Part shown: positions 1 to 64,000 of the stretch, one piece after another
Layout of the letters: each line of letters starts with the position of its first letter
Position numbering within the stretch: the first letter of the stretch is position 1
DNA from: an uncultured Anaerolineales bacterium
Lineage (GTDB): Bacteria > Chloroflexota > Anaerolineae > UBA7937 > B3-Chlor
Assembly: GCA_964433755.1 (NCBI GenBank)
Contig: CAYSSR010000002.1
Coordinates: 81,419 to 145,418 of the forward strand
Length of the DNA stretch: 64,000 bases
Reading direction: 5' to 3'
Position numbers and translations under genes: made by a program
The notes under the pieces: model-generated
Seen by the model: the letters and a program-made list of their open reading frames with translations, nothing else
Told to the model about the DNA's origin: nothing
The model's database searches: none

Positions 1-1
1 C

Positions 2-1414
2 ATCCAGATCGCCTCCATCGGCACTGCCGGAGAGAAGAAGTCACTGACGGCTTGCGTGGTCAACGACGGTGGCAGGGCAGCCGGGCGCAGCGGCCTGGGC
101 GCCGTCATGGGCGCCAAGAAACTGAAGGCAGTGGCAGTCAAGGGCAACCTCAAGGTCCCGTTGGCCGATGAGAAGGGGATCACAGCACTCCGAAGGGAAT
201 ACCAGAAGAAGCCAAGCTCCTTCGCGTCATCTCTTCACGACTACGGAACGTGCTCCGGAACAGCCGCCTCGGCCCAGAGCGGAGACTCCCCCGTCAGGAA
301 CTGGGGTGGCGCCGGTCCATCCCACTTTCCGATGGACAGGGCTGAGAGGATCGGGGAGGAATCTGTGGTCGCGTTGCAGGCCAAGAGATACGGTTGTTGG
401 GGCTGCCCCATCGCCTGCGGTGGCTGGGTCAAAGTTGACCACGGCCCGTACGCCCTGTCTGCCATGCCCGGCTCGCTGGGGCACAAGCCTGAGTACGAGA
501 CACTATGGTCCTTCGGCACCGATCTTCTCAACGACAACCTGGACTCCATTGTCAAGGCTAACGAGATCTGCAACGAGTACGGGCTGGACACCATCTCAGT
601 CGGCGCGACCATTGGTTTCGCTATCGAGTGTTTCGAAGAGGGCATCATCAACACACAGGAGACGGACGGGCTCGAGCTGACCTGGGGAAACCACGCAGCC
701 ATCGTCGCTCTCGCTGAGAGCATCGCCCGACGCGAGGGGTTCGGCGATGTCTTGGCCGATGGGGCCAAGCTGGCTGCGGAGAGGATCGGTCGTGGCGCCG
801 AGCAGTATGCCATCCACGTGTGGGGAGAGGAGCTGCCGGGGCACGATCCCAGATTCACGCCTGCTCTGGCCACTACCTACTTGATGGACGCCACACCTGG
901 TCGTCACACGCAAGGCGGCGCTTGGTCGCCCCCCGGTATCAGGGTCCGAGGCACCAAGTACAAGTACGCCTACGAGGGACAGGCCGAGGACTTCTACAAG
1001 CTGTGGACCTCCATGCACGTGGTCAACTCGGCGGGACTGTGCATGTTTGGCCACTTCTCCTATCACATCGACCTGATCGCCAGTCAGCTCAGTGCTGTCA
1101 CCGGGTGGAACTACACTCGGGAAGACGTTTGGGACACCGGTATGCGCATAGGGACTATGCGTCACATCTTCAACCTGCGTGAAGGCCACAACCCTCTCGC
1201 GAGGAACGTGCCCGGGCGTATGATTGGGGAGCCTCCGCTGGAGGAAGGCCGGCTCAAGGGGATCACCGTGGACTACCAGACCATGCGCAGCGAGGTCCTG
1301 GCTCGCTTCGGCTGGGATGCCCACACCGCCGTGCCGAGCGAGGAGACTCTACGTAGTCTGGACCTGGACTTCCTTCTGGATGACGTGGCGAGCTTCCACG
1401 TGTCGCCGGCGTGA
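2..1414 (+). CDS. Aldehyde:ferredoxin oxidoreductase (AOR family, W/Mo-pterin), 5' end cut by window
   Basis: Frame is open from nt 2 (IQIASIGTAGEKKSLTACVVNDGGRAAGRSGLGAVMGAKKLKAVAVKG...), typical AOR sequence through to the stop at 1414. Track ORF 56..1414 is the same frame from an internal GTG. Confidence 0.85.
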   Translation: MQIASIGTAGEKKSLTACVVNDGGRAAGRSGLGAVMGAKKLKAVAVKGNLKVPLADEKGITALRREYQKKPSSFASSLHDYGTCSGTAASAQSGDSPVRNWGGAGPSHFPMDRAERIGEESVVALQAKRYGCWGCPIACGGWVKVDHGPYALSAMPGSLGHKPEYETLWSFGTDLLNDNLDSIVKANEICNEYGLDTISVGATIGFAIECFEEGIINTQETDGLELTWGNHAAIVALAESIARREGFGDVLADGAKLAAERIGRGAEQYAIHVWGEELPGHDPRFTPALATTYLMDATPGRHTQGGAWSPPGIRVRGTKYKYAYEGQAEDFYKLWTSMHVVNSAGLCMFGHFSYHIDLIASQLSAVTGWNYTREDVWDTGMRIGTMRHIFNLREGHNPLARNVPGRMIGEPPLEEGRLKGITVDYQTMRSEVLARFGWDAHTAVPSEETLRSLDLDFLLDDVASFHVSPA

Positions 1415-1421
1415 AACCGGC

Positions 1422-2648
1422 CTAGTAGAGCAAGGCCCCACAGATCGACACGAACGACGTCCCCTGACTGTCGGCGGGACACTGGGCGTACCCGGTGATC
1501 ACCCCTTCCGTCTCCCCCAGCAAGCTAAGAGCCAGATAGATGGGCGGCAGGCCGCAGATCCGCCTCCGGTCGCTCTCCGCTCTGATCTGCTCCAGAAACG
1601 CTTCCTCGTCACCTGCACAGACCAGGCTCAATGTCTCCTCGTCGGCCGTCTTCAGGCGAGCCTTCTGGACGAAATCGATGCCGTAGCCGTCACCGAAGGC
1701 AGGCCCGACGTGCGCCAGATCCCCTGCGGCAACGATCATCGTCCTGCGAGAGGCCACAGTCTCCTTCAGCACATCGAGACAGGCATTCAGTTCGGCATCC
1801 TCGGACGGAGTCGCGTCGCCCTCCATGAACGCCTCGAAGCCGCCGCACAGGATCGGCACCAGCGAGCACGGCCCGTCGCCTACGAGGTAATGCAGCCATA
1901 CGGCCGCCAGTTCGATAGAGTGCTCAACGCGGTGGTGGAGTTCGTGACCAAACACCCTTTCGGGTCCCACAGCCCGTGCGATCCGATCCACGACATCGTT
2001 CGCAGTCGCGAGCGCGCCCCAAGGGGTCGCGTATCTCTGGTGTGTCAACGTGAGCTTGGCGCCGCCGATGTGGTCCGTTCCCAAGATGATCGCCAGCTCG
2101 ACCTCCTTGATCACCTCTTCCGCCCGCTGCCAGACGCTGGCGTAGATCGGTCCACCCCGTTCGTAGTCGATGTGCGGACTGACCAGGCCTCTCACATCAC
2201 GCCCTTTCACCGCATTTGGTGTCTGCCCGGCCGTGAGGGCCTCAGCGACGTAGGATTCAAGGGTCGCCTCCAGCGCCCCTGCATCGGCCGGATAGCTCTG
2301 GCCGGCCAGCACCGGCGGGCGAGACGTCGCTGTGCGGAATCCACTCAATGCAGCCTCGTATGCTTCTGCGAAACGATCATTCTCCAGCAGCAGGGCCCCG
2401 TCCATTTGCGCCAGCACCTGCTCCAACGTCGTTGATCCTATCTGGACCCCAGCCCGAACGGCCAATGACGCGCGTAGTCCCGCCTGGTCGCGGGTGCCAT
2501 CGCACAGTTGTAGCAGGGGCGCAAGCGTCATCGGCAGAAAAACGGCCTGCGTACTGACCCTCAACGGATCACGTAGCAGGACCCCACGCTGCCCAGACTG
2601 ATCGACGACGTGGACCTCGAGGTCCCGCAGCTTTGGTCTAGACGACAT
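1422..2648 (-). CDS. MEMO1-family protein (AmmeMemoRadiSam system protein B-like) with ~130-aa N-terminal extension
   Basis: Motifs LVSPHIDYERGGPIYA, ILGTDHIGG, VAAGDLAHVG. Start moved to ATG 2648 (MSSRPKLRD), which has GGGAGAGG directly upstream; the track start at 2801 adds an implausible leader. Confidence 0.75.
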   Translation of the reverse strand: MSSRPKLRDLEVHVVDQSGQRGVLLRDPLRVSTQAVFLPMTLAPLLQLCDGTRDQAGLRASLAVRAGVQIGSTTLEQVLAQMDGALLLENDRFAEAYEAALSGFRTATSRPPVLAGQSYPADAGALEATLESYVAEALTAGQTPNAVKGRDVRGLVSPHIDYERGGPIYASVWQRAEEVIKEVELAIILGTDHIGGAKLTLTHQRYATPWGALATANDVVDRIARAVGPERVFGHELHHRVEHSIELAAVWLHYLVGDGPCSLVPILCGGFEAFMEGDATPSEDAELNACLDVLKETVASRRTMIVAAGDLAHVGPAFGDGYGIDFVQKARLKTADEETLSLVCAGDEEAFLEQIRAESDRRRICGLPPIYLALSLLGETEGVITGYAQCPADSQGTSFVSICGALLY

Positions 2649-2845
2649 CCTCTCCCATCCTGTCCAGCGTCTACTCGGCGATATGTTACCACAAGCGCAC
2701 ACGAGAGCCAATAGGCTCGACCTGTGGTGTGTGGTGGAGCCACGATACCCGGAGAATCGGCCAGCCTCGGCCCCACTCATGGCTTTGCGCGGCTCGTTCA
2801 CGCCGGATATGCTGCACCATGGCGGGATAGCGAGAGGGACAATCC

Positions 2846-2874
2846 TTGACCTCCAACCCGCGATCGGCTATAAT
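2846..2874 (+). promoter_or_regulatory. Putative sigma70 promoter of the tRNA cluster (-35 TTGACC, 17 nt, -10 TATAAT)
   Basis: TTGACC 2846-2851 and TATAAT 2869-2874 with an exact 17-nt spacer. tRNA-Pro begins 13 nt after the -10 box. Confidence 0.55.
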
Positions 2875-2886
2875 ACGAACATGCAG

Positions 2887-2959
2887 CGGGGTGTGGCGCA
2901 GGTGGGAGCGCGCGGCGTTTGGGACGCCGAGGTCGTAGGTTCAAGTCCTATCACCCCGA
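2887..2959 (+). tRNA. tRNA-Pro (anticodon TGG)
   Basis: Cloverleaf drawn by hand: acceptor CGGGGTG/CACCCCG, anticodon stem CGGCG/CGCCG, loop TTTGGGA, T-arm GTAGG-TTCAAGT-CCTAT. CCA is not encoded. Confidence 0.9.
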
Positions 2960-2986
2960 CTAGCTTGCCGCTCTGGCGGCTTACCG

Positions 2987-3059
2987 GCGGGAGTAGCTTA
3001 GTTGGCAAAGCATCTGCCTTCCAAGCAGAGGATCGCGAGTTCGAATCTCGTCTCCCGCT
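2987..3059 (+). tRNA. tRNA-Gly (anticodon TCC)
   Basis: Acceptor GCGGGAG/CTCCCGC, anticodon stem TCTGC/GCAGA, loop CTTCCAA, T-loop TTCGAAT. CCA is not encoded. Confidence 0.9.
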
Positions 3060-3067
3060 CCTCAACG

Positions 3068-3140
3068 GGGCCCATAGCTCAGTGGTCAGAGCGACCGGCT
3101 CATAACCGGTTGGTCCCAGGTTCGAATCCTGGTGGGCCCA
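3068..3140 (+). tRNA. tRNA with CAT anticodon (elongator Met, or Ile2 if lysidinylated)
   Basis: Acceptor GGGCCCA/TGGGCCC with a paired 1:72, anticodon stem ACCGG/CCGGT, loop CTCATAA, T-arm CCAGG-TTCGAAT-CCTGG. Lies only 8 nt after tRNA-Gly. Confidence 0.85.
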
Positions 3141-3157
3141 TCGCCGTGCGCGTGTCA

Positions 3158-3193
3158 GAAGGCCCTCCTCGACATCGAGAAGGGCCTTTGTTG
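3158..3193 (+). terminator. Intrinsic terminator after the tRNA cluster
   Basis: AAGGCCCT (3159-3166) pairs with AGGGCCTT (3181-3188), followed by TTTGTTG. Confidence 0.6.
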
Positions 3194-3228
3194 TAGAGAG
3201 CCACGTTCCGGCAGAAAGGTCGTCACGC

Positions 3229-3645
3229 ATGGTTGTCACGGAGAGCATCAGCTTCCACACGCGGGGTAACGGCCAGGTGATAGACATCACAGATTCTGTG
3301 GCGCGCAAGGTCGCAGGGTCCGGCATCAGGGACGGCGTGGTCACCATCTTCACGCCTAGCGCCACCAGCTCACTGACGACTATCGAGTACGAATCGGGCG
3401 CTGTCACCGACCTGCAGACGCTATTCGACCGTCTGGTGCCCCAGGACCTTGAGTATCGTCACAACTTGCGGTGGGGAGATGGCAATGGCCACAGCCACGT
3501 GCGGGCAGCGTTGCTGGGAGCGTCTCTGAGTGTGCCCTTCGTGAGCGAGCGACTCACCCTTGGCACGTGGCAGCAGATCGTCTTCCTTGACTTCGACGTA
3601 CGGCCTCACGATCGTAAGCTAGTTCTGCAAATCATGGGCGAGTGA
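3229..3645 (+). CDS. YjbQ/UPF0047 family protein (secondary thiamine-phosphate synthase family)
   Basis: 138 aa with family-typical ..ITDSV...SGIRDGVVTIFTPSATSSLTTIEYESG...NGHSHVRAALLG... Confidence 0.85.
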   Translation: MVVTESISFHTRGNGQVIDITDSVARKVAGSGIRDGVVTIFTPSATSSLTTIEYESGAVTDLQTLFDRLVPQDLEYRHNLRWGDGNGHSHVRAALLGASLSVPFVSERLTLGTWQQIVFLDFDVRPHDRKLVLQIMGE

Positions 3646-3690
3646 CTCCATCGGAGAAGAACGTCTGGAGTCGCCCCACCAGATAGGTAG

Positions 3691-4806
3691 ATGTCCAAGA
3701 CCGCCGTCATACTGTCAGAAGAGCTATGGCAAATCGGGCATGGCGAGAACCATCCACTGAGGCCTGAACGACTACAGCGGGCGTACGAGCTGCTGACAGC
3801 GTGCGAAGCGTTCGATGGGCACGACTCGCGGCTCGTGGGCCCCAGGCCCGCCACCACGGACGAGCTACTGCTCTTCCACACCAAGGAGTACGTAGACGCG
3901 GTCCGCAGTCTCAGCAGTGGGGAGGCCACCTTTGCCCCCAGCCAGTACAACTTTGGTCCAGGCGACAATCCCGTCTTCGATGGCATGTACGAAATCGCTG
4001 GCCTGAAGGTTGGCGCCGCGCTGCGGGCTGCCGAACTAGTCAGCAGTGGCGAGGTCGACGTAGCCTTCAGTCCTGCCGGCGGGATGCATCATGCCCGCGC
4101 TAACTACGCCTCCGGATTCTGCATCTTCAATGACCTCGCCGTACTCATCCACTCTTTGCTCGCCCAGGGGCTCCGAGTTGTCTACGTGGACATAGATGTT
4201 CACCACGGCGATGGTGTCCAGGAAGCCTTCTACGATACCGACAGAGTGCTGACGATATCGGTGCATGAATCGGGACGCTTCATCTTTCCAGGTACCGGTT
4301 TCGTGGGAGAGACTGGGCGGGGAGTCGGACAAGGCTTTGCGGTTAACCTGCCCCTGGCGCCCTACACTGACGACGAGGTCTACGTGTGGGCCTTCGAGCA
4401 AGTGGTGCCCCCATTGATCCAGTGGTTTGGGCCTGACGTCGTGGTGAGCCAACTGGGGATCGACACGCACTACCTGGATCCTCTGGGACACCTGGCTCTC
4501 ACCACGCAGGGCTACTCTCAGGTGGTGGCGATACTCAAGACATGCGCGCCACGGTGGGTGGCGATGGGGGGTGGTGGCTATGAGGTAAGTGTCATGCCGA
4601 GGGCGTGGACACTAGCCTACGGCATCATGAGCGACCAAGACTTCCCAGATGAGCTGCCGGCTTCGTACGCCGCGAAGTACGGTCAGGGGACTCTGCGCGA
4701 TCACAACCAGCCAAACATCGAAGCGAGCACCAAGGCCATCACACGTCGCCAAGCTTCAAGAGCCATAGAGGAGTTGCAAGAGAAGCTGCCAGCCCTGCGA
4801 CAGTAG
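3691..4806 (+). CDS. Histone deacetylase-family enzyme (AcuC / acetoin-utilization-type deacetylase)
   Basis: HPLRPERL, GGMHHA, SGFCIFND and DIDVHHGDGVQEAFY motifs. Confidence 0.85.
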   Translation: MSKTAVILSEELWQIGHGENHPLRPERLQRAYELLTACEAFDGHDSRLVGPRPATTDELLLFHTKEYVDAVRSLSSGEATFAPSQYNFGPGDNPVFDGMYEIAGLKVGAALRAAELVSSGEVDVAFSPAGGMHHARANYASGFCIFNDLAVLIHSLLAQGLRVVYVDIDVHHGDGVQEAFYDTDRVLTISVHESGRFIFPGTGFVGETGRGVGQGFAVNLPLAPYTDDEVYVWAFEQVVPPLIQWFGPDVVVSQLGIDTHYLDPLGHLALTTQGYSQVVAILKTCAPRWVAMGGGGYEVSVMPRAWTLAYGIMSDQDFPDELPASYAAKYGQGTLRDHNQPNIEASTKAITRRQASRAIEELQEKLPALRQ

Positions 4807-4917
4807 ATCTGCCGATCGCACACCTCCAAAGAGGGCAGCCCTCCTCCCCGGCAGAACCCGGCCACCTGTGTCCGCCAGTCCACACGACAGATGAGCAGCC
4901 ACACCATCGAGCGTCAT

Positions 4918-5178
4918 TCAGCGTGGCTCCACCTGGAATCTCATCGCCGTGCGCTTGCCTCCATCCACAGGCACCTCAATGAAACTAGGCACGCACACGA
5001 TCGTCATACCATCCACCGCAAGGTACGAACGAGCGACAGCTATGGCCTTCATCGCCTGGTTCACAGCCATAGGACCGATAGCTTGGACCTTGGCTTCGTT
5101 GCTCTGCCGCACCGACGCAGCGATAGCTCCGGCCACGGCTGTAGGTTTTGAACGCGTCGCTACTCGGATGACTTCCAC
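4918..5178 (-). CDS. spoVS: SpoVS-family protein (86 aa)
   Basis: VEVIRVATRSKPTAVAGAIAASVRQSNEAKVQAIGPMAVNQAMKAIAVARSYL...KRTAMRFQVEPR aligns over its full length with SpoVS. GTG 5178 is preceded by GGGGGAGAAG; the track start at 5274 adds 32 unrelated residues. Confidence 0.8.
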   Translation of the reverse strand: MEVIRVATRSKPTAVAGAIAASVRQSNEAKVQAIGPMAVNQAMKAIAVARSYLAVDGMTIVCVPSFIEVPVDGGKRTAMRFQVEPR

Positions 5179-5338
5179 CGCTTCTCCCCCCTTGGGCTTC
5201 CCCGAGCCTGTCCAGACATGCGAAGTGTAGACATCCCAAATAGGCCTCGGCAGAGTGCTTGGCAATAGCACCAAAGGTCACCAGCCAGGTTTGAGGACTG
5301 ACCGAGCTTCTCGAGAAGGGCACGACAGTCGGATTGGT

Positions 5339-6118
5339 CTACGCAAACTGTCCGACCAGTGCTCCAGAGCGTCGACGAAGCAGCGCTCCCACTTCCCTCC
5401 GCCGGATGTCGGCCAGCACCCCTAGAAGTTCATCGGCCTCGAACGGCTTTTGCAGGTACGCAAACACGTTCAGGCCCTGCGCCTTTTCCACCTCCAAGGA
5501 GGCCGGCTCTCGTCCCTCGGTCGCTAGTACGACAGGAAGACTGTCGTACCTCTCCCGGATCTTCTCCAAGAGCTCCAGCCCCTTGACGCCGTTCAGCTTG
5601 GATCCCAGGAAGACCGCCTGTCCGCTCGGCCTGAGGATCTCGAGCAGGTTCTCCGGGTCCTCAACCTTCAGCACCGTGAGACCGCGACGCTCCAAACCCT
5701 CTCCGACTACGCGCCAAAACTTCGCATCGTCATCCACGACCACGATGGACCGTTGCTCGTTGAGCACAGTCAGGAAGCATAGCAGCAAGTCGATGTCGAT
5801 CGGCTTGACGAAGCTCGCAAGAGCGCCCTCTCTCAGTCCCTCGTTCACCAGGGTACCGGCTGCATAGGCGGTCATGAACACGACGGGGAGGTGAGGATGT
5901 ACGCCCCTGATGGCCCTCAGCAAATCGACTCCATTGACCTCCGGCATCTTGATGTCGGTGAGAACGCAGTCGAAGTGATCCTCCCCAACCTTCTCCAATG
6001 CTTCCGGGCCCGAGTACGCGGCGTCGGCTCGGTATCTATTGAGGTTGAGTACGTCGACGAGCGTCTTGGCCATCGGCCAATCGTCGTCGACTACAAGAAT
6101 ACGCATTTCCTTGTTCAT
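5339..6118 (-). CDS. Response regulator with REC plus pseudo-REC domains, no output domain
   Basis: First REC has the canonical MRILVVDDD...VLTDIKMPEVNG...KP. The second REC-like half has G/S at the phospho-acceptor position (AVFLGSKLNGVKG). ATG 6118 overlaps the upstream stop as ATGA. Confidence 0.75.
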   Translation of the reverse strand: MNKEMRILVVDDDWPMAKTLVDVLNLNRYRADAAYSGPEALEKVGEDHFDCVLTDIKMPEVNGVDLLRAIRGVHPHLPVVFMTAYAAGTLVNEGLREGALASFVKPIDIDLLLCFLTVLNEQRSIVVVDDDAKFWRVVGEGLERRGLTVLKVEDPENLLEILRPSGQAVFLGSKLNGVKGLELLEKIRERYDSLPVVLATEGREPASLEVEKAQGLNVFAYLQKPFEADELLGVLADIRRREVGALLRRRSGALVGQFA

Positions 6119-6579
6119 ACCCTTATCCCCGCATGAAGGCACGGGGTCAAAGAAGACGCAACGTCAGACTGAGGCGTGTCTTTCGCTCTCGCGCTCAAGG
6201 CGCCACTCACGACCGCCAACAACTGCTCCAGTGCGAACGGCTTCGACAGTAGTCCCTGGGCATGGTCGCGGGCATACCGCACCACCCGCTCCTCGGGGTT
6301 GCCTGTCATCACCACGAGCGCTGTGTGGGGGCTGGTCTCCCCAATCAAGCTCACCAATTCGCATCCGTCTGAGCGGCGCAGATCCACGTCGGCGATCGCC
6401 AAATCGTAGCTGTCGGCGCTCACCTCGCTCACCGCATCCTTGGCGCGGCGTGCGGTCGTAACCTGATAGCCCTCGCGACTCAGCACCCGCCTTAGGAGGT
6501 CGAGGATGATCTGCTCATCGCCCACCACGAGTATCTTCCTTCCGTCCTCTCTCCTGACCTCTAGATTTGTGCCAATCAT
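6115..6579 (-). CDS. Single-domain CheY-like response regulator
   Basis: KILVVGDEQ..., DLAIADVDLRRSDG, ALVVMTG, SKPF motifs. Confidence 0.8.
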   Translation of the reverse strand: MIGTNLEVRREDGRKILVVGDEQIILDLLRRVLSREGYQVTTARRAKDAVSEVSADSYDLAIADVDLRRSDGCELVSLIGETSPHTALVVMTGNPEERVVRYARDHAQGLLSKPFALEQLLAVVSGALSARAKDTPQSDVASSLTPCLHAGIRV

Positions 6580-6729
6580 ACAATCATTCTCTCCAACACT
6601 GCCTCCTCGCCACCCTCCACGCGGCAGACACCATCTCCTTCGCCGCGCTGAGGCGATTCGGCCGACACTGTCGGTTCGGATGTCACTCCGCCATCATCTT
6701 TGCCCACCATCTAGCCCAGAGACCGTGTC

Positions 6730-7017
6730 CTAGTCGACAGCAGGTTCGAGCAACAGCCTGTGCACAGGCTGCCTGGGCCTGGCCATCTTGCGATAGCCGT
6801 TACCGTTGCCACCGCTCGGTCGCTGACTCATCCATGTATGCAGTTTCCGTGCGAACTCTGTAACAGAATCGGCCTTGATACCCGTGAGGGCATCCTGTTC
6901 CTCAGCATCGAGATCGAAATCCTCCACGACGATCGCGGGATTGGTGAGTAGAGTATCACGAAACTTCCCATCTATCAGAGCCATGCACATAATGTTGTTC
7001 AAGGTCTGATCTGACAT
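6730..7017 (-). CDS. Small protein resembling NHLP-clan (nitrile-hydratase-leader-like) RiPP leader domains
   Basis: 95 aa. LNNIMCMALIDGKFRDTLLTNPAIVVEDFDLDAEEQDALTGIKADSVTEFARKL follows the pattern seen in NHLP / Franean1_4349 / Os_1348-type families. SGG at residues 68-70 is followed by a 25-aa tail. GGAGGGGATAGG lies before the ATG. Confidence 0.5.
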   Translation of the reverse strand: MSDQTLNNIMCMALIDGKFRDTLLTNPAIVVEDFDLDAEEQDALTGIKADSVTEFARKLHTWMSQRPSGGNGNGYRKMARPRQPVHRLLLEPAVD

Positions 7018-7043
7018 CCTATCCCCTCCAGTCGCACAAGTGT

Positions 7044-7625
7044 CTACGTCGAAGTAGCGCGGGCCTCACGCAGGAACATCGACTCTTTCAAGAACAAGAA
7101 CACCCCCATCACGATCAGAACATCTCCTACGCTAAGAGCCGTTGGGATCGGAAAGGGCTTGGGAATGACCATGATGTCCGAGAGAAACCACAGCGTGGCA
7201 TCTCCGGGCTTGGCCACCATGTTCTTGGTGCGTCCCACAATGTATCCCGTCTGCAGTTGGGCTACGTTGCCGTCGTATCCTATCTGGACCAACGCATCGG
7301 GTGTGATAGGCATGAAGCCGCCGTTCAACACCATCACCAAGAAGTTCAGCAGCAAACCCACGCCTATGAGCTTCACTCCGTCCAGATCGCGGTTCTGCCA
7401 AACCACCACGAACAGCAGGAAGTGCGATGCCGTGAGCAACAAGGACCTCGCACTTAGTAATCCATGAGCCGTCTCAGCAGGAAAGAAGATGAGGTACGCC
7501 TGCATGAGAAAGGCGAGAGGGGCCAGCCACGCCCACTTCACTTCGACGTGGGCGAGATTGCCGACCCTGCCTCCCACTGCCGCCAGCCCTATTATCAGAG
7601 CCAGACATAGGGCTATCAGGATCAT
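7044..7625 (-). CDS. Polytopic membrane protein, DUF5317-like
   Basis: 193 aa with 5-6 hydrophobic helices. NGGFMPITPDAL and LSDIMVIP...SVGDVLIVMG resemble DUF5317 as I remember it. Confidence 0.55.
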   Translation of the reverse strand: MILIALCLALIIGLAAVGGRVGNLAHVEVKWAWLAPLAFLMQAYLIFFPAETAHGLLSARSLLLTASHFLLFVVVWQNRDLDGVKLIGVGLLLNFLVMVLNGGFMPITPDALVQIGYDGNVAQLQTGYIVGRTKNMVAKPGDATLWFLSDIMVIPKPFPIPTALSVGDVLIVMGVFLFLKESMFLREARATST

Positions 7626-7631
7626 CGCTGT

Positions 7632-7754
7632 CTATCCGCCACTTCCCCCATATCCCGGAGGAGCGCCAGCCGCAGCAGCCAGCGCGACGAGCGTCAGAAC
7701 GATCCACGCGATCCTCATGTTCCGTGCCGTGAAGTACGCTGCCATCTTTCTCAT
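7632..7754 (-). CDS. Candidate small membrane peptide (40 aa), not in the ORF track
   Basis: Hand translation gives MRKMAAYFTARNMRIAWIVLTLVALAAAAGAPPGYGGSGG*. GGGGAGGG lies 7 nt before ATG 7754, and the stop is 6 nt before the DUF5317-like ATG. Confidence 0.3.
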   Translation of the reverse strand: MRKMAAYFTARNMRIAWIVLTLVALAAAAGAPPGYGGSGG

Positions 7755-7755
7755 G

Positions 7756-7799
7756 AAAAAACCCTCCCCGTAGTTATGCTTCCATTCTACCGGGGAGGG
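7756..7799 (-). terminator. Intrinsic terminator after the STAND/SARP regulator gene
   Basis: On the minus strand, CCCTCCCCG (7799-7791) pairs with CGGGGAGGG (7770-7762). The loop is 20 nt and TTTTTT follows at 7761-7756. Confidence 0.6.
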
Positions 7800-7818
7800 T
7801 TTAGCTAATGTTTAGCTA
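7784..7818 (-). promoter_or_regulatory. Tandem direct repeat TAGCTAAAC-AT-TAGCTAAAC (11-bp phase) 9 nt upstream of a TAGAAT -10 box; candidate activator (SARP)-dependent promoter
   Basis: Repeats at 7818-7810 and 7807-7799, TAGAAT at 7789-7784 (minus strand). There is no recognisable -35 at the 17-nt position (AACATT). Confidence 0.35.
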
Positions 7819-7836
7819 GAGAGACCGAGCTAGGAT

Positions 7837-10800
7837 TCACCTGTCATCGGCCAGCAATCCGCCAAACATGTCCAGCGTCTCTTCGGATGGTCCAGTCCCC
7901 AACTCCTCTTCGAGTATCCTCTGCAGCGTCCCTAGTTGCTTGACAGCCCCAGCCCGATCACCCATCTCGAGAAAAGTGCCGATCAGTTCGCGATGGATGT
8001 CCTCTCGGAGCGGGTCCTCGTCCAGGAGTCTATGGCAGGACTCAACGGCATCCTCGAGTCTACCCTGTCCCCGGCAGTAGCGTACCAGGTCCTCCAAAGC
8101 CTGGTGGTACTCTCGTCGAAGGGAATCCCTCAACACATCGGTCCACTCTGAATAGACGTCCTCCAGGTAGTCCCCACGGTAGAGGGAGATCGCTTTCTGT
8201 AGATAGGTCAATCGCTGCGCCCTCGTTGCCTTGCTAGCCTTGGCCAGATTGCGACGAAACTCGTCGACGTCATACTGGTATCTTCTCGACTCTAGCCGAT
8301 ACGCGCCGCCTTCGTACGAAATGGCATCAGTCCCTCCGAGGAGACGCCTCACCTGGAACAAGTAGAAGTGGAAAGTACTGTGCGCCTTGCCCACAGAAAG
8401 ATCAGGCCACAGGGCCGCCACGATCTGGTCCTTCGTCACCACCGGGTGAGCCAAGAAGAAGAACAGCATCTCCTTGGCCCGCAGGCGCAGCTCCTGCGCC
8501 TCGACCACCTCACCATCTCGACAGACGGTGGATGAGCCAAAAGCACGAACGTCAACAGGCGTCGGCGTAACTTCGGCAGGCTCCTTCGATGCCGTCCTGC
8601 TCGCTGGCTCAGTCCTTCCAAGGAGCCTTCTCAGGAGATCTCTGTGGCCCTGTAGTGCCGTCTCTCCCATCGCATACTCCAGCAGCGGACGGCTTCCAGT
8701 GCCCTCGTCGAGCAGCAGTGGATCAAACCCAGACTTGGCGATGATGTCCAGTGCGATCTCCAGATTCAGCATCGCCTCGCGCACCGACTCCACACCGAAG
8801 AGGACGGCGGCCAAGTGGAAACGAGCCTTTGCCAGCTCCTGCCGGGCGCTGCCATCCTGAAAACTGGACACCGCCTGTTCAAGCGTTCGGAGGGCCTCTT
8901 TGTCCTTTCCCTGCACATGGAGCAGAATGCCGCGCGACGCTTGACAGAGGGCCACCTCGTGGTCGGACGCATGTTCGTACGCCTTCTCGATGGCCTGTTC
9001 CAAGAGCTCATCAGCTCTCTCGAAGTTGTGCTGCGCCCGTTCCAGGTTTCCCACAGCGTCCCACACGTACCTGACCAGGAAACCCTCATCGGCCTCCTCG
9101 GCTAGTGCGAGCGCCTTGTCGTACTCTCCTCTTGCCAGGCCGTATTCTCCCCTTGCGCGATACACATCGCCGATCGTAGCCCTGGGATAGGCTTGATGAC
9201 GTAGCAATCCCAGGGACTGGCCCTCATTCAAAGCCTCCTGAAGGGTGTCCAAGGCCTCGTCGAACCTCTCCTGGCGGTAGTAGGCCACGCCGATGTTGTT
9301 CAAGGTCATGGCCATGGAACCCCTCGCACCTAGCCGACGCCAGACCGCCAGAGCCTTCCGGCTGTAGTGCAGATACTTCTCGACATCCACCGAATAGTAG
9401 ATCGTCCCGATGTCGTGCAGAGTAACGGCCGCATCGTACGCGCGCTCTTCTCCAAGCTTCTCGAACAAGGCCAGTGCCTTCAGGAGTTCCTCGAGGCCTT
9501 GCTCTAGCTGCCCCAGCAACCCGTAGCAGACACCCAGAGTCCTATGAGCCTTGGCTGTCAAGACCCCATCTTCGGTGCCAGCAATCAGCGACAGTGCTTC
9601 CTGAGTCTTGGAGATACCCTCGGAGTACTCGGAGCGAAGGCGATGGATAATGGCCTCCTGGAGCAGGGCTTCGACCGTTCCCAGCCTTTCTCCCCTCTCC
9701 GAAAAGCCCTCTTTGGCCTGCTGAAGCGCGCGTATGGCATCACCCAGACGACCGGAGTCGGTCAACACCTTGGACTGCCAGAAGTAGATCCACGGCGAGG
9801 AAGTCACCTTCCCGTTCAGAGAGTCGATCCAGAACAGCAGACTGCTCCATCTTCCTGAACTGAACGCCCAGGTGACTACCTCTTCGACCAACTGCTGAGC
9901 TTCGTCGTAGGCCTCGGCATCCAAGTAGTGGCGAATCGCCTCGTCCCAGTTCTCCCGGGACTCGAACATGTGACCGGCTTTGAGATGGAGCGCTGCATAG
10001 CGATCTCCATCCTCCCGAAGCTTGGACCTCAGGAACTCCTGGAAGAGTTGATGGTACCGGAACCAATCCTCACCATCTGTGGCCAGCCTGGAGACGAAGA
10101 GGTTCTTGTCCTCCAACAGCGCCAGCATCTCGCGCGCGTTGTCCGTGCCCAATAGCTCATTGCAGAGGGAGGGGTTCATGCGTTGAAGGACTGAGGACGC
10201 CATGAGGAACCTCTGCACATCCGGTGGCTGCTGCTCCAACACTTCCCGAGCCAGGTAGGCGAATATCTGGCTACCGTCCCCCTGGGCCAGCGCCATGGTC
10301 TGTAGCAGCCCCTTCCAGAGGGTGTGGGTGGTGAGAAGAATGGCCGTAATCCAGCCTTCAGACTTCTGCGCCAGTCTCTCGGCCTCGTCGGCGGGCAGAT
10401 CCAGATTGTGATTCTGTCGAAGCAACTGCTGGATCTCAGGCCCAGTGAACTTGAGATCGTCGTTCCCAAGCCCCGCCAACTCCCCGCGCGCCACCAATTC
10501 TATGACGGGGAGTCCAGGAGTCGTGGTCCTGCTGGCGAGCAGGATATGACAGTTCTCCGGCAAGCGACGTAGGAGGAAACTGAACAGCGAGGTCACTTCC
10601 CTGGAATCACTGATCAGGTGGAAGTCGTCGATTACCAGGGCAAAGTAGTCTGGGATGGCCTCATAGATCTCGTTGACCAGAGTCCCGGCAACGGACCTGA
10701 GCCCTTCAGCACGGATGCCCTCATTGAGAGCAGCCAGAGCCCTCGCGCCGAACTCCGGAAAGCGCTCCTTGATGGAGGCCACCAGGTACTCCAAGAACAC

Positions 10801-11034
10801 CCTGGGATCGCGATCCCACTCATCCAAGGAGTACCAACAGATGGGCAGATCGGTATCGTGAGCATAGTCGGTCAGTAGAGAGGTCTTGCCGTAACCAGCC
10901 GAGGCGGCAATGAGGATTAGCTTGCGGTCGATGTGCTCGTGGACGAAGTCGACCAGCCGCGCGCGATGCAGCAGATCGCGCCGCTTTCCAGGTACAAGGA
11001 CCTTGGTCCTGACGATCGAAGTCTCCACGCTCAT
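7837..11034 (-). CDS. Large transcriptional regulator: MalT-like STAND ATPase, TPR array, and C-terminal SARP (OmpR-type wHTH + BTAD)
   Basis: N-terminus VRTKVLVPG..LILIAASAGYGKTSLL (Walker A). Central TPR-like repeats. C-terminus VDVRAFGSSTVCRDGEVV...DQIVAALWPD...FYLFQVRRLLG...YRLE...YDVDEF plus a BTAD helical region. ATG 11034 follows GGGAGAGAG. Confidence 0.8.
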   Translation of the reverse strand: MSVETSIVRTKVLVPGKRRDLLHRARLVDFVHEHIDRKLILIAASAGYGKTSLLTDYAHDTDLPICWYSLDEWDRDPRVFLEYLVASIKERFPEFGARALAALNEGIRAEGLRSVAGTLVNEIYEAIPDYFALVIDDFHLISDSREVTSLFSFLLRRLPENCHILLASRTTTPGLPVIELVARGELAGLGNDDLKFTGPEIQQLLRQNHNLDLPADEAERLAQKSEGWITAILLTTHTLWKGLLQTMALAQGDGSQIFAYLAREVLEQQPPDVQRFLMASSVLQRMNPSLCNELLGTDNAREMLALLEDKNLFVSRLATDGEDWFRYHQLFQEFLRSKLREDGDRYAALHLKAGHMFESRENWDEAIRHYLDAEAYDEAQQLVEEVVTWAFSSGRWSSLLFWIDSLNGKVTSSPWIYFWQSKVLTDSGRLGDAIRALQQAKEGFSERGERLGTVEALLQEAIIHRLRSEYSEGISKTQEALSLIAGTEDGVLTAKAHRTLGVCYGLLGQLEQGLEELLKALALFEKLGEERAYDAAVTLHDIGTIYYSVDVEKYLHYSRKALAVWRRLGARGSMAMTLNNIGVAYYRQERFDEALDTLQEALNEGQSLGLLRHQAYPRATIGDVYRARGEYGLARGEYDKALALAEEADEGFLVRYVWDAVGNLERAQHNFERADELLEQAIEKAYEHASDHEVALCQASRGILLHVQGKDKEALRTLEQAVSSFQDGSARQELAKARFHLAAVLFGVESVREAMLNLEIALDIIAKSGFDPLLLDEGTGSRPLLEYAMGETALQGHRDLLRRLLGRTEPASRTASKEPAEVTPTPVDVRAFGSSTVCRDGEVVEAQELRLRAKEMLFFFLAHPVVTKDQIVAALWPDLSVGKAHSTFHFYLFQVRRLLGGTDAISYEGGAYRLESRRYQYDVDEFRRNLAKASKATRAQRLTYLQKAISLYRGDYLEDVYSEWTDVLRDSLRREYHQALEDLVRYCRGQGRLEDAVESCHRLLDEDPLREDIHRELIGTFLEMGDRAGAVKQLGTLQRILEEELGTGPSEETLDMFGGLLADDR

Positions 11035-11182
11035 CTCTCTCCCTACCAAGGCGACAAGTGGCTGTCTCTTGCCGCAATGCCATCCCTGTTAGGGACCCGG
11101 CGATCTTGACTCCGCCCACTCCTTCCGCCAAGCAACCCTGTCTGGGCTCCAGCGTATTCGATCCACCCTCAGCGCGGGCTTA

Positions 11183-11926
11183 TCAGAAACGCCGCCAGGG
11201 CATCACGGCTGGGAAGAGCAGCTTGAAGAACTCCTTCAACGACTCCAACGTCTCCTCATCGGACTGGGTAACGTTGGCGTGTAGCGTCAACGAGAGGATA
11301 CCATTGTCGGGAACTCGCTCAGGGTCCGTCCAGAGATACCAGTAGAGAATGACACGGTTGAGCTCGCCCTTCCCGGCAATCACACGCTGCACGCTAACAG
11401 AGGAGGTACCCAGTTCGATACTCTCCAGCCCGACATCTAAGATCCGCCAGCCACTGCCTGGATAGCACGTCAAGGCGGTGTGCTCGAACAGGTGAAAACT
11501 CTTGCCCCCCCTGCTGCCGATAATGGAGAAGAACAGGCTCTCACCGTCGTCAGCGGTGTACTGTCGCGTCGTTGCGATCTCGGGGTCATCGTACCACTCA
11601 TCCACTGATCCACCCATCTGAGCGTCCGGACCCTCGGATCGCCAACGCCCAAGTTCCCGGGGTATCTCACTGAACAAGTCCTCTCGCAGAGTAAAGTCTA
11701 CCGCGGTGGCTAGGGCTCGCTCGTACGAGGTTCGCCGATACCATCCCTCCACGTCAACGATCACCACGTTGGTGGCGTCACTGGCCATGGCAGGAGCCGC
11801 TTCCGCTGGGTCGACCACGCTAGCGACTGGCGAGGAAGTAAGCTGGCGTGACAGTACGAGCCACCCTCCGAGAGCGCCCAGAAGCAGCAGTACGACGATC
11901 AGATATCGCGTCGAATCTCCGAACAT
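11183..11926 (-). CDS. Exosortase-associated EpsI-family protein
   Basis: N-terminal TM helix, H..E....CYPGSGW and VILYWYLW motifs typical of EpsI. Overlaps the end of the exosortase gene by 28 nt. Confidence 0.65.
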   Translation of the reverse strand: MFGDSTRYLIVVLLLLGALGGWLVLSRQLTSSPVASVVDPAEAAPAMASDATNVVIVDVEGWYRRTSYERALATAVDFTLREDLFSEIPRELGRWRSEGPDAQMGGSVDEWYDDPEIATTRQYTADDGESLFFSIIGSRGGKSFHLFEHTALTCYPGSGWRILDVGLESIELGTSSVSVQRVIAGKGELNRVILYWYLWTDPERVPDNGILSLTLHANVTQSDEETLESLKEFFKLLFPAVMPWRRF

Positions 11927-12732
11927 CCTGCCAACCTGCTAGCCAGTATGAGCAAGCCGAAGGCCAAGAGGAAGAGAACTGGACTCGAGTAGTCGTGAAA
12001 GTACCTCATGCCAGCTTCTGCCCCAAAGACGTGCGCTATAGCCAACAAGGATGACACGCGAAAGATGTTGGCCACTATGGCAATAGGGACGGACAGCAGC
12101 AGCAGCACAGTCTTCGCGCGATAGGATCCCTCCAGAATGTAAACGAAGATCACCACAAGAGTGGCCAGCGCCACGATGGAGTTCAGCCCGCTACAAGCAG
12201 CACCCACCACGAAGCTGGAATCCTGAAGTTGAATCCGAGAACCCTGGCTGACCGCAGGAATGCTCAGGAGTCTGACGACGGAAGTCGAGACCGTGGCCGT
12301 GAAAGACTCCAGAGCCGGGCTCACCCGATTGATGAGCGGCACTGGAATCATGAACAGCAGGAACGCTAGCGGAAACGTTATCTCCCGTGTGGCTCTCTTC
12401 CCAAGGAAGTAAAGCGCCAGCCCGAACAGCAACAGGATGAAGGCTACAGCCGACAGATGGTACGCTTGCCAGACCTGAGCCACCAGAAAGCCCACCAGAC
12501 TGACCCCCAACACCAACAGACCGGCGTTGCTGGGCTCCCGACTGTCACCTCCAAATACTTCCCTCTTTCGCCAGAGGAAGAAGGCGGATACCAAGGGCAC
12601 CAGGAAGCCATGGGAGTAGTACGAGTTGTTGAGCCAGTTGTAGGCTAACCAAGTGAACGTGGAAGAGAACAGGAGTGTCACCAGCCCCAGAATGATCACC
12701 CCTCCCACGATATCTCGTTTAGCGGCCTTCAT
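11899..12732 (-). CDS. Exosortase (Xrt) family transpeptidase
   Basis: YYSHGFLVPLVS, catalytic-type GAACSGLNS, and IVANIFRV...IAHVFG (Arg and His motifs). About 8 TM helices. Start set to ATG 12732 (MKAAKRD) because the predicted promoter lies downstream of the track start at 12777. Confidence 0.8.
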   Translation of the reverse strand: MKAAKRDIVGGVIILGLVTLLFSSTFTWLAYNWLNNSYYSHGFLVPLVSAFFLWRKREVFGGDSREPSNAGLLVLGVSLVGFLVAQVWQAYHLSAVAFILLLFGLALYFLGKRATREITFPLAFLLFMIPVPLINRVSPALESFTATVSTSVVRLLSIPAVSQGSRIQLQDSSFVVGAACSGLNSIVALATLVVIFVYILEGSYRAKTVLLLLSVPIAIVANIFRVSSLLAIAHVFGAEAGMRYFHDYSSPVLFLLAFGLLILASRLAGCSEIRRDI

Positions 12733-12767
12733 CCAGTTCACGCCCCACACTTGACTGTAACAAAGCA

Positions 12768-12797
12768 AGTATATCATTCGCGTGCTCGATGTGTCAA
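12768..12797 (-). promoter_or_regulatory. Putative promoter of the exosortase-EpsI operon (-35 TTGACA, 18 nt, -10 TATACT)
   Basis: Minus-strand TTGACA at 12797-12792 and TATACT at 12773-12768. Divergent from the gyrB promoter. Confidence 0.45.
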
Positions 12798-12967
12798 ACT
12801 CGCTGGGCAGTCCCCCTCGACGCCTCGGCTGTCGCTGAGCCAGTGTTGCGCGTGCTGCTCAGGTCCAGGGTTCAGTGCACGTGTGTCGACACACACCATA
12901 TATGGTACCCAAGGGCCCTGCACCCACCAGATGTTGTGATCAGGTCCGCTTTGAGCCATCATCCGCC

Positions 12968-12996
12968 TTTCCAAATCACCCGAGTTGTGGTAGAAT
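12968..12996 (+). promoter_or_regulatory. Putative gyrB promoter (TTTCCA/TTCCAA, extended -10 TGgTAGAAT)
   Basis: TAGAAT at 12991-12996 is preceded by TGG. GAAGGAGG lies at 13011-13018 and the GTG start at 13032. Confidence 0.4.
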
Positions 12997-13031
12997 TGAA
13001 GTAGATGGTGAAGGAGGTTTACAGACAGTAG

Positions 13032-14945
<1,914 letters not shown>

Positions 14946-14998
14946 TTGCTGTGCCCCGGGCAGGATGAGGGAGTCCGGGTGCGCAAGAGACATCGCCC

Positions 14999-15622
14999 AT
15001 GGACAGAGAATCTTCACCGGTCCCTGCCCCGCGAAGGGCGGTTACGGGAGCAATGCCCTTGATGAAACAAAGCGAGAACGGCTGCTGCGTGATTCCCTCC
15101 AGGTTTGGTGAGACGACACTCGTCTGGAGAGAAACAGAGAATGGACCCAGAGTAGTCGAGATCGTGCTGCCCCTCAAGCGCGCGGAGACAGCCGACATCC
15201 CTGCTGCGCGCCCACGATACCCGGCGCTCGATCGCCTCTGCCAGTCCATCGAGCTCTATCTCGAGGGTGAGAACGTCGAGCTACCCACCGACCTCCTCGA
15301 CCTCGGCTCGTGCTCACCGTTTCAGCAGACCGTGCTTCTTGTGGAGAGGACCATCCCCAGAGGACGCGTCGCCTCCTACAGCGGGCTGGGACACCACATC
15401 GGGCATCCCAAGGCCGCCAGAGCCGTGGGAACCGCCCTGGCCCGCAACCCGTTTCCCATCGTCATCCCCTGCCACAGGACCCTGCGGAACGACGGCAGCC
15501 TTGGCGGCTTTGGCGGGGGCCTGGACATGAAACGGGCCCTGCTCGAGATGGAGGGCGTGGCCTTCGACCAGCACGGCCGAGTGAAGCCGGAGTTCCTCTG
15601 GGACTTCCGCGCTCGTGCCTGA
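14999..15622 (+). CDS. ogt: Methylated-DNA--protein-cysteine methyltransferase (MGMT/Ogt family)
   Basis: Active-site PCHR in NPFPIVIPCHRTLRNDGSLGGF, preceded by GRVASYSGLG...KAARAVGTAL. Confidence 0.85.
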   Translation: MDRESSPVPAPRRAVTGAMPLMKQSENGCCVIPSRFGETTLVWRETENGPRVVEIVLPLKRAETADIPAARPRYPALDRLCQSIELYLEGENVELPTDLLDLGSCSPFQQTVLLVERTIPRGRVASYSGLGHHIGHPKAARAVGTALARNPFPIVIPCHRTLRNDGSLGGFGGGLDMKRALLEMEGVAFDQHGRVKPEFLWDFRARA

Positions 15623-15793
15623 GTTGGGGTCTCTCGCTGGCGGTTTGTATCTTCACCAACGCTGGCTCCGACCAGCGGCAAAGCTAGTCAGGCCGACGTG
15701 CCTCCCCGATCCTCCCGTCTCACAGACGGTCTCCATCAAGAACTCTGGCTGAGTCGGGGTACTCAGCCGTGAGCCACCTTCGAGTGCAAGCCA

Positions 15794-15822
15794 TTGACCA
15801 GCGGCCCACTCCCGCGTATACT
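15794..15822 (+). promoter_or_regulatory. Putative promoter (-35 TTGACC, 17 nt, -10 TATACT)
   Basis: TTGACC at 15794-15799 and TATACT at 15817-15822, about 100 nt upstream of ATG 15922. Confidence 0.45.
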
Positions 15823-15921
15823 TGCCTGCAAGCAGCAGGCTCTAGGCAACAATCTGTGCGGAGTTGAAGGTGTCGCGTAGGGCGCACTGGCAGGAGGAGC
15901 ATCAGCCCTCAGAGCAGAACC

Positions 15922-16650
15922 ATGGTCGATCGAGCCCGAATTGATATTCTGGGGATCAAGATAGACGATGTGACCAGTGAAGAAGCCCTCGCCAGGATAG
16001 AACAGTTCGTGGCGGACGGGCGTCCTCACCTGGTGACAACCGTGAATCCGGAGTTCATCGTCGCAGCTCAGACCGACGTTGCCTTCGCGGAGATCCTCAA
16101 CCAGGCAGACTTGAACCTCGCCGACGGTCAGGGCTTGCTGTGGGCAGCACGCCTGCTGGGCGGTTCTCTCAGGGAGCGGGTAACCGGCGTAGATACTCTG
16201 GTCAGGCTGGCCGAGCTGTCGGCCAAGAAAGGATACGCCGTCTATCTCCTCGGAGGAGCCGAGGGTGTCGCTGAGGCAGCATCGCAGGTACTGAGCAGCC
16301 GCTTCCCCGGGCTGCGCGTAGCCGGTACGTATGCGGGGTCCCCTGCGCCCGAAGAAGACGACGGCATCGTAGAGCGCATTCGCCGTGCCGATCCGCAACT
16401 GCTCTTCGTGGCGTACGGTGCGCCCAGACAGGAGCAGTGGATCGTCCGCAACATGCTCCGGCTCCGGGTCCCTGTGGCTATGGGAGTGGGTGGAGCGCTC
16501 GATTTCATCTCGGGCAAGAGCTCCCGGGCGCCCGTATGGGTGCAGCGGTTGGGTCTGGAATGGCTACATCGTCTGGCCCATGAGCCATGGCGCTGGCGCC
16601 GCATGACAGCGCTGCCCAGGTTCTGCTGGATGCTGCTGCGCGCCAGATAG
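15922..16650 (+). CDS. WecB/TagA/CpsF-family glycosyltransferase
   Basis: IDILGIKIDDVTSEEAL..., LVTTVNPEF, NLADGQGLLWAAR, YLLGG, FVAYGAPRQEQW. Confidence 0.85.
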   Translation: MVDRARIDILGIKIDDVTSEEALARIEQFVADGRPHLVTTVNPEFIVAAQTDVAFAEILNQADLNLADGQGLLWAARLLGGSLRERVTGVDTLVRLAELSAKKGYAVYLLGGAEGVAEAASQVLSSRFPGLRVAGTYAGSPAPEEDDGIVERIRRADPQLLFVAYGAPRQEQWIVRNMLRLRVPVAMGVGGALDFISGKSSRAPVWVQRLGLEWLHRLAHEPWRWRRMTALPRFCWMLLRAR

Positions 16651-16676
16651 GAAACTCAGAGGAAGGGAAACCCACC

Positions 16677-17528
16677 ATGGACTTCACTACTCTCATCTGG
16701 CTCTTCTTCATCTTTGCAGCACTGACGCCTGCCCTCCAAAGACGATACCAGGAGGCGTGTAGACGGTTCGTCATCCAGCGCTTCGAGAAGAAGCGGCGAT
16801 CCCGCGTAATTACGCTCATCCACCGTCAGGAGACGATGAGCTTCCTGGGCATCCCGTTCTCTCGCTACCTCGACGTCGACGACTCAGAACAGATTCTGCG
16901 CGCGGTGCGCCTGACGCCCGAGGAGATGCCGCTGGATCTGATCCTCCATACACCAGGCGGGCTGGTGCTGGCTGCCGAGCAGATCGCGCAGGCTCTGGTC
17001 CGGCACAAGGCGAAGGTCACGGTCCTCGTGCCTCACTACGCCATGTCAGGAGGCACCCTTCTGGCCCTGGCCGCTGATGAGATCGTGATGGATCGTAACG
17101 CTGTTCTGGGCCCAGTAGACCCACAGGTGGGCGAGTACCCAGCAGTGTCCATCCTCAAGGTTCTGGAGAGGAAGGACATCAACGAGATCGACGACGAAAC
17201 GGTGATCCTGGCAGACATGGCCGGCAAGGCCATGGAACAGGTCAGAGACACGGTGAAAGAGATACTGGAAGGCAACGCCATGCCGCAGGAGGAGGCGCGC
17301 CGCCTCGCGGAAACGCTGGCTAGCGGCAGATGGACTCACGACTACCCCATCTCCCTGGAGGAGATCCAGAAGCTGGGACTGCCCGCTCACGACGACATGC
17401 CCAACGAAGTGTACGCTCTGATGGATCTATACCCGCAAGCGGGAGGGCGTCGTCCGTCGGTGCAGTACATCCCTACGCCCTATCAACCTCCAGAGAGGAA
17501 GGAAGGAGGCAAGGGAGAGAGAGGATGA
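16677..17528 (+). CDS. Membrane-anchored Clp-fold serine protease (SDH / serine dehydrogenase proteinase family)
   Basis: N-terminal TM helix, ILHTPGG, and HYAMSGGTLLALAADEIVM. ATG 16677 follows GGAAGGGAAA. Confidence 0.7.
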   Translation: MDFTTLIWLFFIFAALTPALQRRYQEACRRFVIQRFEKKRRSRVITLIHRQETMSFLGIPFSRYLDVDDSEQILRAVRLTPEEMPLDLILHTPGGLVLAAEQIAQALVRHKAKVTVLVPHYAMSGGTLLALAADEIVMDRNAVLGPVDPQVGEYPAVSILKVLERKDINEIDDETVILADMAGKAMEQVRDTVKEILEGNAMPQEEARRLAETLASGRWTHDYPISLEEIQKLGLPAHDDMPNEVYALMDLYPQAGGRRPSVQYIPTPYQPPERKEGGKGERG

Positions 17529-18241
17529 TCCCGCTTGGCGACAGTGTCCCCTCCGAACGCACTCCTTTCGTCACCTACACACTCATCGCCATCAGTGCGC
17601 TGGTCTTCTTCTGGGAGCTGCTGGCGGGGCCCCATGCGGAGGAGTTCATCACCGCGTGGGGCACCATCCCGGCCCAGATCGTCGACTGGCAGCAAAACCC
17701 TGGGGTGCTGTCTACCCTGGTGACTTCGATATTCCTGCATGGCGGGTGGCTGCATCTCATCGGCAACATGCTCTATCTCGCTGTGTTCGGCGACAACGTC
17801 GAAGGGATCATGGGCCACCGGCGTTTCCTGTTCTTCTATCTGACGTGTGGTGTCGCCGCGAACCTGGCCCAGATCGCCATAGCACCCTCCTCGACGGTGC
17901 CGGGTATTGGGGCCAGCGGCGCCATCGCTGGGGCGCTGGCCGCGTACTTGCTGTGCTTCCCGAGGGCACGCGTTTTCGTGGGCATCCCCCTTCTGGTGTA
18001 CATGGAGGTGATCGCTCTGCCTGCGATCCTGGTGCTCGGATTCTGGTTTGTGGTGCAGTTGTTCAACGGGGTGGCCACGGTCGGCGCGTCCAGCGAGGCG
18101 ACCATGGGCGGGATCGCGTGGTGGGCCCACATCGGAGGCTTCATTGCCGGGCTGCTCCTGACACCAATCCTGCGCCAGCGAAGGCGACACCGTTTTCTCT
18201 ACCTCGACACGATGGATCGCCGCCATCTAGGCCACCAGTAG
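17525..18241 (+). CDS. Rhomboid-family intramembrane serine protease
   Basis: HGGWLHLIGNMLYL, catalytic GASGAIAG, and HIGGFIAG. ATG 17525 overlaps the upstream stop as ATGA. Confidence 0.85.
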   Translation: MIPLGDSVPSERTPFVTYTLIAISALVFFWELLAGPHAEEFITAWGTIPAQIVDWQQNPGVLSTLVTSIFLHGGWLHLIGNMLYLAVFGDNVEGIMGHRRFLFFYLTCGVAANLAQIAIAPSSTVPGIGASGAIAGALAAYLLCFPRARVFVGIPLLVYMEVIALPAILVLGFWFVVQLFNGVATVGASSEATMGGIAWWAHIGGFIAGLLLTPILRQRRRHRFLYLDTMDRRHLGHQ

Positions 18242-18303
18242 CGCTTCTCCCCTCGGGCGAGCTGCCGATCCACCGCCCCGGATCCAACGAATCGTGAGAA
18301 GGG

Positions 18304-18332
18304 TTGCAGAACGGCCCACGATGTGCTAGAAT
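18304..18332 (+). promoter_or_regulatory. Putative promoter of tRNA-Gln (-35 TTGCAG, 17 nt, -10 TAGAAT)
   Basis: TTGCAG at 18304-18309 and TAGAAT at 18327-18332. The tRNA starts at 18350. Confidence 0.5.
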
Positions 18333-18349
18333 GAAACGGCAAGCATCGC

Positions 18350-18421
<72 letters not shown>

Positions 18422-18535
18422 CTTTCTAGAGGAGGCGAATAGCCCTTACTACGAGATCTTCGTAGTACAGAGCGTGATGGACGAGGACCCACCCAGTACG
18501 GGTAGCTGTCGATTGCCGCTCCACAGCGGCCCAAG

Positions 18536-18585
18536 GCCGAGATCCTGCCTCGCGTCCGGCGGACGCGGGGTGATCTTGGCTTTTT
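18536..18585 (+). terminator. Intrinsic terminator (compound hairpin plus T5)
   Basis: GCCGAGATC (18536-44) pairs with GATCTTGGC (18572-80). Inner stem is CGCGTCC-GGC-GGACGCG, followed by TTTTT at 18581-85. Confidence 0.6.
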
Positions 18586-18604
18586 CCATTTATGGGGAGG
18601 TTTC

Positions 18605-19954
18605 GTGACGGTTCAAGCGGTGATACTCTCGGGTGGGGCAGGCGAAAGGGCGTTTCCCTTGAGCGCTGGTAAGCCCAAACCCATGTTCGAGTTGCTCGGA
18701 AGGCCGCTGCTCGCGTACGTGATCGACAATCTGAAGCTGGCCGGTATCCACGACTTGATCATCGTCACCGGGCCTGATTCCGACGAGATTCGAGACTATT
18801 TCGCGGACGGCGACGATCTCGGGGTGCAGATACGATACACGACGCAGGAACAGCCTCTAGGCATGGCCAACGCCCTCAAGTCGGCTGAGCACCTGCTCGA
18901 AGAGTCCTTCTTCATGCTGAACGGCAACGATGTCTTCGAGCCACACTTGCTGAGCAGGGTCCTGGAGCATGCACAGTCAAGTGGTGGCGACCTCGTGCTG
19001 GTAGGCCGTGACATGGACCAACCGTGGAAGTTTGGAGTCTTCGAGTTCACAGACGGCAAGGTAACCGCGGTCGTGGAGAAGCCCCCTATGGGCCAAGAGC
19101 CCAGCAACACCGTCGTCGTCGGCGTCTACTTCTTCTCCAAGCTCATCTTCGACTACATAGACCGCACCCCCCTTTCCAACTACCAGCTCGAAGCAGCGTA
19201 CCAGCGCCTCATCGACGAGGGCAATGTCGAGTTCGTACCGTACGAGGGGGTGTTCGAGTCCTTCAAATACCCGTGGGACTTGCTGACCATCAACGAGTTT
19301 CTGATGGCCAGATACGTCACCGCACCAAGGATCAGCCAGCAGGCCAAGATATCTGACAGGGCGGTCATAGACGGCAACGTGATCATCGAAGACGGCGTGA
19401 GGGTCTTCGAGAACGCCGTCGTCCGCGGACCGGCGTACATCGGGCCAAACAGCGTGATCGGTAACAACGTCTTGATCTGGAACCACACCTCCATCGCCGC
19501 CAACTCCGTGGTAGGCTTCTCCTCAGAGATCAAGCGCTCGCTGGTAGGAAGCAACTGCTGGATTCACATGTCGTACGTGGGCGACTCCGTCATCTCCGAC
19601 GGTTGCTCTCTTGGCGCCGGCACCATCACCGCGAACTATCGCTTCGACGAAGGCCACGTCAAAGTCAATGTGGGAGGGGAACCCGTTTCCTCTGGTAGCG
19701 ACAAGCTGGGCGCTTTCATGGGACCCGACTGCAAGACTGGCTGCAATGCGACCTTGATGCCCGGTGTCAAGGTCGGTCCCCACAGCATCGTCGGACCTGG
19801 CGTGTTGCTGGGTGATGACCTGCCGCCGGATTCACTCATACTGGGTCCAGCGCCCTACACAACGACCAAGAACGTGATCGAGGTTTCGGCGCAGGCCAAA
19901 CAGAACAAGATGAAGACGCTTCGCGAGAGAACGCGTAGCGAATCAGAGACCTAG
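18605..19954 (+). CDS. Sugar-1-phosphate nucleotidyltransferase with C-terminal left-handed beta-helix domain
   Basis: AVILSGGAGERAFPLSAGKPKPMFELLGRPLL (NTP-transferase signature) plus hexapeptide-repeat-rich C-terminal half. GTG start follows GGGGAGG. Confidence 0.75.
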   Translation: MTVQAVILSGGAGERAFPLSAGKPKPMFELLGRPLLAYVIDNLKLAGIHDLIIVTGPDSDEIRDYFADGDDLGVQIRYTTQEQPLGMANALKSAEHLLEESFFMLNGNDVFEPHLLSRVLEHAQSSGGDLVLVGRDMDQPWKFGVFEFTDGKVTAVVEKPPMGQEPSNTVVVGVYFFSKLIFDYIDRTPLSNYQLEAAYQRLIDEGNVEFVPYEGVFESFKYPWDLLTINEFLMARYVTAPRISQQAKISDRAVIDGNVIIEDGVRVFENAVVRGPAYIGPNSVIGNNVLIWNHTSIAANSVVGFSSEIKRSLVGSNCWIHMSYVGDSVISDGCSLGAGTITANYRFDEGHVKVNVGGEPVSSGSDKLGAFMGPDCKTGCNATLMPGVKVGPHSIVGPGVLLGDDLPPDSLILGPAPYTTTKNVIEVSAQAKQNKMKTLRERTRSESET

Positions 19955-19970
19955 GAGAGGAGGTCCGCAG

Positions 19971-21227
19971 CTGGACACGGAGAGTTCTATAGAACTACTG
20001 CTCATCGGCGTATCGTTGCTGCTCACTGCATTTGCGGCAGCCGCGGAGGCAGCGGTGGCATCAGCTAATCCCTTCCGCGTGAAGAGGATGGCCAAAGACG
20101 AGGTGCCAGGTGCGTTGCGGTTGGACAGCATACTCGAGCGCGAGGAGTGGCATCTGTCCGCACTACTGATCCTGAAGAACTCCGCCCTCATCGTGGCCGC
20201 TTGTCTGACCACGGTGCTGGGCCTCAGTTATGTACCACAGTGGAGCATCGTCGTAGCCATCATCTCCCTGACCTTGCTCGTGTTATTCCTGTGCCGGCTC
20301 ATCCCTCGCGCCTGGGCCATGCGAGCCCCGGAAAGTGCCGCTCTGACCCTGGCCAGACCGATAGAGCTGCTGACGCTCGTACTGTACCCCTTTGTCCGTG
20401 TGTTCAGAGCGCTAACCGAGTCCCTGATCAACGGGGCGGGACGCACTGAAACGTCCAAGGACGCCGCAGACATCGAGGCCGAGCTCCGCCTGTTCATCGA
20501 CGCTGGCGAAGAGGAAGGGTACATCGAGGAAGACGAGAGGGAGATGATCGCCAGCATCTGCGACTTCGATGCCACCCTGGTCAGAGAGATCATGGTCCCG
20601 CGTATAGACATGGTTGCGCTGGAAGTAGGGTCCTCGATCGAGGAGGCGTTGGACGTCATCGTAGAGAGCGGCTACTCGCGGATACCTATCTACGAAGGCG
20701 CCATAGAGAGCATCATAGGCATTCTGAATGCCAAGGACCTGCTCGCTCACCTGAGAGAGAAGGATACCTCACAATCAGGCGTGCGCGAGCTTCTGCGCCC
20801 TGCACATTTCGTGCCCGAGACGAACAAAGTGGGTGAGGTTCTGGAAGAGCTTCAGGACGAGCACATACAGATGGCTATCGTCGTCGATGAGTATGGCGGG
20901 ACCGCCGGACTGGTGACCGTGGAGGACGCTCTCGAAGAGATCGTGGGCGAGATCGAGGACGAATACGACACGGCTGAGCCCTTCTGCGAGATGATCAGCG
21001 AGAAAGAGGCTGTGTTCAACGCCCGCATGGATCTGGACGACGTGAACAGGCTCATGAGGACCGACCTACCCACGGAAGACACGGACACCCTGGGTGGTCT
21101 GATCTACTCCAAGCTCGGAGGCGTGCCCAAGGTAGGCGACACGGTGGCACTCGACGGAGTGACGATCACCGTGCTGTCCCTGCTAGGTCATCGTATCAAG
21201 AAAGTAAGAGTCGTGAGAGATGAGTGA
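19971..21227 (+). CDS. CNNM/DUF21 - CBS pair - CorC_HlyC family membrane protein (hemolysin/Mg-Co efflux-like); start uncertain
   Basis: LLLTAFAAAAEAAVAS (DUF21 TM1 motif), CBS region IMVPRIDMV..., GYSRIPIY, and the C-terminal CorC_HlyC module. The track start TTG 20016 truncates TM1. An in-frame CTG at 19971 lies 7 nt after GGAGG. Confidence 0.75.
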   Translation: MDTESSIELLLIGVSLLLTAFAAAAEAAVASANPFRVKRMAKDEVPGALRLDSILEREEWHLSALLILKNSALIVAACLTTVLGLSYVPQWSIVVAIISLTLLVLFLCRLIPRAWAMRAPESAALTLARPIELLTLVLYPFVRVFRALTESLINGAGRTETSKDAADIEAELRLFIDAGEEEGYIEEDEREMIASICDFDATLVREIMVPRIDMVALEVGSSIEEALDVIVESGYSRIPIYEGAIESIIGILNAKDLLAHLREKDTSQSGVRELLRPAHFVPETNKVGEVLEELQDEHIQMAIVVDEYGGTAGLVTVEDALEEIVGEIEDEYDTAEPFCEMISEKEAVFNARMDLDDVNRLMRTDLPTEDTDTLGGLIYSKLGGVPKVGDTVALDGVTITVLSLLGHRIKKVRVVRDE

Positions 21228-21651
21228 TCAGGAATCGACAGCAGAGTTGATAGCCCTGGCCAGGAAGGCACGCGATCGAGCCTATGCGCCCTACTCGCGA
21301 TTTCGCGTGGGTGCCGCGCTACGCACCGTCTCAGGGCGGCTGTATAGTGGCTGCAACGTCGAGAACGCATCGTATGGCCTGAGCATCTGCGCCGAGCGGG
21401 TGGCCATCTTCAAGGCCCTGTCCGAAGGAGAGTGCGAGTTCGAGGCCCTGGCCGTGGTCAGTGAGACGCTGGCCAGTCCCTGTGGCGCATGCCGTCAAGT
21501 CATGGCCGAGTTTGGACTGGATACGAAGGTGATCGTTGCCGACCTGAGTGCTGGTCAGCAGGTATTCACAGTGGGCGATCTGCTGCCAGCCGCTTTCACA
21601 CCCTCTTCCCTGCCTCAACCCCGGGGCTCAAACCAGGAAGACGCCAGCTAG
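21220..21651 (+). CDS. cdd: Cytidine deaminase
   Basis: YAPYSRFRVGAAL, zinc motifs CAERVA and PCGACRQVM. Confidence 0.9.
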   Translation: MSDQESTAELIALARKARDRAYAPYSRFRVGAALRTVSGRLYSGCNVENASYGLSICAERVAIFKALSEGECEFEALAVVSETLASPCGACRQVMAEFGLDTKVIVADLSAGQQVFTVGDLLPAAFTPSSLPQPRGSNQEDAS

Positions 21652-21706
21652 CTGGTGTTCTCCTGGCCCACCGGCGATCCACGAAGAGCGCCGGCACACG
21701 ACGGAG

Positions 21707-22105
21707 ATGATAGAGATCCCAAGGCCATTCCTCTCAGAGATGATCGACCATGCCCGGCAAGAGGCTCCTGACGAGGCCTGTGGCATCCTCGCCGGCCAGG
21801 AGGATCGAGTCTTACAGCTCTACAGGGCGAAGAACGCCGATCGTAGCCCCACGTCGTACCGTTTGGATCCGAAGGAGCAGTACCGGATCTTCGAGGACAT
21901 GGAAGTGAGAGGCTGGGAGTTGGTCGGCATCTACCACTCCCACCCCGCCACCGTGGCGATTCCCTCAGACGTAGACCAGAACCAAGCGCGGTACCCAGAA
22001 TCCTCTTACGTTCTCGTCTCGCTCGAGGACCCGGACAACCCTCAAGTCAGGTCCTTCCGCATTGTAGATGGGCAGGTGACAGAAGAGGACATCGTGGTCA
22101 CTTGA
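21707..22105 (+). CDS. JAMM/MPN+ family metallopeptidase (Mov34/PAD-1)
   Basis: EACGILAG and the JAMM motif HSHPATVAIPSDVD. Start set to ATG 21707 (MIEIPRPF). Confidence 0.8.
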   Translation: MIEIPRPFLSEMIDHARQEAPDEACGILAGQEDRVLQLYRAKNADRSPTSYRLDPKEQYRIFEDMEVRGWELVGIYHSHPATVAIPSDVDQNQARYPESSYVLVSLEDPDNPQVRSFRIVDGQVTEEDIVVT

Positions 22106-22130
22106 CCCTGGCTTGGCATGCCGCTAGAAT
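22102..22130 (+). promoter_or_regulatory. Putative promoter (-35 TTGACC, 17 nt, -10 TAGAAT) overlapping the JAMM stop codon
   Basis: TTGACC at 22102-22107 and TAGAAT at 22125-22130. The next recognisable start codon is more than 220 nt downstream. Confidence 0.5.
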
Positions 22131-22351
22131 CTGTCTCGTTGGAGTACCAGATCCTCGAATCGTGACAACGTAACAGGACGTAGCCGAGAAGAGAGACTGT
22201 CGGGGTCACATCACGAAGAGGGCAGCATCTTCTGACCTAAGCCGTGAGTGGCGTGGTGAGTGCCGTCTCTCGATGATCCCAGATCGCCGTCAGTATCCAC
22301 AACGCTGAGATAGGACCAGCATCCACGGCAGCCGTCTCCGGTGCCCACACT

Positions 22352-23179
22352 GTGCAGAATGGGCTGAGGACCCACCTCCAAATGCACGAAGAGCATGGGT
22401 GCACGCTTAGAGGATCGCTTGCGCGCGCGAGACAGGAGTGGCAGTACCTGAGGCGGCGCCAGTGGACCCTGCAAGAAGTGGGGCGGTTCTGGAGCTCCGT
22501 CACCGACTACGACGACATCAATGAGAACACCTATTCCTACTACCGCCGCTTCACCAACTCGTTCGAGTTGGCAGGGGACTCCATCGACCGCGACAACGTT
22601 ACCCTGGACATTCAATCGCGAACGGGTCAGGGCACGGCCTTCTGGGCAGAGCGGGGATACGTGCGCAAGGCTCACGTGGTCGACTTCTCGGACAGGATGC
22701 TCGCCATAGCATCGTCCCGCCTATCTCAGATGGAAATCGACTTCGAAACCCACCTGGTGCATAGCTTCCCGCTTCCGTTTGCCGGCAACACCTTTGACCT
22801 GATACTCTGCTACGAGACCATCGAGCACCTCTCGGAGAGGGAGACGTTGGTGAGTGAATTGGCGCGCGTGCTAAGGCCCGGACACTGGATCATCCTCACG
22901 TGCCCCAACCTCCTGTGGGAACCGGCTCACTGGCTGTCGGCGATCCTCAACCTCCATCACAGTGAAGGCCCGCACAGGTTCCTCAGGCGAGCCACTCTCT
23001 TGCACCTCTTCGAGTCCAACAGGCTGGAGATCGTCCGCGAGAACTCGACGATTCTCTTGCCGTTCTCGTCCGCCTTGTCGGTATCCACCAATCAGTTCCT
23101 GGAAAGCCGGCTTCCGGAGGGTGTCAAACGGGCGATCGCTCTCCGCCGAAGCTTCGTGCTGCGCAAGCCTGATGGCTGA
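22352..23179 (+). CDS. Class I SAM-dependent methyltransferase
   Basis: Motif I-like LDIQSRTGQG and FDLILCYETIEHL...LARVLRPGHWIILTCPN. Start is either GTG 22352 or ATG 22382; neither has a clear SD. Confidence 0.7.
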   Translation: MQNGLRTHLQMHEEHGCTLRGSLARARQEWQYLRRRQWTLQEVGRFWSSVTDYDDINENTYSYYRRFTNSFELAGDSIDRDNVTLDIQSRTGQGTAFWAERGYVRKAHVVDFSDRMLAIASSRLSQMEIDFETHLVHSFPLPFAGNTFDLILCYETIEHLSERETLVSELARVLRPGHWIILTCPNLLWEPAHWLSAILNLHHSEGPHRFLRRATLLHLFESNRLEIVRENSTILLPFSSALSVSTNQFLESRLPEGVKRAIALRRSFVLRKPDG

Positions 23180-23307
23180 GTAGATGGGTTGAGGAAGGGA
23201 CGCGGTCTATGTTCGTCTCTGGCACCACTCCGGCAGGGTGAGCCAGGGGCGACGGGACAGCGCCCCGAGTACGACGTGATCGATACGCAATCATAGGGGA
23301 GACAGCC

Positions 23308-24234
23308 ATGGCTCAGTGTAGTGTAGTGGTGATCGGAGCAGCCAGTCTGGATACGAAAGGCCGGCCCAAGAAGCCCCTCGTCGGTGGCACGTCAAACCCA
23401 GGCTACATACGTATCAGTCCAGGCGGCGTCGGTCGCAACGTGGCAGAGAACCTGGCCAGATTGGGAGTGCCCACGCTCCTACTCTCCGCTGTGGGGGGTG
23501 ATCCAGTGGGCAGACACGTCCTCGGAGCGACGGAGGTCGGGGGCGTTGACGTCAGCCGCGTGATCGTCTCGTCGGATAGCCCCTCGGCCACCTTCCTTGC
23601 CGTCAACGACGAACACGGCACCCCCGTGCTATCTATCGACGACATGGCAATCATGAGTCTGGTCACCCCCAAGTACATCTACGCTCACCGACGGTGGATA
23701 AGGCAAGCCAAGATGGTTGTACTGGACGCCAATCTCAGCCCACCTGCGATCAAGTCCGCGGTCGCCCTCGCGGCCAAGTGGGACATTCCTGTCTGCGTCG
23801 ATCCCGTCTCCGTAGCTTTGGCCCCCCGGGTCAAGCCCTACCTCTCACAGCTCCACATGGTGGTACCCAATGAAGATGAGGCCCAGGTGCTGTGTGGTCT
23901 GCCGGCGAGGGACCGGTTCGAGGCCACCACTGCCGCGCAGAAGCTCGTAGCCGATGGCGTGGGCATTGCGGTCATCACTCTGGGAGACAAGGGTCTCGTC
24001 TACGCCACGTCCGACGAGAGCGGTTACATCCCCGCCATCAACATAGAAGTGATCGATCCCACGGGAGGCGGCGACGCCCTCACCGGCACCGTGGTCTTCG
24101 GGCTCGTGAACGGCTTCGCAGTAAGTGAGGCGGTCCGCCTCGGAGTCTCTGCGGCGACCTTGACCCTGACCTGCACGGACACTGTGTCCCCCCACCTGAG
24201 TCTGGACGCGCTCTATGATCGCCTCATGATCTAG
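23308..24234 (+). CDS. PfkB-family carbohydrate/nucleoside kinase (pseudouridine-kinase-like)
   Basis: VVVIGAASLD, GGVGRNVAENLARLG, and DPTGGGDALTG. Confidence 0.8.
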   Translation: MAQCSVVVIGAASLDTKGRPKKPLVGGTSNPGYIRISPGGVGRNVAENLARLGVPTLLLSAVGGDPVGRHVLGATEVGGVDVSRVIVSSDSPSATFLAVNDEHGTPVLSIDDMAIMSLVTPKYIYAHRRWIRQAKMVVLDANLSPPAIKSAVALAAKWDIPVCVDPVSVALAPRVKPYLSQLHMVVPNEDEAQVLCGLPARDRFEATTAAQKLVADGVGIAVITLGDKGLVYATSDESGYIPAINIEVIDPTGGGDALTGTVVFGLVNGFAVSEAVRLGVSAATLTLTCTDTVSPHLSLDALYDRLMI

Positions 24235-24493
24235 ACACGTCCGTCCAGGCGATGCTCACCAGAGGATTGCAGGCTGACGCACACCGGATCGCGCTTCTCT
24301 CCCGCGGACCAGCTCCCGACCCCCGATACGTCCCATCTCCTCTCCACGCTGTGGGACAGGCGCCGAAAGCAGCAGACAGCATCTGTCGCCGCCTGTAGCG
24401 GCCGAGAAGGTGTCGGCGAGATCTGTGACGGACCTCCTGCCGGGGCGATCACGTCAGGACGCCAGGCGCGATCCCAACGACCTCTTGCCCCGT

Positions 24494-24522
24494 TTGACAC
24501 ACCGCAAACACCATAGTATGAT
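24494..24522 (+). promoter_or_regulatory. Putative promoter of resB-ccsA (-35 TTGACA, 17 nt, -10 TATGAT)
   Basis: TTGACA at 24494-24499 and TATGAT at 24517-24522. Confidence 0.5.
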
Positions 24523-24619
24523 TCCACAACCGACCACGGGCTCAGCACCCTCGGACTGAGTCCTTTGCCACGGCACCCTCACGCGCTTGGGCCCTGGACA
24601 CACATCGAAGTCGATACTG

Positions 24620-26011
24620 ATGCCAATAGACATGCTGGACTCAGCGTGGCGCTTCTTCAGCTCCCGAAGGTTGACCATCGCACTCCTGGTCATCATCTTT
24701 CTCGTCGTGGCGTGCGGGGCCATCCTGCCCCAGATGCCGGACGACGTGACGGTCGGTTCCCCCCAGTATGGCCGCTGGTATGCCTCGGTCCAGGCACAGT
24801 ATCTCCAGTGGGCCGATCGTCTGTCCGGTGTAGGTCTCTTCTCGATACGTGACTCTCTGTGGTTGAAGTCACCCTTGGCGCTGCTGCTGGTCAATCTGGT
24901 GGTCTGCGCGGTCGAACAGGCGTCGACGATCCTTCGCGAGGGAAGGCTCGCCCCACGGGAGTTTGTGCAGGCCTTTCCTCCAGACTCCAAGGCCCACAGT
25001 TTTCTGTTCCAGGGAGACGCTCAGTCAGCGTTGGGGCGATTGCGCTCGCTTCTGGAAACACACGGGTACGCCGTCCACACACAGGAAGGGCTTGGTGACT
25101 TCCACCTCTGCGCACGACGTCTACACCTCGCAAGGTGGGGCATCGTGCTCGCCCACGCCGGGCTTGCTCTGATCGTCGTCAGCGCCCTCATCGGTGGACG
25201 CCTGGGTTGGCACGAGCGCGGGATTACGCTGGGGCCGGGGCAAGAGTACGAGTTCCAGCACGTAGCATCCACGAGCCTGCGCTTGGAGAGCTTTGAGGCA
25301 CAGCTATACCCCGATGGTAAGCCTCGCTGGTACGAGGCAGACGTCACTATCCTCGACAGCGGAGACGAGGCGACGAGCGCCGTCCTCACCGCGGGTTCTC
25401 CTCTCTGGCACAGGGGTATGTCTGTCCACCAGTTGTCGCACGGTCCCCTGGTCAGCATCAGAGCCGTGGACGCAGACGGCGGGCCGATCACCTTGCAGAC
25501 ACTGGGGGCCTCGAGCATGATCGTTGAAGAGGCAAGCCTCCAACTCTCCGAGGAGGAGAGGGAAGGGTACATAGCTGTGCCTACCAGGAACCTGGTCCTG
25601 CGAGCGGTCCTGCAACCGGAGGCGCTCTCTACTGGTGAAGCCTTGCCCGGCCTGCTCTTACAAGCCTATCGGGGAGGTGCCACGGACCTCGTATACAGCG
25701 CAACGCTTCAAGGCTCGGCGCGCGTGGACATCGAGGGAGACACTTACACTTTGGAATGGGGCCAGTATGCAATCATGGGCATAGCATCCGATCCGGCTTT
25801 CTCCCTGGTGCTGCTTGGTGCCGTCGCGCTGCTCGTGGGGCCGATAGCTGCCGCCTGCCGTCGACCACGCTCCGTCTGGGCAGCATTGACAGGAAGACAG
25901 GGTGTGGTGGAGATGCGACTCCTCTATAGCGGATATGCAGGCGAGATCGTCTGGGCCCATGAGCGTGACACCTTGATAGCGGAGATGGAGGAGGTCTGTC
26001 GTGGAGGCTGA
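24620..26011 (+). CDS. resB: Cytochrome c biogenesis protein ResB/Ccs1-like
   Basis: N-terminus MLDSAWRFFSSRRLTIALLVIIFLVVACGAILPQ is typical of ResB. Large soluble middle region and a C-terminal TM helix. Start is ATG 24620 or 24632. Confidence 0.7.
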   Translation: MPIDMLDSAWRFFSSRRLTIALLVIIFLVVACGAILPQMPDDVTVGSPQYGRWYASVQAQYLQWADRLSGVGLFSIRDSLWLKSPLALLLVNLVVCAVEQASTILREGRLAPREFVQAFPPDSKAHSFLFQGDAQSALGRLRSLLETHGYAVHTQEGLGDFHLCARRLHLARWGIVLAHAGLALIVVSALIGGRLGWHERGITLGPGQEYEFQHVASTSLRLESFEAQLYPDGKPRWYEADVTILDSGDEATSAVLTAGSPLWHRGMSVHQLSHGPLVSIRAVDADGGPITLQTLGASSMIVEEASLQLSEEEREGYIAVPTRNLVLRAVLQPEALSTGEALPGLLLQAYRGGATDLVYSATLQGSARVDIEGDTYTLEWGQYAIMGIASDPAFSLVLLGAVALLVGPIAAACRRPRSVWAALTGRQGVVEMRLLYSGYAGEIVWAHERDTLIAEMEEVCRGG

Positions 26012-26810
26012 CAGGGTGCTGTACTTCGCAGCCAGTTTCGCGCTCTTCGCCGTCGTCCTCCTGCGATGGATAGCCCTCTACCGGCCGCGTCGTGTCGCCG
26101 ACAGACTGCTCATTGGGACGAACCTGCTGTTCCTGGGCATCCAGGGCGTGGCCCTCTGCTTCTCCGCCTTCCAGTGGGGCCTCCTGGGCATGGCACATGC
26201 GTGGCCCAGCACCATGGTGGTCGTCGAAGGCGCTGTTCTCCTAACCTTACTGCTAGAGAACAAGGCACGAGATACTGGGGCAAGTGCAGTTGTCGCGAGT
26301 CTTGCCTTCGTCGCACACTCCTACACACTGTTGCTGGGCATCCCACCGACGCAGACTCTGGAGATCTCTCCTTTCGCGCGGAGCACCTGGTATGGCCTGT
26401 ACGTTATCAGCGCCCTCACAGCTTGCAGTGCTTACCTCTGCGCTGGAGGAGGAGCCATCGCCTATGTCCTCACGTTCATGTTCCGTGCCACCGGAGTCGC
26501 ACTGCGAGAGTCCTCACCCGCCGATTGTCTGTCTTTCGTCAGAAGAGCGCTGATGGTGGCCTTCCCGTCGTTGAGCGTCTCCGCAGTCACACATGCCCTG
26601 TGGGTCTACCTTGGCTGGGGCAGCTACTGGACCTGGCGTCCGGCACAGCTCTGGCTGCTTCTGCTGTGGCTGGTCCTGGCCATCACCCTCCACGTACCCT
26701 TCATGCGGCCCCGCCTGCGATGGACAGCTACCTTCCTATCCATCCTCGGCTGCCTCGTGGCGCTTCTGGGCTTGCCTACTATTGGCAGTGCTCTCACCGC
26801 GGTGTGGTAG
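26001..26810 (+). CDS. ccsA: CcsA/ResC-like heme-handling membrane protein with atypical Trp-rich motif
   Basis: Polytopic protein translationally overlapped with resB. WGSYWTWRPAQ sits where the WGxxWxWDPKE motif is expected, and the downstream LH motif is retained (ITLHV). Confidence 0.6.
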   Translation: MEADRVLYFAASFALFAVVLLRWIALYRPRRVADRLLIGTNLLFLGIQGVALCFSAFQWGLLGMAHAWPSTMVVVEGAVLLTLLLENKARDTGASAVVASLAFVAHSYTLLLGIPPTQTLEISPFARSTWYGLYVISALTACSAYLCAGGGAIAYVLTFMFRATGVALRESSPADCLSFVRRALMVAFPSLSVSAVTHALWVYLGWGSYWTWRPAQLWLLLLWLVLAITLHVPFMRPRLRWTATFLSILGCLVALLGLPTIGSALTAVW

Positions 26811-26933
26811 CGCCCCCCGGCAGGCGTGTCTTCCGCGGGCAGGGCACAACTCTGAGACCAAGCGCCCGCCGGCCTCCCGCAGCTGGCCTCGCGGTAGCAG
26901 ACGCTCTCCTCCGGGAGAGGGCGACCCAGCGAC

Positions 26934-27356
26934 CTACCAGAGGGCGAGCCCGGTGGCCTCGTCGTAGCTTCGCTCGGGCACGGGACCAGTGAGTGCGGTG
27001 ACGGAGAACTCACACGCGAAAGCAATCGTCCCCTCCAGCAGATGGCCGCCAAAGCACCGCCCATCCCTGTCGGCCAGGATCACGTGACAGTGAAGAAATG
27101 TTTCACCATCCTTTCTGGAGACGTTGCCGGTGAGCGAAGCGATCTCCATTCCCTCGTCGAACCACGTCTCGCGGTAGGCGCGAGCCTCGTGGTCGTAGTA
27201 CCCCACTCCACCTCTCTCCACCGCGCCGAGTGCCTCGACCCAGCCCACCGTCACACCCTCGTGGGCGCAGAACTTGGTCAGGCTTCTCAACACGTCATCG
27301 CCCCTCTCGAGCCGACCGAGGAGCACTCTCTGCCCATCGTATCCGTAGGACTTCAC
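26934..27356 (-). CDS. PPC (DUF296) domain DNA-binding-like protein
   Basis: GRLERGDDVLRSLTKFCAHEGV..., LTGNVS, and HCHVILAD...GGHL, typical of DUF296. GTG 27356 lies 7 nt after AGGAGG. Confidence 0.8.
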   Translation of the reverse strand: MKSYGYDGQRVLLGRLERGDDVLRSLTKFCAHEGVTVGWVEALGAVERGGVGYYDHEARAYRETWFDEGMEIASLTGNVSRKDGETFLHCHVILADRDGRCFGGHLLEGTIAFACEFSVTALTGPVPERSYDEATGLALW

Positions 27357-27449
27357 CCATGTACCTCCTGATCTACCTGCGACGATCCCTTCCCCCCCAG
27401 GGCGCCCAGAGACAACCGAACACTCACTCTCGCGGAAGAGAAACCGCCC

Positions 27450-28301
27450 TCAACTCCATCCAGCACCGATCTGGGCCTGGTCACCGATGGACCTGACGGC
27501 GCCCTCCACCCATTCGACCCCCAGAACGGGCCCTCTGAGCTCTGTTAGCTCCTCGAGCATGCGGGCGAAACGGGGTGGGTGGCCGCTGGTGTAGAAAGTG
27601 TACCGGCCCTCGCCTCCCTGCCTGAGCAGCCCGTCTTTCCCCAGTACTCTTGCGGTCTGTCGAGCCACGCCCAGGCTGGGATCGAAGATCTCCACCCCAT
27701 CCCCGAGGATCTCCTCCATGAGCAGCCGAAGGAACGGGTAGTGTGTGCACCCCAGCACCAACGAATCCACCCCTGCTTCGACCATGGGGGCCAGACACAC
27801 TTCCAGCATCTCTCTCGTCTCGGGCGCTGCAACCAGCCCTGCCTCTACTTGCTCGACGAGACCCGGGCAACTGCGAGTCAGCACGTCTACGTCGTTCGAG
27901 AACCGCTCCATCAGGCTGGCGAAGAGAGCGCCCTGAAAAGTGACCTCGGTGGCGATCACGCCCACGACCTTGCTGCCGGAGCGTTCGGCGGCGGGCTTCA
28001 ACGCGGGCTCCATGCCCACGATGGGCACGTCGAACCTCTCCCGAAGATGTTTCAGCGCCGCAGCGGACGCAGTGTTACAGGCCACGACGACGATCTTGGC
28101 ACCTTGCGACACCAGGAAGTGGGCTATCCCCGACGTGAGGTCCTGTATCTCGTCGTACGTGCGGTGCCCGTACGGGCAGTGGATCGAATCCGCGAAGAAT
28201 AGCACGTCCTCGTGAGGTAGCTCTCTTACGATCTGCCGCATGACTGATAGACCACCCACGCCGGAATCCAAGATCCCTACAGGACTGCTGTCATCACTCA
28301 T
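27450..28301 (-). CDS. murI: Glutamate racemase
   Basis: VGILDSGVGGLSV, FADSIHCPYG, VVACNTASA, and LGCTHYPF. ATG 28301 follows GGAG. Confidence 0.92.
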   Translation of the reverse strand: MSDDSSPVGILDSGVGGLSVMRQIVRELPHEDVLFFADSIHCPYGHRTYDEIQDLTSGIAHFLVSQGAKIVVVACNTASAAALKHLRERFDVPIVGMEPALKPAAERSGSKVVGVIATEVTFQGALFASLMERFSNDVDVLTRSCPGLVEQVEAGLVAAPETREMLEVCLAPMVEAGVDSLVLGCTHYPFLRLLMEEILGDGVEIFDPSLGVARQTARVLGKDGLLRQGGEGRYTFYTSGHPPRFARMLEELTELRGPVLGVEWVEGAVRSIGDQAQIGAGWS

Positions 28302-28373
28302 CTGTCTCACTCCGAGCATTGCCTCTGCCCCACAACAGGTTATTATGCCTGGGCCAGGGCGTCCTGTCAAGAC

Positions 28374-28402
28374 TTGCTTGCCAAGTCAAAATCCCGTAGA
28401 AT
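28374..28402 (+). promoter_or_regulatory. Putative promoter (-35 TTGCTT, 17 nt, -10 TAGAAT)
   Basis: TTGCTT at 28374-28379 and TAGAAT at 28397-28402. This supports ATG 28422 as the real start of the downstream gene. Confidence 0.45.
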
Positions 28403-28421
28403 GAAAGGATGGAGAGTGGAC

Positions 28422-29387
28422 ATGAACTCGCGCTCCGGCACAATACTCGTGGTGGATGATGATCCCATTGTGCGCGAAGTTGTCTCTGAGTCCCTGGAGG
28501 CGGAGGGACTCAGTGTCATCTGTGCGCCAGACGGCCAAGAGGGCTTGAAGCTAGCCAGACAACAAAAGCCCGATCTGGTGCTCCTCGACATTCGCATGCC
28601 GCGTATGGACGGGCTGGAGCTGTGCCGTCAGCTCAGGCGTGGTTTTCTGACCTCGACCATACCGATCATCATGCTGACCTCCCTCAACGGAACCGCTGAC
28701 AAGGTCGAGGGCATGCGCGTAGGCGCGGACGACTATGTCACTAAGCCCTTCGATCCACAAGAACTCATCGCTCGTGTTTCCACTCACCTGCACCGATCGG
28801 AACGAGACATACAGACGAGTCCTCTCACCAGGTTGCCGGGCAATCTTGCCGTCGAAAGGGCCATTCGAGACAGACTGGCTGCGGGCGCCTTGTTCGCCGT
28901 CTGCTACTTCGATCTGGACCAGTTCAAACCCTACAACGGCAAGTATGGTTTCGTGGCCGGAGACCTGGTGATACGAATGCTGAGCGACTTGATAGTCGGG
29001 GCGGTCCTGGAACAGGGAAACGACGACGACTTCGTAGGCCACGAGGGTGGCGACGATTTCGTCGTCGTCACCACACCAGACAAGGCTGAGAGCATCTGCA
29101 AGACCGTCATAGAAGGCTTCGACGAGAGTATCCCCGAGTGCTACAACGATCAAGATCGGGCGCAAGGATTCTTCCTCGGCCAGGACAGACAGGGAGTGGA
29201 GGCCAGGTTTCCGCTGATGAGCGTCTCCGGCGCCGTGATCACCAATCATCGCAGGAATCTGGTGCACCCCCGTCAAGTCGCCGAGATAGCTGCCGAGGTG
29301 CTTTCGTACGTCAAGAAACAAGAAGGGAGCAACTATCTCTTCGACCGACGTGGGGACAACCCAGAAGGACCACCCCAGGAGGTGTGA
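28422..29387 (+). CDS. Response regulator with REC plus GGDEF-like domain (variant GGDDF)
   Basis: REC: ILVVDDDP...LVLLDIRMPRMDG...KPF. GGDEF-like: LTRLPGN, FDLDQFKPYNGKYGFVAGD, and HEGGDDFVVV. Confidence 0.8.
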   Translation: MNSRSGTILVVDDDPIVREVVSESLEAEGLSVICAPDGQEGLKLARQQKPDLVLLDIRMPRMDGLELCRQLRRGFLTSTIPIIMLTSLNGTADKVEGMRVGADDYVTKPFDPQELIARVSTHLHRSERDIQTSPLTRLPGNLAVERAIRDRLAAGALFAVCYFDLDQFKPYNGKYGFVAGDLVIRMLSDLIVGAVLEQGNDDDFVGHEGGDDFVVVTTPDKAESICKTVIEGFDESIPECYNDQDRAQGFFLGQDRQGVEARFPLMSVSGAVITNHRRNLVHPRQVAEIAAEVLSYVKKQEGSNYLFDRRGDNPEGPPQEV

Positions 29388-29395
29388 TCGTACAG

Positions 29396-29671
29396 ATGCC
29401 CATTTACGAATACGAGTGTCAGTCCTGCGGAAGAAGATTCGAGGTGTTCCAGCACTTCTCCGACGACCCAGTCGAGACCTGCCCAGACTGTGACGGACCG
29501 GTCCGTCGCCTTATCCAGCCAGTGGGTATCATCTTCAAGGGATCGGGCTTCTACGTAACGGATAACCGCCAGCTTCCGGCGCGCGAAGCGGCCAAGGAGT
29601 TGCCAGGAGGAGACGGGAGCAAGAAGAAGGAGAAGGAGAAACAGACCGACGCGACCAGTGCCAAGGACTAG
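29396..29671 (+). CDS. FmdB-family zinc-ribbon protein
   Basis: MPIYEYECQSCGRRFEV...CPDCDG...GSGFY with a Lys/Glu-rich tail. Confidence 0.85.
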   Translation: MPIYEYECQSCGRRFEVFQHFSDDPVETCPDCDGPVRRLIQPVGIIFKGSGFYVTDNRQLPAREAAKELPGGDGSKKKEKEKQTDATSAKD

Positions 29672-29691
29672 GCTCGATGCTGGACGCGTCG

Positions 29692-29991
29692 CTAGAGCTG
29701 AAACTGACCGGTGGCAGGCACCACCTTGTAATGGTAGTTGCGCACGTACCCGAGGAGCTTCGCCTCCAGGCCTTCCCAACCCTCACTTTCCAGAATGCCC
29801 CTCATCGTCTCGCGGTCTTTGGTGATGCCTCCCGCTAGCACCTGAGGGCCATTGCCAACCACGGTATACCACGCTTCGGTGGGCTGGATCCCCAGCTCCA
29901 TCATCTGCGGGGTGAACTCTCTGCTCACAAACTCCATGTACTCTGCTTCTTTCCCGGGCCTGATGTCCCAGCTCATGAGCAGCTTGATCAT
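29692..29991 (-). CDS. Hypothetical small protein (99 aa)
   Basis: Clean ORF with an upstream GGAAAGAGG and protein-like composition. No family recognised. Confidence 0.4.
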   Translation of the reverse strand: MIKLLMSWDIRPGKEAEYMEFVSREFTPQMMELGIQPTEAWYTVVGNGPQVLAGGITKDRETMRGILESEGWEGLEAKLLGYVRNYHYKVVPATGQFQL

Positions 29992-30087
29992 GGTCTAGCC
30001 TCTTTCCAAACTATTTGCCACACCCACAAGCATACCAGATAGTGTACTTCCGGTCAAATCTGGCACAACAAAGCTGAGGTCAAGAAG

Positions 30088-30525
30088 ATGCGCATAGTGG
30101 TTCAACGAGTGAGCAGAGGCTCCGTCTCGGTGGAGGGCGAGCTCGTGGGTAGCATCGAGCAGGGCTTGGTCCTGCTCGTGGGCGTGACCCACGACGATGG
30201 AGAAAAACAGGCCAGGTTTCTGGCCAACAAGATCGCCAACCTGCGTATCTTCCCAGATGACAAAGGCAAGTTCAACCGCTCAGCACTGGACGTCGGAGGT
30301 GCGGCCCTTGTCATCCCGCAGTTCACGCTATATGGCGATGCGCGAAAGGGGCGTCGTCCCAACTTCGTCCAGGCAGCCCAACCCGAGATCGCCGAGCCGC
30401 TGATAGAGAGGTTCGTGTCTTTCTTGAAGGAGGAAGGCCTGCGGGTCGAGACCGGTGTCTTCGGTGCCATGATGATGGTGGAGATTCACAACGACGGCCC
30501 CGTGACTATAATCCTCGACAAGTAG
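30088..30525 (+). CDS. dtd: D-aminoacyl-tRNA deacylase
   Basis: [36 protein letters not shown], and GRRPNF. Confidence 0.92.
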
Positions 30526-31372
30526 CCCCAGTTGCCTCCACCACCTGCCGCACGGACTCTATCCCCTCCTTGATGAAGTTATCGCTTGCTGGGTACTGCG
30601 GCGAGTGCTCGAAGACTATCGTCAGATCGTTCTTGCTCCCCGCGAGCACGCGCTCCACAATGGCCGGCACGTTCGCCCACCCCTCCTCGGGCACTTGCGA
30701 GGGGTGCACCGGCACGTGGTGGTACTTGCGGTACATCTCCGGCGTCGCATTGTAGATGTGCAAGATGGTCGTGTACGGCGCGAGGGCCGTGGAGAATTCT
30801 AGCGAGTCGAACCCCGCGTAGATGGACATCAGATGCAGATGCCCGATGTCCAGACAGAACTCCAGGCGCGGGTGAGCCTGCATCACCTCCACAAAGGCCT
30901 CGAACTCGAAGAAGTAGGGATTGGGCCCCACATTCTCGAGCACGAAGGGGATGCCTGACTCCTGACTCCACCCCGACAGTAGATCGCAGCTATTGTGGGC
31001 CAGCTCGATTATCTTGTCGTCGCTGAGCATGGGCCTGGGCTCCCAGATCACCGAGGGTATGTGGCCGATCACATACTCCGCACCGTACGTGACAGCGGTC
31101 TGCATGGTGCGATACATAGAATCGAGAGTTCGCCAGCGCTTCTCTTCATCGGGATCGGTCAGGAAGGGGAAATCGTCGGATGGCAGGCGGGGCAAGGGGT
31201 CGTGGAATCCATAGGCCAAACCCCTGGCTAACGCGAAATCCATGACCAGAGGCAGCATTTCCTCGTCGTAGAAGCCGATCTCGAGCTTGCGGAAACAGCC
31301 CAGCTCGAGCAGACGGTCCAGTCGCTCCAGATCGGTGCGGATGGACGAAGTAGACATGGAGAACTCGATCAT
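30506..31372 (-). CDS. Xylose-isomerase-like TIM-barrel protein (sugar phosphate isomerase/epimerase family)
   Basis: Family-like LEIGF..., GFHDP, VIGHIP, LENVG, CLDIGHL. Start set to ATG 31372 because the track GTG at 31390 lies inside the predicted promoter. Confidence 0.65.
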
Positions 31373-31380
31373 ACGGCAAG

Positions 31381-31389
31381 ATTCTATCA
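31381..31389 (-). promoter_or_regulatory. Extended -10 promoter TGaTAGAAT positioned for a leaderless or near-leaderless transcript
   Basis: Minus-strand TGATAGAAT at 31389-31381. The A of ATG 31372 is 9 nt from the end of the hexamer. Confidence 0.35.
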
Positions 31390-31577
31390 CAGCTTGAACT
31401 GGAGGGACAGGACAATCTCAGTAGCGTCTGGACTTGTCTTCGAGTCTCCGGGCGCTGAGCCTCACTGATCCAATGCCCCTCCTCAAGCTGTCAATCGGCG
31501 CCACGAGAACGCACCTGCCCTCTTGAAGACGTAAGGTTCATGCCTGTGACCCTTTTCCACACTCTCCACACAAGTGC

Positions 31578-31606
31578 TTGCCCCGGTATCGTATGGCGCT
31601 TATAAT
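31578..31606 (+). promoter_or_regulatory. Putative promoter (-35 TTGCCC, 17 nt, -10 TATAAT)
   Basis: TTGCCC at 31578-31583 and TATAAT at 31601-31606. GGAG lies 8 nt before ATG 31639. Confidence 0.5.
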
Positions 31607-31638
31607 CCTGCCCACGACTCTGAGTTGGAGCAACACCC

Positions 31639-33645
31639 ATGTGTGCCGAGGCCGCCCGAACCTTCTGTCAGATCTGCCGCGCCGAGTGCGGCATGATCGT
31701 CCACCTCGAAGCCGGCAGAGTCGTGCGAACAGCAGGTGACCCCGAAGACCGATGGAGCCGGGGCAGGCTGTGCGTCAAGGGTCGCCACGCGCCACAGATG
31801 CTTTACGCCCAGGATCGCCTGCTCCATCCACTGATCAGAGCGAAGAAGGGCGGCGCCCTGCGGCGTACCTCCTGGGAGCATGCAATAGACTTCGTCGCTG
31901 ACAAGATGGAGACGATCAAGGAACGGTACGGTCCTGAAGCCCTCGTCTTCTACTACGGCACCACCGCCAAGGTGGTGGATGACGCTGTGCTCCGCCGCCT
32001 GGCCAAGCTCTACGGCACACCAAACGTCACCGGGACCTGGTCTATCTGCGTGGGACCCAAGATTCTGGCCTACAGCAACACCTTCGGCCGCCCTCCTATG
32101 CCCTGGTGCGACCTCGAGAACGCCCGCTACATCCTGCTGTGGGGCACCAACCCTCCCGCCACCCACATGCATCGCTACCACGGAATCAACAGTGACATCC
32201 TGAGCGCGCGGAGGAACGGTGCCAGGCTGGCAGTCATCGACCCACGACGCACACCCGTCGCCGCCAAAGCCGATCACTACCTTCAGATCAAGCCAGGCAC
32301 CGATCTCGCACTGGGCCTGGCGATGATCCAGCACATTGTTGAGGAGAACCTCTACGACGAGGACTTCGTGGCAGCCCACACTTACGGGTTCGACCGGTTG
32401 GCAGAGCACGTCACCCCCTACACTCCTCAGTGGGCGCAGGGGATCACCGATGTTCCTGCCGCATCCATAGAGCGACTGGCAGAGGACTTTGCCCGCTCCA
32501 AGCCCGCCGCTCTGGAAAGACGGGAAGGTGTGCAGCACTGCCGGAATGGCACGCAGACTGTGCGCGCCATGGCTATCCTCATGGCTATCACAGGGAACGT
32601 AGATGTGCGCGGGGGGCTGATGCTCACACCCTATCGCAGCCTGAAGAGCCTCCCCGTGCCTGATAACCTTCCCCAGCCAGCGAAGAGCTTCTGGCGGGAC
32701 CGGTACCCCCTGGCCAAAGACGCCAGCGGGATGCTGCCTGAGGTCATCTTGAGCGAGGACCCCTACCCCGTCCGAGGCCTGATCGTCATCGAAGGCAATC
32801 CCATGTCCTGCTTTCCCAACACGGGCAAAACCCGCCAAGCCCTGGCCGGTCTCGACCTGCTCGTGGTCCAGGACCTGTTCATGAACGAGACAGCCGAACT
32901 AGCCGATGTACTCCTTCCAGGCTGCACGTTCCTCGAGAAGGGAGAGATCAGCGCCCAGTCTCTGAGAACAGACTATCCGGTGCGGACCAGGAGGCCGGTG
33001 GTTCCACCCCTTGGGCAAGCCCTTCCAGAGTGGGAGTTCTTGTCCCTCCTCGGCCAGAGGTTGGGCTACGGGCAATTCTTCCCCTTCACGAGCGACGAGG
33101 AGGTCGTTGAGGCCGTGCTTCACCGAGCAGGGTGGACCGGGCACGAGCCGGCCACGCCCGCGGCCAACGGCCACACGCTCCAGAATGGCTTCACCACGCC
33201 GTCAGGCAAGATCGAGCTCTATAGTACGGCGTTGGAGGAGCAGGGGTACGATCCTCTGCCCGCCGCCCCACTGGATTGGCCGGACGACGACCTCTATCCA
33301 TACTATCTGATCACCGGAGCCAGAGTGCCCCAGTTCTACCACTCCCAGCACCGCAACATCCCCGGCCTTCGCAGGGCTCATCCCGAGCCCCTGGCCGAGA
33401 TGAGCCCCTCCCTGGCTTCGGCCGTTGGCGTAGGCGACGGGGACGAAGTGAAGCTGGAAACCACAGTCGGCGCTGCGGTCTACAAGGCCAAGGTGGTTGA
33501 CCGCATACATCCGCGCACTGTGTCCATCCCCCACGGCTGGACGGGGGCGCACAACGCCAACTGGCTGGTCGATGATCTCTGCTGCGATCCTTTGGCGGCC
33601 ACGCCTCCTTATAGAGACATGCGCTGCCGCGTAGAGAGGCTCTAG
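31639..33645 (+). CDS. Molybdopterin (Mo/W-bisPGD) oxidoreductase catalytic subunit
   Basis: N-terminal Fe-S Cys cluster CQICRAECG...C.KG, then LWGTNP, and molybdopterin-binding domains through a C-terminal beta-barrel (VSIPHGW). Uninterrupted 668 aa. Confidence 0.85.
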   Translation: MCAEAARTFCQICRAECGMIVHLEAGRVVRTAGDPEDRWSRGRLCVKGRHAPQMLYAQDRLLHPLIRAKKGGALRRTSWEHAIDFVADKMETIKERYGPEALVFYYGTTAKVVDDAVLRRLAKLYGTPNVTGTWSICVGPKILAYSNTFGRPPMPWCDLENARYILLWGTNPPATHMHRYHGINSDILSARRNGARLAVIDPRRTPVAAKADHYLQIKPGTDLALGLAMIQHIVEENLYDEDFVAAHTYGFDRLAEHVTPYTPQWAQGITDVPAASIERLAEDFARSKPAALERREGVQHCRNGTQTVRAMAILMAITGNVDVRGGLMLTPYRSLKSLPVPDNLPQPAKSFWRDRYPLAKDASGMLPEVILSEDPYPVRGLIVIEGNPMSCFPNTGKTRQALAGLDLLVVQDLFMNETAELADVLLPGCTFLEKGEISAQSLRTDYPVRTRRPVVPPLGQALPEWEFLSLLGQRLGYGQFFPFTSDEEVVEAVLHRAGWTGHEPATPAANGHTLQNGFTTPSGKIELYSTALEEQGYDPLPAAPLDWPDDDLYPYYLITGARVPQFYHSQHRNIPGLRRAHPEPLAEMSPSLASAVGVGDGDEVKLETTVGAAVYKAKVVDRIHPRTVSIPHGWTGAHNANWLVDDLCCDPLAATPPYRDMRCRVERL

Positions 33646-33651
33646 GACACG

Positions 33652-34962
33652 ATGCATAGACTAAGAGGATACGACCCTCGCCGATGGGTGTCCTCTCTCG
33701 AGCGAGGAGACTCGTTCAAGAGAGCTGTCTTGATCCTGCTCGTCCTCGGGGTGCTGCTGAGGGTGGTCTTGATGCCGATCGCCTTCCACCCAGACCTGTT
33801 CTGGATCACGTATCACGCACAAAACCTCGTCCTGCATGGACAGGTCACGAAGGACCTGTCCGTTCAACCGCTCCCTCAGCTTCTCTACGGGGTCACGATA
33901 TGGCTCTTCCAGGCGGTCCTTTCTCCGGCTGAGACTGTGTGGCCCGACGAGTGGGCGCAGATGGGTGAGGAGGAATATCAGGGTGCCTTCGAGCTACGAA
34001 TGCAGATCGCCGAAGCGCCCAGGATACACCTCACCCTCTTCCTGCTGAAGCTCCCCCACCTGGCGTTCGACCTGGCCTCTGCCTTCATCCTCCTCGCTCT
34101 CCTGAGGAGGCGCCCCAAGCAAGCCATCCTTGCTCTTGCGTTCTGGCTGTTCAACCCCATCGGCCTCTACGTCTCCTACCTCTATGGGCGCTACGACGCC
34201 ATGGCTGGCTTCTTCGTCCTGTTGAGCCTCTATCTCTTCCAGCGAGTACGACCGTTCTCTTCTCTCGGTGCGCTTGCACTTGCCTTCGTGAGCCGGATCA
34301 TGGATGCAGCCCTGCTCCCCTTCTTCCTCGTGGGCGCCTTCAGACAACTCAGGAAGCAAAGGCGGCTCGTCCTGGGCCTGGCGGTAGCCGCGGCGGCCAT
34401 CTTGCTGACTGTCCTCTCTGGGGCCATGCCACGGATTCTTGCCCTCCTGGACCGCGCCCATGGCCAGTTCCTGCTCGCGGCGAAGCTGTCCATCATCCTT
34501 CACGACGAATTGGTGCTCTTCGTCATCGGCTACGCCATTCTGTTCTTCAGCAGCCTCGAAAAGGATCTGTCCTCATACGCGGTGCTGCGCAAGTACTCCC
34601 TCATGGTCTTTCTGGTCCTGTTCTCCGTCTCCTTCTTCAACCCCCAGTACTTCTTCGCGGTTTTGCCTCTTCTGGCTCTGGAGATCGCCGAGCAGCCTGG
34701 TCTGCTTTGGTTTCACCTAGTCCAGGTTGTGGGCTATGCCTTCTATCTCCTCAACTGGGGGTCGCAGACCACCTGGTGGCTCTTCTTGCCCCTGAATCCA
34801 TCCTTCTTCTCTCAGCTTCCGGCGCCCGAGTCGATCATCGACATGTTCACCAACTACAAAGCAGTCATTGCCATCTTTCGCAGCCTGCTGACAGCGGCCT
34901 CCTTGTGGATGACCTATCGCATCTACGGAACCCTCGGCACCGTCCAGGAAGAGACAGGCTGA
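33652..34962 (+). CDS. Polytopic membrane protein, possible GT-C-type glycosyltransferase
   Basis: More than 10 hydrophobic helices and an early loop motif FHPDLFW. Assignment rests on architecture only. Confidence 0.45.
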   Translation: MHRLRGYDPRRWVSSLERGDSFKRAVLILLVLGVLLRVVLMPIAFHPDLFWITYHAQNLVLHGQVTKDLSVQPLPQLLYGVTIWLFQAVLSPAETVWPDEWAQMGEEEYQGAFELRMQIAEAPRIHLTLFLLKLPHLAFDLASAFILLALLRRRPKQAILALAFWLFNPIGLYVSYLYGRYDAMAGFFVLLSLYLFQRVRPFSSLGALALAFVSRIMDAALLPFFLVGAFRQLRKQRRLVLGLAVAAAAILLTVLSGAMPRILALLDRAHGQFLLAAKLSIILHDELVLFVIGYAILFFSSLEKDLSSYAVLRKYSLMVFLVLFSVSFFNPQYFFAVLPLLALEIAEQPGLLWFHLVQVVGYAFYLLNWGSQTTWWLFLPLNPSFFSQLPAPESIIDMFTNYKAVIAIFRSLLTAASLWMTYRIYGTLGTVQEETG

Positions 34963-34985
34963 TCACCTCAGGAGTTCTCGCGCGG

Positions 34986-36749
34986 ATGGCCGTCAGAAGC
35001 CTGCCAGTCCTGTTCCTGTTGGCGACGGTGACGCTGGCACGCGCCCACGTCGACCAGAGCGGGAACCTCGCTGGTTCCGCGCTGCCTCCCATCGACGCCG
35101 AGGCTCTAGGATCGCCTCCGAACGAAACCACCTGGCACCTCCCCGACTATCCCCTCGTCGATGCCATGAGAGAAAGCATCCTTCATACCCTTCGACTGTG
35201 CCAGACAGAGTTCCAGGGCGTAGAGGGGACAGTCACCGGGCTGATGCCTGCTCGGGAGTATGGCATGATCTACGTTCGAGACACCTCTACCATGATGCCA
35301 GCGGTCTCTTACTTCTATGGCGACGAATACCTCAGAACACCAGTGGAGGAGTTCCTACTCAGGCAGTATGCCGCTGATACCACCAGTGACGATGGCCACG
35401 TACCCGGCGCGGGAGCCATCAGCGGAGTCATAGCCTCTGACCACCACATCGACAAAGCTACGGCTGTCTCCGACGAGGAGGTCCACCTCATCCATGCCGC
35501 GTACCAGTACTACCAGACGGGGGGTGGCATCGACTGGCTCCAGAAGAGGCTGGGAGGCGAGGCCGTCCTCTCTCGACTGAACGCCGTGCTGGACTGGCTA
35601 TACACGCACCGGTACGACAGCACTCTCAGATTGATCAAGAGAGGCCATACCACCGACTGGGGAGACGTGAAGTTCGAGCCCTCTGTCGCTCCCACGGACC
35701 TCGATCCGGCGACGGACCACTGGACGTGCTCCATCTACGACCAGGCCCTCGCTTACCGTGCCCTGCTCGAGCTGGCCGAGATGAACGAGACACTTGGGGG
35801 GTCTGCGAGGGCGGAAGACCTCCGCTGCCGAGCGCAGGAGCTGCGCCGGGCCACCAACGAGCAACTGTGGAACGAGGATGGAGGCTTCTACCTGCTCCAC
35901 CTGCACGCTACGCCCCTCACCCATCCCTTTCCCGAGGATCAGATGGTGAGCATCTCCAATGCGGTCGCAGTCTACGTGGGCCTCAGCGACCCCGCGCAGA
36001 CCAACGATGCTCTGGCCAGTCTGGAGCGTGCGCGCCTTTCCGCGGGGGCCGGGAAGCCTGGCCTGAGCGTCTATCCACCCTATCCGCCCGGCTTCTTCGC
36101 CCACCCACAGATGCATAGCGGCGAATACCAGAACGGCGGACTCTGGGACTGGTGGGGTGGTTTACAGATTGCGGCAGAATTCGAGAACGGACTTTCCACA
36201 CTGGCACGGGCGCACCTGTTTCTCGTGGCCCAGGATTGGGCCTTACACCCGCAAGCGATCTACGAATGGCAGTCGCTGTCCACCGGTGCAGGTTGGGGAT
36301 CGCACAACTATGGCAGCGGGGCAGCCACTGTGGGAGAAGCCATCGTACGGGGACTCTTCGGAGTCACCATCGACCAAGACGGGGTCGCTCTAGAGCCCCG
36401 ACTCTCCAAACACGACGGCCAAATACGGCTCGTACAGCCAGCCACCGGGCTCTACGCCTCCTACGACTACAGGTACGAGGGCGACTTCATCCTCCTCGAC
36501 TACGGATCGAACCACCGTGACCCTATCCGGTTCGCGGTTCTATTCCCCAGGGGAAAGGCGACAGTAGAAGAAGTCTCCATAGATGGGCAGAGCGCATCCC
36601 ACACCATGGAGACCATGCTCGACGACAGCTACTGCGTGTTTCAGGGTCCCTCAGGAGTCCACCGGGCGGTGATCTCCTTCACGAGTCGGACGGAACCCCC
36701 CGAGTTCCGTATTGCTTCTGGTAGTAGCTCCGATACTCCGCCGTCTTGA
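34986..36749 (+). CDS. Secreted six-hairpin glycoside hydrolase-like protein (amylo-alpha-1,6-glucosidase / GDE_C-like)
   Basis: Signal peptide MAVRSLPVLFLLATVTLARA, HTTDWGDV...IYDQALAYRALLELAEM, and YQNGGLWDWWGG. Start set at ATG 34986. Confidence 0.55.
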   Translation: MAVRSLPVLFLLATVTLARAHVDQSGNLAGSALPPIDAEALGSPPNETTWHLPDYPLVDAMRESILHTLRLCQTEFQGVEGTVTGLMPAREYGMIYVRDTSTMMPAVSYFYGDEYLRTPVEEFLLRQYAADTTSDDGHVPGAGAISGVIASDHHIDKATAVSDEEVHLIHAAYQYYQTGGGIDWLQKRLGGEAVLSRLNAVLDWLYTHRYDSTLRLIKRGHTTDWGDVKFEPSVAPTDLDPATDHWTCSIYDQALAYRALLELAEMNETLGGSARAEDLRCRAQELRRATNEQLWNEDGGFYLLHLHATPLTHPFPEDQMVSISNAVAVYVGLSDPAQTNDALASLERARLSAGAGKPGLSVYPPYPPGFFAHPQMHSGEYQNGGLWDWWGGLQIAAEFENGLSTLARAHLFLVAQDWALHPQAIYEWQSLSTGAGWGSHNYGSGAATVGEAIVRGLFGVTIDQDGVALEPRLSKHDGQIRLVQPATGLYASYDYRYEGDFILLDYGSNHRDPIRFAVLFPRGKATVEEVSIDGQSASHTMETMLDDSYCVFQGPSGVHRAVISFTSRTEPPEFRIASGSSSDTPPS

Positions 36750-37704
36750 GCTTCTCCCACCACTGGCGATTCTCGGCATACCAGCACACGGTCCCCTCGA
36801 GGGCCTCTGCGAAGGCATGGCGCGGCCGCCATCCCAGCTTGTGGATCTTGCTCGAATCGAGGGAATAGCGCCGATCGTGCCCCGGTCGATCCTCCACGAA
36901 GTGGATGAGGCTCTTCGGCTTGCCCGTCTTCTCCAGGATGGCCTCCGTGAGCTCGAGGTTCGTCAGCTCGCAGTCGCCGCCGACGTTGTAGACCTCGCCA
37001 TCCTGGCCCTCGTGCAGCATCAGATCGATAGCTTCACAATGGTCCAGAACGTACAACCAGTCCCGGACGTTCAGTCCGTCTCCGTAGAGCGGCAGCGGCT
37101 GGTCGTCCAGCGCGTTGGTGACGAAGAGGGGAATCACCTTCTCGGGATACTGGCGGGGACCGAAGTTGTTGGAGCCGCGCGTGATCACCACAGGGACTCC
37201 GTAGGTCACGTGATAGGCACGACACAGAAGGTCACCCCCGGCCTTGCTGGCCGAATAGGGACTATTGGGAAGCAGGTTGTCCGTCTCCACAGACGACCCT
37301 TCGGTGACGCTTCCGTAGACCTCGTCCGTAGACACGTGGAGCATTCTCTGTAGTCCGAACTTCTTCACCGCCTCCAGCAACACGTGTGTGCCGTACACGT
37401 CCGTCTGGATGAAGCTCCCCGCCTCGAGAATGCTGCGGTCCACGTGTGTCTCGGCCGCGAAGTTGACTATGGCTTCGACCTTGTGTTCCTGAACGACTCT
37501 GTCGACCAGCTCCATGTCGCAGATGTCGCCATGGACGAAGCTGTACCTCCGGTCATCCGCCACGTCGCGGAGATTATCCAGATTGCCGGCGTAGGTGAGC
37601 TTGTCCAGCACGACGACGTCGACGTCTGAGTACTTCTCCAGAATGTGATGCACGAAGTTGCTGCCGATGAAACCAGCGCCGCCCGTGATCAACAGGCTCT
37701 TCAA
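36679..37704 (-). CDS. rfbB: dTDP-glucose 4,6-dehydratase
   Basis: LLITGGAGFIGSNF, YAGNL, STDEVYG, PYSASKA, and NVRDWLYV. Confidence 0.93.
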   Translation of the reverse strand: MKSLLITGGAGFIGSNFVHHILEKYSDVDVVVLDKLTYAGNLDNLRDVADDRRYSFVHGDICDMELVDRVVQEHKVEAIVNFAAETHVDRSILEAGSFIQTDVYGTHVLLEAVKKFGLQRMLHVSTDEVYGSVTEGSSVETDNLLPNSPYSASKAGGDLLCRAYHVTYGVPVVITRGSNNFGPRQYPEKVIPLFVTNALDDQPLPLYGDGLNVRDWLYVLDHCEAIDLMLHEGQDGEVYNVGGDCELTNLELTEAILEKTGKPKSLIHFVEDRPGHDRRYSLDSSKIHKLGWRPRHAFAEALEGTVCWYAENRQWWEKLKTAEYRSYYQKQYGTRGVPSDS

Positions 37705-37740
37705 GATCCAGAACCTCCCTCGAGTGAGAACCGTGCGGGG

Positions 37741-37992
37741 CTACAGCTTGGTGCCCCGGCGAGTGTAGGCCTCCCTCATCATGTCCCTCACGTCCTGCAC
37801 GGTCAACAAGTACGTCTCGGTCTTCTTCTCGCCCCGAGCCCCGCCTGTGCTGGACTTACCTTGCAGGATCAGGCCATCCTCCGTTTCGATGATCCGGACA
37901 TCCGTGAAGCCGTGCTCGTCGATATAGTGGCCGATCGTCCTTAGGACATCCTGGTAGTCTGTCTTGAGCATGCCCTGGAAGAGCTTTTGCAT
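37741..37992 (-). CDS. Small protein of unknown function (83 aa), paralog of 38025..38252
   Basis: Shares Y..xL.xIG....(x)D(V/I).I(I/L)E.E.G(L/I)(I/V)LQG ... D(V/L)..M(M/I)RE with its neighbour. Confidence 0.45.
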   Translation of the reverse strand: MQKLFQGMLKTDYQDVLRTIGHYIDEHGFTDVRIIETEDGLILQGKSSTGGARGEKKTETYLLTVQDVRDMMREAYTRRGTKL

Positions 37993-38024
37993 CTATCCTA
38001 CCTCTTCAAGCCGGTGGACTCTCC

Positions 38025-38252
38025 TCACAGCTCGCGTATCATCAGCTCCAGGTCGTCGTGGCTCAGCACCTTGGTTCTCGAGACCAGATTGAAGGCGTCG
38101 CGTGTGCTCAGAAGGGCTCGCCCCTGTAGCACTATGCCTCCCTCAACCTCCAAGATGCAGATGTCGCGCAGCCTCTGCTTCTCCGCAAGGCGACCTATGG
38201 CTTGGAGGGCCCGTTCGTAGTTGAGGTTCTTGGCCCCTGGTGGGCTCGCCAT
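38025..38252 (-). CDS. Small protein of unknown function (75 aa), paralog of 37741..37992
   Basis: ATG 38252 lies one nt after the radical SAM stop codon, with GGGAGGGAG upstream. Confidence 0.45.
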   Translation of the reverse strand: MASPPGAKNLNYERALQAIGRLAEKQRLRDICILEVEGGIVLQGRALLSTRDAFNLVSRTKVLSHDDLELMIREL

Positions 38253-38253
38253 G

Positions 38254-39657
38254 TTACTCCCTCCCTCCAGATGAGGCACGCACCATCCTGCCTAGTTTGG
38301 AGATCGCCTTGCGGGGCGACGCATAGCGACCCAGGATGTACCTCGTCTGGCGACTGACTCCATTACGCAGCTTTCTTCGCTGTGACTCCTCCAGAGCCCA
38401 CCGCAGATACTCCGGATCGTGACCTTTGATCTTGGGCTCCGTCGGGTTTCGGCTGTAGCCGTCGTGGTCCGTGACCAGCGACAGACCGTGTTCCATGCAG
38501 TAGTCGTACAGATCGTTGCCTGGATAGGGAGTGTAGTAGGCGGGGCTATAGTAGTCGGGATCGATCTCCTTCAACATGCTGATCGTCTCTTTGATCTCAT
38601 CTTCGGTCTCTGTGGGCAAGCCCAGCATGTAGTTGGCCCATATCCGAATGCCATACTTCCGGCAGATTCGCGCCGCCTCCAGGTTCTTCGCTCTGGTGGT
38701 GCCCTTGCGGATGAATCTGAGGACGCGATCGCTCCCGCTCTCGAAGCCCAGGAAGAGACCAGCCAGGCCGACCTCCGCCATGCGCCTGATCATGTCCTCG
38801 TGCTTCACCACGTGATCGACACGCGCCTGGCACCAGAACCTCTGTCTGAAGCCCTCAGCCTCGTAGCGATCACAGAACTCGGTCACCCAGGGTCGATCCT
38901 CGGTGAGACAATCATCGTGGATCATCAGCGTCTTGAAGTGATACTTCTCGCGCAGCTCCTTCAACTCGCCGATCACGTGTGAGACACTCCTTCGCCTCAC
39001 ACCTTTGCCGAAGAGGATGTCCTCGCCAGGCTTGCAGAAGCTACAATTGTAGCGGCACCCTCGCCCAGCGATCACCGTCACGAAGGGCGGCAACGTCTCC
39101 TCGGATAGTGGGGCCTCCGGGGAATCATAGTCGTAGCCAGCCTTCCGCCACTCGTTGAGGTAGATGTCTCTGTCCGCGTACGGTAGCTGATCGAGATCCG
39201 GCCTCTCCCCCTGGATCACCCTTTCCACCTGCTCTCCGCGCTCGAACTTGCGGAGCATCTCCACGAAGGTGATCTCACCCTCTCCCAAGACCACGTGATC
39301 CACGAGAGGATTGCTGAGCACTTCATCGGGAGAGAGAGTGGGGTGAGGTCCACCGACGACAACTATCGTCTCGGGACTGACTTCCTTCAGCAGCTCGATG
39401 CCCCTCATGGCAGGATTGAAGTCCACACTGAGCATCCCGAACCCTGCCACCTCTGGTGCCCGGCTGCGCAACTCCTCGCGATAGTGGTCCCAGTCCCGCA
39501 GCGCCCTGCGGTCCACCAGGTTCACTTCGTTTCCGGCGGCCTTGGAACAAGCCGAGAGCAAAGCCAGTCCATGTCCGATCCAGCCTCCGGACATGCCCTT
39601 CCCGGCGCTCTGGAAGCCGTCTAGGCCACCCCCGCTACTCACCAGTGTGACTTTCAC
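38254..39657 (-). CDS. B12-binding-domain radical SAM enzyme (class B-like)
   Basis: N-terminal cobalamin-binding-like Rossmann region (VVVGGPHPT), radical SAM cluster GRGCRYNCSFC, and GFESGS. Confidence 0.85.
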   Translation of the reverse strand: MKVTLVSSGGGLDGFQSAGKGMSGGWIGHGLALLSACSKAAGNEVNLVDRRALRDWDHYREELRSRAPEVAGFGMLSVDFNPAMRGIELLKEVSPETIVVVGGPHPTLSPDEVLSNPLVDHVVLGEGEITFVEMLRKFERGEQVERVIQGERPDLDQLPYADRDIYLNEWRKAGYDYDSPEAPLSEETLPPFVTVIAGRGCRYNCSFCKPGEDILFGKGVRRRSVSHVIGELKELREKYHFKTLMIHDDCLTEDRPWVTEFCDRYEAEGFRQRFWCQARVDHVVKHEDMIRRMAEVGLAGLFLGFESGSDRVLRFIRKGTTRAKNLEAARICRKYGIRIWANYMLGLPTETEDEIKETISMLKEIDPDYYSPAYYTPYPGNDLYDYCMEHGLSLVTDHDGYSRNPTEPKIKGHDPEYLRWALEESQRRKLRNGVSRQTRYILGRYASPRKAISKLGRMVRASSGGRE

Positions 39658-39754
39658 CAGGCTCGCTCTTCCTTCGCGTTTGATGCGTCCACTACTCGCC
39701 CGATTGGGTCTCCGCTATGCCCCGGCATAGAGTGTGCTGCTGGCCCACAGCGCG

Positions 39755-40819
39755 TCATAGGATCCCGATTTGGCTGTTGTCACCTATGGTCATCCTGTAG
39801 GCCTTTGGCCTGAGCGGAGAGCGGCAGATCTCGACGTTTCGGCCGATGACGCTATCTTCGATACGAGCCCCGATGTTCGTGATGCGGGAGTTCTCCAGGA
39901 CGATGCAGTGCTCTATCTCGGTGTTCTCGATGAGCACGTCGTGGTAGATGGCCGTGTACGGTCCGATGTAGGCATCGACGACGCGGCTGTTCTCTCCGAT
40001 GATCATCGGCCCCCGGAGGGTGCTGTTGATGATCTGCGCGCCCTTCTCGATAGTGATACGCCCCGATAGGCTAGATTCCTCATCTACAGTGCCCAGGTTC
40101 CTGGGCTCCATGGTCTCCAGCAGCAGCCGGTTGCAGTCCAGCATGTCTCCCGGCTTGCCCGTGTCGATCCACCAGCCCTCGTGGATGTAGGGATAGACCT
40201 TGAAGTCGTGATCCACCAGGAACTGGATGGCATCCGTGATCTCCAGTTCACCCCTGAACGAAGGCTCGATGCTCTTGGCCGCCTCCAGGATGGTCTGGTC
40301 AAACATGTAGATGCCGACCAGTGCCAGATCGCTGGGCGGGTCCTTAGGCTTCTCGATCAGCCTGACAACCTGGCCGTTCCTCAGCTCCGCCACGCCGAAA
40401 TGCTGAGGGTCCGCGACCTTCGTGAGGACGATCTGCGAGTTCCAGTCGCTCTCCGCAAACTGCCGCACCAGATTGGTGATCCCTCCCTCCAACACGTTGT
40501 CTCCCAGGAACATCACGAACCTGTCGTCTGCCAGGAACTCCTCTGAGATGAGCACTGCGTGAGCCAGGCCCAGCGGAGCTTCCTGTTCGATGTAGGTGAT
40601 GGACGCCCCCCACTTGGAGCCGTCGCCCACCGCCTCCATGATCTCTGCTGCCGTGTCTCCTACCACGATGCCGATGTCCGTGATGCCCGCCTCCACGATG
40701 GCATCTACCGCGCGAAACAGCACCGGCCTGTTGGCCACAGGGACGAGCTGCTTGGCGCTGGTATAGGTGATGGGGTACAGGCGAGTGCCCTTGCCCCCGC
40801 TGAGGATCAATGCCTTCAT
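39755..40819 (-). CDS. rfbA: Glucose-1-phosphate thymidylyltransferase, long form with C-terminal beta-helix
   Basis: MKALILSGGKGTRLYPITYTSAKQLVPVANRPVL, followed by a hexapeptide-repeat C-terminus. Confidence 0.85.
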   Translation of the reverse strand: MKALILSGGKGTRLYPITYTSAKQLVPVANRPVLFRAVDAIVEAGITDIGIVVGDTAAEIMEAVGDGSKWGASITYIEQEAPLGLAHAVLISEEFLADDRFVMFLGDNVLEGGITNLVRQFAESDWNSQIVLTKVADPQHFGVAELRNGQVVRLIEKPKDPPSDLALVGIYMFDQTILEAAKSIEPSFRGELEITDAIQFLVDHDFKVYPYIHEGWWIDTGKPGDMLDCNRLLLETMEPRNLGTVDEESSLSGRITIEKGAQIINSTLRGPMIIGENSRVVDAYIGPYTAIYHDVLIENTEIEHCIVLENSRITNIGARIEDSVIGRNVEICRSPLRPKAYRMTIGDNSQIGIL

Positions 40820-40842
40820 CGCTCCCCCGTTGTCTTCCGCCC

Positions 40843-41532
40843 TCAGTGACCCTTCTTCTCAGCGTAGTAGCTGTAGTAGCTGGTATCCATCTTCACGTTG
40901 GTGAGTACCGCCCCTACGAGATGAGCGCTGACTTTCTCGAGCAGAGCCTTGGCCTTCTGCGCGTGGTCCCTCTTGGTGCCGCCCGCTTTCACGATGAGCA
41001 GCACTCCATCGACTCGGGAAGCCAGAACCGCTGCATCGGTCACTGCGATGACGGGCGGCGCGTCGAACAGGACGATGTCGGCTCGTTCGGACAGCTGGGA
41101 TATGATCTCCTGCATGCGACGTGAGCCCACCAACTCGGAGGGGTTCGGAGGGAGGGGGCCACTCGTTAACAACAAGAGGCCCGGTACCCCTGTCTCCAGC
41201 AAGGGTGGCTGGCTCATCGCCTTCTCGTCCACGACCATCGTGGTCAGACCCACATCGTTGCTCTGGCCAAAGATCTCGTGTTGTGAGGGCCGCCTCAGGT
41301 CGCAATCCACCAGAATGACCTGCTTTTCAGCTTGCGCCAGAGTGACCGCCAGATTGGCCAGGGTGGTTGACTTCCCCTCCTCGGGCCCAGGAGACGTGGC
41401 CACCAGAGTCTTGAGCGGCTTGTCCAAGCTCGAGAACTCAAGGTTAGTCCGCAACGTGCGATACGCCTCGCTGACAGGAGACCGAGGCGTCGTGACCGAG
41501 ACCAGACTACTCGAGCGATCATCTAGGACCAT
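40843..41532 (-). CDS. CpsD/CapB-family bacterial tyrosine (BY) kinase
   Basis: SPVSEAYRTLRTNLEF, Walker A SPGPEEGKSTT, and ILVDCDLRRP. Confidence 0.85.
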   Translation of the reverse strand: MVLDDRSSSLVSVTTPRSPVSEAYRTLRTNLEFSSLDKPLKTLVATSPGPEEGKSTTLANLAVTLAQAEKQVILVDCDLRRPSQHEIFGQSNDVGLTTMVVDEKAMSQPPLLETGVPGLLLLTSGPLPPNPSELVGSRRMQEIISQLSERADIVLFDAPPVIAVTDAAVLASRVDGVLLIVKAGGTKRDHAQKAKALLEKVSAHLVGAVLTNVKMDTSYYSYYAEKKGH

Positions 41533-41663
41533 GACTTCTATCCTCCACTGTACGTGCGCGGTAGCTGATTATATAGCCCCGCCTACGTCGCTGCAAACAG
41601 GTGCTCAGGAAAACCACCACCAGGAGAGTGCCTGGCCGGCTATCTCGACCAGGGTCAGGCAGA

Positions 41664-42359
41664 TCAGCCGCCCCTGGCACCCGACCCTCCCGCACTATCG
41701 CCAGAGCTCATGGTGGGGATGGAGCCCAGGACTGGCACGTCCACGAAGCGCTCCACGTCGTCGCTGGAGCGCAGCACATCCGACTGTAGATACTCAAGAC
41801 CGAAAGCGAGCAGCAGGCCAACCAGGAGACCTAGCACTCCTCCAGCCAGAGCAAGAGTCTTGGTCTTGGGCCAGTGCACCCACCCATACCTGGCATCCTC
41901 CAGGATGAGAATGGTGACTCTGTCCTCACGGTCGATGTCCAGAATCTGAGCCGCGTGATAGGCAACGTAGTCCTGCGCAAAGGCGCTTGCTATCGCGGCC
42001 GCTTCCTCAGGATTGGCCGCATCGGCGTCGATTTGGATCAGGAAGTCCTCCGCTATCGGCGCTACAGTGACTCTGCCCAGCAGCTTGTCGGTGCTTACGT
42101 CAAGTTGCAGCTCGTCGATCACCTGCTGAGCCATGGAAGTCGTGTGAATCTGGTTGGCGAACTGTCGGAGCAACTGCTCCGCAGCGAGGGTCAACCCATA
42201 GTCAAACCGTGCCGGGATCACCTGAAGCACGGCGGATGAGCGATAGGTCGGCGCCCGTACCTCGCTGAAGATCACCGCGCTGGCCACCGTCACTACGAAG
42301 GTCAGTGCAATGATCCACCACTTCCCGACCAACACTCTCAGGTACTGCTTCAATTCCAT
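41664..42359 (-). CDS. Wzz-type polysaccharide chain-length determinant / BY-kinase modulator
   Basis: MELKQYLRVLVGKWWIIAL.. N-terminal TM helix, Wzz-like motif PTYRSSAVLQV, and a second TM helix near the C-terminus. Confidence 0.75.
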   Translation of the reverse strand: MELKQYLRVLVGKWWIIALTFVVTVASAVIFSEVRAPTYRSSAVLQVIPARFDYGLTLAAEQLLRQFANQIHTTSMAQQVIDELQLDVSTDKLLGRVTVAPIAEDFLIQIDADAANPEEAAAIASAFAQDYVAYHAAQILDIDREDRVTILILEDARYGWVHWPKTKTLALAGGVLGLLVGLLLAFGLEYLQSDVLRSSDDVERFVDVPVLGSIPTMSSGDSAGGSGARGG

Positions 42360-42430
42360 GCTCGCCTCCTGGCGAAAGGATGGGGCTGGCTCGTTGAGCG
42401 GCCCTCGGGGGGCCGATGATCCATCGCGCT

Positions 42431-42459
42431 ATTCTACCATAACTGTCTCCCCGCAGCAA
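42431..42459 (-). promoter_or_regulatory. Putative promoter of the Wzz...rfbB operon (-35 TTGCTG, 17 nt, extended -10 TGgTAGAAT)
   Basis: Minus-strand TTGCTG at 42459-42454 and TAGAAT at 42436-42431. AGGAGG precedes ATG 42359. Confidence 0.5.
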
Positions 42460-42793
42460 AACTCGCACCCAAGAGGAGTCTGGAGAAACCGGCGTCAAGA
42501 CCGTCATCAGTGCTTCGATAACCTGCCTCAACGGCGGAGGTTCAGCTCCTGCCCAGTTGACCGGCGAACCGCCCGTCCTGGGGCGTCTCTTAGACCCGCC
42601 TCTACGTCCCCGCTTCCCATGCAAGGCCTGTCTCTGTCCAACTCATCCAAGCCCTGCGCACAAGGAGACACCACAAACATTGGTTCTGGAAGGACGCCCG
42701 ACCGCGTCGCCGACCAGGCGCCTGTCACCTCATCCACGCTCGCTCGGACGTCGATCTGAGGCCCGTGTCGATGCCCCACAGCCCCCCATACAG

Positions 42794-42822
42794 TTGACAA
42801 TATGGCCACTCGTGCGTACAAT
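42794..42822 (+). promoter_or_regulatory. Putative uvrC promoter (-35 TTGACA, 17 nt, -10 TACAAT)
   Basis: TTGACA at 42794-42799 and TACAAT at 42817-42822. Confidence 0.5.
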
Positions 42823-42884
42823 TGTGTATAGAATGTGTGTTCGTGTCGCCTGACAGTGCCGCAAGGGCACCAGGGCAAACGCAG

Positions 42885-44714
42885 ATGACCATCCCCAACG
42901 TCAAGGAAACACTCAGCTCCATACCCGCGCGGCCGGGCGTGTACTTGATGAAAGGAGAGACCGACGAAGTCCTCTACGTCGGCAAGGCGGTCAACCTCCA
43001 GAATCGGGTACGCTCCTACTTCCACGCCTCCGCTGCCCACGCTCCCAAGGTCCAGCGCCTCGTAGAGGGCGCGGCCGGTTTGGACTTCTTCGTTACCGAC
43101 TCAGAACTGGAAGCTCTCATCCTCGAGTGCAACCTCATCAAGAAACATCGGCCTCGCTACAACGTTCGCCTGAAGGACGACAAACGCTACCCGTACATCA
43201 AGATCACCTGGCAGGAAGACTATCCGCGCGTCCGGGTAGTGCGGAGGATGCAGAGCGACGGCGCCCGATACTTCGGTCCCTATGCTTCCACCTCCGCCAT
43301 GCGCCAGACCCTCGACCTGTTGCGGCGCATCTTCCCCTACCTGACCTGCAACCGGACGATAACGGGAACGGACGAACGGGCGTGCCTGTACTACGATATC
43401 AAGCGGTGCCTGGGGCCTTGCATCGGAGCGATCTCCAAAGAAGACTATCGAGACATGATGGACCAGGTCTGTCTCTTCCTGCAAGGCAAGAGTGGGGAGA
43501 TCGTGGATTCGTTGCGGCAGCGTATGGAGTCCGCCGCCGAGAGTATGGACTTCGAAAGCGCAGCGACCCTGAGAGACCAGCTCAATGCCGTGGAGCGAGT
43601 GATCGAGCAACAGAGGGTAGTCTCCGGGTCACAGGTGGATCAGGACGCGGTCGCCTTCGCCCAGCAGGACGGTGAGGTCTGCGTCCAGGTGTTCTTCGTG
43701 CGCGGAGGCAAGCTGGTGGGCCACGAGCACTTCCTGATGGAAGGGGGAGATGGTGTCGAGGCGGAGGAGATCATGGCCTCCTTCCTCAAGCAGTTCTACG
43801 ACCACGCCGCGCTGGTTCCTTCCGAGATTCTGCTGCAACAGCAAGTCGAGGATGGCGAGACCATCGCACACTGGCTGGCGGACAAGCGAGGCTCGAAGGT
43901 CACCCTGCGCACGCCACGCCGTGGACAGAAGCGCAAGCTGCTGCAAATGGTGGAGGAGAATGCCCGCGAGACTCTCAGTCACCTGATGGCGGTCGAGCAG
44001 GCCGAGAAGGACAAGAGTCTGGCGGCCTTGGCTGACCTCCAAGATCGGCTCGGGCTCGACGCTCCACCGATGCGCATAGAGGCGTACGACATCTCCAACA
44101 TCCAGGGTGTCGCGGCAACGGGAAGCATGGTCGTGTTCCTGGAGGGCTTGCCCGACAAGAGTGAGTATCGTCGCTTCAAGATACGGGCCATCCAGCGGCC
44201 CGACGACTACGCCATGATGGACGAGGTCCTGAGACGCCGTTTCGCCAGAGCCAGTGCGCCAGACGCGAGCGCATCAGGGTCATGGGCACAGCTCCCAGAC
44301 CTTCTCGTCGTCGACGGGGGCAAGGGCCAGTTGAACGTCGCTCTGGAGGTACTAGCGGGACACAAGCTGGACGACATACCCGCGGTCGGTCTGGCCAAGG
44401 CCCGAGAAGAGGTCTTCAAGGCAGGGCAGTCCAAGCCCGCCATACTCCCCCTGGACTCTCCCGGCCTCCAGCTCTTGCAGCGTGTCCGCGACGAGGCTCA
44501 CCGCTTCGCCATCAGCTACCACCAGGGCCTGCGACGACGAGAGAACCTGAGTTCAGTGCTCGAGGAGATCCCGGGCATCGGAGCCAAGCGCAGACGCGCC
44601 CTCTTGAAACGATTCGGCTCCCTGGAGGGCATCCGCGAGGCCAGCCTCGACGATCTATCCTCCGTAGATGGCATGAACAGGCTTCTCGCCAGCAGAGTAC
44701 GAGAATCCCTCTAG
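42885..44714 (+). CDS. uvrC: Excinuclease ABC subunit C
   Basis: GIY-YIG region PGVYLMKGETDEVLYVGKAVNLQNRVRSYF, UVR domain, endonuclease V-like domain, and a C-terminal (HhH)2. Confidence 0.95.
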   Translation: MTIPNVKETLSSIPARPGVYLMKGETDEVLYVGKAVNLQNRVRSYFHASAAHAPKVQRLVEGAAGLDFFVTDSELEALILECNLIKKHRPRYNVRLKDDKRYPYIKITWQEDYPRVRVVRRMQSDGARYFGPYASTSAMRQTLDLLRRIFPYLTCNRTITGTDERACLYYDIKRCLGPCIGAISKEDYRDMMDQVCLFLQGKSGEIVDSLRQRMESAAESMDFESAATLRDQLNAVERVIEQQRVVSGSQVDQDAVAFAQQDGEVCVQVFFVRGGKLVGHEHFLMEGGDGVEAEEIMASFLKQFYDHAALVPSEILLQQQVEDGETIAHWLADKRGSKVTLRTPRRGQKRKLLQMVEENARETLSHLMAVEQAEKDKSLAALADLQDRLGLDAPPMRIEAYDISNIQGVAATGSMVVFLEGLPDKSEYRRFKIRAIQRPDDYAMMDEVLRRRFARASAPDASASGSWAQLPDLLVVDGGKGQLNVALEVLAGHKLDDIPAVGLAKAREEVFKAGQSKPAILPLDSPGLQLLQRVRDEAHRFAISYHQGLRRRENLSSVLEEIPGIGAKRRRALLKRFGSLEGIREASLDDLSSVDGMNRLLASRVRESL

Positions 44715-44726
44715 GTGAGGGGGGCC

Positions 44727-46847
44727 ATGGAAGACCACGTAGGTCTACTGGGGAAGACGTACCTCTTCGCTGACCTGCCCGAGGAGGACCTTCGTCGTCT
44801 CTCCGCCCTGCTCAAGGAGAGATCCGACCGCGCCCGGAGCACCATCTACCGGCAGGGCGATCCCGACCGCAACCTGTACATCGTGGTTTCGGGCAGCTTG
44901 AGGGCCTGGAACCGCGACGAGCAGGGACGGGACAGGGTCGTCAACCGGCTCCGGTCGGGAGACTGCTTCGGTACCCACTCCCTGTTGACGGGCGAACGCC
45001 GCGACGTGACGGTCGAGGTGGAGGAATCGGCGGTGTTGCTCTACCTGGAGAAGCACGACTTCGACTCGCTCCTGGAGGACCATCCGCGGCTACGACAAAC
45101 ACTGTCGCTACACATCCACGAGCGCTTGAGGCGAGTACCTCTTTTCAGCCAACTGTCCGACGACGACCTCCAGCGCATCGCCCTGGCCATGGGACAGACC
45201 CGGTATCGCCGTCGAAGCACCGTCTATCGCGAAGGAGAGTTGAGCTCCACATTCTACATCATAGAGTCGGGTAAGGTGGCCCTGCTTTCCAGAGAAGAGA
45301 ATGGCCAGGACGAGGTGATCACCCATCTGCGAGACGGGGACTTCTTCGGCGAGCGCTCCCTACTCACCCGACAACCCAGAGATACCAGCGTCCAGACGGT
45401 CGAGGATACCAGATTGCTCTACCTGGACAAGAAGGACTTCGACACGCTCATGCACGAAGTCCCCTCCATCAGAGAGAACCTCAGTCTGGAAGCACAGGCT
45501 CGGCAAGTGATGATCAGCCAACGGTTCCCCTGGCAGCGTCAAGGCGAAGTGCTGATCTCATTGTCCCGCAAGCACTTGTACTCCTTCGTCCGCAGTCTGT
45601 GGGTTCTACTCTTGCCTCTTCTCTGTCTGGTCATCGTCATCACTCTCGTCCGCACCTTCATGTGGCCTCACCTGTGGGCCTACGTCGCCGCCACACTCCT
45701 CGCCGTGCTGTCCGGAGCGATTACTCTCTGGCTATGGGTCGACTGGCGCAACGACTACTACGCCATCACCAACAAGCGAGTAGTGCATCGCGAGAAGACC
45801 GTCCTCCTGCGGGAATCCCGCGAAGAAGCGCCCCTGGAGAACATTCAGGACATCTCCTTGCTCATGCCCGGCATCACTGGCAGAGTGTTCGGCTTCGATG
45901 ATCTGAGCATCCAGACAGCCGGAGCCAAAGGGCGCATCGTCTTCAAAACGGTGGGCAATGCTGCCTGGATCAGGGACAGACTCTTCGAGCAGTTGGAGCG
46001 CATCAAGGCTGAGGAGAGAGGAGAACAGCGAGGCGCCATCCGTGAGAGGTTGCAGATGGAACTGGGCCGGGCAGAAGCGGGGCAGGACCCCCTCTCCGGC
46101 CAGGAAATCCTCTCCGCCGGTGCAGGCTCGGAGCCCTCGCCGTCGGAGCAGCGTAGCAGTCCAGGGCCGACAGGAGTGCTGAGCGCTCTCCGGGGTTATC
46201 TCATTCCGCGCATGCGTACGGAGGAGAACGGTGTCGTGACCTGGAGAAAGCACTGGTTCAGGCTCGTGGAGAGAGTTGTCGGCACAGCCGTTCTGCTGTT
46301 CATCCTCGCGCAGTTGGGGAGCGCAGCCCTGCTAGGGCTTGCCGCGCCCACGCCGCGTTTCGAGGGCCTATTCTGGATCGCTCTGCTTCTGGGAGGTGCG
46401 CTGGCGCTGTTCCTGCTGTGGTTCCGGTACGAGGACTGGCGTAACGACATCTACCAATTGACGAACGACAGAATTATCGACATCGAGAGACTGCCTCTAG
46501 GCCTGCGGGAGGAGCGTAGGGAAGCCAACCTGGCCATGATCCAGGACATCGGATACGAGATCCCAGGGCCCATCGCCAACCTCCTCGACTACGGACACGT
46601 GGTCATCGAAACGGCAGGCAGAGAAGCGGTCTTCACCTTCTCCTGGGTACACGAGCCCCGGCGAGTCCAGGAGGAAGTCTTCGCCCGGATGGACGCCTTC
46701 CGGGAAAGGGAAAGGCAACAACAGAGGGAGAGGAGGGCGGACGAGTTGCTGGACTGGTTCGCCTCCTACACCGAACTGTCACAAGACCAGACAGGTCCTC
46801 CGCCGCAGGCAGACGACCAGAGCCCCAAGAACGAAAGAGGGGCGTGA
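44727..46847 (+). CDS. Membrane protein with two cNMP-binding domains followed by two TM-pair plus bacterial PH (bPH_2/YdbT-like) modules
   Basis: Two copies of the FADLP/FSQLS...G(D/E)...LY(I/II)(V/E)SG...FGE(R/T)SLL pattern. Then two copies of W(V/R)(D/Y)(W/E)(R/D)W?RND(Y/I)Y.(I/L)TN.R(V/I) after TM hairpins. Confidence 0.7.
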   Translation: MEDHVGLLGKTYLFADLPEEDLRRLSALLKERSDRARSTIYRQGDPDRNLYIVVSGSLRAWNRDEQGRDRVVNRLRSGDCFGTHSLLTGERRDVTVEVEESAVLLYLEKHDFDSLLEDHPRLRQTLSLHIHERLRRVPLFSQLSDDDLQRIALAMGQTRYRRRSTVYREGELSSTFYIIESGKVALLSREENGQDEVITHLRDGDFFGERSLLTRQPRDTSVQTVEDTRLLYLDKKDFDTLMHEVPSIRENLSLEAQARQVMISQRFPWQRQGEVLISLSRKHLYSFVRSLWVLLLPLLCLVIVITLVRTFMWPHLWAYVAATLLAVLSGAITLWLWVDWRNDYYAITNKRVVHREKTVLLRESREEAPLENIQDISLLMPGITGRVFGFDDLSIQTAGAKGRIVFKTVGNAAWIRDRLFEQLERIKAEERGEQRGAIRERLQMELGRAEAGQDPLSGQEILSAGAGSEPSPSEQRSSPGPTGVLSALRGYLIPRMRTEENGVVTWRKHWFRLVERVVGTAVLLFILAQLGSAALLGLAAPTPRFEGLFWIALLLGGALALFLLWFRYEDWRNDIYQLTNDRIIDIERLPLGLREERREANLAMIQDIGYEIPGPIANLLDYGHVVIETAGREAVFTFSWVHEPRRVQEEVFARMDAFRERERQQQRERRADELLDWFASYTELSQDQTGPPPQADDQSPKNERGA

Positions 46848-46864
46848 CCCCATCACGCCCCTCT
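46836..46864. terminator. Perfect 12-bp hairpin between convergent genes (bidirectional terminator candidate)
   Basis: AGAGGGGCGTGA (46836-47, includes the TGA stop) pairs with TCACGCCCCTCT (46853-64) around a 5-nt loop. On the minus strand it is followed by TTCGTTCTT. Confidence 0.55.
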
Positions 46865-46882
46865 CTGTGTCCAGCTTGAATG

Positions 46883-47803
46883 CTAGCTCTCTTTCGATGC
46901 TCTCTTGCGGCGTCTCCGCAGGTACCAGATCAGCCACACCAGTACGAATGGCGCTGCGAGAATGGCCCCCAGTGGCAGGAGGAACAGCGCCGCCCAGATC
47001 AGCAGGTCGGTCAGGGCCTGCAGAGCGTCGACCAGAGACCGCAGGGCGTCCCTCGCCTGCTTGAGCGGTTCCCAACCCGGCTCCACGACAGGCTCCTCGA
47101 TCTCCTCTGGCGTCATGGTGATGGTCAGAGTGGCTAGGGCCGCCGAGTTCTCCAGATACTGCATCCTGCCCTTGATCTGCTCGATCTGCTGCCTGACGTT
47201 GGTGATCTCGTTGTAGATAGCCAGGATGCTCTCGGCGTCCCCATGTTTCTCTTGGGCTGAATCCAGAAGCTCCAGGAGCTCCTCCTCGGCCACCTCCAGA
47301 TTGTGGAGGCGAGCCTCGAGGTCCACGTACTCCTCGGTCACGTCCTGCCCCGAAACGTTCTCGCTCTCGAGCTCGATGGCAAGCTCCTTGACGCGCTCTC
47401 TGGCCTGGTCGAAGGAGCCCTCAGGGATACGCACGGTTACAGTTCCCGCCAGTTGGTCGTTGTAGCGCCAGGTCTGCAGATTGGAGACGTATCCCTCCAG
47501 CTCCGTGGCCAATCGCTCTATGTCCGCCAGGGTCTTTTCGGTGTCCTCGACCACGAGTGACAGGCTAGCGGTACGGACGATCATCCGATCGCTGACCCCG
47601 CCCCCGACACCAAAACCCCTGTCGCCCGACTCTTCCATGGCCTCCATAGGCATCTCGGCTTCGGGCACCATGGCTGGCGCCATCTCCGCACTCATCACGT
47701 CCTCGCGCCCCAGCGATGGCGCCGGCGTGGCCGCCATGGCGCACCCTACTACCAGCACGGACATGGCTACAATCACGATCAGACAAGCAGCTCTTCTTCT
47801 CAT
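46883..47803 (-). CDS. DUF4349-domain lipoprotein-like membrane protein
   Basis: Signal/lipobox-like MRRRAACLIVIVAMSVLVVGC, MIVRTASLSLVVEDTEKTL..., a coiled region, and a C-terminal TM helix with an RRRRKR tail. Confidence 0.75.
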   Translation of the reverse strand: MRRRAACLIVIVAMSVLVVGCAMAATPAPSLGREDVMSAEMAPAMVPEAEMPMEAMEESGDRGFGVGGGVSDRMIVRTASLSLVVEDTEKTLADIERLATELEGYVSNLQTWRYNDQLAGTVTVRIPEGSFDQARERVKELAIELESENVSGQDVTEEYVDLEARLHNLEVAEEELLELLDSAQEKHGDAESILAIYNEITNVRQQIEQIKGRMQYLENSAALATLTITMTPEEIEEPVVEPGWEPLKQARDALRSLVDALQALTDLLIWAALFLLPLGAILAAPFVLVWLIWYLRRRRKRASKES

Positions 47804-47872
47804 CTCTGGCCTCCTCTCAGCCTGTTCTCTACCTCTAAGACGACGGCACAGGCCCCAGGGTTCCAATCACCG

Positions 47873-48610
47873 CTACCACCCGAAGCTCAATCGACTGATG
47901 AGGCTCTCCGGCAGACCTTCTTCCATCATCAATCCCTGCGTGGCGTCCACGTCGTAAGGCACTCGACGATACTCGACGCTCTTGGAGTCGGGATCGAAGA
48001 CCATGTATGCAGCATCGGGATCGCCGTCCCGTGGCTGTCCCACGCTACCAGGGTTGATGATCAGGCGTTCGTCGTCGATCATAATCGGTGTTGAAGGAAC
48101 AGGAATACTGATCTCGAACTTGCGAGTCGAGGTCTCCTCCCTGAAGATGGCAGGGGCATGGGTATGGCCCACGAAGCACAACTGCGTGTCGAAGAACTGG
48201 AAATTGAGTTGGGCTGTGGATGGATAGATGATGTACTCCCAGATCGGCTCCCGAGGGCTCCCGTGCACCAGCGTACAGTTGCGCGCCACGACCCGCGTGG
48301 GCAAGTTCGCCAGGTAGTCGACGTTGTCTGGACTCAACTGTTCGGCCGTCCACCGACATGCCACCTGGGCGCTAGGGTTGAACTCGGCGATGCTTATCCT
48401 GCTGATGGCAGCCCAGTCGTGGTTGCCGGCCACACAAAGATAGTCCGAGAACTCTCTGAGACGCTCGACACACTCGTTGGGGCAGGGTCCGTAGCCCACA
48501 ATGTCTCCCAGGCACCACACCTGATCCACGGTGTCCATCCCTACGTCGTCGAGAACCGCGTCGAGGGCAGCAAGGTTTCCATGTATGTCAGACATCACTA
48601 GATAGCGCAT
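47873..48610 (-). CDS. Metallophosphoesterase (YfcE/MJ0936-like)
   Basis: MRYLVMSDIHGN, CLGDIVGYG, AGNHD, and VGHTH. Confidence 0.85.
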   Translation of the reverse strand: MRYLVMSDIHGNLAALDAVLDDVGMDTVDQVWCLGDIVGYGPCPNECVERLREFSDYLCVAGNHDWAAISRISIAEFNPSAQVACRWTAEQLSPDNVDYLANLPTRVVARNCTLVHGSPREPIWEYIIYPSTAQLNFQFFDTQLCFVGHTHAPAIFREETSTRKFEISIPVPSTPIMIDDERLIINPGSVGQPRDGDPDAAYMVFDPDSKSVEYRRVPYDVDATQGLMMEEGLPESLISRLSFGW

Positions 48611-48814
48611 AATGCTCGATATAGTATCACACTTTGTGGAGTCTGACTAGGTGGCGAGGCGGAATACGGGGGGTCTGAACAGCAACTAGAGGGCTTGAGT
48701 CAAGGTGGTTAGCCGTACCCAACAGAGCACTAACACCCATCTCTCCCCTCCCACATGGCTTCTGCGAGAAAGTGACGACGTTCTGGTCGTTCCCCAGCGC
48801 CCTGTCACCATCGC

Positions 48815-48843
48815 TTGTTCGCCCCCAACAGGTTCGGTATAAT
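48815..48843 (+). promoter_or_regulatory. Putative promoter of tsaE-tsaB-rimI (-35 TTGTTC, 17 nt, -10 TATAAT)
   Basis: TTGTTC at 48815-48820 and TATAAT at 48838-48843. Confidence 0.45.
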
Positions 48844-48863
48844 CCTGCTGACTCCTACAGATA

Positions 48864-49364
48864 GTGAGCGATGCCATGGATGTGGACGCTGAAGACTTCA
48901 CCTTCGTAAGCCACAGCCCAGTCGAGACCCAGCGTCTGGGCAGTGCGCTAGGTCGGCTGCTCGACGGGCACGAGTTGGTCTGCCTGGAAGGAGAATTGGG
49001 GACAGGGAAAACGACCCTCATTCAGGCCGTTGGACGCGCGCAGGGCGTTACCGCCCCTATCACCAGCCCCACCTTCACCCTGGTCAACGAGTATCAGGGG
49101 CGGAAGGGAAAGATCTACCACGTGGACCTCTATCGATTGAGCAATCCAGAAGAGATCGTGCAAGCAGGCATCGATTCGTACTTCTACGGTGACGGCATTT
49201 GCCTCCTGGAGTGGGCCGAGAAGGCCCACGCCGTCCTACCCGTGCAGTTCCTGTACCTCATCCTTGCCCATGCCGGTGATGACCATCGACGCATCGACGT
49301 AAAGGCCAGAGGTGACTCCTATCATGTTCTGCTCGAGGGCTTGAGAGGCGAATTGGAGCCATGA
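48864..49364 (+). CDS. tsaE: tRNA t6A37 biosynthesis ATPase TsaE
   Basis: LEGELGTGKTTLIQ, ITSPTFTLVNEY, and YHVDLYRL. Confidence 0.88.
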   Translation: MSDAMDVDAEDFTFVSHSPVETQRLGSALGRLLDGHELVCLEGELGTGKTTLIQAVGRAQGVTAPITSPTFTLVNEYQGRKGKIYHVDLYRLSNPEEIVQAGIDSYFYGDGICLLEWAEKAHAVLPVQFLYLILAHAGDDHRRIDVKARGDSYHVLLEGLRGELEP

Positions 49365-50065
49365 CCATGAGTCCCACTATCCTGGCTATCGACACAGCCA
49401 CTGAGTACGCCAGCGTGGCCCTGTATGAAACGGAGTTGGGCACTCTAGCCGAATCCTCGTGGCACACGTCCATGAACCACACCGTGGAGTTGATGCCCAC
49501 TGTCGTGCGCCTGATGGAGAACCAAAAGCTGGCGCCGCAGCAACTAGGCGCAGTGGCCGTGGCTCTGGGACCAGGCTCCTTCACAGGGCTGCGCATTGGG
49601 TTGAGCGTGGCCAAGGGCTTGTGCTCCTATCTCGGAACACCTATCATAGGCATCCCTACTCTGGATATCGTGGCCTATGCCCACTACGAGCAGCCACTGC
49701 CCATCTGTGCCATTCTTCAGGCGGGAAGAGGCCGATTCTGTGCGGCCCTGTACCAGAGGGCGGATAGCGGATGGCGACGGACCAGCGACTACGAACTGAT
49801 GACGGTGGAGGAGCTGTCCAACCGAGTGGAAGACCGCACCTTGTTCTGCGGGGAGATAGACGAGCCTTTGCACCGCGCGCTCACCGCACAACTGGGGGAC
49901 CGAGCCGCCATCGCCCCCCGCGCCTCCTCTCTTCGCAGAGCTGCATACCTTGCCGAGCTGGGCTGGGAGCAGTTGCGAACGCGAGGAGGTGACGAGGTGG
50001 CGAGCCTGGAGCCCCTGTATCTGCACTATCCCAAGATTGGTGAGCAGGATCATGGATCGAGTTGA
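49361..50065 (+). CDS. tsaB: tRNA t6A37 biosynthesis protein TsaB
   Basis: ILAIDTATEYASVAL, GPGSFTGLRIGLSVAKG. ATGA overlap with tsaE. Confidence 0.88.
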   Translation: MTMSPTILAIDTATEYASVALYETELGTLAESSWHTSMNHTVELMPTVVRLMENQKLAPQQLGAVAVALGPGSFTGLRIGLSVAKGLCSYLGTPIIGIPTLDIVAYAHYEQPLPICAILQAGRGRFCAALYQRADSGWRRTSDYELMTVEELSNRVEDRTLFCGEIDEPLHRALTAQLGDRAAIAPRASSLRRAAYLAELGWEQLRTRGGDEVASLEPLYLHYPKIGEQDHGSS

Positions 50066-50690
50066 TCTGCCCTACGTCGTGGAGCCGATGAAGCTGGAAG
50101 ATATCCCAGAGTTGGTGGAGATCGAGCGGCAGGCCTTCCCCAACCCCTGGCCGGCGCGCGCCTATCGCTACGAGGTTGCTCAGAACCACCTAGCGCACTA
50201 CTTCGTGGCGCGCCGGCAGCTCTCCGAAGATCTCGAGGAAGAACTGCCGGAAGTGGACGGGCATCTTCTGAAGCGGATCCAGCGCTGGACTCAGAGCAGT
50301 ACCCAGGACAACCGTCCCATGGTGGGCTACTGTGGGTTTTGGATCGCCGCTCAGGAAGCGCACATCAGCACCATCGCCGTCGACCCCAAGTACAGAGAGC
50401 GGGGCATCGGCCAGTTGCTCCTAGTCACGGCCATCGAGAAGGCCCTCGAGTTGGACGCGACTCTGATGTCCCTGGAAGTGCGGGTCACCAATTTCGTGGC
50501 TCAGAACCTCTACCGCAAGTACGGCTTCAAGGTGGTGGGTCGGAGGCCCCGCTACTACTCCGACAACCGCGAGGACGCTCTGATCATGACCGTGGAAAGC
50601 ATCGCTTCGCCGTCCTACCAAAGGATCTTCCAGAGAAAGCGCAAGCAACTCCTCAGACGGCTTCAGCGACACGCCCTGGTCGGCCCCTGA
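50052..50690 (+). CDS. rimI: Ribosomal-protein-alanine N-acetyltransferase
   Basis: IERQAFPNPW, HISTIAVDPKYRERGIGQLLL, LEVRVTN..A..LY.KYGF. Conserved tsaE-tsaB-rimI gene order. Confidence 0.85.
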   Translation: MDRVDLPYVVEPMKLEDIPELVEIERQAFPNPWPARAYRYEVAQNHLAHYFVARRQLSEDLEEELPEVDGHLLKRIQRWTQSSTQDNRPMVGYCGFWIAAQEAHISTIAVDPKYRERGIGQLLLVTAIEKALELDATLMSLEVRVTNFVAQNLYRKYGFKVVGRRPRYYSDNREDALIMTVESIASPSYQRIFQRKRKQLLRRLQRHALVGP

Positions 50691-50727
50691 GAGCAGGCCA
50701 CGCCTCGCTGCTATGCACTGAGGCTCC

Positions 50728-51618
50728 TCAGCCTATCGCGCCCATCGCCGCCGACCAGACCAGGATCTGCACCAGGAGGGCAATAGCGCCCAGTGCGTAA
50801 GTAAGAAGACGCTCTTGCCGGTGCAGGACCATCCCCAGGGCCGTGTTGGCCAGAACTACGACCAATCCTATCAGGGGGAGTTCGAACAACTCCTCTCTGG
50901 CCCCGATGAGCGTAACCTGCCCTGCCTCCGAGAGCAGAGGGACGATTTCCGGAAGGTTTGGGTAGCGAAAGGCGATGTAGGCAAAGAGAGCGGCGTTCGC
51001 CACGGCTGCCGACGACACCAGAGCAAGAGCCGTCCTGTCACGCCACACTGGCAACCCCGCCAGACCGCCCTCCATCCTCTTCTGCTCGAGCCTCCGGGCA
51101 GGGCCCAGCCTCTTTCGCGCTCGGACCGCCGAAAGAAAGCCGGTAGATTTGGCGGGCGAGATGAGGTACGAGACGGCGGCTGTAGTGATCAACAGCTCAT
51201 CCGACCGGCGACCGTTGGAGTAGGCTAACAGGTCGCGCCCTTCACCGTCCCGCCCCTTGCCGATATTGTAGCCGGGATAGTGGAAGCCCCTCCTCACCGA
51301 AGCCCCGCCCTGCTCCGCGAGGGGTGCTATGGATTCGATAGCCGCCAAAGGTATGATCTCCTGTCGTCTAGCCCAGGAGATGGTGATGCTGTCGCGGCCA
51401 AGCAAGTACTTCAAGCTCGCCAGCCCGTAGATCTGATAGAGGATCAGAGCCAAGGCCAACAGGGACAAAGCCACCAGCAGGCCCATCACGAAAGAAGAAA
51501 AGGAGAAGGGCTGACTGGTCAATGCACTGAGAAACACAGCATCCAGCGCCAGGATCAGCATTATCGCGCCGACGCCTACACCAACACCAAGAAGTCGTCT
51601 AGGTTTCCATTGCAGCAT
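50728..51618 (-). CDS. Membrane protein with bPH-like and DUF1648/SdpI-like regions
   Basis: TM hairpin followed by LKYLLGRDSITISW... and four further TM helices. Weak family recognition. Confidence 0.5.
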   Translation of the reverse strand: MLQWKPRRLLGVGVGVGAIMLILALDAVFLSALTSQPFSFSSFVMGLLVALSLLALALILYQIYGLASLKYLLGRDSITISWARRQEIIPLAAIESIAPLAEQGGASVRRGFHYPGYNIGKGRDGEGRDLLAYSNGRRSDELLITTAAVSYLISPAKSTGFLSAVRARKRLGPARRLEQKRMEGGLAGLPVWRDRTALALVSSAAVANAALFAYIAFRYPNLPEIVPLLSEAGQVTLIGAREELFELPLIGLVVVLANTALGMVLHRQERLLTYALGAIALLVQILVWSAAMGAIG

Positions 51619-51646
51619 GATGGTCTTCTACCAAGCTATAGTATTG

Positions 51647-52561
51647 TCAGCACCGGCTCCGGGCGGCGCTGGACTCGCCGAGACCCGCCGGAACCGCACC
51701 GCCCAGCACACGAACCGCGTTGCCCCCCAGGATCTTGGCCTTCGTGTTCTCGCCGAGGGGCAAAGAGCGAATGGCCTCCACGTTGCGTCGGATGCTCTGA
51801 AGGCCAGGCCAGTCCGACCCGAAGATGACCTTGCTGGCGTTCTTCTCCAGTTCGGGGAAGTAGTCGAGCAGCTTGTGGGGCGGTAATCCGGCAATCTCCG
51901 CGTACACATTGCTGTGCAAACGCGCCAGAAAGAAGGCTCGCCGATACCAGAAACCTCGGCCGCCGTGAACCTCGATCAGGGTCAGCTCGGGGAAGTCAAC
52001 GGCCACGTCGTCGATCCACAATGGATCGCCATACTTCAACCTGGCCCCCCTGAAGATGGACGAGCCGGTGTGAATCATCACAGGGATGCCCAGTTCCTGA
52101 GCCTTGGCGTACAGCGGGTAGACCATGCTATCATTGACGTAGAATCCCTGGTAGGTGGGGTACAGCTTGAGTCCCTTGAAACCCATGTCGAGGACGTATC
52201 GCTCGAGCTTCGTAACGGGATCGCTGGTCAAGAACGGATTGATATTGGCGAAAGGTATCAGTGTCTCCTGGTTCCGACAGAATGCGGCCACCGCCTCGTT
52301 GCTTACCACCCCGGTGGTGATGGGATTGATCTCGGCCAGCACGACGGCGTAGTCCACTCCGCTGTCCCGCAGCATCTGCACCAAGAGTTCCGGCGAAGAC
52401 GTCAGCTTTGCCAGGTGCTCCATGTCGCAGCCACTGGAGGTCACCATGTACTCCTGCGCCCACGGCTGGAGTTGAGTAGGATCCACGATATGTACGTGAA
52501 AGTCGACTACAGGCACAATCGCTCTTTTCCCCGTCGCCCGCGATCCACGTGTCAATACCAT
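51647..52561 (-). CDS. Amidohydrolase-2 family metal-dependent hydrolase (TIM barrel)
   Basis: VDFHVHIV near the N-terminus, HTGS, VHGG. Start is uncertain; ATG 52561 is chosen. Confidence 0.7.
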   Translation of the reverse strand: MVLTRGSRATGKRAIVPVVDFHVHIVDPTQLQPWAQEYMVTSSGCDMEHLAKLTSSPELLVQMLRDSGVDYAVVLAEINPITTGVVSNEAVAAFCRNQETLIPFANINPFLTSDPVTKLERYVLDMGFKGLKLYPTYQGFYVNDSMVYPLYAKAQELGIPVMIHTGSSIFRGARLKYGDPLWIDDVAVDFPELTLIEVHGGRGFWYRRAFFLARLHSNVYAEIAGLPPHKLLDYFPELEKNASKVIFGSDWPGLQSIRRNVEAIRSLPLGENTKAKILGGNAVRVLGGAVPAGLGESSAARSRC

Positions 52562-52683
52562 CCCGCTACGCACACCCGGAGTTCGGCCCCGAGCGGCCCA
52601 GGCGCTCGCTGGCACATACCAGGATTCTGGGACCTAAGACACTCGGGTGAGAGTATACCATGTTGCCAGGAGGTCGCAAAGGC

Positions 52684-53340
52684 ATGACAGATCTTCTCTT
52701 GGCCTCGAGTTCTCCTCGCCGGAGAGAGCTGCTCCACCTCCTGGGTCTTGCCTTCACAGTGGCCACTCCCTCTGGGGAGGAGACCGCAGCTCCGGGCGGC
52801 GACGCACGGCAGCAGGCCTCGCACCTGGCTCGGAGAAAGGCGCTGTCCCTGGCAGGCCGGGACACCAAGGAGTGCATCGTGGCCGCAGACACACTAGTGG
52901 TGCTGGAGGGCCGCGTCCTGGGCAAGCCGGAGGACGCTACCTCGGCCCGACGGGTGTTGCGAGCTCTGCGCGGGAGGCGACATCAGGTAGTCACCGGCCT
53001 CGCCATACTCTCTCCATCGACAGACGCGCCAGCGGTGGAGGTTGTCGAAACGCAGGTGTGGATGAGGCAGTATGGAGACGACGAGATCGCGGCCTACGTA
53101 GCCAGAGGCGAACCCTTTGACAAGGCCGGCTCCTACGCCATTCAGGACCCGTTCTTCCATCCCGTGGAGGGAATCCAGGGCTGCTATGCCAACGTGATGG
53201 GCCTTCCTCTGTGCCACCTCTTCTGCGCACTTCAGCATGCAGGCGTGGAAGTATCAGCGTCACTGCCTCCGGTTTGCGAAGCGTACACAGGGCACAGATG
53301 CCTGGTGGCTGAGGCCATCCTTCGGTCGGGGAATGGTTGA
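52684..53340 (+). CDS. maf: Maf-family nucleoside triphosphate pyrophosphatase
   Basis: LLLASSSPRRRELL, ADTLVVLEGRVLGKP, and AGSYAIQ. Confidence 0.88.
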   Translation: MTDLLLASSSPRRRELLHLLGLAFTVATPSGEETAAPGGDARQQASHLARRKALSLAGRDTKECIVAADTLVVLEGRVLGKPEDATSARRVLRALRGRRHQVVTGLAILSPSTDAPAVEVVETQVWMRQYGDDEIAAYVARGEPFDKAGSYAIQDPFFHPVEGIQGCYANVMGLPLCHLFCALQHAGVEVSASLPPVCEAYTGHRCLVAEAILRSGNG

Positions 53341-53392
53341 CCTTGCCGCTGGACGGTGATACACTTGACTGAGGGTCTCGGACTAGGGAAAC

Positions 53393-54418
53393 ATGACTGA
53401 GAAGACGGTGGATAAGGACGCCTTGCTGAAAGCACTGCCGAGGTTGCGGGGCAAGAGGATCCTGGTTCTGGGCGACCTCTTCCTCGACGAATACCTCGTC
53501 GGCCAGGCGACCAGACTGTCCAGAGAGGCGCCCGTTCCGGTGCTGGAGTTCAGCCGGCGGTTCCACGTGCCGGGAGGCGCCGCCAACCCCGCCCAGAACA
53601 TCTGTGCCCTCGGAAGCACTGCCTACCAGGTCGGCGTCGTGGGCAGCGATGAGTCGGGTAAGGTGCTGACCGAGCACCTGGAGCGTGTCGGCATCGTGAC
53701 GGACGGTCTCGTCACGGACCCCGACCGCCTCACCACCGCCAAGACCCGCGTCGTCGCCGAGGGCACCCTGGTCTTTCCCCAGCAGCTTGCCCGTATCGAC
53801 AAGCTGGACAGGCGACCTCTCGACAGCGGGGTGGTCTCCCAACTCGTAGCTCGTTTCGAGGAGATCAGCCCTCACGTCGATGCAGTCTTGTTGTCGGACT
53901 ACAAGGCGGGAGTGGTGAACGAAGAGACCATCGCGGCAGCCCTTCGTCTCTCCCGCGAGCGCGGCACCCTGACTACTGTGGATTCTCAGGGCGACCTCCA
54001 CAAGTTCGCGGGCTTCGATCTGGTGAAGTGCAACCGACGGGAAGCCGAGGCTCAATTGGGCAGAGAACTGGCCAGCGACGCCGATTTCGAGGAAGGTGGG
54101 CAACGCCTCCTGGCCGAGCTGACGTCCTCGGTGGTGATTCTAACGCGCGGCGGCGACGGGATGTCGGTCGTCAGCAAGGAACAAGGCGCCTTTCACCTCC
54201 CAGCGGCGAACCGCACCGAGGTCTTCGACGTTACTGGTGCTGGCGACACCGTGATCGCTGTGGTCACCCTGGCCCTGGCGGCAGGGCTGGACCTCCGAGA
54301 GGCAGCCCATCTGGCCAACTACGCTGCGGGCCTGGTGGTGCGAAGGCTGGGCAACGCGGCGCCCAGTGAGGAAGAGCTGGCCTGGGCCATAGAGCACTGG
54401 TCGCAGCCCCACCTTTGA
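53393..54418 (+). CDS. D-glycero-beta-D-manno-heptose-7-phosphate kinase (RfaE domain I-type, PfkB family)
   Basis: ILVLGDLFLDEYLVGQATRLSREAPVPVLEF, PGGAANPAQNI, and DVTGAGDTV. Confidence 0.75.
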   Translation: MTEKTVDKDALLKALPRLRGKRILVLGDLFLDEYLVGQATRLSREAPVPVLEFSRRFHVPGGAANPAQNICALGSTAYQVGVVGSDESGKVLTEHLERVGIVTDGLVTDPDRLTTAKTRVVAEGTLVFPQQLARIDKLDRRPLDSGVVSQLVARFEEISPHVDAVLLSDYKAGVVNEETIAAALRLSRERGTLTTVDSQGDLHKFAGFDLVKCNRREAEAQLGRELASDADFEEGGQRLLAELTSSVVILTRGGDGMSVVSKEQGAFHLPAANRTEVFDVTGAGDTVIAVVTLALAAGLDLREAAHLANYAAGLVVRRLGNAAPSEEELAWAIEHWSQPHL

Positions 54419-54518
54419 GCTTGCTCACCCGATATGCTATCATAGGCCGGGCCTTGCGCAGCCCTGGCTCGTCCCATCATGTGGCGCAAGGTCAACACAT
54501 GAAGCAAAGGAGGAAATC

Positions 54519-54932
54519 ATAAAGCGGCTTCTCCTACTTTCTATCTTGCTCGTGGCGTCGTCCATTCTGGCCTGCGACTTCAGTGCCAGTGTCGGCGACG
54601 CAGGCGAGGGTCTCAAGACAGCAGTGGTCTGCGCCTCCCTCGCTGACGACTACGGACCAGTAGACCCCACGGACGTCTTCGCCCCTGAGGATGCCTTCAA
54701 CATCTCCGTCGAGTACGCCAGTCTGGAGGAGGGGCAAAGCATCGGCGTGAAGTGGTTCCAGGAAGACGACCTCCTGTACGAGATAGCCGTCGATTTGGAC
54801 GCCTACACCGCAGGGGACGGCTATGCCGGCTTCACACTGACCAACGATGCACTCTGGTCGACCGGTAGCTACCACGCCGACATCTACCTGGATGGGGAAT
54901 TCGACCACACGGCGGAGTTCCGCGTGGAGTAG
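54519..54932 (+). CDS. Small lipoprotein of unknown function; start codon unresolved
   Basis: In-frame KRLLLLSILLVASSILAC|D is a classic lipoprotein signal with lipobox. The only codons upstream of it are ATC/ATA; ATA 54519 lies 5 nt after AAGGAGG. The track start TTG 54546 would delete the signal n-region. Confidence 0.5.
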   Translation: MKRLLLLSILLVASSILACDFSASVGDAGEGLKTAVVCASLADDYGPVDPTDVFAPEDAFNISVEYASLEEGQSIGVKWFQEDDLLYEIAVDLDAYTAGDGYAGFTLTNDALWSTGSYHADIYLDGEFDHTAEFRVE

Positions 54933-55116
54933 GGCGGCGAACCCAGATGGCACCAGGGTCAAGGTGGCAAGGGCCCTGGCGCTCTGACAGCCACGGGCAC
55001 GAGGTTCGTCCGCACGAACTACACCTCATGCTCCATGGCTACCTATGCTGGGCTGACCTCTGAGAGGGGTCTCGCACATCTTGCCCGGACAACATTGAAG
55101 TAACGGGAGGTTTTGT

Positions 55117-56277
55117 ATGGGAAGAGTAGGGATCATTGGTGTCGGGCAAAGCGCGTTCGTGCGCGGATACCCCGGCTCGATCAGGGAGCTTGCCTACGAA
55201 GCGTTCAAGGAAGCTATGGAGGATGCGCAGATCTCCAACAAGGACGTCGACGCATCCATCATTTGCTCTGCCCCGGAGTATGACAAGCAGAGGTCTCCGG
55301 CTGGGGTTCTGGCCGAGTACCTCGGCCTCATCCCGCAACCCACGTTTTACGTTGAGAGTGTCTGCTCCTCCAGCAGCACGGGTCTCAAAGTGGCCTATTC
55401 CATGATCAAGGCCGGCCTTCACGATATGGTGTGCGTGCTAGGCTTCCAGAAGATGTCCGAGATCTCCTCTGCGGAATCGCAAGAGCGCATGGGTCGAGGA
55501 GCGGACATCCAGTGGGAGTCCCCCTTCGGTACCATGATGCCTGCCTACTACGCCATGTACGCCAGGGCACACATGGCCAAGTATGGCACAACCGAAGAGG
55601 ACCTGGCTCTGATCAGGATCAAGGCCGCCACGTATGGGCAGATGAACGACAAGGCCCTCTACAGGAAGCCGGTGACCATGGAGCAGATCTTCGATCCTGA
55701 GAGACCTCCGGTTGCCACACCCCTCAAGGTCTTCGACTGCTGTGCCAACGCCGACGGCTCCTCCTGCATCATCGTTGCCAGTGAGGAAAAGGCCAAGGCG
55801 CTATGCGAGAAACCGATCTGGATTCTAGGGTTGGGTGCCGCCTCCGAGGCGGTGAACATGGCCGGGCGAGACCTCTTCACCGGGCTGACTGTGGCCATCG
55901 AGGCCGGCAAGCAGGCATACGAGATGGCCGGCCTCGGCCCTGAGGACATCGACGTGGCCGAGGTGCACGACTGCTTCACCATTGCCGAGATGATGGCCTA
56001 CGAGAACCTGGGCTTCGCCAAGCCCGGCGAGGGCAAAGACCTCATCGGGGCCAAGGAGACCTACAAGGAGGGCAAGATCCCCGTGAACGTAGACGGCGGA
56101 CTGCTCTCCAAGGGCCATCCCATCGGGGCTACAGGTGGGTCCCAGATCAGGACCATCGTCCTCCAGCTCAGAGGGGACGCAGGCCCCATGCAGGTCCAGG
56201 ACCCTGAGATCGGTCTGGTGCACAACATCGGCGGCGTGGGCCTCTACGGCAACGTCACCATCCTCGGGAGGTCATGA
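55117..56277 (+). CDS. Thiolase-like protein (archaeal-type / SCP-x-type acetyl-CoA acetyltransferase)
   Basis: VGIIGVGQS, VESVCSSSS (active-site Cys region), HDCF, and GHPIGATG. Confidence 0.85.
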   Translation: MGRVGIIGVGQSAFVRGYPGSIRELAYEAFKEAMEDAQISNKDVDASIICSAPEYDKQRSPAGVLAEYLGLIPQPTFYVESVCSSSSTGLKVAYSMIKAGLHDMVCVLGFQKMSEISSAESQERMGRGADIQWESPFGTMMPAYYAMYARAHMAKYGTTEEDLALIRIKAATYGQMNDKALYRKPVTMEQIFDPERPPVATPLKVFDCCANADGSSCIIVASEEKAKALCEKPIWILGLGAASEAVNMAGRDLFTGLTVAIEAGKQAYEMAGLGPEDIDVAEVHDCFTIAEMMAYENLGFAKPGEGKDLIGAKETYKEGKIPVNVDGGLLSKGHPIGATGGSQIRTIVLQLRGDAGPMQVQDPEIGLVHNIGGVGLYGNVTILGRS

Positions 56278-56278
56278 G

Positions 56279-56716
56279 ATGGCCAAAGGCAAGAAAGAAG
56301 TAGACGAGCGCTTCGGCAAGTTCGGGACCGTTAGCTTCACCTCCATATCCAAGGTCAACGACTTCATGGACTACCTGTCCCAGGGGAGGGTGATGGGCAC
56401 CAAGTGCAGGGAGTGCGGAACGAAGCACTTCCCCCCGGTCGCCGACTGCGCCGAGTGTCTGTCCAGCAACGTGGACTGGTTCGAGGTCACAGGCGCGGGC
56501 AAGCTGGTCAGCTTCAGTACGCTGACATACGGCCCGGCGGGCTTCGAGGACGACCTGCCCTACGCCATCGCCCTCCTCGATTACGGCGACTACAAGGTCT
56601 TCGGCCGCATCGCCAAGGAAATCCCGGAGAATGAACTCAGCATCGGCATGGCTATGAAGACGGAACCTCTCACACTGCCCAACGGTCAACTCAGCTACGT
56701 CTTCACCAAGGCCTAG
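56279..56716 (+). CDS. DUF35 Zn-ribbon / OB-fold protein (thiolase partner)
   Basis: GTKCRECGTKHFPPVADCAECLS followed by an OB-fold region. ATG 56279 lies one nt after the thiolase stop and 7 nt after GGGAGG. Confidence 0.85.
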   Translation: MAKGKKEVDERFGKFGTVSFTSISKVNDFMDYLSQGRVMGTKCRECGTKHFPPVADCAECLSSNVDWFEVTGAGKLVSFSTLTYGPAGFEDDLPYAIALLDYGDYKVFGRIAKEIPENELSIGMAMKTEPLTLPNGQLSYVFTKA

Positions 56717-56739
56717 AGCGACCGATTCCGTTGTCTGCG

Positions 56740-56774
56740 AGCCGGGGCACGACCGCCCCGGCTTCTTCTCTGTT
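56740..56774 (+). terminator. Intrinsic terminator after the thiolase-DUF35 operon
   Basis: AGCCGGGGC (56740-48) pairs with GCCCCGGCT (56755-63) around a 6-nt loop, followed by TCTTCTCTGTT. Confidence 0.6.
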
Positions 56775-56827
56775 GGGCCTCTTGGCGCACAGGGAACGCC
56801 GCGTCACACCTACCACGGCGACACTGT

Positions 56828-56856
56828 TTGACTTCGCTCCTCAGATTTGCTAACAT
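56828..56856 (+). promoter_or_regulatory. Putative promoter of the giant ORF (-35 TTGACT, 17 nt, -10 TAACAT)
   Basis: TTGACT at 56828-56833 and TAACAT at 56851-56856, giving a leader of about 140 nt to ATG 57001. Confidence 0.4.
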
Positions 56857-57000
56857 AGTAGCGTGTGTTCCTGCGAAGGGATTCGCTCAACACGAAGCAG
56901 TGGTCTGTCGCCGGCGCCGTGCGCGCCTACCTGCATGCATCCGTCCTGACATTCCGATCCAGTGGGTCGGGATGTCTTTCTTTGCCCAGGAGTGTAGACC

Positions 57001-60000
57001 ATGACTCGTGTCTCCGTGTCGCGCAAGACATGCTCAAGAGCCAGAACGCCGCTAGCGGTTGCCGTCCTGGCAATCGTCCTGCTCGCAGCACCTGTCTCCG
57101 TCGCCCAGGGGCCAGGCCTCGAGATCACTGCTGAATCCAGAGTGGCGGACCATCCCCCACGCGAAGCGCTCAGGGCAGACACTGGTTCAACGTCACAAGC
57201 AGCACCACTCTCATCATACCTGGAAGCTGTTGCCATCTCCGATGACTACCTCGAAGCGATCCTCGGCCACGGGTTCGTGTCGTCGCATCTGGAAGTACTT
57301 GGACTCAACGAGAGGCCTGATATCCCTTCGCTCTGGTCTGTGATCTACCGCTATAGCTCGGGAGAACACAGCGTAGATCTCTCCGTCGCCGTCGACCACA
57401 GCACGTCGCCGGTCGATCCCTCCCGCATTGTCGTAGAGTTGTCCAAGATGATCGGCGTGCCGCAGGAGATCACCATCGGCAAGGATCTGGCCGAGCAACT
57501 GGCGCTAGAGAGAGGCGTTCCGGGGCCATACTCCACCAGTTTGGACCTGGACTGGGAGACCCGGCGCCTCGTGTGGCTGGTCCAGAACCACGATCTCGTG
57601 GAGCCCGGCACGACGAAGGGTTTCATGGTCGATGCGGAGACTGGAGGCCTCGTGCCCATCTCAGTGGGCGCGCCGCCTCTCCCACCTCCGAGCAGCGGAC
57701 CTGGCACGCCTGCGGACCTCGGTTTCATCTCCCTCGCAGATCTGGACGCTGGGACCGAGGCCACGCCTCTGGACGAGGGAGAGCTAGGGGCTGGGGACGT
57801 CTACATCAACACCGTATCATGGACCACGAAACTCGTACGTACCGAGAACCAGAGTATCGAGATCTGGAGCTACAACGGCGATTCCTCCTCGCATACACTG
57901 TACCACTACCTCACGTTTCACCTACCAGCCGGCGGGACACAGTACACAGAGGGCGACCACATTAGTGTCTCGCCGGGCAACTGGCTGGTAGATACCTTCA
58001 CCATTGGCAACGGGACGGCGGGTATCGGCATCTACACCTTCGATGTCGGGCTGTGGGAGGAGGGGTACCTGTGGGATACCGAGCTGGACGATCAGAATGG
58101 TAACAAGTTCTACTGGATCTTCGACCGGCCCGGCGGAGTCAGCACCAACTACTACTGTGACGATACGTGGCATCACCCCTCGAACACGACCATCCTCGAA
58201 ACTGCGTTGAACCAGGTCCCCGGCTACACATCGGCCTCCTCGGCCGTCAACACGCTGAAGAGCTATGTCTACTATCTCGTGACGTACAATGTCAACTTTG
58301 GAGAGCGGAGCTCGGACCTCCAAGTCCTGAGTGATCCGCGCGGCGACTGCAACGATTTCTCCGATCTCTACACCGGCCTCGCTCGCGCTATCAACGTCCC
58401 TACCAGAGTGGTTAGCGGCAGCGCATACGAATCTTCTTCGGACTGCGACCCTAACGATGGCATCTCGACGACACTGTGTGGCGTCTATTGCAGTGCCGTC
58501 GACTACTACTGGGGACACCAATGGTCCGAATCCTACTATAGCTCCGGGACCTACGGAACGACCTTCCACCACGTCGATCCCACGTGGAATGATATGGAGA
58601 ATGCCAGGGCCTATCTGAACACATCTTGCGTGAGCCACGTTCACGCTTCGGCCTACACCGAGTGTGACGACGACTATCTCGATGACTGCACACGCAAAGC
58701 CGACACCCTCAGACAGGTCAACGGCTGGCTCAACGTGACCACCACCACCGATGCTGGCTATGACACCAGCTACTGGTGTCCCAACGATGCCGACGACGAC
58801 GGCACCTGCGACACCACCGACACCGACAGAGATGGTGACGGCATCCCTGACGATTCAGATGCAGAGCCATGTGTATGCAATGCTCCGGACGAACCTACAC
58901 CCTCCTCACCGGGAGACTACTCCAACACTTGTGACCCCAGGCCCTTGTTCATCTGGTCTGACGTCGATCGCGCTACTTCCTACCACATTCTGGTGGACGA
59001 CGATTTCGACTTCGGTAGTCCGGTGATAGACACTACCCCCCTGGTTTCCAACTACATGCCAGGGTTCGACATGGTACCCGACACGTACTACTGGAAAGTA
59101 GCGGCCGCCAACGTCTGTGGAGACGGCGCCTTTTCCTTCCCTACGTGGCGGTTCACCGTCGACGAGCCGGCGCCTTCGTCATCCCCAACCCTCCAAGCGC
59201 CGGGGGACGGCACCACCACCTGCGATGACATGCCTTACTTCAATTGGACCGACGTTACGGGCGCCACGTCCTATCATCTCGAGGTGGATAACGACTCCGA
59301 CTTCCTGTCTCCAGAGATAGACGCCACACCGTCCAGCTCGGAATACACCGTGGCCCTGCCCCTGGACCCCGGCCAGTACTACTGGCGCGTACGAGGCTCG
59401 AACTCTTGCGGGGACGGCCCCTGGTCCTCGCCTATCTGGACCCTGACCGTCAACGCCGTCCCCTCCTCGGCCCCGTCGCTGTCCGAGCCAGGGAATGGCG
59501 TCAGCGGCTGTGACCCTACGCCCTACTTCAACTGGTCCGACGTGGATGGGGCCACGTACTATCGCATCCAGGTGGACAACAGCTCAGGCTTCACGTCGCC
59601 TGAGATCAACACCACATCTTCGGTCTCCGAGTACACCCCCGTCAGCGGGTTGGACCCGGACACCTACTACTGGCACGTCCAGGGCTCCAACTCCTGTGGC
59701 GATGGGCCGTGGTCTTCACCAACCTGGAGTTTCACCATCAGTGATCCTGCTCCTTCGACGGCGCCCTCCTTGTCTGAGCCAGGGAACGGGTCCAGCACCT
59801 GCGACGACACTCCGCTCTTCAACTGGACCGATGTGAGCGGTGCCACGTCCTATCGCATCCAGGTGGACAACAACTCAGGCTTCACGTCGCCTGAGATAGA
59901 CACCACCTCTTCGGTCTCCCAGTACACCCCCGTCAGCGCATTGGACCCGGACACCTACTATTGGCGCGTGCAAGGGTTGAACTCATGCGGAGACGGACCC

Positions 60001-63000
60001 TGGTCGTCACCGACCTGGCAATTCACCATCAATGCTGCGCCCTCCACTGCGCCTACACAGTCAGAGCCTCCCAATGCATCTGGCACCTGCGATTCCACAC
60101 CATTGTTCGACTGGTCTGTCGTCGGCGGCGCCACTTCCTACGATATCCAGGTGGACAACGATTCCAACTTCTCTTCGCCTGAGATAGACACCGATACTTC
60201 CGTGTCCAACTACACACCCGCCGCTCCCCTATCCCCCAACCTCTACTTCTGGCGGGTGAGGGCTTCCAACAGTTGCGGAGACGGCCCGTGGTCTTCTCCC
60301 GCGTGGAGCGTCACCGTCAACCAGGCGGCGCCGACGTCGGCCCCGAGTCTGTCCCAGCCCGGCAATGCCTCTAGTACGTGCGACGACACCCCACTCTTCG
60401 ACTGGTCCGACATCGGTGGGGCCACCTCCTATCGTATCCAGGTGGACAACAACTCAGGGTTCACCTCACCGGAGATTGATGCCACGCCTTCGGTTTCGAA
60501 CTACACGTCATCGACGGGCCTTGCACCTGATAGCTACTACTGGCGCGTGCAGGCCTCCAATGGCTGTGGCGATGGCCCGTGGTCCTCCCCGTGGAGCTTC
60601 ACCGTCGATCCGCCGGCTCCCTCGTCGGCACCCACACTGTACGATCCCAGCAATGGCACAGGGACCTGCGATCCGACTCCCGGTTTCGACTGGTCCGACG
60701 TAACCCGAGCCACCTCCTACCGGCTCCAGGTGGACAACGACTCTGGCTTCGGCTCTCCCGAGATTAGCGTCACACCATCGGTGTCCAACTACACTCCATC
60801 GTCCAGTCTCGCCCCGGACACGTACTACTGGCGGGTGCAGGGATACAATAGCTGTGGAGACGGTCCCTGGTCCTCCCCTGTATGGAGTCTCACCATCAAC
60901 CAGTCGGCCCCGTCCTCCGCACCCACGCTCTACGAACCGACTAATGGCCTCGTGACCTGCGATTCCACACCCTACTTCGACTGGTTCGCCGTCACTGGAG
61001 CGACTTCGTATCGTATCCAGGTCGACAACGACTCCGGCTTTGGGTCTCCAGAGATCAACACCACGACGTCGGTATCGAACTACACTCCTTCGTCCTCGCT
61101 GTCTCCTGGAACCTACTACTGGCGGGTGCAAGGATACAACGGTTGTGGGAACGGCCCCTGGTCGTCGCCCACCTGGAGCATAATCATCGATACACCCGCT
61201 CCGTCATCTGCGCCTCTCTTGTCGCTGCCGACCAACGGGTCAGGCACCTGCGATTCGACTCCTTATTCCGACTGGTCCACTGTCACCGGTGCTACGTCCT
61301 ACCGCATCCAGGTAGACAACGATCCAGGATTCGGTTCGCCAGAGATCGACGCGACGCCATCCGCATCTGACTACACAGCGCCATCATCCCTTTCTCCCGA
61401 CACGTACTACTGGCGGGTACAAGGACACAACGACTGCGGCGATGGGCCCTGGTCCTCTCCCTGGAGCTTCACCGTCAACGACTCGGCGCCCGGGTCGGCG
61501 CCCACTCTCTCCACGCCTCCCGATACCTCAACCACCAGCGACAGTACGCCCTATTTCGACTGGTCCGACGTCACGGGAGCAAGCTCTTATCGTATCCAGG
61601 TGGACAATGACTCAGACTTCGGATCACCGGTGATAGACACCTCGCCCTCGGCCTCGAACTACACACCAGGTTCCTCTCTATCTGACGGCACGTACCACTG
61701 GCACGCACGAGCGTCCAACGGCTGCGGCGATGGGCCCTGGTCCTCGTCCTGGAGCTTCACCGTGGATACTTCCACAGTGGTGGTAGGGCCTCTGGTTTAC
61801 GAGACCCACGTGTCAGACGATGACGACCTCGGTGAGAGCAGTGGCAACGACAATGGCGTCGTCGACTGTGGAGAGACTATCGAGTTGCTGGTGACACTAT
61901 TCAACGAAGGCACGGATACGGCCACAGGCGTGAGTGCTGCCATCAGCGAGAGCGATCCGTACGTGGCCCTTGTGAGCAACACCACCAGTGGCTACCCCGA
62001 CATCCCCGGGGAAAGCACAGGCACCAACACCGACGACTATGACTTCACAGTCGATCCCGACACCCCAGATGCACACGTCATCCATTTCGACCTGGACATC
62101 ACGGCCTCCAACGGCGGCCCCTGGTCGGATTCCTTCGACGTCACCGTGTCCTGTGGCAATAGCGCGCCCGCTCTCTCCTGGACCGGCGAGACCAACTACG
62201 TCTCCGACGGCCTCCATCCCGAGAGCGGCGGCACGAGTGACGACTACGAATACCGCATCCAATACAGCGACGCGGACGGGGACGCCCCCAGCTACGTCCG
62301 TGTGCACATCAAACAAGATGGTGCGGGCATCCCAGGCAGCCCCTTCACAATGGCCTGCGCCAGTGGCGACTACACGACGGGGGTTATCTGCCAGTACACC
62401 CAATCGGGACTGGACGAGGGCTCAGGCTACACCTACTACTTCGAGGCGCAGGACGACCAGGGCAATCCTGCCACGCCCACCTCAGAGTTGGATGCCCCAG
62501 ACGTCAGCGATGGTGGTTTGCCCAAGTGGACCTTCCTGGTCTATCTCAACGGCGACGTCTCGAGCGCCACGGAAGACGCTGCGGTCGACGACTTCCTGGA
62601 GATGTCCAGCATCGGTTCCACCAGTGACGTCAACATCGTGGTCTGGTTCGATCCATTGGGCGACACCTACACGTCGGATCACACCTACGAGTTCTACGTG
62701 ACCGAGGACATGACCCCCGATCCGGCCAACGGAATCTACCTGGGCGAGAAGAACATGTCGGACCCCCAGACCCTCGTCGATTTCGTCCAGGCGGGGAAAG
62801 CCAACTATCCCGCAGAGCACTACGCCGTCATCATCTGGGATCGAGGCAGCGAGCTGAGGCGCGACCCTCCCGAGGACACCATCCTGGGAGACATCTGTTT
62901 CGACGTCAACCCCTTCTTGTCCAGCTACGCTATGAGCATGACAGAGCTGCGCAACGCCCTCAGCACCATCACCAACGACGGCGCCGAGCCCCTGGATCTG

Positions 63001-64000
63001 TTGGGCTTCGACGCCTCCTGGATGGCCCTCGCGGAGATCGATAACCAGTTGAGACCCTACGCCGACGTCAGGGTCTCCTCCCAGGGAGCGGAGCCTGGTG
63101 ATGGGTGGGAGTACGTCGAAGTCTTGTTTTGGCTGACAGTGGTCCCAGAGATGACACCTGCCGAGTTCGGCTACCAGATTGTGGACTGGTACTGCCCCAG
63201 TTACGGTAACGAGCCCACCATGTCCGCCGTTGACCTACATACTCCCTACACAGATCTGAACGACGCCGTGGACGATCTGGCCGATGCCCTCATGGCTGGT
63301 GCGGCCGCCCACCACGCCGACATCGCCACTGCCCGCGCCAACACTCAGGTCTTCTCAGACACCCACTACGTGGACCTCTACGACTTCGGCGACCAGCTCA
63401 ATGCCTACGTGAGCGATGCCGCGATCAACGCCGCTGCGACCGATGTCATGAACGCCGTGGAGGGAGCGGTGATCAACGAGTGCGGCTCGTCGATCTGGCC
63501 CGACGCCCACGGCATCAGCATCTACTTCCCGGAATCCGAGGAGGACTACGACGAAGACTACGACGGCTACCAGGGTCGGCTATTGTTCACCGCCGATCAC
63601 AAGTGGGACGAGTGGCTCCACGCCTTCTACACCATGGGCTCCATCGCTCCCTTCCCCTTCTACGACGGCTTCGAGTCAGGAACGCTGGGCCTGGGCTGGT
63701 CCACCTTCGTCACCAGTACCGGACGCGTCCGGGTGTGTAACCCACCCTTCGACTACGAGGGCGACTACGCACTGTGCCTCGACAACGAGTTCGAGCACGC
63801 CACCGATTCGATTGCCGCCACCATCCTGACCATCGACCTTAGCGGTCAGCCGGAGGTCTACCTGGACTTCTGGTGGAGGGACTGGTACGACACGACTCAG
63901 CCGCAGGATGGGGTGTTCTTCAGCGATGACTGGGGCCTCACCTGGCACCCAGCCTATCCCTTCGAGCTGGACCCGGTGAGCTGGTACGCCCACCGTATCA
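57001..64000 (+). CDS. Giant secreted multidomain protein, 3' end beyond the window (more than 2,333 codons)
   Basis: I translated the frame by hand from ATG 57001 (AGGAG 8 nt upstream, in-frame TAG at 56995-56997) to nt 64000 and found no stop. No track ORF uses this frame here, which fits an open-ended ORF being omitted. Conserved protein motifs stay in frame throughout. Confidence 0.85.
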   Translation, partial: MTRVSVSRKTCSRARTPLAVAVLAIVLLAAPVSVAQGPGLEITAESRVADHPPREALRADTGSTSQAAPLSSYLEAVAISDDYLEAILGHGFVSSHLEVLGLNERPDIPSLWSVIYRYSSGEHSVDLSVAVDHSTSPVDPSRIVVELSKMIGVPQEITIGKDLAEQLALERGVPGPYSTSLDLDWETRRLVWLVQNHDLVEPGTTKGFMVDAETGGLVPISVGAPPLPPPSSGPGTPADLGFISLADLDAGTEATPLDEGELGAGDVYINTVSWTTKLVRTENQSIEIWSYNGDSSSHTLYHYLTFHLPAGGTQYTEGDHISVSPGNWLVDTFTIGNGTAGIGIYTFDVGLWEEGYLWDTELDDQNGNKFYWIFDRPGGVSTNYYCDDTWHHPSNTTILETALNQVPGYTSASSAVNTLKSYVYYLVTYNVNFGERSSDLQVLSDPRGDCNDFSDLYTGLARAINVPTRVVSGSAYESSSDCDPNDGISTTLCGVYCSAVDYYWGHQWSESYYSSGTYGTTFHHVDPTWNDMENARAYLNTSCVSHVHASAYTECDDDYLDDCTRKADTLRQVNGWLNVTTTTDAGYDTSYWCPNDADDDGTCDTTDTDRDGDGIPDDSDAEPCVCNAPDEPTPSSPGDYSNTCDPRPLFIWSDVDRATSYHILVDDDFDFGSPVIDTTPLVSNYMPGFDMVPDTYYWKVAAANVCGDGAFSFPTWRFTVDEPAPSSSPTLQAPGDGTTTCDDMPYFNWTDVTGATSYHLEVDNDSDFLSPEIDATPSSSEYTVALPLDPGQYYWRVRGSNSCGDGPWSSPIWTLTVNAVPSSAPSLSEPGNGVSGCDPTPYFNWSDVDGATYYRIQVDNSSGFTSPEINTTSSVSEYTPVSGLDPDTYYWHVQGSNSCGDGPWSSPTWSFTISDPAPSTAPSLSEPGNGSSTCDDTPLFNWTDVSGATSYRIQVDNNSGFTSPEIDTTSSVSQYTPVSALDPDTYYWRVQGLNSCGDGPWSSPTWQFTINAAPSTAPTQSEPPNASGTCDSTPLFDWSVVGGATSYDIQVDNDSNFSSPEIDTDTSVSNYTPAAPLSPNLYFWRVRASNSCGDGPWSSPAWSVTVNQAAPTSAPSLSQPGNASSTCDDTPLFDWSDIGGATSYRIQVDNNSGFTSPEIDATPSVSNYTSSTGLAPDSYYWRVQASNGCGDGPWSSPWSFTVDPPAPSSAPTLYDPSNGTGTCDPTPGFDWSDVTRATSYRLQVDNDSGFGSPEISVTPSVSNYTPSSSLAPDTYYWRVQGYNSCGDGPWSSPVWSLTINQSAPSSAPTLYEPTNGLVTCDSTPYFDWFAVTGATSYRIQVDNDSGFGSPEINTTTSVSNYTPSSSLSPGTYYWRVQGYNGCGNGPWSSPTWSIIIDTPAPSSAPLLSLPTNGSGTCDSTPYSDWSTVTGATSYRIQVDNDPGFGSPEIDATPSASDYTAPSSLSPDTYYWRVQGHNDCGDGPWSSPWSFTVNDSAPGSAPTLSTPPDTSTTSDSTPYFDWSDVTGASSYRIQVDNDSDFGSPVIDTSPSASNYTPGSSLSDGTYHWHARASNGCGDGPWSSSWSFTVDTSTVVVGPLVYETHVSDDDDLGESSGNDNGVVDCGETIELLVTLFNEGTDTATGVSAAISESDPYVALVSNTTSGYPDIPGESTGTNTDDYDFTVDPDTPDAHVIHFDLDITASNGGPWSDSFDVTVSCGNSAPALSWTGETNYVSDGLHPESGGTSDDYEYRIQYSDADGDAPSYVRVHIKQDGAGIPGSPFTMACASGDYTTGVICQYTQSGLDEGSGYTYYFEAQDDQGNPATPTSELDAPDVSDGGLPKWTFLVYLNGDVSSATEDAAVDDFLEMSSIGSTSDVNIVVWFDPLGDTYTSDHTYEFYVTEDMTPDPANGIYLGEKNMSDPQTLVDFVQAGKANYPAEHYAVIIWDRGSELRRDPPEDTILGDICFDVNPFLSSYAMSMTELRNALSTITNDGAEPLDLLGFDASWMALAEIDNQLRPYADVRVSSQGAEPGDGWEYVEVLFWLTVVPEMTPAEFGYQIVDWYCPSYGNEPTMSAVDLHTPYTDLNDAVDDLADALMAGAAAHHADIATARANTQVFSDTHYVDLYDFGDQLNAYVSDAAINAAATDVMNAVEGAVINECGSSIWPDAHGISIYFPESEEDYDEDYDGYQGRLLFTADHKWDEWLHAFYTMGSIAPFPFYDGFESGTLGLGWSTFVTSTGRVRVCNPPFDYEGDYALCLDNEFEHATDSIAATILTIDLSGQPEVYLDFWWRDWYDTTQPQDGVFFSDDWGLTWHPAYPFELDPVSWYAHRI
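58893..61767 (+). repeat. Ten tandem in-frame coding repeats of 288/291 nt (96/97 aa) inside the giant ORF
   Basis: The (I/L)(Q/E/L)VD(N/D) codon block recurs at 58990, 59281, 59569, 59860, 60148, 60439, 60727, 61018, 61309 and 61597. Consensus: P..G....CD.TP.F.WSDV.GATSYRIQVDN.SGF.SPEID.T.S.S.YTP...L.PDTYYWRVQ..N.CGDGPWSSP.W.FT(V/I). Confidence 0.9.

Follow-up and report, generated by a model that had tools for sequence, protein, structure and literature searches.

The element described here lies at positions 7756-7818 on the minus strand of a 64-kb stretch of DNA (hereafter, the window) whose host is an uncultured member of the Anaerolineae, phylum Chloroflexota. It is situated between two co-directional genes, one coding for a large regulator that ends in a SARP module, the other for a small membrane peptide. 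The features of the locus, in window coordinates, are as follows.

7837-11034, minus strand: regulator gene, 1065 aa from the ATG at 11034; the open reading frame (ORF) is open from a TTG at 11049
7867-8574, minus strand: C-terminal SARP module (predicted wHTH + BTAD), residues ~826-1061 of the 1070-aa ORF
7810-7818, minus strand: distal direct repeat TAGCTAAAC; its core AGCTAWAS is at 7817-7810, predicted -40 to -33
7799-7807, minus strand: proximal direct repeat TAGCTAAAC; its core AGCTAAAC is at 7806-7799, predicted -29 to -22
7796-7817, minus strand: predicted 22-bp SARP box with 11-bp units AGCTAAACATT and AGCTAAACCCT; centre at -29.5 if +1 is 7777
7791-7799, minus strand: 5' arm of the hairpin, CCCTCCCCG (anti-Shine-Dalgarno); it doubles as the spacer from the box core to the -10 hexamer
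7784-7789, minus strand: -10 hexamer TAGAAT, inside the hairpin loop and exactly 9 nt past the proximal repeat
7777, minus strand: predicted transcription start, an A, the 7th nt past the -10 hexamer, from column conservation
7762-7770, minus strand: 3' arm of the hairpin, CGGGGAGGG, holding the only Shine-Dalgarno (SD) sequence of the 40-codon ORF
7756-7761, minus strand: T6 run immediately 3' of the hairpin; it may be a terminator tail, and it separates the SD sequence from the ATG
7632-7754, minus strand: 40-codon gene for a single-helix membrane peptide, MRKMAAYFTARNMRIAWIVLTLVALAAAAGAPPGYGGSGG; first gene behind the predicted promoter
7044-7625, minus strand: gene for a DUF5317 membrane protein (PF17248, E 3e-36), beginning 6 nt past the peptide stop codon
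6730-7017, minus strand: gene for a 95-aa small protein of the NHLP clan, Os1348 family (NF038399, 44.3 bits, cut-off 40; synteny)

The regulator stop codon (TGA, 7839-7837) and the ATG of the peptide gene (7754-7752) are separated by 82 nt. Read across this gap on the minus strand, the sequence has the elements of the original prediction, in the order and at the coordinates it gave: two copies of TAGCTAAAC, then CCTCCCCGG, TAGAAT, 13 nt, CGGGGAGGG, T6, a single C and the ATG. The predicted box begins 19 nt past the stop codon.

Conservation of the locus and its genes

Another 21 distinct loci from uncultured Anaerolineae, found in metagenome-assembled genomes and metagenome contigs, share this layout, which is therefore not a chance arrangement. 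The total of 22 instances comprises the window, 20 loci that were aligned with it (L002-L010, L133, L135, L137, L139, L141-L145, L147 and L148) and L012. Loci L134, L136, L138 and L146 are repeats of four of the counted loci, and L140 is decayed. In every instance, the element sits between an orthologue of the regulator gene and the genes for the 40-codon membrane peptide and the DUF5317 protein, except that in L012 only a remnant of that gene is left ahead of the box; elsewhere, the regulator adjoins it wherever upstream DNA is present.

When the 64-kb window and about 140 kb of orthologous neighbourhoods were scanned, one site was found per locus, and the few matches with 2+2 mismatches occurred at the chance rate (25 matches in 779 kb of unrelated DNA). 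A metagenome scan with the 14-mer TTAGCTAAACCCTC matched at least 120 stretches; among those listed, all are chance matches in unrelated DNA. A search for RNA runs containing this organism found none. Metatranscriptome contigs of relatives were compared with L004. One of 246 nt spans the 3' end of the regulator gene and continues into the operator, and another of 93 nt starts at the SD sequence, although contig ends are not transcript ends. Pieces of the peptide and DUF5317 genes were also found, but the contigs are too sparse and fragmentary to serve as support.

The peptide family has 20 members and is conserved and mostly unannotated. Differences between its genes are distributed over codon positions 1, 2 and 3 as 1344, 584 and 3186, which indicates that the gene is under purifying selection. 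The operon probably includes the gene for the NHLP-clan protein as its third member. A literature search found no mention of DUF5317.

The regulator consists of a MalT-like STAND ATPase, a winged-helix domain, tetratricopeptide (TPR) repeats and the SARP module, in this order (it is called as 1065 aa in L001, and the open ORF is 1070 aa). The MalT model covers residues 13-453 (E 1e-72), and TPR_12 was also found. As in MalT of E. coli and other STAND activators, the N-terminal 450 residues, which match the MalT model, are followed by TPR-like sensor repeats, and a switch driven by ligand/ATP is expected. However, MalT ends in a LuxR-type HTH that binds MalT boxes, whereas this protein ends in a SARP module.

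The original prediction assigned a wHTH+BTAD module to the C-terminus. Its BTAD half is clear (PF03704, 71.3 bits with a cut-off of 22.1, residues 927-1061). The wHTH stretch has no match to Pfam Trans_reg_C even at E 10, but residues ~838-1056 align by phmmer with positions 31-253 of AfsR (8hvr, E 3e-7, 219 residues) and 22-244 of EmbR (2fez), the DNA-binding domain being included in both cases, and the last ~240 residues match positions 23-261 of the NCBIfam AfsR model (E 4e-26). The predicted recognition helix KAHSTFHFYLFQVRRLLGG is nearly invariant in 17 orthologues, in keeping with the invariant operator, and the linker that precedes it is variable. The other regulatory proteins of the cluster are two response regulators, which matched only the receiver-domain stretches of full-length regulator models.

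Direct repeats and a predicted promoter lacking a -35 element

The two 9-mers TAGCTAAAC are separated by AT, so that their starts are 11 bp apart. The 20-nt repeat pattern, with up to three mismatches allowed, occurs once in the window and in none of 100 shuffled versions; the single 9-mer word is not over-represented within the window. This phasing is invariant in all 21 aligned loci. The proximal core AGCTAAAC is identical in 20 of these and differs by one base in L147 (AGTTAAAC), and in the distal core AGCTAWAS positions G2, T4, A5 and A7 are invariant. The proximal core is followed by the -10 hexamer after 9 bp in 20 loci and after 10 bp in L147. In L145/L146, the operator, the 9-nt spacing and a GATAAT hexamer are kept, whereas the sequence of the spacer differs, which argues that the distance from repeat to -10 is under constraint in the DNA itself, whether or not the hairpin is present. 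The repeat can also be read as an inverted repeat, TAGCTAA-ACA-TTAGCTA, since AGCT is self-complementary, a property that the original prediction had missed.

Across the 21 aligned loci, the six positions of the -10 hexamer are T in 20, A in 21, any nucleotide, A in 19, A in 16 and T in 21. Downstream of it, position 6 is C in 15 loci and position 7 is A in 19, as expected for -1 and +1, and the remaining loop positions are variable and near-random. No -35 element was recognized: AACATT, at a spacing of 17 bp, matches TTGACA at one of six positions, and the hexamers at 16 and 18 bp match at one and none, respectively. Elsewhere in the window, many promoters of the form TTGACA-17-TATAAT are present, and promoter-like sites with TTGACA are 2-3 times more frequent than in shuffled sequence. 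A promoter scan made no call at 7756-7818. Readings as ECF-type or sigma-54-type promoters were checked by eye and did not fit.

These comparisons strongly bear out several parts of the original prediction, namely two repeats phased by 11 bp, their distance from the -10, and a -10 without a -35; all are conserved in the 21 aligned loci beside regulator orthologues. The predicted start near 7777, which would give a 23-nt leader, agrees with the conserved C-A columns.

Repeats bound by SARPs are 11 bp apart, and the 3' one lies some 8 bp from the -10 (PMC10936776). The afs box of AfsR extends from -40 to -19 and is centred on -29.5; within each 11-bp unit, contacts are made to the first 8 bp (PMC10936776). 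At our locus, the repeat phase (11 or 22 bp being characteristic), the distance to the -10 and the absent -35 all agree with a SARP box. Given the predicted start at 7777, the window repeats occupy -40 to -19, that is, the register of the afs box. We infer that the predicted box is bound by the neighbouring SARP-module regulator, which would activate transcription from it.

AfsR of Streptomyces coelicolor (PDB 8hvr, 8jke and 8k60; PMC10936776) resembles the present regulator as a large protein that combines an ATPase and TPRs with a wHTH+BTAD module, the wHTH half being predicted here from alignment. In AfsR, the ATPase/TPR part is inhibitory (PMC10936776). Its afs box likewise has two 11-bp direct-repeat units, each with an 8-bp conserved core, that overlap a poor -35, and its target afsS is an adjacent small-protein gene, as is predicted here (PMC10936776). 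In contrast, the SARP module here is C-terminal, behind a MalT-like rather than an NB-ARC-type ATPase and TPRs; the organism belongs to the Chloroflexota, not the Actinomycetota; the repeat word is AGCTAAAC; and, by our reading of the phmmer alignment, the base-contacting residues T88 and R92 of AfsR are aligned with F and Q. The -10 hexamer is near-consensus here and poor in the afsS promoter, and the spacer doubles as an arm of an anti-SD hairpin. ActII-ORF4, DnrI, RedD and the SARP-LAL protein PimR (heptameric repeats) also use direct repeats at about one helical turn that overlap or replace the -35 (PMC10972967, PMC5930380). Such pathway-specific SARPs are cluster-situated activators (PMC10972967, PMC5930380), a role that is predicted here for an operon of a micropeptide, a DUF5317 protein and an NHLP-like protein without an assigned function.

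The exceptional locus L147 combines a helix region reading HSKFH/QIRRV with repeats CGCTAAAC/AGTTAAAC and the 10-nt spacer. It is a single anecdotal case, too little from which to argue that recognition helix and operator co-vary.

The hairpin around the predicted start site

The arms CCCTCCCCG and CGGGGAGGG are perfectly complementary, forming 9 bp, of which eight are G-C pairs, and enclosing 19 nt. The 101-nt RNA that includes them folds at -36.2 kcal/mol (z = -3.56 relative to shuffled sequences), and the hairpin alone at -22.5 kcal/mol, with a loop that is partly self-paired. In 17 of 20 loci, the hairpin energy is between -12 and -24 kcal/mol; in L009, for example, a 17-bp hairpin with a 5-nt loop has -23.8 kcal/mol.

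Evidence for conservation of the structure was sought in the alignment. Of the arm cells, 87.8% pair, compared with 43-65% when partners are slid. Compensatory changes affect seven cells in three pairs, including a change from C-G to U-A at one pair in five loci (Fisher p = 0.02, without phylogenetic correction). The covariation score was reached in eight of 500 shuffles, but related sequences can beat shuffles without any structure. Internal arm mismatches occur in L137, L143/144, L148 and L133; the hairpin is weak in L148 and L133, and it is lost, together with the 5' arm, in the L145/L146 lineage. The alignment thus indicates an anti-SD/SD hairpin that is kept in most loci, with modest covariation. 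Because it is lost in one lineage that retains the operator and the -10, the hairpin is an accessory. A search of Rfam at a permissive threshold returned only noise, all at least 28 bits under the gathering score.

For 18 of 20 loci, folding predictions put the probability of an unpaired SD sequence at 0.00 in read-through RNA; in RNA that begins at the predicted start, it is 0.05-0.66. These modeled values are in line with the original proposal that the SD sequence would be masked on read-through transcripts and freer on those from an internal start. The further statement that the 3' arm is the only SD sequence of the next ORF was confirmed in the sequence, within a hairpin conserved in most loci.

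Intrinsic terminators have a G+C-rich stem, a short loop of 3-8 nt and a U-tract directly after the stem. The original prediction called the hairpin such a terminator. Its stem is G+C-rich and is followed by T6 in the window, but its loop is long, with 9-bp arms that enclose at least 19 nt, which accounts for the lack of a call at the hairpin site in a terminator scan. Short-loop terminators are not enriched within this window. The T-run varies as well: it is T6 in the window and T3-T7 in most relatives, L148 has TCTTGG and hence no run, and the run persists in L145 and L140, where the hairpin is lost. It may therefore simply be the spacer between the SD sequence and the ATG. We regard termination of transcription by the hairpin as plausible but unproven. 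By either termination or masking, the hairpin around the repeats probably stops or silences transcripts that enter from the regulator gene.

The hairpin thus resembles both intrinsic terminators, in its G+C-rich stem and T-run, and SD-sequestering hairpins, in its anti-SD paired to the SD. It differs from either in a long loop that carries a functional-looking -10, with the predicted start between the arms. A literature search found no described example of a promoter start that splits the arms of a hairpin, which is not proof of absence.

Proposed mechanism and alternative explanations

We favor, as the probable explanation, an activator-dependent promoter without a -35 that serves the operon of the micropeptide, DUF5317 and NHLP-like genes, and whose spacer doubles as an arm of an insulating hairpin. 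In this model, the two AGCTAAAC words, whose starts are one helical turn (11 bp) apart, would fill about -40 to -19, and two C-terminal SARP modules of the regulator encoded upstream would bind them side by side, in the fashion of AfsR on the afs box. The bound modules would stand in for the -35 contact of the housekeeping sigma factor, and RNA polymerase would open TAGAAT and start at about 7777, yielding the 23-nt leader with a free SD sequence. Docking like that of AfsR is an extrapolation, because the SARP module is C-terminal here and N-terminal in the SARPs that have been described (PMC10972967). An activating signal is presumably received by the STAND/TPR part.

The 9-bp spacer CCCTCCCCG would be the anti-SD arm, and only read-through transcripts of the regulator gene would contain both arms. 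Since transcription is predicted to begin between them, the hairpin would form only in RNA from upstream. In such RNA, it would mask the SD sequence and, with the T-run, may also terminate transcription; the operon would thereby depend on the activated regulator for its output and be shielded from transcription that comes out of the regulator gene.

The promoter and SARP operator might be real and the hairpin no terminator, but a post-transcriptional mask of the SD sequence, a stabilizer of the 3' end of the regulator mRNA or a tolerated by-product. We consider this possible, though on the doubtful side. It would fit the at least 19 nt within the 9-bp arms and the silent terminator scan, the lack of enrichment of short-loop terminators in the window, and a T-run that ranges from T3 to T7, is absent in L148 and is retained without the hairpin in L145 and L140; moreover, the 3' arm is constrained as an SD sequence anyway. 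However, the stem in the window is a perfect, G+C-rich 9-bp helix with T6 directly after it, and the loop is itself paired in many relatives (for example, L009), which would make acceptable terminators. A more radical view dispenses with the internal promoter. The regulator, peptide and DUF5317 genes would then share one transcript, the hairpin would control translation by temperature- or factor-dependent unmasking of the SD sequence, and TAnAaT and the repeats would be kept for reasons at the RNA level. The gap of just 82 nt between co-directional genes, the complete sequestration of the SD sequence in folding predictions and the metatranscriptome contig of a relative that crosses the 3' end of the regulator gene into the operator are all compatible with it. 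We nevertheless judge it very unlikely, in that L145/L146 lack the hairpin yet keep the repeats, spacing and -10; the conserved loop positions are those of the -10 (A2 and T6 invariant) and the C-A at +1, whereas loop length and the rest vary; the repeats are conserved as words with no helix covariation (all pairs are invariant); and Rfam has no matching family.

The symmetry of the repeats raises a different question, namely whether a symmetric dimer, such as a repressor encoded elsewhere, could recognize the site as a palindromic operator, AGCTA-N5-TAGCT, with a promoter that is constitutive or repressed. AGCT is self-complementary, the site can be read as an inverted repeat, and the left flank GTTnAGCTA in a subclade formed by L135, L139, L141 and L142 mirrors TAGCTAAAC at 7-8 of nine positions. 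Beyond the self-complementary core, however, the direct model accounts for 3.4 of four positions on average and the inverted model for 1.4 of four; no conserved mirror counterpart exists for the AAAC that is invariant in the proximal copy, and L139 has a third repeat, in direct phase. The genome uses TTGACA, and the lack of a -35 here implies that the promoter needs an activator, and the site always adjoins the gene with the SARP module, in SARP register. A palindromic operator therefore appears highly improbable.

An extension of the favored promoter model is that the site controls a self-contained circuit of peptide signalling in Anaerolineae, with a regulator whose STAND/TPR part would sense something made by its own target operon. 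The sensed product would be the 40-residue membrane peptide, possibly handled by the DUF5317 protein, or the NHLP-like protein, with positive feedback; the hairpin would shield the loop from read-through of the regulator gene, and a single 9-bp stretch would have been selected both as spacer and as anti-SD or terminator arm. We offer this as an unlikely but specific idea. If true, it would represent a previously undescribed architecture, in which a promoter start splits an insulating hairpin and a C-terminal SARP acts outside actinomycetes.

Judged from sequence comparison, the element itself is well supported. The literature treats SARP activators as a speciality of actinomycetes with an N-terminal DNA-binding module (PMC10972967). 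The locus provides a precise operator and promoter prediction for a regulator of another phylum that combines a MalT-like ATPase and TPRs with a SARP module at its C-terminus, together with 22 independent natural variants. If the promoter model is correct, one short sequence would serve as promoter spacer in DNA and as insulator arm in RNA, an economical design of relevance to the annotation of operon boundaries and to synthetic insulated promoters. Activation by sigma adaptation, as seen in the AfsR structures, would then reach into the Chloroflexota, and the site would offer a first entry point into the regulation of DUF5317 and of the micropeptide, which is conserved and mostly unannotated.

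Conserved architecture of the element

Direct reading of the minus strand across 7600-7960 located every component of the original prediction for 7756-7818 at its assigned position:

7839-7837, minus: stop codon (TGA) of the regulator ORF (1065/1070 codons), 18 nt before the first repeat
7818-7810, minus: distal direct repeat, TAGCTAAAC
7807-7799, minus: proximal direct repeat, TAGCTAAAC, separated from the distal copy by AT
7798-7790, minus: spacer between proximal repeat and hexamer, CCTCCCCGG
7789-7784, minus: hexamer TAGAAT, followed by GGAAGCATAACTA
7770-7762, minus: 3' hairpin arm, CGGGGAGGG, directly after GGAAGCATAACTA
7761-7756, minus: TTTTTT, followed by C and then by ATG at 7754

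The 20-nt repeat pattern, with up to three mismatches allowed, occurs once in the 64 kb and in 0 of 100 shuffles. Owing to the self-complementary AGCT, the direct repeat also reads as an inverted one (TAGCTAA-ACA-TTAGCTA), a character missing from the original account. Judged by the closest genome contigs, the host is an uncultured member of the Anaerolineae (Chloroflexota).

For comparison, 11 loci were collected from relatives of the downstream DUF5317 gene in species-representative genomes, and 16 further loci by exact look-ups of 11 sequences from the adjacent micropeptide family. The element was found in 21 distinct sequences beyond the window. Twenty of these were aligned with the window, and L012, which has a loop insertion of ~50 nt, was omitted. 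In the 21 aligned sequences, the proximal core AGCTAAAC is invariant at seven of eight positions and conserved in 20/21 at the eighth, and the distal copy reads AGCTAWAS, with G2, T4, A5 and A7 invariant. A gap of 3 nt, always A, T or C followed by TT, separates the repeats, and the 11-bp phase is therefore constant. Between proximal core and hexamer lie 9 nt in 20 loci; in L147 (1860-1938), whose repeats are altered (CGCTAAAC/AGTTAAAC), there are 10.

Within the hexamer, the columns are T (20/21), A (21/21), n, A (19/21), A (16/21) and T (21/21). Position 6 after it is C in 15/21 sequences and position 7 is A in 19/21, followed by an A-rich stretch. The remaining loop positions carry <0.9 bit each, and loop length ranges from 10 to ~50 nt. 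The conserved columns appear to be those of a -10 signature, in which -11A and -7T never vary, followed at the canonical distance by a pyrimidine-purine start, and they predict A7777 as the +1 nucleotide.

Several loci depart from this arrangement. In L145 and L146, the 5' arm is replaced (CGTGCAGGT) but repeats, 9-nt distance and a GATAAT hexamer are all kept; the promoter geometry is therefore constrained independently of the hairpin, which is dispensable. At the decayed locus L140 (200-270), the operator and 5' arm are gone, and only the Shine-Dalgarno sequence (SD) and T-run are left. L139 (418-448) has a third repeat, AGCTAGAG, upstream of the distal one and exactly 11 bp from it; some actinomycete SARP sites likewise have three in-phase repeats. 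One metagenome-assembled genome has a divided or partly duplicated cassette, with parts on L011 (5460-6000) and L012 (1100-1570), which have equal coverage. In L011, an intact regulator is followed by half an operator (…CAGCTAAAG), then by ~500 nt of unrelated sequence and by DUF5317, with the micropeptide missing. L012 contains a short C-terminal remnant of the regulator, a full operator, a weak -10 (TAATAA), the hairpin with its loop insertion and the rest of the operon.

Putative promoter, operator and regulator

As had been predicted, TAGAAT lacks a -35 box: hexamers 16-18 bp upstream match TTGACA at 0-1 of six positions. A promoter scan did not call the TAGAAT site. The same scan of three 20-kb segments found 9, 11 and 10 TTGACA-N16-18-TAnnnT sites, versus 4.5, 3.8 and 3.7 in shuffles, and several of these sites match at 11/12 positions. 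Over positions 1-60000 of the window, sigma-70-type promoter matches are 2-3 times as common as in shuffles. Given established promoter biology, a good -10 that lacks a -35, in a genome where -35 boxes are in use, argues that an activator provides the upstream contact.

SARP targets contain direct repeats with a spacing of 11 or 22 bp, and 8 bp separate the 3' repeat from the -10 (PMC10936776). In the AfsR initiation complex, two protomers lie side by side on a 22-bp box from -40 to -19 (centre -29.5). Each protomer makes contact with the leading 8 bp of an 11-bp unit, and the SARP dimer takes the place of the -35 as the support for sigma region 4 (PMC10936776). With our hexamer set at -12 to -7, the two cores fall at -40 to -33 and -29 to -22, and the predicted 22-bp box (7817-7796), numbered from the predicted start, is centred at -29.5. 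If that start site is correct, the register would be the same as that of the afs box of AfsR. The element has the phasing, distance and poor -35 of a SARP box, and the box begins 19 nt past the stop codon of a gene encoding a SARP module. Its mode of action would resemble that of the AfsR/afsS kind of SARP box promoter.

A palindromic operator, as the inverted repeat might imply, ranks low. One subclade has a left flank, GTTnAGCTA, that resembles a mirror half-site. However, when the self-complementary AGCTA core is set aside, the average fit is 3.4 of 4 positions for the direct-repeat model and 1.4 of 4 for the palindrome model, and the third copy in L139 is in direct phase.

Neither the window nor ~140 kb of orthologous neighbourhoods showed a second box beyond chance level, and a 14-mer scan of metagenome contigs gave only chance matches among the matches listed. 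Rfam has no family for the element.

The candidate activator is encoded immediately upstream:

7837-11034, minus: regulator ORF with MalT-like STAND ATPase, TPR and C-terminal BTAD domains

Residues 13-453 match the NCBIfam MalT model (E 1e-72), and the protein also has a precomputed WHD_MalT match and detectable TPR repeats. The original prediction gave it a C-terminal wHTH+BTAD module. The BTAD domain was detected (71 bits), but the Pfam Trans_reg_C model gives no match, so the winged-helix assignment rests on alignments with AfsR and EmbR. The AfsR SARP module (8hvr; DNA-binding domain plus BTAD) aligns with the full ~240 C-terminal residues (E 3e-7), EmbR likewise aligns with the last ~240 residues over the whole length, and positions 23-261 of the NCBIfam AfsR model match the C-terminus (E 4e-26). 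The regulator shares BTAD with described SARPs and can be aligned with the SARP modules of AfsR and EmbR, but differs from described SARPs in that their module is N-terminal and of actinomycete origin (PMC10972967). We found nothing on SARPs in Chloroflexi in the literature searched.

The predicted recognition helix, KAHSTFHFYLFQVRRLLGG, is nearly invariant among 17 orthologues, and the linker just ahead of the domain is highly variable. This near-invariance parallels the invariant operator. In an alignment read by eye, the base-contacting T88 and R92 of AfsR are replaced by F and Q, which is consistent with a different DNA word. In L147, the predicted recognition helix has changes (HSKFH…QIRRV) alongside the altered repeats and 10-nt spacer.

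Downstream operon and gene neighbourhood

The element lies within a conserved gene cluster that includes the following:

12768-12797, minus: near-consensus promoter TTGACA-18-TATACT with upstream TG, ahead of the exosortase gene
7632-7754, minus: 40-codon micropeptide ORF, the first gene 3' of the element
7044-7625, minus: DUF5317 gene (E 3e-36), starting 6 nt past the peptide stop
6730-7017, minus: 95-aa NHLP-clan protein (NF038399, Os1348 family, above cut-off), 26 nt beyond DUF5317

Two response-regulator genes come next, whose matches are only to receiver-domain stretches of full-length regulator models; no further DNA-binding domain was found among the scanned cluster proteins. Synteny is kept as gyrB (opposite strand), exosortase, EpsI, regulator, element, micropeptide, DUF5317, ~92-aa protein, response regulator(s) and SpoVS.

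The micropeptide family (20 members) has an invariant TL.ALAAAAGAP motif, with a basic N-terminus, one helix and a Gly-rich tail. Nucleotide differences at codon positions 1/2/3 number 1344/584/3186, a pattern of clear purifying selection that marks the predicted ORF as a real gene. Most sources either leave the micropeptide unannotated or call it a "hypothetical protein". The 95-aa protein, whose Os1348 family is RiPP-leader-like, has orthologues 3' of DUF5317 in longer related loci, with no obvious maturation enzyme in the cluster. The exosortase (XrtA-like) and EpsI pair (11183-12777, minus) is always upstream of the regulator, beside divergent gyrB; no PEP-CTERM-type substrate was found among cluster proteins examined in the window and related loci. 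Exosortase, EpsI and regulator may form one transcription unit reading toward the element. Metatranscriptome contigs of relatives show that parts of the operon are transcribed, in pieces from which RNA ends are not locatable; a search for RNA runs containing the organism itself found none. The literature searched yielded nothing on DUF5317.

Hairpin structure and possible roles

Arms CCCTCCCCG and CGGGGAGGG pair without a mismatch and enclose 19 nt; the 5' arm consists of the last C of the proximal repeat and spacer nucleotides 1-8. The element region folds at -36.2 kcal/mol (z = -3.56), and the hairpin by itself at -22.5 kcal/mol. Hairpins of -12 to -24 kcal/mol are predicted in 17/20 loci, several with internal loop pairing (for example, 17 bp with a 5-nt loop in L009). 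In the 21-sequence alignment, 87.8% of cells pair, whereas shifting the partners by 1-3 columns gives 43-65%, and compensatory changes occur in seven cells of three pairs. The main case is a C-G to U-A change at one pair in L009, L139, L141, L142 and L147, which also appears in L012 in an 11-sequence alignment. The covariation score was matched by 8/500 shuffles, and a Fisher test on the C-G/U-A pair gave p = 0.02 with no phylogenetic correction applied. Uncompensated mismatches occur in L133, L137, L143/144 and L148. Overall, the alignment moderately supports a real hairpin.

The hairpin with T6 had been proposed as an intrinsic terminator. The window does have an ideal G+C stem and T6, but the 19-nt loop counts against termination, and a terminator scan did not call the site. 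Over positions 1-60000, short-loop hairpins with T-runs were not enriched over shuffles. Many relatives have a T-run of T3-T4, and L148 has none; because the run stays where the hairpin is lost, it may be a mere spacer between SD and ATG. Efficient termination seems to us a little less probable than its opposite.

The 3' arm does hold the only SD of the next ORF, as predicted. Read-through transcripts from the regulator gene would carry both arms, and those from the predicted start the 3' arm alone. The computed probability of an unpaired SD is 0.00 in read-through RNA (18/20 loci) and 0.05-0.66 in RNA from the predicted start; this contrast is built into the design and demonstrates no more than the conservation of that design. 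We lean toward some insulating function for the hairpin, whether termination, SD masking or both.

The literature searched yielded no description of an anti-SD/terminator-like hairpin whose arms enclose a -10 and start site. Comparative support for the element is strong, and the sequence-based predictions that it offers for its uncultured host organisms are precise.

Follow-up and report, generated by a model that had tools for sequence, protein, structure and literature searches.

Transglutaminase-like proteins of bacteria and archaea are mostly hydrolases, predicted or shown, such as PNGase and the pseudomurein endoisopeptidases PeiW and PeiP. The clostripain family (MEROPS C11, PF03415), with clostripain, PmC11 and thetapain, represents another fold: enzymes of clan CD depend on a His/Cys dyad, and in PmC11 the acidic residue of the S1 pocket, Asp177, lies two residues before the Cys (PMC4850288). 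A precedent for a PepSY protein that acts as the chaperone-inhibitor of a co-encoded lytic enzyme is YpeB, with its partner SleB (mBio 2026, PMC13556211). In the literature we searched, no paper joined PepSY with transglutaminase-like proteins, and none joined Anaerolineae with them. Here we describe a gene at the end of a 64,000-nt stretch of DNA from an uncultured Anaerolineales bacterium of the Chloroflexota (‘the window’), whose giant product consists of two cassettes, a head and a tail, joined by a fibronectin type III (fn3) stalk. The GyrB of this organism has 78% identity to that of an Anaerolineales MAG and 69% to that of Pelolinea. All of it is built from known parts, and the protein is rare and uncharacterised.

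A first-pass annotation had proposed that a giant secreted multidomain protein was encoded here but was missing from the list of open reading frames (ORFs). Independent translation of 57001–64000 bore this out: frame 1 runs from the ATG at 57001 to 64000 without a stop (2,333 codons), and across this region the list has nothing but short ORFs, all in other frames, because ORFs running off the end were not listed. The leader and the domain searches likewise uphold a secreted, multidomain product. Since the full-length orthologues have about 2,560 residues, some 230 residues should lie past the window end, and the complete gene is predicted to have about 2,560 codons, the window ending inside it. 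The encoded protein is highly acidic (pI about 4). The features are as follows.

56739–56764, + strand: terminator-like hairpin at the end of the upstream DUF35/ChsH2-like gene, in a segment kept in the orthologue L084.
56828–56856, + strand: sigma-70-like promoter candidate (TTGACT, 17-nt spacer, TAACAT, TG extension), by consensus match only.
56948–56976, + strand: 13-bp leader hairpin and U-tract, directly before the ribosome-binding site (CAGGAG) and ATG.
57001–57111, + strand: start codon and Sec-type signal peptide, residues 1–37, read from the translation; orthologues have equivalent leaders.
57184–57660, + strand: N-module, residues 62–220, two tandem units predicted to be helix-plus-beta-sheet, remotely PepSY-like (family HMM, 6.5e-62).
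57721–58200, + strand: beta-rich domain preceding the transglutaminase (TGase) core, residues 241–400, with no Pfam family.
58201–58680, + strand: TGase-fold core with Cys450 (58348), His506 (58516) and Asp526 (58576), from PF01841 and alignment to 3isr.
58681–58920, + strand: Cys/Asp-rich segment, with a DxDxDGxxDxxD (thrombospondin type-3-like) motif at 58786–58860.
58894–61785, + strand: ten tandem 96-aa fn3-type repeats, from Pfam fn3 and repeat analysis.
61780–62154, + strand: module A, residues 1594–1718, a recurrent beta module, weakly DUF11/CARDB-like.
62158–62508, + strand: module B, residues 1720–1836, a recurrent Ig/fn3-like module.
62524–63630, + strand: Peptidase_C11 (clostripain-fold) domain, from Pfam and alignments to 9cip, 6n9j and 6mzo.
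63643–64000, + strand: first copy of module C, Asp-box-containing and jelly-roll-like, cut by the window end.

The terminator-like hairpin and the promoter-like site upstream agree with the earlier view that the gene is an independent transcription unit. The leader hairpin had no Rfam match; its equivalent in L084, a 10-bp hairpin with a U-tract, differs from that of the window by compensatory changes. In the signal peptide, also read correctly at first, a basic n-region precedes a hydrophobic core of 17 residues, and the cleavage site is VSVA|QG.

Two full-length syntenic orthologues, P0001/L001 and L084 (78–79% identical, about 2,560 aa), match the window in domain order, the ten repeats, the Arg and Ser substitutions described below and the tail, and are flanked by the same neighbours, DUF35 upstream and VIT-VWA downstream. 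A whole-protein homologue search was dominated by the fn3 repeats and recovered one true orthologue, and a query with the N-terminal part recovered only the protein P0008; we therefore saw the family through an exhaustive search of cluster representatives. No named genome carries the gene, because a scan of species-representative genomes for the head found none. The architecture, which the first reading had not recognised, is indeed not a described one, but it is not unique to the window, as the two metagenomic orthologues demonstrate.

These orthologues also bear on whether the gene is real. It runs off the window and unites two cassettes found separately elsewhere, as might a pseudogene in decay or two unrelated genes joined in assembly. 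However, three independent assemblies from different samples agree on one unbroken ORF of about 2,560 aa and on its neighbours, and dN/dS is 0.135 overall and 0.03–0.25 across domains, every domain being under purifying selection. The three intact syntenic orthologues and the low dN/dS effectively refute an artefact or a dying gene. We also rejected a horizontally acquired island, as GC content resembles that of the rest of the window and synteny is kept.

We then considered the two enzyme-like folds, both of which were recovered by HMM above the Pfam cut-off. Transglut_core (PF01841) matched residues 407–516 (3.3e-10; 40.7 bits against a cut-off of 23; 38–78 bits among relatives), and the Cys motif of the core aligns to that of 3isr, a structural-genomics protein. 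Like other members of the superfamily, the window protein has the G-x-C-x-x-F, H-x-W-x-E and V-D-P-T motifs with the triad, and a beta-domain precedes the core. The complete triad noted earlier (C450/H506/D526) is kept in every close relative that is aligned over these positions. From this intact triad the head is predicted to be, apparently, a working cysteine enzyme; the triad would fit a protease or a transamidase alike. The subfamily is rare, with 23 of 1.84 billion cluster representatives matching at E ≤ 1e-10. Unlike other PF01841 members, it has its own upstream beta-domain, which accompanies the core in all relatives examined, a Cys/Asp-rich segment after the core, and an obligatory N-module partner. 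The Cys/Asp-rich segment has the lowest dN/dS of all segments (0.029) and is conserved in L002, L085 and L086. Its description as thrombospondin type 3-like holds for the motif, and the protein P0225, which matches this stretch, carries six Pfam TSP_3 repeats (1.5e-19), but the window segment itself had no Pfam match to thrombospondin type 3 (PF02412).

At the other end of the protein, Peptidase_C11 (PF03415) matched residues 1847–2206 over model positions 1–356 of 359 (2.2e-37; 129.9 bits against a cut-off of 25.8). The domain resembles the clostripain family in this full-length match and in the S1 Asp, Asp2004, kept within FDAS two residues before position 2006. It had been called dead, and alignments to solved structures and to homologues agree: the catalytic His is replaced by Arg1948 (WDRGS, codon 62842–62844), which takes the place of the NHGG/SHG His of 9cip, 6n9j and 6mzo, and the catalytic Cys by Ser2006 (FDASWM, codon 63016–63018), which aligns with the Cys of FDAC. 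Both replacements are found in P0001 and L084 as well. Among the C11 homologues, 89 of 95 have both the His and the Cys, and 92 of 95 have the His. In a tree, active domains surround the window clade, whose branch is long. The domain is 41–56% identical to secreted Anaerolineae-type C11 peptidases, which also have the flanking modules A and C, and its dN/dS is 0.145. The window clade thus differs from the clostripain family in having both dyad residues fixed, as Arg and Ser, and would be a homologue that is not a peptidase; it also differs from clostripain peptidases in placement, as a distal domain of a 2,560-aa protein in which a different enzyme domain comes first.

Could Ser2006 serve as a nucleophile, leaving the domain a peptidase after all? 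Cys to Ser is a conservative swap, and both the S1 Asp and the general fold have been kept, under selection. However, the general base is Arg in all three orthologues, and clan CD needs its His/Cys dyad (PMC4850288). With the His also lost, we rejected a Ser-nucleophile peptidase as very improbable. The C11 domain is accordingly best described as conserved but catalytically dead, with activity expected to be absent. The tail cassette is common to active secreted C11 and metzincin proteins, and by its domain content it is found elsewhere in smaller secreted peptidases of the Anaerolineae type, where the dyad is active.

The remaining part of the head is the N-module, which the first-pass annotation had called PepSY-like. 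PepSY (PF03413) gave no match in the window even at E ≤ 10, with either the whole protein or isolated segments (Pfam), but 9 of 18 members of the N-module family had sub-threshold PepSY matches (best 5.6e-4; P0131 scored 17.8 bits against a cut-off of 24), and no other family recurred. The family profile had no match in the PDB. An AF2 model of residues 38–640, built from three sequences, had a pLDDT of 34 overall, so it is unusable for a fold search or for contacts between the N-module and the active site. Within it the N-module alone reached about 50–77 in 10-residue blocks, and at these block means it has a helix and four strands in residues 157–222, with a similar unit before them. We assign the stretch first called PepSY-like to the second half of a distinct, double-unit family of about 160 aa that is predicted to be only remotely PepSY-like.

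Members of this family also exist as separate genes, and these lie directly upstream of TGase-family genes at eight independent metagenome loci. The adjacent separate pairs (L085, L089, L086, L090, L092/L093, L088 and L002/L003) are spaced by −8 to +40 nt. The N-module is fused to the TGase in the window, P0001, L084, L002, L086, L090 and P0129. At four paired loci (L002, L086, L090 and L092) the downstream TGase protein has a fused N-module of its own; that of L088, of which the first 88 residues are visible, has a weak match, and those of L085 and L089 have none. The loci of the window, L001 and L084 have no stand-alone gene, nor does the other 57 kb of the window. Judged from these gene neighbourhoods, a stand-alone N-module gene nearly always directly precedes a TGase-family gene, and this pairing is a new observation here. 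Two stand-alone proteins, P0008 and P0134, have C-terminal transmembrane anchors, as YpeB is membrane-anchored; such copies would suit docking no less than inhibition. Many other stand-alone copies have no obvious C-terminal anchor.

The pattern of gene pairs and fusions suggests that the N-module is a chaperone-inhibitor of the TGase head. The suggestion is made because the stand-alone genes pair upstream of TGase genes, and by analogy with the PepSY-containing propeptides of M4 proteases and with YpeB/SleB. Like the M4 FTP-PepSY propeptides and the Bacillus YpeB/SleB system, the N-module is a small module, with a predicted helix-plus-sheet fold, that is N-terminal to, or operon-encoded with, a predicted secreted hydrolase. 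It differs from PepSY pro-domains in that it scores below the Pfam threshold and, as an invariably double unit of some 160 aa, forms a family of its own, and its partner is a TGase-fold cysteine enzyme rather than a metalloprotease or a lytic transglycosylase.

The same gene pairs could instead mean that the N-module serves for docking or dimerisation, pairing with a membrane-anchored stand-alone copy and so tethering the giant protein to the cell surface. The anchors of P0008 and P0134 would serve this, fused and stand-alone N-modules coexist at L002, L086, L090 and L092 (and at L088, by the weak match within its first 88 residues), and the giant protein has no anchor of any kind. On the other hand, no stand-alone copy to dock with adjoins the gene in the window or in L084, nor is there one in the other 57 kb of the window, the TGase proteins of L085 and L089 have no fused N-module to pair with, and many stand-alone copies lack an obvious C-terminal anchor themselves. 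We consider docking distinctly unlikely, and favour a chaperone-inhibitor.

The head and the tail are joined by the stalk. Ten Cys-pair repeats had been counted by eye, and there are exactly ten, with two Cys in nine repeats and one in the tenth. The whole-protein match to fn3 (PF00041) had an E-value of 3.8e-28, Pfam reporting fn3/DUF4962-N repeats, while a single stalk repeat scores 22.4 bits against the fn3 cut-off of 25. By these matches the Cys-pair repeats are assigned as fn3-type domains. Module A, which follows, occurred as 13 copies in 10 fetched proteins; it resembles DUF11 at E = 0.021, and its profile found nothing in the PDB better than E ≥ 0.15. Module B occurred as 54 copies in 25 fetched proteins, and its profile matches a domain in 6fhj (6.3e-5).

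Module C had been read as a ConA/LamG-like domain. The window segment had no Pfam match to LamG or MAM, and sequence-level PDB matches cover only the Asp-box motif. An AF2 model (pLDDT 61, pTM 0.65) had as its best Foldseek matches the MAM-containing enteropeptidase, the neuropilin MAM domain and carbohydrate-binding modules CBM6/16/35, all of them weak (E 4e-3 to 5e-2, TM 0.3–0.45). What stands is a weak jelly-roll resemblance, and the model weakly suggests a fold more like MAM or CBM than LamG. In the orthologues module C occurs twice and is followed by a ‘...SLLPLVANQYP’ tail; P0001 and the L084 protein both end in ‘...SLLPL(V/A)ANQY(P/Q)’ without a hydrophobic helix. A PEP-CTERM or other sorting signal, which the first-pass annotation had advised looking for, was not found in the full-length orthologues: no LPXTG, PEP-CTERM, GlyGly-CTERM, T9SS CTD or RTX/T1SS signal was recognised, no NCBIfam sorting-signal model matched in P0001, and the searched literature had no ‘YLPLV/LPLVLR’ C-terminal motif in a relevant context.

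The protein resembles giant bacterial adhesin-like proteins with fn3/Ig stalks: it has a signal peptide, a long row of Ig-type repeats that are nearly identical, acidic motifs of the Ca-binding type, and functional domains at its ends. It differs from them in having no recognised anchor or secretion signal, and in pairing an apparently active N-terminal enzyme with a C-terminal pseudo-enzyme. It might nevertheless have a mainly structural role in a filamentous cell, as a surface, sheath or adhesin protein, with an adhesive or structural stalk and tail and a head that is a true transglutaminase and covalently cross-links the protein with itself, the envelope or matrix proteins. A giant, repeat-rich architecture without a sorting signal, extreme acidity combined with Ca-binding-type motifs, and a triad compatible with transamidation would all suit such a role. 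So would several metagenome relatives that have only the head in common with the window protein and carry S-layer, PKD, Big_9 and FG-GAP domains. However, hydrolases prevail among bacterial and archaeal transglutaminase-like proteins, the tail cassette derives from secreted peptidases and not from adhesins, and partners of a pro-domain-like kind are seen more often with degradative enzymes. A structural role is thus possible, but we think it rather improbable.

The best explanation, to which we attach somewhat better than even confidence, is an extracellular TGase-fold protease or transamidase on a stalk, targeted by a non-catalytic C11/jelly-roll tail. The TGase-fold head would be the sole catalytic centre, acting on protein or peptide as a cysteine protease, isopeptidase or transamidase. 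The N-module would be its intramolecular, pro-domain-like chaperone-inhibitor, and the dead C11 domain and jelly rolls would have been turned into an end that binds or targets without catalysis. Across a stalk of ~30–35 nm, this end may keep the enzyme attached to its substrate or surface. A more detailed version, which we offer as speculation and regard as unlikely, is that the N-module and TGase pair represent an undescribed zymogen-type control in uncultured Chloroflexota and archaea (the latter from one locus context), in which a double PepSY-like chaperone-inhibitor is supplied in cis or by the upstream gene; in the window protein the C11 domain would act as a non-cleaving ‘grip’ for Arg/Lys peptides, delivering the head's targets or holding them across the ten-domain stalk.

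The finding opens no long-standing question, every individual fold being of a known kind. If the predictions are correct, it would add to the clostripain family an evolutionarily fixed pseudo-enzyme, a useful example because close active relatives exist for comparison. It would also define a small, previously unnamed family, the double PepSY-like N-module, whose strict pairing with a single TGase-fold subfamily offers a hypothesis for how extracellular TGase-fold enzymes are folded or kept inactive, and would extend the idea of PepSY chaperone-inhibitors beyond metalloproteases and SleB. Anaerolineales are abundant, poorly cultured filamentous bacteria, and their envelope and extracellular proteome are little known. 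For them, the giant protein would be a candidate major surface protein or exo-enzyme.

Translation of frame 1 from the ATG at 57001 met no stop before the window's final base, a run of 2,333 codons. As the first-pass annotation had claimed, the mechanical ORF list holds only short ORFs in other frames here and misses this giant gene, because ORFs leaving the window are not listed. The promoter of its own and the preceding terminator that had been proposed for it both have counterparts in the sequence:

56739-56764, terminator-like hairpin 3' of the upstream gene
56828-56856, promoter-like site upstream of the giant gene
directly before ATG 57001, ribosome-binding site CAGGAG

The neighbouring genes are of housekeeping type (TsaB, an amidohydrolase, Maf, a PfkB kinase, and a thiolase with a DUF35/ChsH2-like protein), and the GC content of the giant gene is like that of the remainder of the window. 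GyrB encoded in the window shares 78% identity with its counterpart in an Anaerolineales MAG and 69% with that of Pelolinea submarina, which makes the host an uncultured member of the Anaerolineales (Chloroflexota). Between the promoter-like site and the ribosome-binding site, at 56948-56976, is a 13-bp hairpin with a U-tract after it. An equivalent 10-bp hairpin and U-tract occupies the same place in contig L084 (~942-983), the two stems differing by compensatory changes (CCG/CGG in the window, CTG/CAG in L084). The window hairpin had no match in Rfam; it could be an attenuator or an mRNA-stabilising element.

Two full-length metagenomic orthologues complete the gene. P0001 (2,562 aa, contig L001) shares 78% identity across 99% of the visible giant protein, and a protein on the 34-kb contig L084 is 79% identical across 2,331 residues. 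Both have the domain order of the window protein with ten repeats each, and at the C-terminus of each a doubled last module precedes '...SLLPLVANQYP' or '...SLLPLAANQYQ'. From their lengths, ~230 residues (~700 nt) of the giant protein lie past the window end. The loci are syntenic: window and L084 share the upstream DUF35 gene (84% identity), and L084 and L001 share a convergent downstream VIT-VWA gene (94% identical between the two). Three independent assemblies rule out an assembly chimera, and every domain is under purifying selection between orthologues, with dN/dS values that are approximate because dS is high (0.4-2.0); that the gene is a pseudogene or chimera is very unlikely.

The protein can be divided as follows:

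residues 1-37, signal peptide with basic n-region, hydrophobic core and VSVA/QG site
residues 62-220, N-module, a distinct ~160-aa family of apparently two tandem PepSY-like units
residues 241-400, beta-rich domain without a Pfam family, constant companion of the transglutaminase-like (TGase) core
residues 401-560, Transglut_core (Pfam 40.7 bits, cut-off 23)
residues 561-640, Cys/Asp-rich segment containing a DxDxDGxxDxxD motif
residues 632-1595, ten fn3-type repeats of 96 aa, scoring as fn3, DUF4962-N and Ig_Rha78A_N
residues 1594-1718, module A, a recurrent beta module in 10 fetched proteins, weakly DUF11-similar
residues 1720-1836, module B, a recurrent beta module in 25 fetched proteins, weakly similar to fn3 and a 6fhj domain
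residues 1842-2210, Peptidase_C11 (Pfam 2.2e-37 across the full model)
residues 2215 onward, module C, containing an Asp-box (SxDxGxTW)

Several of these assignments had been made by eye. The two beta-sandwich-like modules correspond to A and B. Ten Cys-pair repeats were indeed found, but the pair is present in nine of them, the tenth having one Cys; the repeats hold 19 of the 41 Cys in this secreted protein. The thrombospondin-type-3-like stretch has its Asp motif, and P0225, which matches it, bears six bona fide TSP_3 repeats, but the window segment itself had no Pfam TSP_3 match. No other segment of the protein has a dN/dS as low as this one (approximately 0.029). For the ConA/LamG-like end module, a moderate AF2 model (pLDDT 61, pTM 0.65) weakly matched jelly rolls (E 4e-3 to 5e-2, TM 0.3-0.45), but with MAM and CBM6/16/35 as best matches. 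The mature protein is extremely acidic, evenly across all domains (pI ~4.05; 14.2% Asp+Glu, 3.1% Lys+Arg).

The predicted Cys-His-Asp triad of the core was recovered at exactly the codons proposed (Cys450, His506, Asp526). It is kept in every close relative whose alignment spans those columns, and by HMM score and triad the core genuinely belongs to the transglutaminase-like superfamily. The intact triad also bears on the main rival to the reading we favour, namely that the head (N-module through Cys/Asp segment) is a true transglutaminase in a structural or cross-linking surface protein, which we consider possible but unlikely.

The first-pass annotation had placed a PepSY-like module at 57470-57662. 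This stands as the second unit of the N-module, but the N-module of the giant protein had no Pfam match even at E <= 10, and the assignment is PepSY-like only. Among 18 family members, nine gave sub-threshold PepSY matches (best 5.6e-4) and no other family recurred; together with AF2 residues 157-222, the only semi-confident part of the model (a helix and four strands), the sequence pattern fits two tandem PepSY-like units. Inhibitory propeptides of M4 metallopeptidases include PepSY, and YpeB is the best-documented analogue of the N-module. An exhaustive search of 1.84 billion cluster representatives placed the family mostly in small proteins (200-400 aa) with a signal peptide or membrane anchor. 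The whole head is rare (23 representatives at E <= 1e-10), joined to varied tails (FG-GAP/TcdB-like, PKD/Big_9, S-layer domains) and to C11 only in the window protein and its two orthologues.

At all eight loci where a gene is visible downstream of a stand-alone N-module gene, it is a TGase-family gene on the same strand at -8 to +40 nt; two more loci, L091 and L094, are uninformative because they run into the contig edge. The downstream protein bears its own fused N-module in L002/L003, L086, L090 and L092/L093, and begins directly with the beta-domain and core in L085 and L089; in L088 its first 88 visible residues match the N-module weakly. This pattern of fission, fusion and conserved adjacency is strong evidence that the N-module works jointly with the TGase core. 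Stand-alone N-module proteins P0008 and P0134 have C-terminal membrane anchors, and the giant protein has a secretion leader and no known anchor; its N-module could thus dock onto an anchored paralogue and tether it, which we hold to be rather improbable, and no second N-module copy was found in the window.

The stand-alone N-module protein on L091 (the contig with P0146) sits amid a Hef-like helicase/nuclease, a LonB-type protease and DUF5788, an archaeal-type context, and other family members carry a methanogen S_layer_C domain; from these the N-module/TGase system may be common to Bacteria and Archaea. Upstream of the P0008/TGase pair in L002 (2-7425; also L003) are two further giant secreted proteins, one of >1,336 aa (Peptidase_M23, Inhibitor_I36, fn3/Ig repeats) and one of 1,138 aa (NAGPA, PA14, PKD), making a cluster of very large exoproteins.

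The clostripain-like domain had been called dead, and alignment with three solved C11 proteins, among them clostripain (9cip), bears this out: Arg1948 replaces the catalytic His and Ser2006 the catalytic Cys, leaving a C11 homologue that lacks two defining catalytic features. His and Cys are present in 89 of 95 aligned homologues, and Arg with Ser only in the window protein and P0001; the L084 protein is likewise Arg/Ser. Continued peptidase activity through the Ser is very unlikely. The nearest relatives of the domain, at 52-56% identity, are of the active type and come from secreted Anaerolineae-like proteins (500-1,100 aa) that also have modules A and C. A rough neighbour-joining distance tree groups the three Arg/Ser sequences in a single long-branched clade nested among His/Cys domains, which places dyad loss as one event in their ancestor, and a dN/dS of approximately 0.145 (dS ~0.7) indicates purifying selection since. 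The Asp two residues ahead of the former Cys is kept; this position corresponds to the S1-pocket Asp177 of PmC11 (PMC4850288), and it is therefore plausible that the domain binds basic side chains but does not cleave. Close by in the tree is another inactive C11 lineage, the metagenome protein P0015 (608 aa; His to Arg, Cys to Trp), which shares 48% identity with the window domain and likewise has module A ahead of it; the rough tree does not clearly separate a shared from a separate His-to-Arg event.

We therefore propose, as a reading that is probable if only modestly so, a masked extracellular TGase-fold enzyme on a stalk with a non-catalytic targeting tail. The head would be the sole catalytic centre, acting outside the cell as a cysteine protease, isopeptidase or transamidase, and the N-module would fold it and/or mask it until release. 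The ten repeats would serve as a spacer roughly 30-35 nm long (at ~3-3.5 nm for each fn3 domain), and the tail of A-B, dead C11 and jelly roll, taken over from secreted peptidases, would now be the binding or targeting end.

A motif, (V/I)(Y/F)(L/V)P(L/V/I)(V/I)(L/T)(R/K)x, lies 2-4 residues from the C-terminus of P0015, P0021, P0024, P0049, P0098 and P0125, related secreted proteins with no transmembrane helix after it, and is internal in P0030, P0045 and P0051. P0001 and the L084 protein (L084:867-8693) end in a degenerate form, 'SLLPLVANQYP'. The motif had no match in the searched literature or NCBIfam and may be a lineage-specific tag. Elsewhere the window carries:

2887-3140, tRNA cluster Pro-TGG, Gly-TCC, Met-CAT (254 bp)
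7837-11049, minus strand, 1,070-aa ORF with many TPR repeats and a C-terminal BTAD domain, a large SARP/MalT-like regulator
18350-18422, tRNA-Gln (TTG), apart from the cluster
44715-46847, plus strand, 710-aa protein with two cyclic-nucleotide-binding domains and a bacterial PH domain
46883-47866, minus strand, DUF4349 protein adjoining the 710-aa protein

Each fold of the giant protein is of an already-known kind. The first-pass annotation did not recognise the architecture: among billions of proteins, a TGase head was found together with an fn3 stalk and a pseudo-C11 tail in just three orthologues, and in none of 185,579 species-representative genomes. No paper in the searched literature joins either PepSY or Anaerolineae with transglutaminase-like proteins. 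What makes the finding valuable is mainly the pseudo-enzyme and the hypothesis of N-module/TGase pairing.
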